Source: Selaginella moellendorffii
Lineage: Eukaryota > Plantae > Lycopodiophyta
Assembly (NCBI RefSeq): GCF_000143415.4
Contig: NW_003314304.1
Location: 192,169 to 256,168, forward strand
DNA length: 64,000 nucleotides
Direction: 5' to 3'
The notes beneath the pieces were generated by a model that was given only the letters and a program-made list of their open reading frames with translations, had not been told where the DNA came from and made no database searches. The position numbers and the translations under genes are program-made. Shown piece by piece: positions 1-64,000 of this stretch. The number at the start of each line of letters is the position of its first letter. Position 1 is the stretch's first letter.

Positions 1-209
1 AATCATATGAAGTTCATAACCAAGCAAAACTATCAATTTGTATTGCAATTCAAAAGGTAAATACAGTGAATGTCTTTCATAAAATTCGAGAAAGAATATT
101 ACTAAATTTTAGAAAACTTAAATGAAAAAAAAAAGAAAACATGTTTGTAAGTTCTTAAGATGGTGAAATAAATTTAAATTGTTATAAGAAAAAATTGTAT
201 AAAACTGCA

Positions 210-1678
210 CAGCGGCTGCGTCGAAAGCAAACACCGAGCTATCTCTGTGCACCTGTGGCTTGTGGCCTTGCCAAAACCAGTTTGCTCTATACTTACACTT
301 GGCCTCCGTGTTAAGTATGAGATTGACGAGTATGGGCTCTTGCGTCAGATTGACTATGTTGATCCACATCTTTTCCTTGACTCCTATTTGCACCATTTCG
401 AATGACAGTGCCTGTCCAGGAATTAATGTTGGCTCGTTTTGATTTGCAGCCAACCCGCCTTTTCGGATATCTCGCTGTCTCAACAACGTATGTGCCAAAT
501 CCTGCACAAAGTTGGCCGCTGGCTTATTTGAGTTTTAAGCTGCTAGCTTCAGAGTTACCTTGAGGAGTGCTTCCACCATTCTAAGTGCCATCAAATCGTT
601 GGTTTGTACCCAGCTTCCTGCTTCATTGTCCTGCTTTGCAGCCTTGGTCACTTATGCTGCAGCTACTGACGATTCTTTTTCGCAAGTCCCTGACAGTTCC
701 ACATTAGGATTGAGAGCGTAGTCATGGAGCAACGTATTTCCAGGAGAATACCGTGTTATCCACGGATCCTCCAGCCTCTCCAGTGAAACTAGCATTCCGT
801 GCGAAGCATACTTTTCGTCCTTGTTTTCGAGAGAATTGCCGAGGGGAAACCATTTGCGAAGCAGCTGGAGACTTTATCCGTTGGTGACAACTCATCAGTT
901 GCCGACGAGCAGAGGGCTTTCTTGTGAGAATCTTCTCCAGGCCAGACATGCAGTTCCGTAATTTCGATGGTCTCTTCGTCCGGGTTGTAGAAACTTAATG
1001 TTCTCTGGATGAGCTTGCCTTGGACTGCTTCAATATCTTCCAAGCTGATGAGAATTTCCGACAGCTTCGCCAATCACCAGCGTTTCGAGGCCTCCAGCAC
1101 TGGTCTGGAAGAGGATCTTCCCGCTGGCTATTCCAGTCTTCCGGGGCAAGAACACAACTGCCACTGTTAGACTCTCGCCGGGAGCTACGACGCTTTTCTC
1201 GTCAAGAGCTTGGATATAAAACTGCTGGTCTGTGCTGGTAGCCTGAAGAATGTTGATCCAAGGAGCTGTTGTCAGTGTTCAGTATCGTCAGAAACTTTAT
1301 CGACGGAGAGAAGAGGGCCTGCTGATTAAACTCCAGACTTCTGGAAACGACTGCGGCGTTGTCATTCCGCTGCTCCTCCAGAGCTAAAACTTGACATTCT
1401 TGCTGCGTCGGTGAGGCATACTGAAGAAATGATGCCAGCTCTGGAGGTTCCTGCTGCTGCTCTACTGAAGTGGTGCTACTGCTCTCCTGAGAATTGTCTG
1501 CACACGTGATGGCAGGATCCAATTGTGATGCACACTTGCATCTGGACCTGTTTGTTACAGTTGCAGAAGAGAAAGAAGTCCCTGCTCCTCTGTCGAAGAT
1601 CTTGTGCTCTGCCTGGAGGGGAACCGGGCTCTGCACAAAAAGTAGCAGCAGCAGCAAAAACAGGTGTACAGTAGACAT
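210..1678 (-). pseudogene. TMEM131-like (DUF3651, plant transmembrane protein 131-like) gene with multiple frameshifts and stops
   Basis: ATG at 1678 opens a signal peptide (MSTVHLFLLLLLLFVQS). Family-like segments then fall in different frames: FSPSIKFLTILNT, then after a shift near 1262 STDQQFY...VAPGESLTVAVVFLPRKTGIASGKILFQTSAGG...GEAVGNS, then after a shift near 1040 QRTLSFYNPDEETIEITELHVW, with a stop at 789. These resemble plant TMEM131-like motifs (FSTDxQFY, [31 protein letters not shown]). The 3' end is approximate. Confidence 0.7.
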
Positions 1679-2604
1679 TCTTTTCGGGAAATCTGGCTTC
1701 TCAACCTGAAACAAAAAGATTTGTAGATTCAGGACGAGCAGCACGAGGAGAAAACGAACACGCAGACGCGGATTAAGAGAAAGACGGTGGTTGGTACTGC
1801 AAACTAAACTCTGAGAAAAATTCACGGGCACGTGCAATGCATCTAATGTGATGACTCGTACTGGAGGGGATCTTATACAAAAGAATCGATCAGGCAGGCC
1901 AAGAAAAAAATCAACAAAAATGCCGCTCGAGGTACATGCAGACTCAGTTGACATTGTTAGAGTAGAGACTAGAATATGCTGCTGCTATCATACCTTACTG
2001 GTGGCTTACAACACACGTACATCCAGCGCTCCAATTCTATAAGAACCACGATTAGAGAGGTACTGGAAAACGAAGAAAAAAAACTCAACTAAATCGGAGG
2101 AGGCGCCCGGCGAGGACCTGTTAGCTGTAACAATCCCAAAACGAAGCTGCTCAAACTGACAAGCCTGTCGGTAATGAAATACGGTTTGAAGTTTATCCCC
2201 TGGTGATCTCCATCATCCTGATGAAAGCCGAGCAGTCATCGATTGGATCAGCAACTCGTTTTTCCTTCCGAGTAGAGAGCGAAGGGACCAGCTGCTTTTA
2301 GGAGTCTTAGGACTGACGTGAGAACAGGAGACTTGCAACCTGCGATGCAAAGATTTCAAAAGAACAATTAGAAACGCCTCCACGCATTTCAACCTCGATT
2401 TGGCTTTTGCTACGGAACATACAAAAGTGTTTTTCAACCTGTAAACAAAAGCGCAAAGTAAAACCGGCTTCAAAGAACTCTAGCGTTTCAACCTCGATCG
2501 GATGTTGCTCTCACTTACGGCACTTGCTAAAAGTTAAGAAGCAGATGTCACCTTTGTTGAAAGGTAGGGAGGTTACTTGGCCTTCTTTCACATTATTCGA
2601 TCAG

Positions 2605-3899
2605 TCAAAATAGTTGCTGGGAAACGCGAATGGCCACCACTGGCCCGCCGACCCCAGCATGCATGGCATAGAACTTGACTTGCAAACCTGCACAAGTGTG
2701 GTTTTAATTCTCTACAACATCATAAAAGTCTTTTGCTATACGCACCACCATTCTTTTGAAGATTGGTACATCCAGCCGCACCGAAGGGAGAGACGCGGCT
2801 GGCCGGTTGATAGTTCCCGTTCTCCGCGGTCCATGATTTGAAATTGAGAATGCCTGTGGCCCGCAGTAAACATCTGACAAAGAAAAAAAGAAAAGAAAGG
2901 ATACCTGAATTGGCAGTGTCTTTGTCGATCAAGCGCTTGTAATCGAACACTGCTCCAGCTGCGACGTCACAGTTTTCACGGATGTTCCTGATTCCGATTT
3001 CTTTGAAGGACCATGTTCTGTTCTGGTACTCTTCGTGCAGGAACAACTCCCAGTTACGAAAGTCCAGTGTCTGCATTGTCCCTGCAAACAAGGCTTAGCT
3101 CATCTACGAAGATAATGAAAATATAAGTATTCTCCCAAACCAGGGCATGCAGGCAAGTTACAAACGGGGCAGCGCGTCATATGAAGATCTAGAAAAATAA
3201 AAATAAAAAACGGCAAAATGAAAGCGTCGTAAGAATAGATGAAGGGAACCTTGAACTGAAGCAAACCTGCGATCCAGATGCCAGGGAGCACGTTTGGCAC
3301 AAGGCACAATGCCGAGCTCTCATCGAGTTTTATCCTCTTTGACTTTGAGATTCGTTGCCAGAGCCTGCCAGCAGCGAGCGCCTTGCCGGAAACGAGCGTA
3401 AAAGCACCTATTCGCATCCAATCTAGAACAGGAAAACGTAACCATGGAATGAAAGACTGTATACGTAACGAGTACCTAGATGTTTCTCGCGTTCATGGAT
3501 GCTGTAGCTATGGCTTCCAGTGACTGCAAGAGACCGATCGCGTTAACATGGACAAGAATCTGTGAGACAACGAGTACATACCAAATGACGATCGATAGAG
3601 CTCTCTCCAGCTGAAATGCGGCCGAAATTTCGACGCCTCGCTGCCGATGCCGATCTCGAGCCGCTTGAGCGACAGCGCTTTCCACAGTCGCTCATCCATG
3701 GCTATCGGCACGAAGAACCGCGCCGTAAGGGCGAGGCGCGCTAGATCGGGCGCATCGAGGAAGCTCGCGATGCACTCCCAGATGTCCGCATTGTAGCTGG
3801 AACAATCCAAGAACGATCGATTTCCAGAAATCGAGAGAGATTCACTCACAGTTTCTCCTGAAACGCGAGCTCGGCGCGGCGCTTCCTCGTCAGCACCAT
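2605..3899 (-). CDS. F-box protein, At3g61730/RMF-like (multi-exon)
   Basis: Exon 1 MVLTRKRRAELAFQEK starts at ATG 3899. F-box YNADIWECIASFLDAPDLARLALTARFF follows, then MRIGAF, GIWIA, RCPVCNLPAC, GTMQTLD.R..ELFL, GAVFD, and the C-terminus LQVKFYAMHAGVGGPVVAIRVSQQLF* (TGA 2605-2607), characteristic of the RMF family. Confidence 0.85.
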
Positions 3900-4029
3900 C
3901 GCTGCTACGACGATAGGTTTACATATGAGAGTTTAAACTTGGCCACGGGCGGGACAGGAAGCAATCTGAGCCGTCCGTTGGGCCGGCTGCATTAACGGAC
4001 GAGATCTTACATTACTTTGCGCTTCTTTT

Positions 4030-4940
4030 CTATTGGCAGCTCCAGCCCGCAAACTCTTCATTGTTGGAAAACAATGCGTTTGGGACAACCTTGTAATAAG
4101 CTAGAGGAACTTGCTTTAATCTTCTCTTTGTCTGAAAAACCTTCACTTAGCCACGAAAAAAAACTACGCGCGAACACACAAAACTTACCTCGTTGAAGAT
4201 AGTAGAGTAGGATCCAGAACAAAAATCGCTGATTTGAACTTCCGTGGTCTTACTCTTGACGGTAAGATCAGCTTCCAGCGTGCTCACAAATCTGGAAAAA
4301 CGCTAGAGTTTGGCAGTTCTTTCGTTAAAGGACACTTCGTTACCTTGACACAGCAGGGCAGTAATGCCTTCGAAGTGTTTCTATTTCCCACAACGAACTC
4401 TCTGCAAACACAGAAAAGAATTGTAAAGCAATCACGAGAAAAAAGAAGAGCATTACCCAGAGCGCGGCAATTAGATGTCTTTTCGTTCGCAAGGTAGGGA
4501 TCTCTTCCAAGCTTTGCGTCCGAGACATCTTCTTCACCTTTACTAGCAACTCGCAAACGAGAACTCTACAACGTAAGCGAGTAAAATAAAAATACAAAGG
4601 AGTAAAAAACCTCGAGTCGATGTTCTTCGGTCCCAACCACGATCGCAATGAGAAGCTCTATGAGCTCCTCAAACTTGTCCTTGAGCCAAGCTCTGTAGAT
4701 CGCCTCCGAGCCATCACCGTCGCTCTGCGGCTTCCCTAGAACGCCCTGGGACGAGAGAATGGGCAGAGAGAACGCCTGGAGACACCGCACAGCCTCGAGC
4801 ACACATTCCACAGACGAGGACGATCCAGCGCCGCGCTTGCAAAATGCGGAGACGATCGACAGGAGCGTGGAGCAATTGTTGACAGTGGCCCTGGAGACGA
4901 GGAGCGCGCTCCCCAGCGCCCTCACCTCCTCCACTTTCAT
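4030..4940 (-). CDS. NOC4: Nucleolar complex protein 4 (NOC4)-like, internally deleted (~235 aa, central region missing)
   Basis: Exon 1 (4940-4611) EVRALGSALLVSRATVNN...AIYRAWLKDKFEELIELL matches the NOC4 N-terminus. The next exons already encode the C-terminus: SSLWEIETLRRHYCPAVSRFVSTLE.DLTVKSKTTE...GSYSTIF..KRRLKQVPLAYYK...GWSCQ*. Confidence 0.8.
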
Positions 4941-5165
4941 CAGGGAAGGCAAAAACCCTAACTGGGGTTTATGACAGACTGCTTGAAAGATAGATCCAAA
5001 TACACTTGAGTGAACGAAAAGGATTCTTCTTTCCCCTGTCAATCGATCCATTTCCAATCCAACTGTGATGGAGTGCCAACCACAGAGACAATAGATAGCG
5101 ACGAGATAGCATCACTGCGAGCTTCTCTGGTCAGATGACGGCCCATCCAAATACTTGGAACTTGA

Positions 5166-6839
5166 ATGGATTTCTCTCTTCTAGTGAGGCAATGCGCGAA
5201 GGCCAGGGATTTGGCACAGGCGCGGCAGATTCTGGCAGCAATCCAGCTCAATCCATATCGATGCCTGGATCAGGACACCCATCTGGGAAATCTTCTCATC
5301 GACATGTTTGGGAAATGTGGCTGCACGGGCGATGCGATTGAGATCTTTGATCGCAACATCGCGTCCCGCAATGTCTTCTCCTGGAACATCCTGCTTGCGG
5401 CTTTGAGCCAGAATGGAGAGCTCCACAGCGCTCGGTTCCTATTCCAGCGAGTCCCCTGCCACGATCTCGTTACCTGGAACACGATGCTCAGCAGCGAATC
5501 CTCATCCGCCAGCGCCAAATCGCTCTTCGATCAAATGCCTCAGCGGAACCTCCTCTCCTGGACAGCCATGATCATCGCCGCCGCCGCCGTTGCTGCCGAT
5601 TCGTGGGAGAGTTTCATTAGAATCCCCGAGCGTGATGCCATGGCATACAATGCCATCATTAGGGTTCTTGCGCGACATGGGCAATTAGCCCGTGGCGAGA
5701 GGATCTTAGCCCAGATGCCTAATCCCGAGGATGTGACGTGGACAACGCTAATCCAAGCATATGCCCAGACTGGGCATCTGGAGCGTGCAAAGGAACTGTT
5801 TATATCTTCTGGCTTTCAAACCAATCTCATCTCAACGGCCATGATACAAGCTTTCTCACACAGCTACCGGCTGTATGACGCAGAGAGAGTTTATAATAAG
5901 CTCTCTAGCCCAGATTCTCTGGCATCGACAGCGATGCTAACCGCATATGCCCAATGCGGGCATATTCATAAAGCACGCATATTCTTTTTAGCGATGCCCA
6001 AGAGGTCCCTAGCTTCTTGGAACGCGATGCTCACGGGGCTCTCGCAAAAGCACGAACTGATAGAAGCGTTTAAGACTTTTTGTTTGATGCCACAGCGTGA
6101 TCTCAAGTCGTGGAACTTGATCCTGTGCTCGTTCTCTCACAGCGATCGCCTGGAGGACGCCAAGAAGCTATTCGAAGCAATGCCGGATCGAGACGCGGTG
6201 TCCTGGAACTTGATGCTCGATTCGTGTGTGACTTTCCGGGACTTGGATCAAGCACTGGCTTTGTTCTCGAGAGCGTCGAGCCGGGACGTTGTAACTTGGA
6301 CTCTTGCTGTCACTCTCGCTGCTCGAGTTGGCCACCCAGATCAGGCATCACAGTTCTTCTCAAGGATGGCGCAGCACGATCTCCTGGCACTGAACACGAT
6401 GATCGGAGCCTACGCTCACGCCGGCCAGCTTCAGAAAGCTCGGAGGATCTTCGAGAAGATCGAGAGCCCCAGCACCGATTCCTGGAACTCGATGATTACT
6501 GGCTACGCACAGCATGGGCGGGCCGACCAGGCTCTCGGTCTCTTCACTGCCATGGAGCTCCTTGGGGAAAGACCAGATGAGCTGACCTTCGTGGGGATTC
6601 TTTCGGCCTGCAGCTACCAAGGACAAGTGGACGCTGCTCGTGAATACTTCGTCTCAATGCAAGGTGACTATCGCGATGTGGAAGTCACGGTGGATCACTA
6701 CTGCTGCATGGTGGACACGCTTGGGAGATCCGGAAAGCTTGCAGATGCTAGAGAGCTGAGTAGAACGATGCCGTTTGAGCCCGACCATGTGGTTTGGACG
6801 AGCTTGCTGGGCGCTTCTCGAATTCATGGCAAGAGATAG
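5166..6839 (+). CDS. Pentatricopeptide repeat protein (PLS class, S-motif rich, truncated E domain, no DYW)
   Basis: Intronless 557-aa ORF with tandem ~31-aa repeats (xWNxML..xxxG...A..LF.xMP.R), then PDELTFVGILSACSY, DHYCCMVDTLGRSG and MPFEPDHVVWTSLLGASRIHG. Confidence 0.95.
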   Translation: MDFSLLVRQCAKARDLAQARQILAAIQLNPYRCLDQDTHLGNLLIDMFGKCGCTGDAIEIFDRNIASRNVFSWNILLAALSQNGELHSARFLFQRVPCHDLVTWNTMLSSESSSASAKSLFDQMPQRNLLSWTAMIIAAAAVAADSWESFIRIPERDAMAYNAIIRVLARHGQLARGERILAQMPNPEDVTWTTLIQAYAQTGHLERAKELFISSGFQTNLISTAMIQAFSHSYRLYDAERVYNKLSSPDSLASTAMLTAYAQCGHIHKARIFFLAMPKRSLASWNAMLTGLSQKHELIEAFKTFCLMPQRDLKSWNLILCSFSHSDRLEDAKKLFEAMPDRDAVSWNLMLDSCVTFRDLDQALALFSRASSRDVVTWTLAVTLAARVGHPDQASQFFSRMAQHDLLALNTMIGAYAHAGQLQKARRIFEKIESPSTDSWNSMITGYAQHGRADQALGLFTAMELLGERPDELTFVGILSACSYQGQVDAAREYFVSMQGDYRDVEVTVDHYCCMVDTLGRSGKLADARELSRTMPFEPDHVVWTSLLGASRIHGKR

Positions 6840-6990
6840 CAGAGCTTTATTTGCTCGATCAAGTCCCTGGAAGGAAGATCAAAAGAGCACGAGCTTAAAC
6901 GGATTGAAGCATGAAAGCATTGGCACTTACCGATCGAGTTTTATGTTCCTGGAAGTTCGATTTTTATCAAGGAAGGATCACACTTCTGGG

Positions 6991-7970
6991 ATGAAACTTA
7001 GTGAAGCTATTCTTGCTCCGGGATTGCACGTCCTGAAGGTATGATCTTGTCTCTCTAAAAATGTGGGATCGATATAAAGCAATAATCATGGTGAGTTTTT
7101 CTATTTTCCTTCTTGTTTGGTTCTTTCATGGTTTTGGCATGCTAGTTTCGTAGTTGGGATCGACAATTACTGATTCCAGGTCTAGGCCTCTCCAGGTTTG
7201 GAGTTCCTTCCATGAGGTCAGCAGAAGCCAGAGAGATTTGAAAATAATGTGTGGTGGTTCTTGGATCTAAAAGACGTTCGCCGAGGAGGTTAGTTGCCTT
7301 TTGGTCTGTTTTCTTTGTTGTCTTTTGAGAAACTTTTTCATTGATACTAATCACTATAATGCCTCTTTCGGATTTTTATAAAGCTAAGCTAATGGTATCA
7401 TTCCCAGCCCCAAGGAGCCCACGATACGAGCTATATTACAGGTCTTTTACGGTCTACGCAAAGCAAGAGTTCGCGGAATCTAGCGATTACGAAAGTAGTT
7501 GTGATGGCAGTAGCAGCTCAGTGAGCAGTAAACACGAGGAAGGGATGAGCCGAGTCGCAAGTTTTTCTTTGTTGTCTAAACTTTTGATCCAGAGAGACGA
7601 GTGCAATGATCTTACTCCCCACCTTCAAACCAATACTCCTTCAGCAATTTTCGTTCAAGGTGATGAAAGTTCTTGGCGCTCTCTAGTCCTCACTGGGATT
7701 TTTCTTTTTGGCTTTCGCAGAATCTCTCGCAACTAGTATCCGTCAACTATGATATGCTGTTGCAGCAGAGTGGAAAGGATCTGCCAAAGTCTTGAAAATT
7801 TCATTCTGGAGTGACAGGTGAGGGGAGTGTTTTTCTTCTCCTTTTTTTCCTGTCTTCCTTTAGAGCAGAGAAATTACTTAACAGGGAACATAGTGATGTA
7901 TGTACAATAGCATCTCTTTCACACACTCCCAGCGATGGATCTGGAAATGCCAGCGCTTGAATCGCTAGGA
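6991..7970 (+). other. Possible unidentified spliced transcription unit
   Basis: A series of short GT..AG-bounded segments (e.g. CTGAAG|gtatga at 7038, ttcgcag|AATC at 7720, GACAG|gtgagg at 7817, ctttag|AGC at 7863). No recognisable protein family. Confidence 0.25.
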
Positions 7971-8131
7971 TCGACGACGTTCTTGAAGCGATGCACCATA
8001 TGTTCTCAAAGAGCTGTGCGTTCTGTTACCCCGATCGATTGATCGTCTCGGCCAGCACCATCGTCAGTCAAAGCAGGACTTGGATTTGATATTCACAGAC
8101 ATTTGCTTTGTCATTGTTTTAAAACTTTGAT

Positions 8132-9903
8132 CTAGCTATTGACATTGTTGTTCCTTTGCGCGGCCAGGACGAGAGACATGCCGCTACGACAGACCTGCTC
8201 TATAGCTCTGCCATTTTCCACTGTATCAACTTGTTGCGGGCGGTATCGTGGCCTTTTGGTCTTGCAAAAGAGCCAGTCGAGTCCATTCAGCACCATGAAC
8301 GTACCAATGCCGCCGGTCAAGCCATAAGCAATGGAGTACGTAAGAGGCATGAGGACGATGGTAATGAACGCCGGGATGGCTTCTCTCATGTCATCCCAGT
8401 CAATCTCCTTGACGGACTTCATCATCAAAACTCCGACGAGAACAAGCGCCGGTCCAACTGCCCAAGGTGGAATAGAAGCCAGCAGCGGTGTGAAAAACAG
8501 CGCCAGGAAGAAGTACATCGCCACAGCAAGAGCAGTAATCCCGGTTCTCCCACCTTCTCGGATCCCCGTGGACGACTCGATGAAAGCGGTGACAGGAGAA
8601 GTTCCAAGTGCCGAGCCGACCACGATTGCTGCAGCATCGCTCATGAAGGCCTGGTACTGCCCCTCGAAATCGCCATTCTCGTCGACGAAGCCGGCAAACT
8701 TGGCCATGGAGTAGAGAGTTCCGGTGGTATCCAGTATGTCGACGTAGAGGAAGGTGATGAGCGCCACCCAGAACTGGCTCTTGCCGATTTCAGCAAAGGA
8801 GAGAGCTCCAGCGGTGCCTTTGATGGTGTGAACGTCGACCACCTTGCGGAAGTACGAGTAGGCCGCGTTACCAGCGTCGGTATTTGGGAAGTACGTCACC
8901 TTCGTTCCCCGGAACCAGGAGATGCCGGTGACGAAGACAATGCCGTAGATCATGGCACCTTTGACACCCCTGACGATAGCATACGCGATGATGACGAAGC
9001 CGACGACCCCAAGCCAGAGAGTGGGATCTTCCATCCGGTTACGCGTGCACAGGACGTTAGAGGAGATGGTACCGCCGGGCATGAGACGGGAGACACCGGT
9101 TGTGGTGTTGGTGACAACCGGTGCTACCGCTACTCGGTCCGCTGCCGGGCATCCACCCAGCGTCACCAGAGATGACGGACTGAAGCCGATGAGCCCGACG
9201 CCTTCGCTCGACTGCAAGCCGATTAAGGTGAGGAAGACACCGATACCAGCCGCGCTGGAGATGCGGACGGGGCGGGGGATAGCCTTGGCCAGCCGAGTCC
9301 TGAGGCCGAGTGCTGCCAGCCCGAGAAAGATCAGTCCCTCGACGAACACAGCCGCTAGAGCTCCACCGTAGGAGACACTTCCGGAGCCGTGGAAGCCGAC
9401 GACGGTGTACGCAAAGTAGGCGTTTGCTCCCATCCCAGGCGCCAGCCCGAGCGGGAGATTTGCGAACACTCCCATGATGACACTGCCGATGAGCGAGGAA
9501 GCTGCCGTGGCAACGATGAGATCACGCTTCGTCTGGTCCAGGCAGTCGGAGTATCCTTTGTTCTGGGCCCCTGGATCCTTGCACTCGGCACCTGGCTTGA
9601 CAAGAGTGAGCGGTATACCGCCGGGAGTGAGCCCCGAGCAGCGCTGTGCCGGGATGGTGGCGTTGGAGCAGACCAGTCGGAGATGCCGCAGGGACCGCCA
9701 GAGTGGGTGAGTATGCTGGCGTTCACCGCGAGGATATATGCCATCGTGAGGAAAGTTGCTGTGCCGGCTCTCACCTCTCGAGTGAAGCAAGAGTTTCGCT
9801 CCTCCAGCTTGAAATACCTCCCGACTGTGCTCCGAGCGACTGCCATGTTGAGGTGATCTATGCCTGAGTTCCATTGCTCGCTCAATCCCCTGATAGAATC
9901 CAC
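8132..9903 (-). CDS. AZG1: Adenine/guanine permease AZG1-like (NCS2/AzgA family) with a frameshift near 9674
   Basis: The N-terminal [38 protein letters not shown] lies in ORF 9355-9903. The remainder ([77 protein letters not shown]) lies in ORF 8132-9874. Confidence 0.92.
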
Positions 9904-10703
9904 TGTGAAAACTTTGAGCAGCCGAAAGGGGAAGTCGGCAAGAAAAGGATGTTGAAATCCAAATATGTGTGATTATTTGTTCTATACCAAGTCATGCAAG
10001 AACAATGATTGTCCTAACAGCCGGGACGTTGTAAACTTGTGGTGTTGTTGTTTGTCTCTTCACGCAGATATCTTTCGTCCAGAGTTTTATGTGCTCGAGT
10101 TCCTGGAAGTTCGATTTCATCGAGGAACGATCACATACCTACCGAAGTTATTCTTCTAGCTGGAAATCTTCCGGGTTATCTACGCCGATCGGCTGCTCGG
10201 GCTGCTCAGAGACAACCTGGTGTTTGATCACACCAGTCTCTCAATTGCGATCATTCAAGCGTAGTTATTAAGCTTACGATTCTCGCTGGGGAGGGCAAGA
10301 GATAGTCCTCGAGCTCGTTGTCGTGAAGCTGGACCCTTGCGTCCAGGAGCTCCAGCGCTCGCTCCAGATTTTCCACAGACGGCTGCGACAGCGCGCGTCC
10401 TAAAAGCGAGAGATTTAGCGATCCATGGCCTTGGCACACGATATTTCGCAGCGATTCTCACCCGATGCAGTCGTCAGGCCTGGAATGTCGTGCACGGACG
10501 GAGAGGTTTCCAGCAAAACGGCCGTGTACCTGGACTCTCTGATGATCGTTGCATCTGGAGCTAGCGATTCTCCCGTGAGACCCTGGCGAAACAGAAATGC
10601 CGCATAGCTTACCGCGCCTAGAGCGCTCGTCCGCCATGGCCCTGTTTTTAGGGTTCTTGGGGGATTTGACCAGTTGGCATAACATTAGGGCTTTAGAGAA
10701 GCT

Positions 10704-12272
10704 ATGGGGATTCTTTGTTTGCCGCCACCAGCGCCAGACAGGGCGGCCGGCAAGGATTTCGAGGAGGCGGTGGAGCGGCGCTGGAAATGGCTGCAATGCG
10801 TGGAGGATCTGGTGAGGAAGATTGTTCTAGGGGGCGAAGGCCGGATGTGGCTGTGCGCGGCGCTGGGATCTCTTGATTTGCCCCCGGCGGCGCAAAGAGC
10901 TGCGTTTCTAGGGCTCGTCTCGAAAGATGGCGAGGAAGGGCGCAGTATCCGGCAGCGCGTCATCCGGATGCTGTGCGAGAACAGGCCCGCGTGGGCAGCG
11001 AGGGTTCTCGCTCGCGACGATCGACTTCTAAGGCGATTCTTCGAAGGTAAACCATCGAATCTCGCTTCATGGATGTGATTCATGGGTTGCTTGCGCAGGA
11101 GATTCACAGAGAATACTTCAGTGGTTTGGGAAGTTCTCGAGCGGTGGCAACAGCGATCACCAGTGGGGTGCTCGAGCGCTGGCTCGATTTACTTTCGTCC
11201 ATCGTGAATCCTGCTGGCATGAGCTCGATTGGAATGGCAAGCACGGCCAAGCTCCGGCCACGGTCGCGTCAAAGCCACATTACTTCCTCGAGCTTGATGT
11301 GTTGCGAACAGTGGACAACTTCCTCGACAAGGTACCATCCTTTTGGAGGTCTGACGAGCTCTGGGACTCCATGAAGAATGGAGAGTTTTTGAGCCTCGAC
11401 ATCGACTTCTTCATCAACGCGCTTGAGGAGAAGATGATGGTGGACGATTGCCCAGAGACTTGGAATCTCGTGGAAGACTACCTCGCGGAGGAATCGCTGT
11501 CCAAGCTCTCCAACTGCGTGCTCCATCTCCTCTCGGAGGAGAGCCTCTTGACTTTCGTGAACGAGCTCGTCTTCCAGATGAGCAGCAAGGGGCCGAGAAA
11601 GAACGAGAGGAAAGGTGGCGGCCGGGAAAAGCAAAAGACTTGGCTGCAAGAGGTGATTCTATCCGAGGAAAGGTGCCCGACGCTCTACGATGCTATCGTT
11701 TGCAACGCTTGTGCCAACCACAGGAGACAGATAGTGAAGATCGTTGGGGATGAAGACTACGAGGAAGAAACAAAGGTTTTGAAGCGACTACTTGGTGAGG
11801 CCGAGTGTGATCCAGCGGTGGTGTGGGCGGTGAGGAGGCAGAACTTGAAGCTGGATAAGTGGAGTTGCTTGAAGTTCCTGGGGCTGGAAGCACTGATGCT
11901 TTATTGGTATCTCACGGAGAAGAGCGGTCAGATCTCCTATCCTCTTCTATTCAAAGAGAACAGGATACGTTTCGACGCGGCTCCAGTAACCCCGAGGAAG
12001 AGGAAGAAGAGGAAAAGTCGGAAGAGCCGAAAAGATACAGAGGATTCAAGTAATTCTGGCTCTGATGATGGTGAAAGCAGCAGTATGGAGCACAAGTCGT
12101 GGAGATTGTGCACGGACAACTTTCGGTTTTTGTGGAGAAAGGTTTGCGAAACTGTTTTGTTTTTTTTGCTGACAAGATGATTTGCTCGCTCCAATTCCAG
12201 GAAGATCTTCCCGAACATCTCTCTGGTTACGCGTTTGACGAATGGGTCAGGTGGACGGTCGCGCATTGGTAG
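10704..12272 (+). CDS. Conserved plant protein of unknown function (At5g48340-like), 3 exons
   Basis: RRFFEG|DSQRILQWF...GARALARFTFVHRESCWHELDWNGKHGQAPATVASKPHYFLELDVLRTVDNFLDKVPSFW; basic RKRKKRKSRK NLS-like tract; last exon EDLPEHLSGYAFDEWVRW...* with stop ending at 12272. Confidence 0.85.
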
Positions 12273-15104
12273 AAGAGTTCATGGAGTCAAGTCCTTTCTC
12301 TGTACTGAAAACTCCACATGCTTCATGTTTGCCGAAGAGGTACACGCTTTACAGTCCGAATTTCTTTTCTTTTCTTTTTCCGAACCAGATTTTTTATTTT
12401 TTATCTTTTTTTTATAGATTTTCTCGTATGAAGCAGCTCTTTCGATAGGTGAAATTCTGCGCGGCAACCTCAAGAATGAGGGTAAAGAGTTCTTTACTCC
12501 ATCAGCAATGTTTCCGCTTAATCATGCACCGTTTCCTTTTCATTGTTCTATGTAGGCGCTCTTTGCATTGCGGTTTGGATTCGTTTTAAAGCAATGGCAT
12601 GCTGACAAAAACAAGAAAACAAGCAAAGCACTCGTGTAAGATTCGAAGTTTTTTTCCGTTTAGACGGTTTTTACTGTATCAGAGATCGATGCCGGTAGTG
12701 ATTCTTGATCTCCGCCAGTGGAAAATGTGCGTGGTTCCTTTCTTTTGGTTTCTTTTGTTCTCGCTGCTGCTTGACTAACCATCCATTGGTTTCCTTCTTC
12801 GTCGTTGTTTTATGTAGGTGCTCTTTGCATTGCGTGGTCCGGGCTGGCATAAAATTGACGACAATGAACGATAAGAGCAAGGACATGCTGACAAGAAAAC
12901 AAAGGCAGGAGAGAGAGAAAAAAAATAGTTTGACAAGATAAAAATGAAAAAAAATAAAAAGACCAGGAAAACGGGAGCGAGCGAGCGAGCAACAGTGACA
13001 TAAAGTAAAAGCGGGTGTAGATTCTAAGTAAAAATAGTAAGTTATCAGCTCTTTTTTTTCGTCTTTTATTCGCGCTCGAAAAGACATTTAGCATTTTTAA
13101 TCTAAAATCCCTTCTAGAAGACCGTGAATGAGGTTTTTTTCCTCCCTTTTTTTTGTTTTTTTGCACCTACTACACTCAATCAAAAGATGAGAGAGTAATA
13201 AACTGATGGAAAATACTTATTGCTCAAATGATCGAAAAGAATAGTATTAGGCACCATTGTTTCGTTGTCATTAAATTATACTAGTCTTTCACGTGGCCAC
13301 TTGAGAACAACAAACTAATCCAAAGCTGCGTGCATTTTTCTCGACTTTTTAAATCTTGGAGGCTACCAAGTCGTAGTCGATGCATCCAAAAGTATGATTA
13401 GATGCTGCACTTAATATGCTAGTGTCTTAGATATTTTTTTCCTTTTTTTTTCATAAACTCCGGAATCCACTCATGTTGTTAGTTATATTTCAGATCAGGG
13501 CATGTGCAACAGGGTATTTCGAGATCTACAAAATAGTATTTATTTGCATTGTTTTTATTCCAACACATAGTGCCTACGTTTTAAGGCATCTTTCCACTAA
13601 TGGTAAGAAAATGGTAGAAAGGTGGCGGCATTCAATTCAAGCTACAACTTTCCGCGATCAGAACCCTTTAAACTTTAGAAATTTTACTATTGAACTGTGT
13701 TTTTTCTTTGCCAACTTTAGCTCGAAAGAAAGGTGGCGAAGCTCGGTAAAACCACACCATACCTTGTACACGCAACTCTACTCGTACACCTACCTCGCAA
13801 CAACTTTGCACCTGTAACCTTTGATTTTTTATTTAGAAAATACTAAGAAAATAAAAAGTTACAATATTTTTCTTTGGGAGACGCACTCACCGTTTTTTTT
13901 TCTATTTCCGTGTATCTTATTTGGATTTTGTTACAAGCACCAAGCTTGGGGCCAGTAAGGTATACAAAAAAATTCTCCCCACCAAACCAGCAATATATAA
14001 GCAATTGAGTAAACAATTACAACTGTTTTGAGGAAAAAAAGGGCAGTTTTTTTAATCTCTGGCATTTTGTGTTGCTTCTCCTTTGGGATGTGTTTGTTGA
14101 CAGGCATGGCTTTTTCCTGCTCCCAACAAAAAAAAAACCACACAGAACTGCACACACAGATCCAAGGGAAACCTACAGGAAGCAAAGGTGTGTTTTTTTC
14201 ATCATCTTTTTGGCTTTGGGTACCCTTTTTTTTTTTTTTCTGGCTAAGTTGTTGTTTGTCCATTGCATCTTTGCTTTGAATCCAATCCTTCCTTCCCTTT
14301 TTTTCTTCTTCCAGCTTTTTTTTTTCTTTTAGGTCCTACCTAGCTGCTAGGCTAAGCTAAAGTAGTGGCATGGCATTCTGTGTGATTTTTTTTTTTTTCC
14401 TGCCAAAGTTTTTTTTTTTTTTTTTCATTTCTTATGCTTAAAAATAAGGCAACCCAAAAGCTTGTGAGCACCAAGCTCTTCTTGGCTATGGCAGTAGCAG
14501 CAGCAGCAACAACAAGAAGAAAAGATGGCGTAACAATTTTTTCGTGATCAAGGGCTCCAATCTCTGGATTTCCCTGTGCATTTTTTGCTGCTTGGCTACA
14601 TAGTGTGTTTTACCTTCTTCTTCCTCTCCTCTTTTTTTTTCTTTGGAGTTGGAGTTCCTCAAGAAATTTCATGTGGGTTTGCGCTGCGCATCGCCATCGC
14701 GCCCTCTCGGCGCCTCGCAAGAACCAGGGGCCCTGATTGACATCGCCAGTGATCGATCCATCCATTATCTCGTTTGCCCAGGTGCGTGAATCGCGGCCTT
14801 AAAACCTCGGGCGCCCGTGTGATTGTTTTTCTTTTTCTCGTTGTCTGGAGAGATTAGGGCGACTCCTGTTGCTGGAGATCGATCTCCTCCATCCTTTCCT
14901 GCTTGGTTTGATCGGCTTCTCCCGCCCGCTAGATCGACGCGCAGAGAATGCAGATCCTTGAATTCTCTCTCCATTCGTTTTGAAAAATACCTATGTGCGG
15001 TTTGCTCCTTTGAGAGTTTAGCGTGTTCTTTCTTCCATCAAAGTTTAAAGTGTGTGTCCTTCCTCTCCTCCAAGTGTGTGTTCTTCCATCCAAAGTTCCT
15101 TGCT

Positions 15105-15120
15105 TCCTCGCTCTCGCTCG

Positions 15121-15157
<37 letters not shown>
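15105..15157. repeat. (CT)n-rich microsatellite upstream of the ZF-HD gene
   Basis: ctctcgctcgctctctctcgctctctctct... run seen directly. Confidence 0.9.
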
Positions 15158-15210
15158 AATCTTTCCTCTCTTTTATTAATGCGAGAACTTTGCTCACAGA
15201 TCCAGCGCGC

Positions 15211-16400
15211 ATGATGGATGATACGCAAAATGTGGTATGTTCTCCAAGTTTCTTGGATCGTTTGCTTGTTTCCTTGCTTTATCTCTTCTTCTTCTTTGCC
15301 AATTGAATCACAACCCTTAAGAGAAAATTTCGCTTTTGCCACAGCACGAAGATAACAAGGAGTCGCCAAAGCTGCTCGAGACCTCCAACCTTGTTCGCCT
15401 GGATCACCAGCAGCAGCAGCAGCAGCAAAACCTCCACCAGCAGCTCGCCAAATCCATCCAGTTCCACTCCAAAGTCATGGACGTGCTCGTCGCCTACGGC
15501 GCGTGCAAGCGCAACCAAAACCACACCTCCGCCACCCCGGTGCTCGACGGCTGCATGGAATTCTCCTCGAGCTTCAAGGGCGAGCGGAAATGCGAGGCCT
15601 GCGGCTGCCACCGGAGCTTTCACGAGCGGATCATCCTCATGCGCGATCAAAACGGCACGATCAGCTGCGCCTCCCAGATGGTTCCTCCGGAGATCGGAGC
15701 TCCCTTCCAGCGGAAAGAAGCGGATCATCCTTACTTAACAAGCGCCGCGGCCGCGGCCGCCGCCGCCGCCGGCATGATCAACGTAAACTCTAACTCCTCC
15801 GCTGCCGCCAGCAAGCGGAGGAAACTGGACGAGTTTTGCAGCGACGATGGCGGTGGCTACTCGGATCTCATCCGCTCCACCTCGCCGCCATCCTCTGGGG
15901 CGATCATTCTCAACCCGAGCCAGCAGCCACTGCCGCTCCAGAGCCTGGAAGTGATCGATGGCGAGGTCAAGAGCAGCAGTGGCTGGCTGTGCGAGGCCGA
16001 CAAGGAGAAGCTGCTGGGATCGTCCTACAAGAAGATCCACCACCACGGCGACTTGGGCTTCGCCGCGGCCGCCAACCCGGCCGCCCCGCCCGAGAAGCTG
16101 GCCTCGTTCTTCGAGAGGCTCCAGAAGGAGCACCCGGAGTCGCCGCTCAAGCTCGAGTTCGTGGATGGAAGCTGGCGGGTCTTGTGTGGAGTTTGCGCGA
16201 GGTATTTGCGAGCGGACAAGAAGGGGGAGACGCTACACAACATCCAGAAGCAGCACTTCGTCACGCCCAAGCACATAAGCAACCTCAAGGCCAAGCTGGA
16301 AGCTCCCGACGAGATGGAGTTTTGGCTCAAAAGGATGGCCAAGTTGAGGGAGAAGCGAGCGCAGCAGCGAGCACAGCCTCGTTTCATCACTGCTGGGTGA
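15211..16400 (+). CDS. ZF-HD dimerisation-type zinc-finger protein lacking a homeodomain, with a C-terminal C2H2-like finger
   Basis: Exon 1 MMDDTQNV (15211-15234) is spliced to 15345. YGACKRNQ....PVLDGCMEF......KCEACGCHRSFHER matches the ZF-HD motif (Y.EC.KNHA...DGCGEF...CAACGCHRNFHR). Poly-Q and poly-A tracts follow, then the C-terminal WRVLCGVC...QHFVTPKH. Confidence 0.85.
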
Positions 16401-16804
16401 TCGATCAGGGATGGATGATCTTCCAGAGATTTTTTCTTCTTTTCCTTTTTGAATGATTGCGGTTAAAGGTTGCAAGCTTTGCTAGCTTCCTAGCTCTTCT
16501 TTTTATCACCGCCCATCGCCCAGGTAGTGTTCGTGCTCTTTTCCTCTTCTTGTGCTTACGTTGCTGGTAATAGTTATAATAATCTTTGGACTAGATCACT
16601 TGTTTTGGCTCTCCAGATCCGATCCAATCCATCCAATACCAACATTCTCATACTTGTTTATTAACCCAAGATTAAGTTAAAAAAGATTTCTTTCGCCCTC
16701 GTATCATCACATAAAGAACGAAACGGTCAATGTATAGATAGAATTTACATTTCACAGTTAGACTCAATGATTTGCTTGTTCTCTTCTCCTTGTTGTGTTC
16801 TTCG

Positions 16805-17991
16805 CTATACCTCAGGGAAAATGCAGTATTTCTCCTGTTTCATTGTGCCGCCGAAGGCAGGATCAAACTTTAGCTTGTAGAAAGTGGAATTCCGGCAGGC
16901 GACAAGAATGGTATAGGGTTCTTTGCTGCTGAAAGTTACCACGGCGTGGGACTTTGTCTTGAGCTGAAATTGGGCAAACGACCACTGGGAGCTAAAGTAG
17001 CTCGGGAGAACACCTGCATGGACGTGATCAATACTTGTACGACAGTGAAGTTTCCAAGATGATCTTACCTCTCATGAAGGAGAGTGACGAGGTTGGATTC
17101 GTGGCTGTCACTTCGTGATTTGAGGCGGCCGAAGAGTTTGAAGTCGTGGAAGAATCCGGGACGTTTACCTTGAATACGTGAATTGTGCATTTGTCACTGG
17201 TGAGCGCCAGCCAGTGATTGTCCGGAGAAAATGCCATGCTCCAAATCTCGGCTTTGTCTTTGCCTCTTCGAAGCTGGAGAAACCACAAAAAGAAAACTTA
17301 TAAGTTGCCCGTCAACTCTTTCAGGGGACATGTTTCTTACCTCTTGAAGCTTCTCCCCCCAGCCAGTGGAGATCGAGTAGATCTTCACGACCGTCCCCTT
17401 GATGCTCGCAGTGGCGAGGAATCGACCATTCTGGCTGAGTGCCAAGCACGAAAGTGTGTTTGCATGAGCGTTGATCGAGAAGGGATGCCTGTGAGCAGCG
17501 TGAATACGAACCTCGCCCTCCGAGAGCCCCGGAATCGCGAGAACGTATCCGGGACTTAGGGCACACACTCCTCGAAGGTTGCAAGTGGTGACGCTGCGGT
17601 ATATCCTTGAGGTCTCGTTTGCCTTGACGTAAACATGTAGCTCCACCTTGTTTTGCATCACAATCGCCACAGCATCGCCCGAGACCTTGATCGCCAGGAC
17701 TTGAGACGCGCAATTGTACGAGTTTGAGGAGATCCTGCCCTGGACCTCGTCCCAGATCACCACCCTTTTGTTGTCATCCAGTGGGAACTTGCCGCCACCC
17801 AAAAGGAAGAGCCTCAGATTGTCCTCCATCTCAGCGATGGCGAGACCCTTTGCGAGCTTTGGGTTCCTCCCAAAAGCGAGTTTGAGAGGATCACAGTCGT
17901 AAACCTCGACACCATCGTTGCAAGCGCAAACAAAGCGAGTGCTATCGTGATTGAATGCAACGTGTTTGTAGTAATCGTCCTTCTCCCCCAT
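16805..17991 (-). CDS. ATG18: Autophagy-related protein 18 (PROPPIN WD40, LRRG motif), 3 exons
   Basis: AFNHDSTRFVCA...YDCDP, VVIWD, INAHANTLSCLALSQNGRFLATASIKGT, LQE|LRRGKDKAEIWSMAFS, TSDKCTIHVF, SSLSFMRG|VLPSYFSSQWSFAQF...FDPAFGG. Confidence 0.92.
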
Positions 17992-18151
17992 AATCTCCTT
18001 TTTCAAAAGATGTTTCTAGGGCTCCTCCCTTAAATAGAATTATTTAGGCTTAGGGTTTAATATGCCATGTGGATATACGATGGCATTGCTGGCAGTGACG
18101 TGTATAGCAGCGAGGCTTGACATGTGGCGGATGGAGGTTTAGGGTTCTTGG

Positions 18152-21100
18152 ATGCGAAGAAGGGCATTCTTTGCGAGGTTTTTCGCGACAGAGAATCGGG
18201 GCTTTGCGCCGGAGCGATGCCTCAAAGAGGAGATGCTGGGTGTTTACACGCGAGCCAGCGGGCGGCTGGGGGATCTGGAGGGAATGATGGGCGGCGCTGG
18301 GGCGGCGGAGACGGTGGTGCCGTGGACGGCGATGGTGGCCGGTCTTGTTCGCCAAGAGCTCTTCCGCGATGCCATTCTCGTGTTCCGGCAAATGCAGCTC
18401 CAGGGTGTAGCGCCCAACCGCGTGACGATCATGACGGCGCTCACTGCCTGCCTCAATCTCGCGTCCCCGCCGCTGCTCCGCCTCCTCCACTCCATCGCCG
18501 CCGACGCCCAGCTCGCCACCGACATCGCCATCGCCACCTCGCTGCTCAACATCCACGGCAAGATCGGCAGCCTCGCCGCGGCCAAGGAGATCTTCCACTC
18601 CATGGAGATCAAGTCCGTGATCGCCTGGACAGCGATGATGGCCGCGTGCGTCCACCACCGCGAGAATCGAGAGGCGCTCGTGTTCTTCCGGAGAATGCTG
18701 CTGGAACACTCGATCGCCAACACGATCACCTTCGTCACCGTGCTCGGTGCTTGCGGCAATTGCCGCGAGGGGGCATCTGTCCACAAATGGATGATCGAGT
18801 CTGGAATCTCTGCCAGCAGCGTTTTCGCGAGCACCGCGATCGTCACGATGTATGGACGATGCGGTAGCGTGGATCACGCGAAAGAGGTGTTTGATTCAAT
18901 CGCGGAGAAGAATTTCATCTCGGGAACGCTATGGTGGCAGCATTTGCCCAGAACCGGCATTGTGCTCACGCTTTGGCGATGGTGCGCTCCATGGATCTCG
19001 AGGGACTCCACCCCGATCGAGTCACCTGGCTGAGCGTGCTGGGCAGCGTCGCGGAAATCGATCTCCGTGATGGGCGATGGATCCACTCGCGGATCCTGGA
19101 CAGCGGGATCGAGCTGGATTTCGCGCTGGGGACGGCACTGCTCAACATGTACGCCAGGAACCACAGCCTCGAGGAGGCGCTGTGGATCTTTCGCCACGAG
19201 ATGAGCTCGCGGAGCTCGATCTCCTGGAACACAATGCTGGCAGCATCCGCGCACATTGGCGGCGAGGGCGTTTTTCTCGATCTCCTCCGCGAGACGAGGC
19301 TCGAGGGAGTGATTCCGAGCGAGGGGGCGATCGTCGCGTGTCTCGGTGCTTGCGCCAGCACGATCGGGGAGGGAGAGATCGTTCTCTCTCACGCGAAGGA
19401 GCTGGGGATTTGTATGAAGAGAGCTCTTCCAGCTACTGCAGCAGTGACGTTCTTCCGGAGATCTGGGAGGCTGGCGGCGGCGAGAGAGATCTTTGATGGT
19501 GTGGAGGAGGATGAGAGGGATTTGCCGCTGTGGGGGACGATGATCGCCGGCTACGCCGATGATTTCCAGCTCCGCCCCGCGATGGCACTGCTGCGAGGGA
19601 TGCAGCACTGCGGTGTTCTTCCCAGCAAGGTGGTGATCGTCGCCATGATCAACCTCTGCGCGGCAGTGTCGGATCTTCGCCAAGGCGAGATTTTCCGCGC
19701 TTTGTTCGTGGAGTCCTGTGGGATCGATCGAGAAAACTCGGCGGTGGTGGCCAACGCGCTTGTAGATATGTATGGGAAGTGTGGAGCGTTGTCGCTCGCG
19801 AGAAAGCTCTTTCGAGAGATCCCGGAGAAGGACTCGGTGTCTTGGAACTCAATCGTATCAGCGCTTTGCGATCATGGTCGGGGACGAGAGGCTTTGGAGC
19901 TCGTCCGGGAGATGATGCTCGAAGGCATGGCGTCTAGCAGCGTTGGATTCCTCGCGGTGCTGAGCTCCGGATCTCTGGAGCTTCCGGAAGTGAAGACTTT
20001 CGAGGCGATCTTGATGGAGCTCGGCATGGATGAAAACTCTGCCACCTCGCTCGTCACCGGCTATGGGAAGTGTGGAAATTTGGCAGACGCGAGAAGGGTG
20101 TTTGAGGAGACGATGATCGATCACAGGGTGGTGGCGTGGAACTGTTTGATATCGATCCACGCTGAGAACCGCGAGCTCCAGCGAGCTCACAGGACGTTTC
20201 TCGAGATGCTTCTCAGCGGAGTGGCTCCGGAGAGGATCACCTTCATTGTGATCTTGAGCGTTCTGGTGGAGAGCTCCGGACAGGATTTGCGATCGCTGGA
20301 GCTCGTCCGCGCTTGCATTGCCGAGGCCGGCCTGGAGACCGAGCTCGTTGTTGGAAACGCTCTCATCAGCGCGTTTGGAAAGTGCTCCAGCCCCGGCAAC
20401 GCTCGAGAGATCTTCGACGCTATGATCGAGCGCAACAAAGTCTCGTGGACTGCGATCATCGCTGCGTACGCTCACAGCCACCATGGCGCCATCGCCAAGC
20501 TGTTCTTCCGGCGAATGCTGCGCCAAGGCGAAGAGCCCGACCGAGTAACCTTCGCCACCATTCTCTCCACTTGCACCACCGCCGCCGCTCTCGTCGAAGG
20601 CAAGCGCTTCCACGCTCTGCTCGCCGAGCGCCCGGCGATGGAGATGGATCCCGTGGTGGTCTCGGCGCTCATCCACATGTATAGCAAGTGTGGAAGCCTC
20701 GAGTCCGCGAGCAAAGTTTTCGATCGTGGACGGAGCTTCTTGCTGCAAGAGAACTTGCTGGTGTGGACGTCCGTGATCTCGGCCTATGCTCACCACGGCG
20801 ATGGCGAGAGAGCTCTCAAGCTCTTTGCGCGAATGCAGCAGGCTGGATTGCGAGCCGACGGCGTGACGATACTGAGCGTTCTCTCGGCCTGTGCCAAGGC
20901 CGGGATGCTCGAGACCGGGATCCAGTTCTTCGCGTCTATAGCTCGGGATCACTGCCTGGAGGTGACTCTGGAGCACTACAGCTGCTTGGTTGATCTTCTG
21001 GGACGAGCGGGAGAGCTCAGTGCTGCCCAGGAGCTCGTCCGGAGAATCCCCGACGCCAGAGCTTACGTGAGCTTCTTGAGCTCGTGTAGTGTTCAAGGAG

Positions 21101-21207
21101 ATGTTGAGCTGGGAAGAGTGGCGGCGGAGAATGTGAGTGTTTTAGATCCAAGCATCTCCGCTGGCTACGTTGTTCTGTCCAATTTGGTATCAGGGAAACT
21201 GCCATGA
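18152..21207 (+). CDS. PLS-class PPR protein with E domain, 1-nt frameshift near 18921
   Basis: Two consecutive PPR ORFs (18152-19033 and 18931-21207). The junction atctcg-ggaacgct would read ISWNAMVAA if one T were restored. The protein ends with EHYSCLVDLLGRAG...SAGYVVLSNL. Confidence 0.9.
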
Positions 21208-21719
21208 ACTCAAAAGATCGTCTTCGCCATAGAGCAATCACCGATGTCGATCGATTCTACTCGCCTCTGGAGCTTTCTCCAGCTCCGGTCTTGTACCGGT
21301 CTTGATTCCTAGAAATCTTTAGAGCATCCACACTTCCATTCTCTTTACCGTTCAATCTTTCTCTTTCACCAACACTGTGGTCCGATACCCGCGTTTCTCC
21401 TTCAATTCCGAGCCCATTCGGAATACCAGTGTTAGACACTTTTTACTTTGGTGCAATCTTAATGTCCCTTAATCTTAATTACTTACTGTCCCTTAGGGTG
21501 CTGCTCTATATCTCTTTGCCTTACCTCTTTCGCCACAATGTCTAGTGGCTTTCATTTTCATTTGATTCCTCCCTTGTGTGCCATGCCATAGCAAGGAATC
21601 CAATGCTGATGCCAAGCCTCAAATTGTCTCCTCACTTGCCATGGTCCTGTAGCATTGTCTCCTTGAGTTGTACTGCCACTAGCATGATTAGATTTTCTAC
21701 TTTGGACTCAATGGTCTCC

Positions 21720-24400
21720 AGGGATCGTGCTAAAACTGCAGAATTTTTTTTTTAGAAGGCATTGCTATAATCTGTAAATTACATTTGAAGATTGTTGAGT
21801 AGGTTAAATTACTTTTTAAAGATATTATGATTAATCATTAAAGTCATTTCAAGGATTATACTATAAACTGTAAATGTTAGCTTTATAGTATCTTTTATTT
21901 TTTTATTTTGAAATATTTCCTTTAGGTTTACATTATATGTAATTATTGCAAGTATGTCTAAACTTTGAAGGGGGACTTCATTCATTTTTTTTCGAAAGGC
22001 TGAGATTAAATATTCATATCATATTGCAAGGTTTAAAAAAAATCAAAATTTTAAAGAAAAATAGAAAATATCAAAATAATATATATGTCAGTTTATTACA
22101 TTTTATAGTGGATTAATTTATGATAAAAATATAAATAATTTTTTAAAAGTATTATGATAAAATCGTATTATTTGATAAAATATATATTAAATTTATTCTA
22201 TCCAAAATCTACTAATTATAATGTAGAACAACACATTGATACTACTATTAAACACATAAAAGTTATCATTAAATTCAGTTATTTATTACCCTTCAACCTA
22301 ATAAAAGTTTTGAAAGTAGCCATTTATTTTCAAATTTTTTCTTTATACATTGAGTATTTTAATGAAAGGTCACTCAAAATTTTAATATTTATTTAATAAT
22401 ATTTGAGAGTAAGTGGAATCTAATTGAGAGAGTTTTAAATTACTTAAAGAATTTCTAAACTACTTAAAAAGTGATTGAAATTTTTCTGTGTAAATTAAGT
22501 TGTTTTTGAGGGTACTGGGAGAATGAAAATAGTGCCCCTTTTCAAAGTGGAGAGACAATGAAAATGATATATGGGAAAAGATTTGAAAAATTATTTGAAG
22601 AGTTGAAATCTAAAGATTTATTTGCTCTGATATTTTTTGCTCACGATAGTGAGTTTTTTATCTATATAATATTGCTAGAACAAAGTCCTTATAAATAAAA
22701 TTTTTTATACTATTATTTTAACACTCAGTTGGGTTTTAAAAATCTTTTAAATATATTTAAGAAAAAATAAAATTAGATGACGGTCTTATCTTTTTAAATA
22801 TTTATTACACTATTTAAAACATTTTCAAAAAAATATTAAAATATTGATACAAGAAAATATCTTTACAAATTTAAATACCTTTAAATTTTTACACTATAGT
22901 CAATAAATAAATCTTATATATATGACTAATTAATTTAAATAACATTAAATATAAGGTTTCATTATAAAAAATAAATTTTAATGAGTCCTTCTTTAGCAAC
23001 AAGGCTTGATAAATAAAAGCAAAAGTGAGTGATGTGCCTTGTCTAAAATATTTATTTCAAATTTTTTTGTAAAATTAAAATTACTTTTAGATTTACAAAA
23101 TAAAACATTATGTAAATTAAAAATACATAGAATATCATAACAAAATAATAATTTTTTTCTTGCATTTTATTTATGCTAAGTTTTACTAATCATTTGATAA
23201 CATAAGAAACATTTGCACAAGAACTCTTCACTACTCATATGATTCCTCATTTCCTAAAAGCATCTTAGTGTCTAGATATTTCATTGCAGCAACACTAACA
23301 AGATGATGTTAATGCCAAGGTCTTCACCTAGGAAATAAAGGCTACTAATCTAAAAAACATAACATATTTAGATTTGCATGAAACAAAAGGCTTAAGAAGC
23401 AAACACTAAACTGCATTATTAACTTATATGGCTTTTGATGAAGATAATATAATTATTGAAAAGTATCATCATAATTGTCAATATGTCTAGATGCATAATT
23501 GAAGATATCTATGAGAATGCTCTAACCCACATGAATGGTTGTACTTAAAACATTGTACCATTGTAATGCCATCCCTTGAAGACATGTGGGAAACTCAAGC
23601 AAACACTAATTATCATCCTAAGAATGGTAAGTGGTCATCATCATAAAGTGATTAAAGTAATGTTACATATCATCTTTAAGATCCCTATAGAAAAACTTTG
23701 GCTAGATGTGAGAATTGGTAATAAAAGTAGGAGGAATTGTACTTTGCATCATAAATGCCACTATTAATTGAGTCTGATTGTTCAATTACACCCACATAAT
23801 ATTGAATAATTACATTAATTGCTACTCTAGAGTCAAAAAAGGAGAAGGCTATTGCTTTACCATGAAAATGAATAAAAAAGAAAAAAAAACATAAGAGAAG
23901 AAATTAAATAGGTTTCAAGAAAAATAAGATTTAGATAATGCAAAAGTTAGATTTAAACTAAAGGCCCAAATGTAAACACTTTTCTAAGGACAATTAAAAT
24001 TACCACTCTCTTTCACCAATGTGAGTATATAAAATATAGAAATGAAATGTAGAAATGTATATATCAATTAGCCCAAAAACTTTAGTTTATATATAGAAAT
24101 TAGTAGTCTGGATTGAAATCAATATGAAAACTATCAAAATTCCACTATACTAATATTAATATATAGTATTATATGACCTCATATAAAGAGTTAAATTTAA
24201 TTTAGTTTTTAAAATATTATCATTGCTAGAATGAAGATAAACTTTTTCACACAAGAAAAATTGCTTATATATGAGGTCAGTAATAATCTCAGTGTTTGTG
24301 ATATTAGCCAAAGACTGATCTCAGTGTATATGAAAACCATGACTTGGATGGAGCTTTCAATTTTTTTAATTTTACTTCTCACATATATAAGATCCCCAAG
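21720..24400. other. Very AT-rich, CpG-poor intergenic block, probably a decayed transposon
   Basis: Abrupt compositional shift and no credible ORFs; family not identifiable by eye. Confidence 0.4.
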
Positions 24401-24891
24401 GTTGATATATATAGATTAGAGTGGCAAACTTCTCAGTGTAGAGATTGTTTGAAGTAACAACCAATTTTTCTTTCTTGCGATGAAGATTTCTGAAGTCTTG
24501 TCCAGGAAGAAGAGCATGTTTTTTTTTCCTTCTTGTCCAGGAAGAGCTCCACTCCGAGATGTCGCGTTCTCAAACGTTTCCAGAGAGAAACACTGGAGAT
24601 GATTAGATGATTGCAGATCTTCACTGTGCACACCTCGAAGCATGCCTGGAATGAAGAAAACACTTGGCGGAGGGGAAAAACGGATGGATGAACAATGGGC
24701 TGCCAAAACATGTTTTACACTCTTTTGTTCTGGGCTATGGCTGTCTTGGCTGAGGGGGAGTGTTGGGTATAGCCAAGAGAACGGATATATAAGACCGAGA
24801 ATGGAGCACCAAGGAACAAGCAAGAGTATATAGAGAGAGTGGCCAATCGACAAAACAGAGGATATTCTCGAGAATTCTAGGTGCTTTGGGC

Positions 24892-26088
24892 ATGGCGGGG
24901 ACATTGCCTTTGCCGCATTTTCCAAATTCTCCGGCACTTGGTGGAGCTTCTACGAGGTAGAGAATGGCATTTTGTTCCTCACAGACTATAAGAGCCCAAA
25001 GTTGATTTACAGGCTATGCTGCCAAAGGAGGGATAGTGTTTCCAGATCCTCCATTGATACTCCTGCCAATGCCAGACTTCTCACTGGGTGTAGAGATTCT
25101 TTCAATCAGCAGCCAAATTTCTATCTTGTCCGTGAAGCACAGTCCGATGAAGATTTCTGGGTAAGTGTTTCTCGGGGCAAACTATATCTAAGTTTTTTCC
25201 TTCTTTGTTTTAAACTTTTCCAGACAGCTTCCTGGCTGCGTTCTGAATGCTACTTTGAAGATCAAGGCTCTGATCGGTACACTACATTTCAAAAGAAAGA
25301 AAAAACACCAAATGTTCTCTTTGCTTTTTTTTTTTTCCGCTGTGGCAGCTTCGTCCAAAGCTACAAAAAGAAATTCTCCGAACAGGTGATATAGTTTATA
25401 GCCATTGTTTCTTGAAGCTTTTGGCTCCCTGAAATGTGGCAGGAGTTCATAACTTTGAAGCGACGCTGCGCTGGAAGATATGGTAATTGCTTACGATGCA
25501 CCTGCTTGTTAGCGGTAAACTCTAGAGCTCTTTTCTCTTAGCTTGTATGTAAGCATCCTCTCATGCCAGGTTCTTAACGATGGATCATCCCTGCTCAATC
25601 GGGTCATTGGAACAACGGACTTAAGCTTGCGTCAAGCTTTGCCAGGAGTGGGCTTTCTTTGCGTTTGTTCTTTCTCCTATGTGTGTGATTCCTTGTTTGT
25701 TCCCAGGATGACTCGAGGACTCTTGGCATTCAAACCCAGCCTTATGGCTACATTGCAAACGTATGCGTGTCGAGAAGCCATCGGAGAAGAGGAGTTGCCT
25801 CCAGTTTGCTTGAATCCTCTGTGCAAGTAGCCAAGTTTTGGGGTTGGATCCTTTCTTTCCTCTTGCTTACTCATAATTCTTCTTCTCGTTCATCTTTCAG
25901 GATTGAAAAGAGTGTATGTTCATGTCGATTCTGGTAACAAAGCTGCAAGGCTGGTCTATCATCGCCAAGGATTTCAGGTAAATATTGGTTCTAGTTTTTC
26001 ACTTTTTTTTCCCAAACTACAAACTTTCTAGCTTGTACAAGCGCGAAATCCCGATGATCACATCTTGCTGCTTAGCCTTGAGCTGTAA
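24892..26088 (+). CDS. GCN5-related N-acetyltransferase (At2g06025/GNAT6-like), multi-exon
   Basis: ATG at 24892 (MAGTLPLPHF...). LVREAQSDEDFW|TASWLRSE..FE...DR|FVQSYKKKFSEQ|EF..LKRRC; VIGTTDLSLR; YGYIANVCVSRSHRRRGVASSLL (acetyl-CoA motif RxxGxA); VYVHVDSGNKAARLVY...GF. Confidence 0.88.
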
Positions 26089-26321
26089 AACTTGAGGTAA
26101 TACACATACCATAAACTTGAGCTTTCTCTCTGCTCTAACATTGTTTTTCAGTCCAGTAATGTCACATCCAGTCCATCCATTCGAGCTCATCTCGCGGCTG
26201 CAATGCCTCCACGTAGTCGTAGGAATGAAATAGGGCGCGGATGTAAATTTCTCGCGTGGCGAAGCTCGCGTTTTCGTCAGATCCGATCTGAAGAGTTTCC
26301 AGCAGCTCCAGAAAATTCCGG

Positions 26322-27584
26322 ATGGTTGTTTGCAAATGCCGAGCGGTAAGCTTTTGATCCTTCTCTCTTTTGATTCTTTGTAGCTAAGATTTATGATCGA
26401 TTTGATCGCTTTGGTTCGTTTCAGTCGACCAGGCTCTATTGTTTCGTCCACAAAGTTCCAGTGTGCTCTCAATGCATTTGCTTCCAGCAACATCAGCTAT
26501 GCGTTGTAAGTTTCTAGCTTTTTTTCTTCGCAAGAACGAGTAACAAAACAATTTTTTTTTTCTCGTCGAAGGTCCGAACTTACGCGGAATGGGTTGTGGA
26601 TGGAGATTACGATTGGCCTCCTCAGTGTAGTCTCTGCCAGCAATCGCTACTCGGTGCCGAGGGAGACGTGATTCGTCTCGGTTGCTTGCGTAAAACTTCT
26701 CCTTTTTTCTACGATCGTATCGCTCTGATGCTCTTCTTCTTTCGCAGATCTGCTGCACGGAGCTTGCCTGAAAACGCTCTTGACGAGTGGCGACTTGCAT
26801 GGTTCTTCGCCGCATGCGTGCCCGTCCTGTTCATCTGTGGTACGCCGAAAGTTAGTCACAGATCTTCGAAATAAAACGTACCTCTTTTCTGAAAGGTATG
26901 GCCTCCGAAGAACTTCAGAGATCTTGGCACTGGCCTCCCTCTCGTTCTAAAGCAGGCAATCTCTCAGGTGCGTTCCTCTTTCCCTTCCTGTAGTCGTATC
27001 TGTCGATGTTGGTTTCCTGTCAGACTAGTGGCGATGGTACTGAAAGCTTTCCCAAAGAAACTCGTGATCTTTCCCCGGAAACCAGCTCTTCGGAAACAGT
27101 GCTCCTCAGCGAAGCACCAAAGCTCTCGTCCAGCGTTGTCGACATGAGAACCAGCCAGGAATTCGAGCACCCGGTAAGTTTTTTCCTGTTCGTTTCCCTG
27201 TGTTCTTCAAGTTTTCATGCCAGCCGAGCTCTGTACGCGACGAGAACGAGTGGAAGTATCGCCGCCGAGGTAACGAAACTTTGTACGCTTTTCCACGTCC
27301 ATTTCACTTGTCACAATCTCTGGAGCCGGGTGTGTAGGTCCAATGCACAGACAAGTGGCGAGGCACCTGCTTCCTCTCTGGGCCTCTTCTCGAGCAGCAA
27401 CAACACTGCCTTTGACCACTGCCGAGGACTGTCGTCGAGCTTCCAAGGCCAGTACCAGCAAGATTCTCCTGTTTGTCGCAATCATGTAAGGAACTGGACC
27501 GCCTTGTTATGGAATGCTCATTAGAATCTTTACAGGTCCTGTATAGCAACAGTGGTCTTGTTATATCAAAGAATCCAGCGATGA
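26322..27584 (+). CDS. ZFPL1: Zinc finger protein-like 1 (ZFPL1) homolog with C-terminal TM anchor
   Basis: MVVCKCR..TRLYCFVHKVPVCSQCIC...HQLCVVRTYAEWVVDGDYDWPPQCSLC...RLGCL...H.ACL...CPSC; C-terminal KILLFVAIMSCIATVVLLYQR. Confidence 0.9.
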
Positions 27585-27710
27585 AAGGATAGAAACAAAC
27601 TGATGCTAGACACACCGAGCTTGTGTAGACGATTCTCTTCTTAGAAAGAAAAGTCACTCAAAATCATTAGAACATGGAAAATGTAACAGTTAGCAGCTAA
27701 GAAAACCTTC

Positions 27711-28566
27711 TCAAATGTTGTTCTCGGCTGGATCCGCTGCTCCATTCTCACCACCTGGAAGATCGACAAGTCAGAAGTCTAGAAACATGACTGCTAGTTG
27801 GCAATTTCCTGGGAAAAGAAAAGAAAAGATCGGATTTACCTTCTCCATCCGAAGCACCATAGGCAGCTTTTCTGGAAGGGAGAGGCTGGTGGGGAGTAGG
27901 CTGAGGAAAAAAAAAAAAAAAACAGAGGCACTGTAAGCACGAGCAACATTCCCGGGACGAATGCAAGAAATTTACCTGCAGTTTTGGACGAAGGGATTCG
28001 ATCAAACTCTTTGGCTTCTGACCGACCGGTCCACCTTGCTGTTAAACTCGCGATTAAGAAAGAGAAAAAAGAAAAAGAAAAGCATGACTGCACCGCACCT
28101 TTCCAAGAGCCCAGTCCGCGGAATCGAAGAACGCTCGCTCGTGATCCTGTAGAGAAATGGGCGGCATTTTAGAAGAGAAGGAGAAGGAAATTCTCTTCTT
28201 CGTTTTCTTCCTTGCTTCAAGCTTTCTAGCTAAAGATCTTCTAGTTTTCTAGCAAGAAATCCTCTAGGTGGAGAAACAAACCATGGAACTCACCTTGGAA
28301 ATGAGGGGTGGTTTCTTTGGTCTCAATCCGCCATATTTCCTCTTCACTGCGGCTTCCTATAGCAACAAATCCAAAGAGATCTCTCAATTCCCGGACAAGG
28401 ACGATTAGAATCAAACAATCAAAGAGACCTCCTCTTCCGGCGATGGCATTCGCTGCTCCTCGGCCGCGTGGCTCACAGCTGCCGCGTCTTCATCCTCTCC
28501 CGGCGATGGCCGCTGGCGCTGGCGCTGCTCCTCCTCGTCGCCGGGATTGCTGCTCTTGGCATCCAT
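27711..28566 (-). CDS. Endosulfine / cAMP-regulated phosphoprotein (ENSA/ARPP19-like) family protein
   Basis: MPSPEEE|EAAVKRKYGGLRPKKPPLISK|DHERAFFDSADWALGK...ESLRPKLQ|PTPHQ, the plant endosulfine signature. Confidence 0.92.
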
Positions 28567-28709
28567 TTCGCGATTCCAACCGATCGGACCGGGCGACAAC
28601 GCTGCGGCGCTCCACGCGATACTGCCAATCGACCTACCGTGACGCTGCAAATGCCCCAAGAATATCCCTGGCCAGTAGTAGAATATGCTGTTTACTTTGA
28701 AAAAGCTTT

Positions 28710-34124
<5,415 letters not shown>

Positions 34125-34278
34125 TGTGCTCGAGTCCTGGAAATGCAGGCCCGGATTGACGAATGCTCTCTATTTCCTCTAAGCATACCTGCTCTTCGCT
34201 CTCTTTCGCCATGGCGGAAATAACCTACACGAACACAAATAAGGAAGAACCCTGATGCATTTCACACCCTTGAAAATT

Positions 34279-34350
34279 GGTCCCATAGTCTAGTGGTTAC
34301 GACATTGGACTTTGAATCCAAGAGCCCGAGTTCGAATCTCGGTGGGACCT
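34279..34350 (+). tRNA. tRNA-Gln (anticodon TTG)
   Basis: Acceptor stem GGTCCCA/TGGGACC, D-arm GTCTAGTGGTTACGAC, anticodon stem TTGGA-CT(TTG)AA-TCCAA, T-arm CCGAG-TTCGAAT-CTCGG; 72 nt. Confidence 0.95.
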
Positions 34351-34543
34351 AATTAAATAACTATAACAAAAGATTATGAATTATATATTAATTTTATGCA
34401 ATTATAAACTAATCAAATTCACTTAAAACAAATTCATCAACTTTGGTAATTGAGGCAAGAAGGTACAAATATAAAGTCAATAATATTTGGATTTTTGGCT
34501 TATCAATCACTAATTGTTTTTAACAGCTTTAGCATTTATCATT

Positions 34544-34945
34544 ATGAGATATGCATGCATTCTTGCATTGATCATAGTTGTTAAAAAATTTGAGCTCTCT
34601 TTGTCAACAGATAATTATTCTAATCGAGTTTTAATTCACTGCTTTGATGACTTCCATGCTGTAACATCACAGCAGGATTATAATAGATGTAGTAATGAAG
34701 TCTGGACCCAATTTGTTGGAAGTGGGTTTCGCTCTGGTCGTTACATGTCTCAATTTGGTATATTTACTATAATTTTAGAGATTGGGTTTTACCATACTTC
34801 TCTTAGTACTGATTTTAACCAAGCTTTATTAGACATTTGGGATATTTGTCTTGCTCACTTTGATCCAGGAGGTATTGTTACTCTTGAGGATGGGTCTATG
34901 AGATTAACAATGAGATCTAGAAGACGATCCAATGCAAGTAATTAA
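34544..34945 (+). CDS. Small putatively secreted protein, copy A (133 aa), unknown family
   Basis: Intronless ORF with a hydrophobic N-terminus MRYACILALIIVV; aligns without gaps to the paralog at 39555. Confidence 0.75.
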   Translation: MRYACILALIIVVKKFELSLSTDNYSNRVLIHCFDDFHAVTSQQDYNRCSNEVWTQFVGSGFRSGRYMSQFGIFTIILEIGFYHTSLSTDFNQALLDIWDICLAHFDPGGIVTLEDGSMRLTMRSRRRSNASN

Positions 34946-35570
34946 TAGAGAAATGACTTCCACTATAAATTAATTTAGATATATTGACCTCAATATCTAA
35001 TTCATTAACCAAGAGCTACAGACATTATATGGTGTGTTGCATACCTGATTTTGGTGTTGAAAAGTGGTTTTTTGCCACTATGGAAAAGAAATATTGCCCT
35101 TATGAAAACATCAAGACAAACTAGCCACTTGGGCAATAAAAGGCTCTATAAACCTCATGTATGAGTGGAATAAAGAATGGTGGCATGAGCTTAAAATTTA
35201 GGATTGAACCTAGAATTGGTAAGATCCATTTGATGATTAGCCAATAGAAATGAATTAAGTATTACAATAATGTTGACATTACTATTCAACAATCAACCCT
35301 ATAGTTATTTGGATTTTCTGGGATATCATCATACCACCAATAGGTATGTAAGACTTTTGTTACCTACCACTGCACTGGTTGGAAGCTGACACATCCCCAC
35401 AAGTAACAACTTTGTTAGCAATGTGATTTTGGCTAAATGGAGGATGTTTATCATACTCTTCCAATATAGCATTTACAGGACCGAACCACCCTCCCATGAT
35501 AAGCATGTATGCTAACCAAGGCTAGAGGGAGAGTGAGAGGGAACAAATACATTCATTTATATAGATAGAA

Positions 35571-35572
<2 letters not shown>

Positions 35573-35608
<36 letters not shown>
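35573..35608. repeat. (TA)n microsatellite
   Basis: About 18 TA units seen directly. Confidence 0.95.
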
Positions 35609-35610
<2 letters not shown>

Positions 35611-36859
35611 TAATCCCTACATCCAATGCTAGGTAGTTAGCAAAACCACCCTCTCTAACTTGTTAACAAACTAGTCTATGATTTCATAATACAACTCAAT
35701 CGCATCTCACAATGATCACTACTCTATTTTGTTGATCCCTAGTTGCCTAAAGTAAAACAACATAGATTTTAAATAATCAAAATTCCTCAATGCGAAACAC
35801 ATAAAAGCACTTCACTCTAAGTTCTAACTTTTCTAATAGAGGCTACTTCTAAGTTACAGCTTGAGAACACCTTTTGTGTGGAAGTGTAAATCTTAATTTT
35901 ATGTAAGAAAAGAAGAAATAGCTTCTTACACCAACTCTTAAATGTATGTTCAAAGGCAACCTTTATATGCATGAAGAGTTGAACGTATGTTCAAAGGCAA
36001 CCTCTATGTGCATGAATGAAACAAGGAAAAAATTTAACTTTTTGATTGTCAAACTTAAGGTCAACAACTAAAGAGAACAATTTAAGAAATACTTTATTAA
36101 ATTTTAAATAATAAAAGGGTAAGTGTATAAGAATCTTGGGCTATTAAAGTGAAAATTATTCAACTTAGTAGTGACCTACATTAGTTTTTGAGTTTACAAA
36201 TACACTTATTGAAAAATCAAATTAAATAGTACAATTATACAGTTCAGAAGTACAAGAAAAGTCTTTAAAGTGATCATTATTTATTATTTATTTATCATCA
36301 TTATTAAAGTGATCATTATTTAAAGTGATCAAATTTAGACTTGTATAAATTAAGTTTTAAGTCCTGTATAAATTAAGTTTTCATATAAATAAGCTTAAAT
36401 CACGTCCTTCAAGGATTACATTTCTAGGTATTTTTACAGTTCAATAACAAGTTGGATAACAGTGTTTTACAGTTACTGTTATCGGAACAGTTTTTTATTT
36501 AACATTTATTAACTTGTGATTGTATATTTAAAATTTTGAAAAATAAAAAGGAAAATATGCAAAGATTAACCCTTAAAAAGCTTAACCTTTAAACTATAAA
36601 TTTATAAATATATCACTAGAATCAATAAAAAAATCTAAGCTTACTACATCTGCCTCACATTTCCTACAGGCTATTTCTAAACCCTAAATCTCTAAATTTT
36701 ATTTTATTGAGGCACAACATAGTACATTTATAGAAGATAATTTATATGTAATAAACATGATTACAATTAATAGTATATACTTATTATAAAATGGAAGATT
36801 TCGGTCAATAAAAGGTAGAAAGTAACACTGGCACATCATTTATAGCTTGTTGCTAAATT

Positions 36860-39337
36860 TCACACATTCAATGTATTTGACAAGATGATATAATTTGCTG
36901 CATTATCCTCAAAGTTGAGCAACTCTATAAATGCTCTTTGTGCTATATCCACATTCTTCCACTTCTTACATGCATCCATCACTAAGATCCAAGTCACAGC
37001 GTCGGCCTTGCATGGCATTGCTTGTAGCACCTCCACAGCCTGGCCAACTTTGTTGGCTCTACAAAGCATGTCCGCCATGCAGTGATAGTGCTCGACGCTG
37101 GGAACTATTCCAAACTTCGAGGAGCTCATCCAGCTAAAAATCTCCCGTCCCTTATCCACGAGACCGGCATGACTACAAGCAGTAAGAATCGACAGGAATG
37201 TTATGGAATCCGGCTTAAACCCCTCATCCAGCATCTTGTCAAAGAGATCAAACACCGTTTTGGAGGTCCCTTGGAGGCTATACCCTGCTATCAGCGCGGT
37301 CCAAGTTGAAACTTTGGTTTCCTTGATGGAGCAAAAGATCTGCTCGGCTTCTACCATGGTTCCACACTTGACGTAAAAATCCACGAGCTGAGTCGCGATG
37401 GCTGGATCGTCCTCGAGGCCACACTGGCAAACTTCCGCGTGGAGTGCTTTCCCTGTCCTTAGCTCTCCAGTGTTCTTGGAAGCCTTTAGACCCGTGAGAA
37501 ACGTCCACGAGCTCCGTGCCAAGCAACCCCCGGATCTCATTTGAGCAATCAGCTCCAAGGCCTTGCCTCCCTGCTCATTTTCGCAGTAGCCGGAGATTAA
37601 TCCCATCCAGAGCACTGGACTGCGAACTCCGCATCGATCAAAAGCTCGTTGTGAGTCGGCCATGCTTCCACATCTTGCGTAAATCTCCACCAGGCTGCTC
37701 GCAAAGTAGGCATTCTCGCAGTCATGACGCTTCTCAGCAGCTCGAGAGTGAAGAGCCATCGCCATTTCCAGTGACTTCATCCTTACTTTGATCTCTGGAC
37801 CATCACCACCTTTTAAGACCTTTGCGTCTTCGTCCATTGCGAGAGCCGCGCACGCCTTGACTGCTGCAGAGAACGTCCACGAATCCGGGATGCAAGACGC
37901 TTCGGACTGGGCCATCAGGAGCTCAAACAGTTGGAGCGCCAGTCTACCGCCGCCAGGAGTTTCTGCATAGCCACTGATCAACGAGTTCCACTGGAAAATG
38001 CTATGGAGCTTTGTGCTGTCGAAGATCCAGCGAGCCATCTCAATACAGCCACACTTTGTATACGCATCGATCAAGCTGCTCGCCAAGTAAACACCCCATG
38101 AAGAACCAGAGCACTTTGCGTGAGAGTGAATGGCCATCGTCTTCTCCAGAGAGCCAAGCTTCACGAGTCGAGCACCGTCCTCAGTTTTGGTTGCTTCTTC
38201 TCTCGCCGCAAGACCGCTGCAAGCCTTCAGTGCCGCGACGTAAGTGTAAGAGTTCGCTCGAAAGCCTTCGAAGAGCATGGAGGAGAAAAACTCCAAGGCT
38301 AAGTCACACTGCCCGTTCTCGGCATAGCCATTCACCAAAGCCGTCCAAGAAACTAAGCTGTGCTGCGATACCCCATCGAAGCATCGCCGAGCATCAGTCA
38401 CGAGGCCACAGCTCGCGTACATGTCGATCAAACAGGCCTGGAGGAAGGGATCCAAGTTGAGCTTCGCTTGTAGAGCCTGCGAATGGATAGCCATGCCTTT
38501 CTCGAGCGACACGACTTTGAGTGAGAATCCATCCAGCTTGAGAAACTCCTCCTCTGTAGCGCGTCTACTGCAGGCCTTGAGTGCCGAGACAAAGGATCGA
38601 GCGTCTGGCGAGCAGCATTCCTTGTTCTTGGAGCCGATTTTCATGGCTTCAAACAGCTCCAGAGCTCGATCATACTGTCCATTCTCCACATAGCCCTGTA
38701 TCATGGAGTTCCACGCCACCACGTTGAGCTTGGAGCAAATCTGGTCGCTTGCAAAGATGTTCTCGGCACCTCTCATGTCGCCACACTTCGCGTACATGTC
38801 GATCAAGCTGCTCACAACGTAGTTCTCACATAAAAACCGGCTCTTGAGTGCGTGAGAATGGACAGCCATACCTTTCTCCAGAGACACCACTTTGATATTC
38901 GCGGAAAACCTGGATGATTCATCGTGAATTTCCTCCTCCAGCGCAAGACTGGCACAAGCTTTCAGTGCTGCGACGTAAGTTCGAGCATCTGGAACAAACC
39001 CTTCAGAGAGCATCGCCACAAACATCTCCAAGGAGGAATTGCCCTCTCCGTTTCGAGCATACGCAAGCATTACAATGTTCCAAGACACGAGGTCTCGTGT
39101 TCTTGCCATGGAAAACACCCGGTTGGCATCAAACAGGGAGCCACACTTCACGTACATATCAAGGAGGGCATTCTGCACGAAAATGGACTGGAAATGGTCG
39201 TTGTTGAGCTGCGAGTGTATTGCCATACCTCTTTCCAGCATCCGGGCTTTTGCTCCATCTCGAGCTGCGAGGCTGCTACAAGATTTAAGAGCAGCGACCA
39301 GACTCCATGAATTACTCTCTCCGTTCTTGAATTCCAT
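36860..39337 (-). CDS. PLS-class PPR protein with E domain and insert-bearing L motifs (825 aa)
   Basis: Repeated P-L-S triplets (SWNxM..Y..NG, PD..xVAALKAC, LxDMY.KCG); ends TFLSILTACSHAGLVDKG, EHYHCMADMLCRA, AANYIILSN. Intronless. Confidence 0.95.
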   Translation of the reverse strand: MEFKNGESNSWSLVAALKSCSSLAARDGAKARMLERGMAIHSQLNNDHFQSIFVQNALLDMYVKCGSLFDANRVFSMARTRDLVSWNIVMLAYARNGEGNSSLEMFVAMLSEGFVPDARTYVAALKACASLALEEEIHDESSRFSANIKVVSLEKGMAVHSHALKSRFLCENYVVSSLIDMYAKCGDMRGAENIFASDQICSKLNVVAWNSMIQGYVENGQYDRALELFEAMKIGSKNKECCSPDARSFVSALKACSRRATEEEFLKLDGFSLKVVSLEKGMAIHSQALQAKLNLDPFLQACLIDMYASCGLVTDARRCFDGVSQHSLVSWTALVNGYAENGQCDLALEFFSSMLFEGFRANSYTYVAALKACSGLAAREEATKTEDGARLVKLGSLEKTMAIHSHAKCSGSSWGVYLASSLIDAYTKCGCIEMARWIFDSTKLHSIFQWNSLISGYAETPGGGRLALQLFELLMAQSEASCIPDSWTFSAAVKACAALAMDEDAKVLKGGDGPEIKVRMKSLEMAMALHSRAAEKRHDCENAYFASSLVEIYARCGSMADSQRAFDRCGVRSPVLWMGLISGYCENEQGGKALELIAQMRSGGCLARSSWTFLTGLKASKNTGELRTGKALHAEVCQCGLEDDPAIATQLVDFYVKCGTMVEAEQIFCSIKETKVSTWTALIAGYSLQGTSKTVFDLFDKMLDEGFKPDSITFLSILTACSHAGLVDKGREIFSWMSSSKFGIVPSVEHYHCMADMLCRANKVGQAVEVLQAMPCKADAVTWILVMDACKKWKNVDIAQRAFIELLNFEDNAANYIILSNTLNV

Positions 39338-39554
39338 GCCCTATTCCATTTCTGTTTTGTTAATATTTGAAAAAAATGTTGATTCAGAATAATTATCTGC
39401 AATAATTTTTAGCAAAAAAGATATGAAGATGCCAGGCAGAGAAACAAGCGGCTAGTGGATTTATACAATCACTATTGTCTTTATTGAATATGACAAGTGA
39501 TATTATTGTTTTGTTATAAATATTTGTGTGAGAATTGTTATAGTATATATCAAT

Positions 39555-39950
39555 ATGAGGTACATATGCATTCTTACTTTGATCCTAGTTGTTACAAATA
39601 TTGAGCTCTCTTCAGCACCAGACAGCTATTCTACTTATGTTTTAATTGACTGCTTTGATGAGTTCCATGTTATAACACCTCAAGAGCATTATACTAGATG
39701 TGGTGCTCAAGTCTGGACCCAATTTGCTAGAGGTGGGTATAACTCGGGCCGTTATATGGCTCAATTCGGTGTATTTACAGTAATTTTAGAGGTTGGATTT
39801 TTCCATGATGCAATTGCTAGTGATTTTAGGCAAGCTTTATCTGATATCTGGAATGAATGTCTTGCTCACCATGAGGCCGGAGGTTTGGTTAGTGTTGGGG
39901 ACGGGTCTATGAGCTTAATAATGACTTATAGAAGACGCCCAAACTATTAA
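39555..39950 (+). CDS. Small putatively secreted protein, copy B (131 aa), unknown family
   Basis: MRYICILTLILVV signal-like N-terminus; about 58% identical to copy A by hand count (76/131). Confidence 0.75.
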   Translation: MRYICILTLILVVTNIELSSAPDSYSTYVLIDCFDEFHVITPQEHYTRCGAQVWTQFARGGYNSGRYMAQFGVFTVILEVGFFHDAIASDFRQALSDIWNECLAHHEAGGLVSVGDGSMSLIMTYRRRPNY

Positions 39951-40024
39951 CCTTCTAAAAATTAAGTTAGCTTCTAATTATTTGCATGATAGCTTTGACA
40001 ATTTGATCATGCCCATTTGAAATG

Positions 40025-41652
40025 CTAATTGTTCAGAATTCTTGCAAAACTTTCACCAATGCTGTGCTTTGCACTACTTGAAACTGGTGGATCTCCAATG
40101 TAGAGATCAAAGAATGCTCCTGTCAAGAACGTGTATGGACAAGTTTAACAAAATGGAAAGGGTCTTACTGCATAAGTTCTCGCTGAAGATAGTTCCTACA
40201 CGACGACCATCAACTACAGCTTGTAATCTTCCCCCTGGTTGCCAGTGAATATCAATCACAGTCCCCTGTGAAACCCACACAATGTAAGAAGAGCCATCCG
40301 TCTCGAAACTGTCTACCTTGTGGATTTTGAGATCCCCGGAGAGGTAAGAACAGAAGATCTGGAGCCCCTCGTCATCTTCAGCTCCTTTGATCTGATTCAC
40401 GTATTATTGAGCTTTGTCATGAGACGGGAAAGCAAACATGAAATTACCTTTCTTAAGCGATTTCTCAAGGAGACTTGGAAAGCACTAGAAACGAAAATCG
40501 CGAGTTATGTGGAACCCGAAGAAAAACGAACGCACCTTCTCACTAAATCCACAGTCAGGCCTTTGTAGAGAACCACCATTCGCACTGTTAAGCTCACTTC
40601 ATGCCTAAAAACATCTGTCAATAAAAGAGGCTTCAAAAGGTGAAGTGAATCCCTCACCTGAGAAGATCATCGTAGAACTCGGATCGAAACTTGAGATCAC
40701 TAGGAGATACTCCAGCATACTTTGTTCCAAGCTGCGCACGCAGTGATTCAGGATGCACATCTGCTTACTCGAGAAAAAATTTCAAAACGAGACCTTTCAA
40801 ACAAAGCAGACAGCTTACACATGCCAAACGCGTAGAGATTTATCGACTTTATCTTCATCAGTTGTCTGCACCGCACTCCAACCCCGCCAAGCACCTGCAT
40901 GATCAAACGTAAGATGCCGGGAATTCTCTCGAGACGACTGAAGTCACGGCAATCGACGTAAGAAATCACAGACTTACCTACAAAATGCTAACCTGAGAGA
41001 GTTGTAAGCCGTTTCCTTCGAGACCAAGTAGATGGAGCGGGAACTGAACACCGCTATGAGGTTCCACCACCGTCTTTGTAAGATCGCTCGTCCAATCCTG
41101 GGAGGCAGTATCACTCTCCATCGTTATCTCTGTCACTGGAGCCTTGAGAGTAAGCGCAGCTTCGCAAGGTGGCCTGTGAGAGAAAACCAGCAACGAAAGA
41201 ATTAAAGAATAGAAGAGGTAAACTTACGGAACGATCAGAGGCGGCCAGATCGCTGCCGCAAGGATCAAAACAACCGGAGGAACACTGCTGCATTTCTTGT
41301 CCTCGGCACCCCACATTCTCATCCACATCACTGAAGAAGCTCTGGAAAAGCTTTCCCCAACGCTGGGAATGCGAACTTGGCGGCATTTACCCCGCCTCTG
41401 CGTCCTATCACTCGAGAGCGTCGAGGAAGAGGCGCCATTGCTCTTGATCGACAGCAAAAGTCCTCCCAGGAGCGTCCCTACGATGGAATTGAGCGTGAAT
41501 ACCTGCGGCCGAGGAGGAATCGCTGCTCGCGCCGCCCAATCGCACACCGCGGACCAGCCGGCATCCATGGCCAGGAAATCCCTAACCCTAGACCCTATTT
41601 TAGAGGGCTCATCTCCAAGAACGCTGGACGCTGGAAGAGAATACCGATGCAT
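40025..41652 (-). CDS. Chalcone-isomerase-fold fatty-acid-binding protein (FAP2-like), multi-exon
   Basis: VVEPHSGVQFP, VLGGVGVR...KIKSINLYAFG, VHPESL...LG.KY, FYDDLLR, TVRMVV.YKGL, AF..SLRNRL, GTVIDI, AFFDLYIGDPPVS..AK..IG. The start could be 41652 or 41568. Confidence 0.88.
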
Positions 41653-41767
41653 CGCTATTTCGAAGCATATTCGTCTTGGGAGAATATTCACAGCCGTACG
41701 CACACGTGTTTTACCGTACAAGAGGGTTCAGGGCTTAGGGTTCTAGCGGATAGATTTTAAGAGAGAA

Positions 41768-46026
<4,259 letters not shown>

Positions 46027-46127
46027 AAGAACACGGCCATTACGTACAGGGCTTACTTTTGTATAGCAAAAATTTTGGTACGGACTTTATAAGACGGGTA
46101 TATTCTCTCTTTCCTCCTCCGTGTGCT

Positions 46128-46794
46128 ATGGCGGATACCATGAACAAGGAGGTGAGTGGCGGCGTTTGTTTCTCGTTTTAGGGCTGGTCGATCCTGTGTG
46201 TAGGCTGTTGTGGAGCTCCAGGCCAAGCTGGTGGATGCCACAGCCAAGCTCAAGCAGGTACTATCGATCGATCGCTTTGACCTAAGTTTTTTCTTGTGTT
46301 TCTTGTTGTGAAGGTCCAAATGCAAATGCGGACCAAAGAAACCGAGAAGAAGCGCGCTCTGTTGACACTAGACGAGATCAACTACCTAGACGATGATACA
46401 CACACTTACAAATCAGTCGGTAAATTTTCGCATGTTGTTTTCTTCGTCCCTTAGTTTTTTTTCTTTCTTCAGGCAAAGCGTGAGTTCATAGTTTTACAGC
46501 ATCTTTTCTTTTGTTTTGGGATGGATGATTTTTTGTGCAATGCAGCTTTATTTTGGAGCCCAAGTCGAAGCTCGTGGGCGAGCTACAAGAAAAGGCCCAG
46601 GAATGCGAGTCCGCCATGACCAATCTCTCCGTAAGATTACTTCCTTTCTTTCTGTTTGTCCAATCGGGATTTGTGTATAGGCTTCCAAGGAGTATCTAGA
46701 ACGGCAGCTCAAAGAAATCGAGGGTAATTTCAAGGAACTGTTGCAGCAATCACCATCCCTCGCAAGACAAGTCATGGCAATGTCAGTGACATAA
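46128..46794 (+). CDS. PFD1: Prefoldin subunit 1
   Basis: MADTMNKE|AVVELQAKLVDATAKLKQ|VQMQMRTKETEKKRALLTLDE...TYKSVGKAFILEPKS...ASKEYLERQLKEIEGNFKELLQQ...MSVT*. Confidence 0.93.
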
Positions 46795-47425
46795 AATGTG
46801 CATCGCTTTGAAAGTCAGATTAAGAGTTCACTTTAATCTAAAGATTATTGTTATCTATCAATACGGAAACATAATCAACTCCAAAGTATATTATATATGC
46901 AGAATGCAGATAAAACGAAGCTTTCTTACTGCACAATGTAGACTGTTTACTATTTACTATCTGTCTAAGTATGAGTCTTTGTAATCCTAATTTATCATGT
47001 TCGTCACTATTCTTTGGTGGAAATGCTAAGTAATTTTTCATCGACTTGTTTTTGTTCTTGATTTCTTCACATGGAAGGTGGTGGTGAAATGGGCTTGAGT
47101 AGAAGCTAGCCTTGGTGTTTAGTGGGGATGCAACAATACTAATGCTTGACAGATACAACTCATCATTGTTTAATGTAATTTTCTAGGTTGCATGCCTACT
47201 CATGGATTGAGCATTTGGGATGGTGGCCACATATATCATGGATGTGATGATACACCCAAACTTGGTGTTTCCTCCTTGTTTGTAGGGAGATGTAGCACTA
47301 CAGTTTGTAAATCCTAATGTCGCCTCGAAGTGCACCATTCAGCTTGTCTTGGGTGCCATGCAAATGAGGTTACCTCCACGGATGATGTGCTGAAGCTGCA
47401 GCAGCAGCATGGTGAGGACAGCAAA

Positions 47426-47690
47426 TCAATTTGAAGGACAAGTCAAGACCACTGTTTTCTTGAGCTTGTCCATGGCATCAACGCGATTCTGGGGGAAATC
47501 CAGGTTATCCATCACAGCTCTCTCTGCTAACAGGCCTGTGAGAAGGATCGAGCTGTGGCATCCCTGTGCAAAAGAGAAAAGTTTGATCAAAGAAAAATAA
47601 GAAAAATTTGAATTTGTATTGATCAATTGCGAAGACCATGCACAAAGAGGCAGAACATCATGCTAGCTCCTGTGGATCCTAATATGTCTA
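47426..47690 (-). pseudogene. Class III peroxidase gene fragment (exon 2 relic)
   Basis: After a ttttgcacag acceptor the sequence reads GCHSSILLTGLLAERAVMDNLDFPQNRVDAMDKLKKTVVLTCPSN*. This resembles GCDASILL....ER.A.DN.....FD.ID..K..VE..CP and is truncated. Confidence 0.6.
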
Positions 47691-47699
47691 AGCCTGTCA

Positions 47700-49200
47700 A
47701 GTTAGGATTGTTTTAGAGCTTTTATGAAAGGACAATCGCCCTACAACCCTTGATAATGCTCCGTTAGCTGATTCTACAACCACTATAGATGTTGATCCCA
47801 CCTCAATTGTACCAGTTCAAGATTCTAGTGGCTGTGTTAGTTATGGGAGTTATGAACATGGGTGTGGACAAGGTTATAAGGGCGGTTGTAGCCCACAATG
47901 TTACAACTGTGACATATTGCAGTGGAATATGGGAATCTGTTGTAACAATAGTGATGCTTAAATACTTCCTGTTAATTAACTAAAAAACTAATGGATGTGT
48001 TTAAAGTTTCATCTTGTCCTCCTTTGACATGCACAAATAATAGGAGGTGTCCTATTATTTCTCAACCGCTCACGGATAACAGGAGGTGTCTTATTATTTA
48101 TATTGTCTTCTCTAGAGTTATTTATGACACCAAAGTGATGGTTTTGGTGGATATTGCCTTTGCAATTGGTTTGTAGTTTGGAATTACAACAACTCTCCTA
48201 TTCTTATCCTTTGCAGTCATTTTTACTAATTAAAGGTTTTTGGCACATATGTCTTTGCAATATAACTTCCATCACATATGATGCCCAACCAAGTTTACAA
48301 TATCATCTTGGGTGTCAATTGGTTGTATGCTAGTTAAAGTTTATTATGATTATAAGCCTCAATATTCCAAGACATCCTTCCCTTTGTTTATGTTTGCCAG
48401 CTATTATTTATCAACCAGCTCAACCTAAGATGTTCCAAGAATTGCTACATACAAGAGTTTTTTTGTCACCTTTGTATCCTAGAAAACCCATATCAAGATT
48501 CTTAAGATATTTGTGTGCAATTTGTCATTATTTTCACTAAAAAGGTGATCACTTGATTGTAGAGTCCTTTTGGATCTTATTATCTAGAGTTGATGCTTAG
48601 GAATTGATCATTCATGATCCTATATATGCCATGCTCTGGTAATCATGGTCTTTCTCTACCAAACTTTATTCTTATATTAAATATTTCTTTAGAATATTTT
48701 TTGCCCCAGTCACACAAAACGAATACCAACATTAAGATCCTATCCCTTACACACAGGGCCTTTTCTTATTTTATTATTCTGATTTAGTTGCTAATAATAT
48801 GTTATGACTCAGCATTAAATAGTATCTATCCTTATTTACACTATGCTATCTCCTTTTAAGGTTCTTCACCACCCAACCACCCTTGAACTACCTCAAAATC
48901 TTCATTATGTTATTGTTCCCATTGTAAAGAGTAGATTAAGTTCCTATAACCAATATACCTTTGGCCCCTCGGTCAAAATTGATACCTAACAACTCTTTGC
49001 TGCCCCCTCCCCCCGAAAAAAATGTCTTTTGGATTCTTCTCAAGCTAATGGTCTACAACTATATAATGTGAGATAGTATACCTTTCAATTACCTGACATA
49101 AAATATTAGATGAGTTTTCTCAGAAGTGGTCTACATTCGTAAACTCAAAAGTGAATGAAATTATGAATGAAAGCTTTCATTTCAATTGCATTCTTATTTG
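47700..49200. mobile_element. Highly degenerate retrotransposon-like remnant
   Basis: AT-rich and stop-riddled, with only weak motif traces (e.g. HHFGV on the minus strand near 48130); family uncertain. Confidence 0.3.
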
Positions 49201-49510
49201 AAAAAAGGAAAAAGACAACTCTTGCAATCTTTCTTATCAAGGTAGTAATTCAAGGACTAAAAAATGTAATAACTATTATATAACCAATCAAAAGATAAAA
49301 ATAGATACATGAATATTATGGGTATTATTACAAAGAGAACATATGAAATGAAAAGTATATCTTTTTAGTAATTATATAAAATAAAAAAATTTATATTATC
49401 ATTAAAGAATAAAAATAATCTAGCTTCCTCCAAAAGGTTTTTGCAACTCAACAATAATAAGGTGTAAGCTCCTCAATTTGAACTTCCTGCTATTAAAATC
49501 TAAGGATGTT

Positions 49511-49720
49511 TAACCCCAAATATCCCAAAACTCTTAACTGATTGGAAAAAGAGGTGTATTTTTATTCATGGGCCCTTTCCCTTTATATTTGAATCCTGGA
49601 TTTCTTGAGAGGTCACCCATCTCAATATTATTCAAACACTCAACCCTAAATATCCCAAATATCAATTAGATAGAGGGTGCACTTTTATTCATGGGTCCTT
49701 TCTCTTTATATTTGAATTCC
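49511..49720 (-). repeat. Dispersed repeat, two partial copies (reverse orientation)
   Basis: The reverse complement matches the unit aaatataaa.gga...taaa.gtgcac.....ccaatc..ttaa...gggatatttagggtt found at 55850-56450. Confidence 0.75.
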
Positions 49721-50879
49721 ATGGATTGGCTTTTAACTTGTTCCCTTTGGTTGTTTACATAAAGCTTGTTTGGTATATATGAATATTTATTTTAGGATCA
49801 TAGTGCAATGTCTTAATGAAGATGTAATAAATGTGTTTGTAAGGAGCATATGCCTTCCTATGTTCTTTGCACTCTGTAAAGTCCAGATATGTGTAAAAAA
49901 GAAGGTCTTGAATGACAATTGTGTACTTTCCACCTTTTTTTTTGATAATATATTCTTTCACTAGCGCAATGATGTACTTTATAGAGAGAATCTTATATTC
50001 AAGTGTTTGAGTTGAACTTATTTTACCCTGTTTTTGCTTGGAGATGGTACCAATAAATTTAACTACCTTACTTTTTTTTCTTGTCCAACCTGATTAAAAT
50101 GTACCCATGTATTAGCAAGATCACTTAATCCAATCATTTATATTAGAGAGAGAAGATATATAGCAGAGGTGTGGCCTATTACAAACATCTTGAAGACAAG
50201 AAGGTGCTTTTGGTCATAATGATTGGGTTTGGAAATAATTTTTTATGGATAAATTCATATAGACAATTCAAGGATAGAGTTGATTTTTATTGTAACTTCT
50301 TCTGTAGTCATAAGCTTATGAAAAAACAAGTGCATGTTGGTAGAGAGGCGAGAAACTAAAAAGTATTGCAAACAACTTTAAATATCAGTGGAGTTGGATT
50401 CATGGCTAGCACTAAAGTGGCATCTTCATTAGAATTGACCATCTTTTGCTTCACATTTGTTTTGGCAAAAGTGTAGTTGTCGATAACATTTCACATGATA
50501 ACTTTTTTAACTCTTTGGAGATATTTTCTATCATCACAAGGAAACTTTCATTCTTTTAAGCATTAATAGAGTCTAGGATTCTTTTATAATGACCTCAAGT
50601 ATTTATAACTTATTTACCACTTATTTACCGAGCATTCTTAATATGATCCAACTCTTTAAGGCAACTCAACCAATTTCACTGGCATTCCATACCTTCTATA
50701 GAATGCTTTATGTTATGTTTCCATTATTGCCTTTTGCATTACTTTATCTTTTGGTGGTGAAATCTTTCCACTTTCTATTTTGTTTTTTGTTTCTTCACTT
50801 TTCCTTTCTATGGTGACCATGCTCTAGTTAGATTATTGATTGTATAATGACTTTTCAACTTTTGTCAGTTTGTGCTCAA

Positions 50880-53400
50880 GAACTTTAGCTTCTTGATCTA
50901 CATCACTTCAATCCCACCAATCTTTGAGCAAGAATATTGGCTAGACCAGCCTTCTTAACATCAATCTCTGGGATCTAGATGATGGACTGATCCACAACAT
51001 CACTAGAGTGCAAATATGCTTTAAATTTGCTCACATGGAATGTTGAATGAATCTTTGAACTAGCTAGCAAGGCCAAAGTCTATACAAGATCCTTCACATA
51101 CTGTAAAATTGTCTAAAGCCCACAATACTCTAAAAACAACTTAGCACTACCACCTCCTTTTAGAAACTATTGTGCATCTGACAGCTTAAGGAAAACGTTG
51201 TCACCAACTTTGTACCCTTGATGATAACGATGCTTATTAGCCAAGATTTTGTCTCAATCTTGAGCTTGCCTTATATTCAACTTTGCCAACTCAAATTTGT
51301 CTTGCATATCCTCTAGGAAATCACAAGTATGAGGTACTTGAACCAAAGCCAAACTCAAATTCATGGGAGACTTAAGCTCATAGCTATGCATCACCATAAA
51401 TAGAGACATGCCAATAACTAATTGATAAATGCTATTGTGAGCAAATTAAAGGAAAGACAAATATTTTTCCCATACTCTCTATCGAGTCAAATTTCTCACA
51501 AAAGACATTAACATATCTTCTAATATCTGATTCATGCACTTTATTTGCTCATTTAATTGTTGATGCTCACCATTACTCATGCTCAACTTAGTCTCTAGCT
51601 TCTCAAAGACTGTTTACTAAAACTTGGCGTGAACTTGGGATTTTGATCACTCACAATATCACCTGGAAAAATATAGAGATTGAATAACTAATTCACAAAT
51701 AATTAAGCAAGTTTAGAAGCTTTAATTGTTATCTTCATTGGGAAGAAGTGAGCCATCTTTGTCAAAAAATCCACAGCAACCCAAATAGTATTATTTCCTT
51801 AAGAGGTCTTGGGTAAATTAGTGATAAAATCCATTGAGATGCTATCCCATTTATTCTTGGGTACATGTAAAGGATGATAGAGGTTATCAAACTTTTGATG
51901 ATCAACTTTGACTGCCTGCACGATCAAACAACTATATACATACTTCTTAACATCTTCATCTTAGGCTAAAAAAAAATGCCTTTTCACTAACATATATATT
52001 TGTAGTACCTTCGAATGCCCAGTACTTGGCATATCTTGACACTCAATTAAATTTTTTTTGATGAGTTTATCAACATGAGGAACCACTATAGATCCCTTCT
52101 TCACCAAGATTCCATCTCGTATCTCAAATGATGCAAATTTATCACCCTTCAAATCTGTAGAGGTGTCCCTCAACAAAACCTTCACGCAAATATCAATGAT
52201 AAAGAAGTCGAAGTTAATAAACTCCTTAAGCTCATCTAAGAGATCACTAAAGAGCTTCACAAACGAGATAGAATTTACCATTTTAGATAATGTATCAACC
52301 ATTTTAATGTCACCTCCATGCTTGTACTGGATTTTAACAAACATTTCTTGTAAGATGGCCTCAAAGATCCTTTTGTTGATTTAAATACTAGAGAGACTAA
52401 TGGACTGAATCTATATGAAAGTTCAATCCATACAAATAATGTTGCCATTCCTTCACATCAACAATTATAGCATACAACTCTTTGTCTTGAGTAGGCTAAT
52501 TTTGTTATGCAGCATCAAACTTAAGGTTTGTAAATGCAAAAGAATACCTAACTTGAAGTAATGTGGCCCTAATAACAATATCACTTGCATCATTGCCTAT
52601 CATTATTTATAGATTCCACCATCGTCACTTTAGTATTCATTGGGATACTTTAGGATAATCTTTGCCTTAATATTTACCTCTATAACAATAGAAACAATTG
52701 CCCTTCATCTTGTCCTTCTTTTGCTAGTCTAATGAAGTTTTTTAGCTTTATTGCCACTGAACAAAACCAATGAGGGATATATGGCAAAAGAAGAGTTTCT
52801 CTAAGAATGACATAACAATGATTGTTTCTTCACCAAATATGAAGTATTGGTTAGCTGGTTATCACACTAAATACCCTATAGACTATTTTGTTGATCATAG
52901 TTGACCAAGTTGACAAACAGTTTAGGCAAAAAGATTTTGAGCTTTAGTGATGGCATCAATCAAAGTTGTTGGAAAATCTTTCTTGACCTTCTGTCGCACA
53001 TCCATTTAGTTTAAACCTTTGATAAAACATTGCACGGCCATATGCATCCAAAGATAAGTTCAAACTTGATTTTTAGCAACTGGTTCACGAAATCAACTTT
53101 TTCAAACTTTTTGACAAATGAAGTGCAAAAAGCCTTCATTAAATCATTCTAAGAAGTCAGTTTAGGATTAGGTTTGATATAATTCTTCTACCATGAAGAA
53201 GCATAACTAGTAAGCTTCATCATGAAAAAATCAATCTTCACCTTATTCTTATAAGGATTGTGAAATTAACAATTGTTCCACAATTTTAACCAATAATCAA
53301 CCTCCTCACTATTGTAAACATTTAATGATGACTACCATTCGACGATACCATAATCCTTGGTATGCTTAACATATCAATGGTAATTATGGACATGAGATTG
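50880..53400 (-). mobile_element. Degenerate Ty3/Gypsy LTR retrotransposon internal region (gag, RNase H, integrase)
   Basis: Gag-like KVKIDFFMMKLTSYASSW (~53250); IQYKHG...VDTLSK and GHS..L..Y.LVKRHFF in ORF 51961-52344; integrase [40 protein letters not shown] (~51870-51750); IHSTFHVSK (~51040). Many stops. Confidence 0.85.
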
Positions 53401-55065
53401 ATTCAACTTTGAGGGTTCATGCAAAGCAAAAAATCCTTAATGAGATTGACAAAATCCTTAACCTTCTTAATGTTATTCTAAACCTCAGTAATTTAGTATC
53501 CTTATTACACTATGACATCATCAAGAGTCTCTTCCTTATCGTTATGGCTATCATCATTAATGCCATACTCCTCATCAAGATACTCGTCTGTCACCCCCCA
53601 AAAAATGTTCTACTCTAATACTAATAAAATGAATAAAGAGTGAACCCTAGGTCAACCTCTAGAGGCCATAGAATGTTCATAGAATATTCCTATAGTTTGT
53701 ATCAGTAACCATAAGGGATTTCTATAGGCCCCAATGTGGCAAGACCATAACCTTGATGTCTTGGAGAAAATATAGAACTATAGTGTAATTGCTTTATAAA
53801 GGCAAATACTAGAAAAGATATGTTTATGAAGATTATGAAAATTTTGAACACTTTGGTACATTGAAGAAAACCAAGAGTTATAATAGCTTGAAGTTGAAAA
53901 GAACCTCCAAAATTAATATCAAATTACCAAGTAGAAGAAAATACCAAACATTTGTTGCAACAATGTAAAAGAAAAAAAATGAAAGAGGAGACTATTATGG
54001 TGAAAGATTAAATGCACTAGTATGGTGGGGTAAGCAAACCTCCAAAAGCAACTAGAGTTGAGAACTTAAAATTAGGTGATTCCTTCACTTAAAAATCCTT
54101 TTATTTAGTCTAATACACGCTCAAAAATAATGCTTTTGGAGAAGAAGGACAACCACCAAAATGTGCTACCTCAATTGGCCACTTTTCATTGTTGGGGATG
54201 CCTCACAATGGTATTGATGTAGTTATAAGAAATATGTAGAATGATGCACTTAAGAAAACTCTTAGATGGAAAATAAAGCCCATAGAAACAAAGAGCATGG
54301 TTTAGTGATGGATAAAAAGTTTAAATCCAAGAGAAAAAAAATTAAAAATTACTTTAAAATTGGCTTTAAAACATGAGTTTGTGCCCAAGATATGAGAAAA
54401 CAAAGAAGGCTCCTCTCTTATGAGGCTAAAAAAAGGAGAAAAGATTTTAAAAAAAATTATAATTACTGATTAATGGTAGATTTTAGAATAAAATCATTTT
54501 TGCTTTTTGTATAATACCATATTTGTAATGACACATGTTTGAGGTGACATTTCTTTTAGTTCTAACTTTAATTACTCTATATAATAATTTTGAGCATGTG
54601 TAAAGATTGTAAAATAATATAGACTTCTAAATTTATATAAAACATAGTTTTTTATACTTCTAATAAACCTTTTTATAAAAGTTCATACTTTCAAAACTTA
54701 AAGGGAACTATATAGAATTTTTTTTTGCATTATTAAGATCACTTGCCACTTTTGTTTTACCATTGTCTTATGAAAGTTTTTTCTGCCGACATTTCAATCT
54801 TTGTCTTGGCTTTGTATCATTAGAAGTTATGATTCGGAAAAACACCAATGTAATTTAATGCTTGGAGTTTCTTTTTTCAAATATGGGTGAACATTGGGAT
54901 TTACAACATTCCGGATATTTAAGTTTTTAGATTTCCAGTCAAAGTGCCATTCTAAAAATGCCTGTGACAAGATGAAATAATGACCTAACCAACTTGAGAA
55001 GCATGGAAGAAGCTAAAAGACATGCTAAACTAGAAAGGATGCGTAAAGAAAGTCAAGTTGCTATT

Positions 55066-55471
55066 NNNNNNNNNNNNNNNNNNNNNNNNNNNNNNNNNNN
55101 NNNNNNNNNNNNNNNNNNNNNNNNNNNNNNNNNNNNNNNNNNNNNNNNNNNNNNNNNNNNNNNNNNNNNNNNNNNNNNNNNNNNNNNNNNNNNNNNNNNN
55201 NNNNNNNNNNNNNNNNNNNNNNNNNNNNNNNNNNNNNNNNNNNNNNNNNNNNNNNNNNNNNNNNNNNNNNNNNNNNNNNNNNNNNNNNNNNNNNNNNNNN
55301 NNNNNNNNNNNNNNNNNNNNNNNNNNNNNNNNNNNNNNNNNNNNNNNNNNNNNNNNNNNNNNNNNNNNNNNNNNNNNNNNNNNNNNNNNNNNNNNNNNNN
55401 NNNNNNNNNNNNNNNNNNNNNNNNNNNNNNNNNNNNNNNNNNNNNNNNNNNNNNNNNNNNNNNNNNNNNNN
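55066..55471. other. Assembly gap (N run)
   Basis: Run of n. Confidence 1.
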
Positions 55472-55849
55472 GACAAATAGGAAGAAAGTGAAAAGTGATA
55501 TTGAGAGGACAAACATATGGAATTAATTAGATAAGGAATAGGTTCTTAATCCAAAAGAACTAGTTATGGATATTGATCTCAACAACATGGTATATGGATG
55601 CAAATATAAAAAGATGTTACAAGGTTAAATTACCTAGGCAATATTAGAAAGTAAAAAACTCAATAATTATCTATATTGAATATTATTTAATACTAGGTTA
55701 CTTATCTTAGAAGTGCTCAAAAGGCCAAGGAGACCTTTATGAGCATCCAAAGGGGATACTCTCACTAACCTTCAAAAGCACACTCAAAATTGACTTGATA
55801 GATATAAAGCCCAAACAAAAGTGTTTAAATGTAAGTAGCAAAAAGAACA

Positions 55850-56450
55850 ATTTGAAAGATAATTTATAAGATTTTAAATATAAAAGGAAATGATTCATAA
55901 ACAAAAGTGCACGCTCTTTTCCAATCAATTAAAGGTATTGGGATATTTAGGGTTAAGTGTCTTTAGGTTTAAATAATACTTGGGTTTAAGTAGTATTGAG
56001 TTAGTGACCTCTTGAGAAGTTCATATTCATAAGCTTACATTTGGTATTAAAAAGGGTTTGAGTCAAACTTTATTTATTAGCTAAGGGAACCATACCACAT
56101 GTTAAAATTGACATTTGATGGTTCAATTTGGTCTGGTTGGGCTCAACCTAAGTAATAGGGTGTCAAGAGAGTGAGGCTCTCAAAAGAGCTAAAGCTTTTA
56201 ATTTCCATTTATGAGGGTGTGAATTTATAGAGAAGTATGATCGATTGTAAATAACTAAAAAGAAAAATTTTAGAGACAATCTATAAGGGTTTAAATATAA
56301 AAGGAAAAAAATATAAATAAAGTGCACCTATTTTTTCAATCGGTTAAAAGTTTTGGCATATTTAGGGTTAAGTATTATTAGGTTTGAGTAGTGTTTGAGT
56401 AATACTAGATTGGATGACCTTTTGAGAAGTTTAAATTCATGAGCTTATAT
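55850..56450 (+). repeat. Dispersed repeat, two ~190-bp direct copies (~55850-56040 and ~56267-56450)
   Basis: Both share tttaaatataaaaggaaa...aagtgcac...caatc..ttaaa...atatttagggttaagt...tgacct.ttgagaagtt...ttcat.agctta.at. Confidence 0.85.
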
Positions 56451-58286
56451 TGAAGGTGTTTGAATTAGGAGTTCAATTCAATTTGTATATCTAAAAGCTC
56501 TAGAAGTTATTTTAATAGTAGAAGATGGCATATATATGCAATTATCATGGGTTGGTACAAGTGTTTGAGGCAATGCAAGAGTAGCTACTATATGATATAA
56601 GGTTAGAGTTAGGGTTAGGGTTGAAAGGATAGTATTTGGACACTAAATAACTACACTTGACCTCCAAGATCTTTTTCTTATGTAAACATTTCACACTTAA
56701 TTAAATCATTTAAGTAAACATAATTAATATATAGGTGTATTATATACTTATATTTTTATTAAATTTTAATTGCCAATGATCAAATTAATCACTTTTTTTA
56801 TGATTTCAAGAGTTATATATGAGTAATACTTTTAAAAAATAAGCTTCATTATAATATTGCTTTATTGTATATAAAGGATATTTAGGTGGTACATTTTTCC
56901 AGTGCTTCTAGAGTGGGAAAATACTTTCTGTATAGTGTATTTTAGTGACAGTTAAAAAAAAATCTTCCTTTAATCTAAGAAAGATAAAAATTGTTAAATT
57001 TTCTTTTATTGATATTTAGTTTATATCTAAAAATTCTAGTGCTTCTCCTTAAAATGACAAAGTATGTTTTAGTGGTAGTTATAAAAAAATCTTTGCTTTC
57101 AATACATACAGAAAATCATGTAGAAATAGTAATATGTGTGATATATTATTAAATATTATTAAATTATATTTAACTGTATTCAGTTTTTCAATAAAAGATA
57201 ATTTTAAATAAATAATATATAATAATATTAAATCAAATATGCATAAAATACCTTTTATTTCTAAGTTATAATATTTTATATTTATTTAGAGTTAATGTTA
57301 TTTTAATATACAGCAAGAAATTTCACAATTTGTGTATTTCTTCTCTTCCAATTTTCTGTAAAAGCCCAATTTTTCCATCCATACTAATCTGTTATTTCAA
57401 ATAATTCCTCGCCATTAAATGTTACAACTATAAAATAAGTTTGATATAAATAAAAATGGCATTCTTGATAAAATGTATGATTAAAATCTTACTCTTGAAA
57501 TCATAACACCATAACACCATACTATTGCATTTCCATATGTATTACATATTCTCACACCTGAAATCATATCAGGCTTCCAATCGTAATCATCTAACTTATT
57601 ATCTCTAGTTTTATTGAATGTTGAAATCATGATAGTCTGATTTTTTAGATTATATAAATTATATTTTTCATTTGATGGTAGAGATCTTTGACAAGTATAT
57701 TTAATATTCAAAAGAATAATAAAAAAGACCACAACATAATTCTTGAGTTCTCTTTTTCTCTATCTAGGTAGTAGTTAGTAAAATATATTTCAATTTATAT
57801 ATTGTGTAAATCATAAAACTTCAAAAGTCTTATTTACCAGTATAGGAGCTATAATAAATTAATAATGTTTTTCTCCAGTTTCTTGAAGACTTTAAGTGTG
57901 GTGACTTAAAGTCCTTCCTATTAGCTTTATATGTATGTATTTGTACCTCTTGTATTATCATCTCTTTGGTTTAATATAATGTCAATCATTTATTTCTTAT
58001 GTTTCATTTAAATTTTCTTAAATATAAAAATGAAAATAAAAAATCTTAATTTAAACTATAAATTATAGTAAAAAGTTCAATGCATTATATGGCCATCTAA
58101 TTTTAATATATAATCTATTTACCTCATATAAATATTACTAGTATTTAAGTATAAGGAATCATTTATCTGAATATAATATTTCTAATTCCTATGTAGTTAA
58201 GCTCGTATCTAAAGATAGTTTAAGTGATCTTTATGCTACTAAACTACATTCCTAGCTTTCTTATAATACATGCTAAGATATTTAGT

Positions 58287-59249
58287 NNNNNNNNNNNNNN
58301 NNNNNNNNNNNNNNNNNNNNNNNNNNNNNNNNNNNNNNNNNNNNNNNNNNNNNNNNNNNNNNNNNNNNNNNNNNNNNNNNNNNNNNNNNNNNNNNNNNNN
58401 NNNNNNNNNNNNNNNNNNNNNNNNNNNNNNNNNNNNNNNNNNNNNNNNNNNNNNNNNNNNNNNNNNNNNNNNNNNNNNNNNNNNNNNNNNNNNNNNNNNN
58501 NNNNNNNNNNNNNNNNNNNNNNNNNNNNNNNNNNNNNNNNNNNNNNNNNNNNNNNNNNNNNNNNNNNNNNNNNNNNNNNNNNNNNNNNNNNNNNNNNNNN
58601 NNNNNNNNNNNNNNNNNNNNNNNNNNNNNNNNNNNNNNNNNNNNNNNNNNNNNNNNNNNNNNNNNNNNNNNNNNNNNNNNNNNNNNNNNNNNNNNNNNNN
58701 NNNNNNNNNNNNNNNNNNNNNNNNNNNNNNNNNNNNNNNNNNNNNNNNNNNNNNNNNNNNNNNNNNNNNNNNNNNNNNNNNNNNNNNNNNNNNNNNNNNN
58801 NNNNNNNNNNNNNNNNNNNNNNNNNNNNNNNNNNNNNNNNNNNNNNNNNNNNNNNNNNNNNNNNNNNNNNNNNNNNNNNNNNNNNNNNNNNNNNNNNNNN
58901 NNNNNNNNNNNNNNNNNNNNNNNNNNNNNNNNNNNNNNNNNNNNNNNNNNNNNNNNNNNNNNNNNNNNNNNNNNNNNNNNNNNNNNNNNNNNNNNNNNNN
59001 NNNNNNNNNNNNNNNNNNNNNNNNNNNNNNNNNNNNNNNNNNNNNNNNNNNNNNNNNNNNNNNNNNNNNNNNNNNNNNNNNNNNNNNNNNNNNNNNNNNN
59101 NNNNNNNNNNNNNNNNNNNNNNNNNNNNNNNNNNNNNNNNNNNNNNNNNNNNNNNNNNNNNNNNNNNNNNNNNNNNNNNNNNNNNNNNNNNNNNNNNNNN
59201 NNNNNNNNNNNNNNNNNNNNNNNNNNNNNNNNNNNNNNNNNNNNNNNNN
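58287..59249. other. Assembly gap (N run)
   Basis: Run of n. Confidence 1.
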
Positions 59250-59899
59250 AAGGGTTTAAGTTCCATTCCATGGTTATCCTATGATAAATCACCATAAGGT
59301 GAAAACCACATACATTACATCAAAGGATTAGTCTCGACGAGCACTATCTAATGAGATTAATTAGTTTTGTTGCATATGTAGATCTGAAAATAATTATCCA
59401 AGTGGGTATATATTTAGTTGTTATAGCTTTGCATGCATCCCTTAGGTATAAATTTTGGTTACCTTTTTGTATTGTGTTATGTGAGTTTTTGCTTAGGCTC
59501 ATAAGATGAATATGAGATGTACCATTTGCATGAGTTTACCCTTAAGCTTATGAGTGAGGTACATTAGCAACTTAAATTTACACTTTGAGTTAGCAAAATT
59601 AATGTTAGCTTATCAATGGTTATCATGAGTGGTCCTATATGACTGTGGGTAAACATAAACCACCTCTAGGTTTGCTATGAGTGGCAAATAGGCTGATCTA
59701 TAGCTATTTAGCATATCACTAATGGATATTCCTAGGCATAATTATGAGTGGATTGATTAAGATTGTAGGGATTAGTTTAATGGCTTAAGTAGTTAATGTC
59801 GTGCTCTCTCATAAACTTTTCCTAAATTAAACTGAAGGCAATGTGAATGTAAGTTTGAGGTCTTGTCAAAGTTGAGTCTGAAAAAAGAATTATTAGGGA

Positions 59900-64000: not shown

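What the first reader, a model, noticed from the sequence alone, without database searches (positions are those of the whole stretch)
15211..16400. ZF-HD finger protein with the homeodomain replaced by a different zinc finger
Known plant architectures are ZHD (ZF-HD finger plus a C-terminal homeodomain with KRFRTKFT and VWMHN) and MIF (finger only, ~100 aa). This ~360-aa protein has the finger but no homeodomain motif. It instead ends with RLQKEHPESPLKLEFVDGSWRVLCGVCARYLRADKKGETLHNIQKQHFVTPKHISNL, a CxxC...H-x5-H finger with U1/matrin-like spacing. From memory it resembles the finger at the C-terminus of some fungal Snf5 proteins (WRIKCLDC...GETL.N...HL...H); this is unverified. It may be a third class of ZF-HD protein that dimerises with ZHD factors and redirects them. 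A basic KRRK NLS-like motif and a ~2 kb upstream non-coding region are consistent with a regulator.
Basis: partly seen in the sequence, partly recalled or inferred. Interest (0 to 1): 0.7.

Follow-up and report, generated by a model that had tools for sequence, protein, structure and literature searches.

The report
ZF-HD finger plus novel zinc module
A spikemoss (Selaginella) gene joins a slightly altered plant "ZF-HD" dimerisation finger to a second, undescribed zinc-finger module instead of a homeodomain; the same two-part design occurs in one other organism, and ferns carry the second module as small stand-alone proteins.

Summary
The window is Selaginella moellendorffii. The gene has exon 1 at 15211-15234, a 110-nt GT..AG intron, and exon 2 at 15345-16400. 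It encodes 359 aa, identical to RefSeq "uncharacterized protein LOC112349903".

- **ZF-HD finger:** residues 57-103 match Pfam PF04770 (44.3 bits, cut-off 27). The first signature His is Gln.
- **No homeodomain:** none in the protein, and no homeodomain signature anywhere in the 64-kb window.
- **C-terminal module:** residues ~258-325 hit no Pfam family. They define a small family with invariant C289, C292, H306, H312, H318 and an HPES motif. Members were found only in Selaginella, ferns (Adiantum, Ceratopteris, Pteridium) and unnamed transcript or metagenome assemblies.
- **Architecture:** most members are 135-210-aa proteins with this module alone. One 202-aa transcript-encoded protein (P0003) has the same fusion and the same His-to-Gln change, so the architecture is conserved.
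- **Fold:** the AlphaFold model (pLDDT 76.5) is helix, CxxC hairpin, then His-bearing helices. PDB similarity is weak and U1C/matrin-like. The best shape matches are Basidiomycota proteins, including SNF5-domain proteins (TM 0.62-0.65).

Verdict: a real, conserved, undescribed variant of the ZF-HD/MIF family. The proposed function, a MIF-like partner of ZHD factors carrying a second binding module, is inferred only.

The parts
15131..15157 (+). (CT)n pyrimidine tract about 55 nt upstream of the start codon, in the likely 5' UTR or core promoter
   Evidence: Read directly from the sequence. Its function was not tested.
15211..15234 (+). Exon 1, 8 codons (MMDDTQNV)
   Evidence: Identical to the N-terminus of RefSeq proteins P0026 and P0001.
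15235..15344 (+). Intron, 110 nt, GTATGT...CCACAG
   Evidence: Splicing here reproduces P0026 exactly.
15345..16400 (+). Exon 2, residues 9-359 plus the TGA stop
   Evidence: Exon 2 searched by reference returns P0001 at 99% identity.
15489..15629 (+). Divergent ZF-HD dimerisation finger (residues 57-103). The ligand positions are C62, Q66 in place of the signature His, C78, C91, C94, C96, H97 and H101.
   Evidence: PF04770 at 44.3 bits against a cut-off of 27. Alignment with the canonical ZHD P0002 and with P0003 shows the His-to-Gln change in both fusion proteins. The 5 Cys + 3 His signature is from PMC10415114.
15630..16076 (+). Low-complexity linker (residues ~104-252) rich in Ala and Ser, with an Ala9 run. 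It contains the KRRK motif (15813-15824) and His3 (16038-16046).
   Evidence: The single-sequence AlphaFold model has pLDDT below 50 across 119-254. The linker is not conserved in P0003, where it is about 50 aa.
16092..16373 (+). Conserved C-terminal zinc module (residues 258-351): helix 1 (KLASFFERLQKEHPES), a beta-hairpin ending in C289-x2-C292, then helices carrying H306, H312 and H318, then a basic coiled helix
   Evidence: Family alignments A1 and A3 show C, C, three His and HPES invariant among the fern and lycophyte members. AlphaFold with A3 gives pLDDT 76.5 and pTM 0.63. The exhaustive HMMER search found the relatives.

Best explanation
This is an intact, annotated but uncharacterised Selaginella gene for a two-module zinc protein. 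Module 1 is a divergent ZF-HD dimerisation finger in which Gln replaces the first signature His. Module 2 replaces the homeodomain of ZHD factors. It is a roughly 70-residue CCHH zinc module: an amphipathic helix ending in HPES, a beta-hairpin with a CxxC knuckle, and His-bearing helices. The pattern is most like an extended U1C-type C2H2 finger, C-x2-C-x19-H-x5-H. A disordered linker with basic KRRK-type motifs joins the two modules.

Module 2 is an independent family found in ferns and lycophytes. In Selaginella and in at least one further organism it is fused to the finger. Both fusion proteins share the same derived finger features, which points to one old fusion kept by selection.

The inferred mechanism is untested. 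Like MIF microproteins, the protein would pair through its finger with itself or with homeodomain-bearing ZHD factors. Having no homeodomain, it would not bind ZHD target DNA. It would instead bring module 2, a nucleic-acid- or protein-binding finger, to the complex.
For: Shown here:
- Gene model and identity with RefSeq LOC112349903.
- PF04770 above its threshold in both P0001 and P0003.
- No homeodomain in the protein, and no homeodomain helix-3 signature in the whole window on either strand. The next downstream gene is a convergent PROPPIN gene.
- Module 2 relatives at E 1e-17 to 1e-20 and about 50% identity in an exhaustive search of 1.84 billion representatives. The only named sources are ferns and Selaginella.
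- 28 invariant columns in alignment A1, including both Cys and all three His.
- P0003 is a complete 202-aa ORF with an in-frame stop 24 nt upstream. It is present in contigs from several runs with alternative 5' ends, so it is transcribed.
- P0001 and P0003 align in both modules (53% and 51% identity) but not in the linker. Both have C-x-[KR]-N-Q-N at the signature His position.
- The same runs also hold a protein with module 2 alone, P0005.
- The model of module 2 has pLDDT 76.5.
- The A3 profile aligns C289, C292, H312 and H318 with the CCHH ligands of U1C. Spliceosomal and TUT U1/matrin-type fingers recur among the weak structural matches. CCDC84/CENATAC scores sub-threshold in 7 of 12 family members.

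From the literature: ZF-HD fingers mediate dimerisation, and MIFs inhibit ZHDs through this finger (PMC3020774 abstract; PMC10415114).
Against: - No functional data exist.
- The finger lacks one of its eight signature ligands, so zinc binding or dimerisation may be altered or lost.
- All PDB fold matches are weak (Z <= 5.3, Foldseek E >= 0.7). No U1, matrin or BED Pfam model hits the Selaginella module.
- The Cys-to-His spacing is 5 residues longer than in U1C. Which two of the three invariant His bind zinc is unresolved.
- Most family members work without a ZF-HD finger, so the main function may have nothing to do with ZHD factors.
- The organism that encodes P0003 is unknown.
Confidence: 0.55

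Rival explanations
1. The working part is the C-terminal module, which acts as an RNA-, DNA- or partner-binding finger in its own pathway, as in the stand-alone fern proteins. The ZF-HD-like finger is a degenerate add-on that at most homodimerises the protein and has no cross-talk with ZHD factors.
For: Eight of the ten family clusters are 135-210-aa proteins with module 2 alone. The finger has lost a signature His in both fusion proteins. Module 2 is basic, with 20 K/R against 13 D/E.
Against: The finger is as well conserved between P0001 and P0003 (53% identity) as module 2 (51%), while the linker is not conserved. A decaying add-on would not behave this way. It still scores well above the PF04770 threshold.
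Confidence: 0.28
2. Module 2 is a domesticated transposon-type DNA-binding finger, BED-like or similar, so the protein is a DNA-binding factor of a new kind rather than a MIF-like inhibitor.
For: - The most distant relative, P0011 from a TARA ocean metagenome, carries two tandem copies. One hits zf-BED weakly (E 0.013-0.15).
- P0011 sits next to a gene with a weak TNP-like RNase H hit (E 0.0021, below threshold).
- The protein atlas lists zf-BED clusters at 0.78-0.79 by features and TM 0.45 by shape.
- The C-x2-C-x19-H-x5-H spacing falls within the range I recall for BED fingers (from memory, not tested here).
Against: All these scores lie in ranges the tools themselves call chance-level. No fern or lycophyte member hits zf-BED. 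No transposon context surrounds the window gene, whose neighbours are a PROPPIN gene and a PPR gene, with a permease gene further upstream.
Confidence: 0.1
3. The locus is an annotation artefact or a decaying ZHD gene. The true gene would have a homeodomain exon that was missed, or the C-terminus is a meaningless read-through.
For: RNA evidence from Selaginella itself could not be obtained.
Against: - There is no homeodomain signature anywhere in the window.
- Only stop-rich AT-rich sequence lies between the stop codon and the convergent PROPPIN gene.
- Both haplotype copies keep the full ORF.
- The C-terminus is conserved at about 50% identity in ferns.
- P0003 transcripts end at the equivalent position.
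Confidence: 0.03

Closest known systems
MIF (mini zinc finger) proteins of the ZF-HD family
   Same: Has a PF04770 ZF-HD dimerisation finger and no homeodomain. By the operational definition in PMC10415114 (a gene with only the ZF-dimer domain in Pfam) it would be counted as a MIF.
   Different: It is 359 aa rather than about 100 aa. It carries a second conserved zinc module that Pfam does not model, and its finger has Gln at the first signature His. It comes from a lycophyte. Whether its finger belongs to the MIF-I or MIF-Z/ZHD lineage could not be tested.
ZHD (zinc finger-homeodomain) transcription factors, e.g. P0002 from Dioscorea
   Same: Finger at the N-terminal side, a variable linker, then a C-terminal binding domain. 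The rest of the finger pattern is kept: C-x15-C-x12-C-x2-C-x-C-H-x3-H.
   Different: There is no homeodomain (no KRFRTKFT or VWMHN motif, no Pfam hit). The C-terminal domain is a CCHH zinc module instead.
U1C-type / matrin-type C2H2 zinc fingers (U1C, SF3A2/Prp11, TUT1, TUT4, CENATAC)
   Same: A CxxC knuckle in a beta-hairpin, followed by a helix with H-x5-H and a [ST]-x-[KR]-H ending. A profile alignment to U1C matches all four ligands. These fingers recur among the weak structural matches.
   Different: The similarity is not significant (E 0.18; Z 3-4). There is a 5-residue insert between the Cys and His halves, an extra invariant His, and an N-terminal helix with an HPES motif that packs on the hairpin. 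No Pfam zf-U1, zf-met or jaz hit was found.
Unnamed domain in Basidiomycota proteins, including the C-terminal part of SNF5-domain proteins (ESM Atlas clusters)
   Same: These are the best shape matches found: TM 0.62-0.65 normalised by the query, rmsd 2.0-2.1 A over 74-76 of 99 residues. The top language-model feature hits are also fungal clusters, at 0.92 and 0.88.
   Different: No sequence-level link was found at E<=1e-3 in the exhaustive single-sequence search. The fungal sequences could not be retrieved for alignment. The tool itself warns that a TM above 0.5 means little for short domains.
ZnF-UBP (BUZ) domain, last hairpin (USP16)
   Same: Local motif of the type HP-L-x-L...W-x-V-W-C-x-x-C. 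The A3 profile hits USP16 residues 107-175 at E 0.0056.
   Different: Only the final hairpin is shared. The other zinc ligands of a ZnF-UBP domain are absent, and no Pfam zf-UBP hit was found.

Membership tests
ZF-HD family (PF04770 ZF-HD_dimer) | Match to the Pfam model above its gathering score | tested here: met
   44.3 bits against 27, E 2.3e-11, covering profile positions 2-52 of 55. P0003 scores 47.3 bits.
ZF-HD family (PF04770 ZF-HD_dimer) | Signature of five Cys and three His (PMC10415114) | tested here: not met
   Five Cys are present (C62, C78, C91, C94, C96) but only two His (H97, H101). The C-x3-H histidine is Gln66, and the same is true in P0003. The canonical ZHD P0002 has His there.
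ZHD subclass | C-terminal ZF-HD-type homeodomain | tested here: not met
   No homeobox family in Pfam at E<=1. No W[FM][QHK]N, VWMHN or FRTKF motif in any frame of the 64-kb window.
MIF subclass | Small protein consisting of the ZF-dimer only | tested here: inconclusive
   Formally, no other Pfam domain is present. However, the protein is 359 aa and has a second domain conserved at about 50% identity in ferns.
ZF-HD family | Finger mediates homo- or heterodimerisation with ZHD proteins | not testable with these tools
   Needs yeast two-hybrid, BiFC or pull-down experiments.
U1C/matrin-type C2H2 zinc finger | C-x2-C ... H-x5/6-H ligand set, conserved | tested here: met
   C289, C292, H312 and H318 are invariant among the fern and lycophyte members and align with the U1C ligands.
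U1C/matrin-type C2H2 zinc finger | Significant match to a Pfam or PDB member | tested here: not met
   No zf-U1, zf-met or jaz hit at E<=10. U1C scores E 0.18. Structural Z is at most about 4.
BED finger | Match to PF02892 | tested here: not met
   Only the distant P0011 hits, at E 0.013-0.15 and below the cut-off. None of the plant members hit.
Fungal SNF5-associated C-terminal domain (unnamed) | Same fold and detectable sequence homology | tested here: inconclusive
   Fold-level TM is 0.62-0.65, but there is no sequence hit. The fungal sequences were not retrievable.

The most novel reading that the evidence does not exclude
Vascular plants ancestrally had a third ZF-HD class in which the dimerisation finger is coupled to a fungal-type, SNF5-associated zinc module rather than to a homeodomain. 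In this reading the class links ZHD complexes to chromatin remodelling or RNA, survives only in lycophytes and possibly ferns, and was lost in seed plants. Module 2 would be a new zinc-finger family shared by fungi, ferns and lycophytes.
Probability: 0.15. Interest if true: 0.7.

Novelty: new variant of a known kind. Interest (0 to 1): 0.5.

Why it matters
ZF-HD genes are currently sorted into ZHD (finger plus homeodomain) and MIF (finger only), and the origin of the two is debated (PMC10415114). This protein shows that Pfam-only classification hides a conserved third architecture in seed-free vascular plants. It also brings to light an undescribed zinc-binding domain family, annotated only as 'hypothetical protein' in fern genomes. 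If the finger still pairs with ZHD factors, the protein would be a natural example of a microprotein-like inhibitor that carries an effector domain. If the fungal SNF5 link is real, it would connect this plant-specific family to chromatin remodelling. The scope is niche, and everything about function is still inference.

Tried and rejected
- **Single-sequence AlphaFold of the whole protein:** pLDDT 41.8, unusable.
- **phmmer and A1 profile against PDB for module 2:** only chance-level matches, E >= 0.13, or none.
- **Foldseek against PDB:** no match with E <= 0.001.
- **VIA-align wide and second look:** Z <= 5.3. The top rows (EcoRI, CadC) are unrelated folds at noise level.
- **Word-indexed search with the finger of P0003:** found only itself, so the closest ZF-HD fingers, and the MIF-I versus MIF-Z/ZHD placement, could not be determined.
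- **Maximum-likelihood tree of module 2:** unresolved apart from the Adiantum pair, with no starred branches. It cannot say whether the two fused proteins are sisters.
- **Literature search for the run accessions behind P0003, P0007 and P0012:** no paper found, so those organisms stay unidentified.
- **Metagenome scan:** one more fern-like gene with module 2 alone (L015), and one GC-rich bacterial-looking contig (L016) that I reject as a chance pattern match, 37 residues in an unrelated ORF.
- **P0009 (6524 aa, 17 short stretches) and P0010 (TPR protein):** rejected as repeat or low-complexity artefacts.
- **DARPin hits to the finger region:** chance similarity to the ankyrin consensus just before the finger.
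- **Handling of the spliced model:** the joined two-exon model was never sent to a search tool. Searches used exon 2 by reference and the database proteins P0001 and P0026. A local script joined the exons only to translate them and compare with P0001.

Full report
**Observation.** The window is Selaginella moellendorffii: exon 2 searched by reference returns XP_024517117.1 (P0001, LOC112341377) at 99% identity.

The gene has three parts:
- exon 1 at 15211-15234 (MMDDTQNV)
- a 110-nt intron at 15235-15344 (GTATGT...CCACAG)
- exon 2 at 15345-16400, ending in TGA

Its 359-aa product is letter-for-letter P0026 (XP_024540920.1/XP_024540921.1, LOC112349903, 'uncharacterized protein'). P0001 differs by one substitution (N12S) and by the lengths of the poly-Gln run (one residue, with an adjacent His/Gln difference) and the poly-Ala run (two residues). 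It is presumably the other haplotype. An older 51-aa model, P0025, covers only the finger.

The joined model was not sent to any search tool. Searches used exon 2 by reference or the database proteins, and the exons were joined only in a local script to translate and compare.

**ZF-HD finger.** Pfam PF04770 matches residues 57-103 with 44.3 bits against a gathering score of 27 (E 2.3e-11). Nothing else in Pfam reaches E<=1 apart from noise, and there is no homeobox family.

The literature gives five Cys and three His as the signature of this domain (PMC10415114). Aligned with a canonical ZHD (P0002, Dioscorea), the Selaginella finger keeps all five Cys and the C-H-x3-H end. The C-x3-H histidine, however, is Gln66 (C-K-R-N-Q).

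**No hidden homeodomain.**
- The 3' flank (16400 to about 17000) is AT-rich and full of stops in all three frames.
- The next gene is a convergent PROPPIN/WD40 gene on the minus strand (17197-18006), followed by a PPR gene.
- No homeodomain helix-3 signature (W[FM][QHK]N, VWMHN, FRTKF) exists in any frame of the whole 64-kb window.
- Both RefSeq models stop at the same codon.

**The C-terminal module is a family of its own.** An exhaustive HMMER search of 1.84 billion representative proteins used the last 126 residues as query. Beyond P0001 itself it found six clusters at E 1e-17 to 1e-20 and about 50% identity, plus one distant relative (P0011, E 7.6e-4) and two artefacts. A word-indexed profile search added three more.

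Named sources:
- Adiantum capillus-veneris (KAI5071850)
- A. nelumboides
- Ceratopteris richardii (KAH7437506; a 522-nt intronless gene)
- Pteridium aquilinum (EukProt)

The rest are Logan transcript assemblies or metagenome contigs. One of these is a 3.5-kb low-coverage contig with a fern-like copy (L015). No seed plant, bryophyte or alga appears at this sensitivity.

Alignment A1 (10 sequences) has 28 invariant columns. In window-protein numbering they include H271-P-E-S, W285, C289, C292, H306-N-I, H312-F and H318.

**The architecture is conserved.** Most family members are 135-210-aa proteins with no Cys-rich N-terminus. P0003 (202 aa) is different:
- It begins with a PF04770 finger (47.3 bits) and ends with the module.
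- It aligns with the Selaginella protein in the finger (28/53 identical) and in the module (46/91), but not in the linker.
- Its ORF is closed by an in-frame stop 24 nt upstream.
- It occurs in contigs from at least four runs that diverge at a common point upstream of the ORF, as expected of alternatively spliced transcripts.
- It has the same His-to-Gln replacement and the same C-x-[KR]-N-Q-N context.

This shared derived character argues for a single origin of the fusion. The same runs also hold a protein with the module alone, P0005. The organism is unknown because no paper cites the runs. A tree of the roughly 95-column module is unresolved.

**Fold of the module.** With alignment A3, AlphaFold gives pLDDT 76.5 and pTM 0.63. 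The model runs helix 6-18, strands 24-29 and 32-37 (ending at the first Cys), strand 42-44, then helices 53-61, 64-75 and 77-98.

PDB comparisons:
- Foldseek finds nothing.
- VIA-align gives only Z <= 5.3. Among unrelated rows, U1/matrin-type fingers of spliceosomal SF3A2/Prp11, TUT1 and TUT4 recur at Z 3-4, which the tool rates as within noise.
- The A3 profile hits USP16's ZnF-UBP last hairpin (E 0.0056).
- The A3 profile also hits U1C (E 0.18). This alignment puts C289, C292, H312 and H318 on U1C's four ligands and leaves H306 in a 5-residue insert.

Other leads:
- P0011's first repeat keeps exactly the H312 and H318 equivalents.
- Seven of 12 members score sub-threshold on Pfam CCDC84, the family of CENATAC, which has two N-terminal C2H2 fingers (PMC8280824).
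- The best shape matches are ESM-Atlas clusters from Basidiomycota: TM 0.62-0.65, rmsd 2.0-2.1 A over 74-76 residues. In one of them every member carries the SNF5 domain.
- The top language-model feature hits are fungal too, at 0.92.

BED-finger leads are all chance-level.

**Interpretation.** Shown: this is a real, intact, annotated but uncharacterised gene with a divergent ZF-HD finger, a disordered linker and a conserved CCHH zinc module. The module is a fern and lycophyte family without a Pfam model. The fusion is shared with at least one other organism.

Inferred: the finger still mediates pairing, as in MIF and ZHD proteins. The protein therefore acts as a MIF-like partner that brings a second binding module. 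The ligands are C289, C292, H312 and H318.

The main rival is that the module acts in a pathway unrelated to ZHDs, with the finger only self-associating. I found no description of this architecture. PMC10415114 sorts 90% of ZF-HD genes into ZHD or MIF by Pfam/InterPro content, and by that rule this gene would be logged as a MIF. An earlier tomato study counted seven Selaginella ZF-HD genes without describing architectures.

**Verdict.** This is a new variant of a known kind, of moderate interest.

Noticed in passing
window 15408-15428 and 15744-15770: The poly-Gln and poly-Ala tracts differ in length between the two RefSeq copies, along with one N/S substitution. The two copies are LOC112349903 (this window, 359 aa) and LOC112341377 (358 aa). 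This looks like haplotype polymorphism in coding microsatellites.
   Followed up: partly
window 15489-15629 (protein P0025): A 51-aa database protein consisting of the finger alone (MDVLVAY...FHER) exists for this locus on two contigs. It is probably an older gene model. Family surveys built on it would have seen a 'mini' finger and missed the C-terminal module.
   Followed up: no
window 17197-18006 (-), 18931-21204 (+), 8135-9874 (-): These are large ORFs with ordinary plant domains near the gene. They are a PROPPIN/WD40 (ATG18/WIPI-like) exon, an intronless 758-aa PPR protein, and a xanthine/uracil permease family ORF.
   Followed up: partly
window 11299-12177 (+): A 293-aa GC-rich ORF starting with GTG has no Pfam hit. 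It may be the shadow of a gene on the other strand or an unannotated exon.
   Followed up: no
L013:2011-2592 and L014:1869-2450 (TARA/ENA marine metagenome contigs): P0011 is a 193-aa protein with two tandem copies of a distantly related finger. It lies in a densely packed, same-strand gene row next to a 374-aa protein with a weak TNP-like RNase H hit (E 0.0021). This may be a transposon or viral context for the oldest relatives of the module.
   Followed up: partly
L001-L004 (Logan contigs of SRR32617114-129): Transcripts for P0003 share the ORF but diverge at a common point upstream of it. L001 carries about 1 kb of extra GC-rich upstream sequence with a called 78-aa ORF. This suggests alternative 5' exons or a retained intron.
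   Followed up: no
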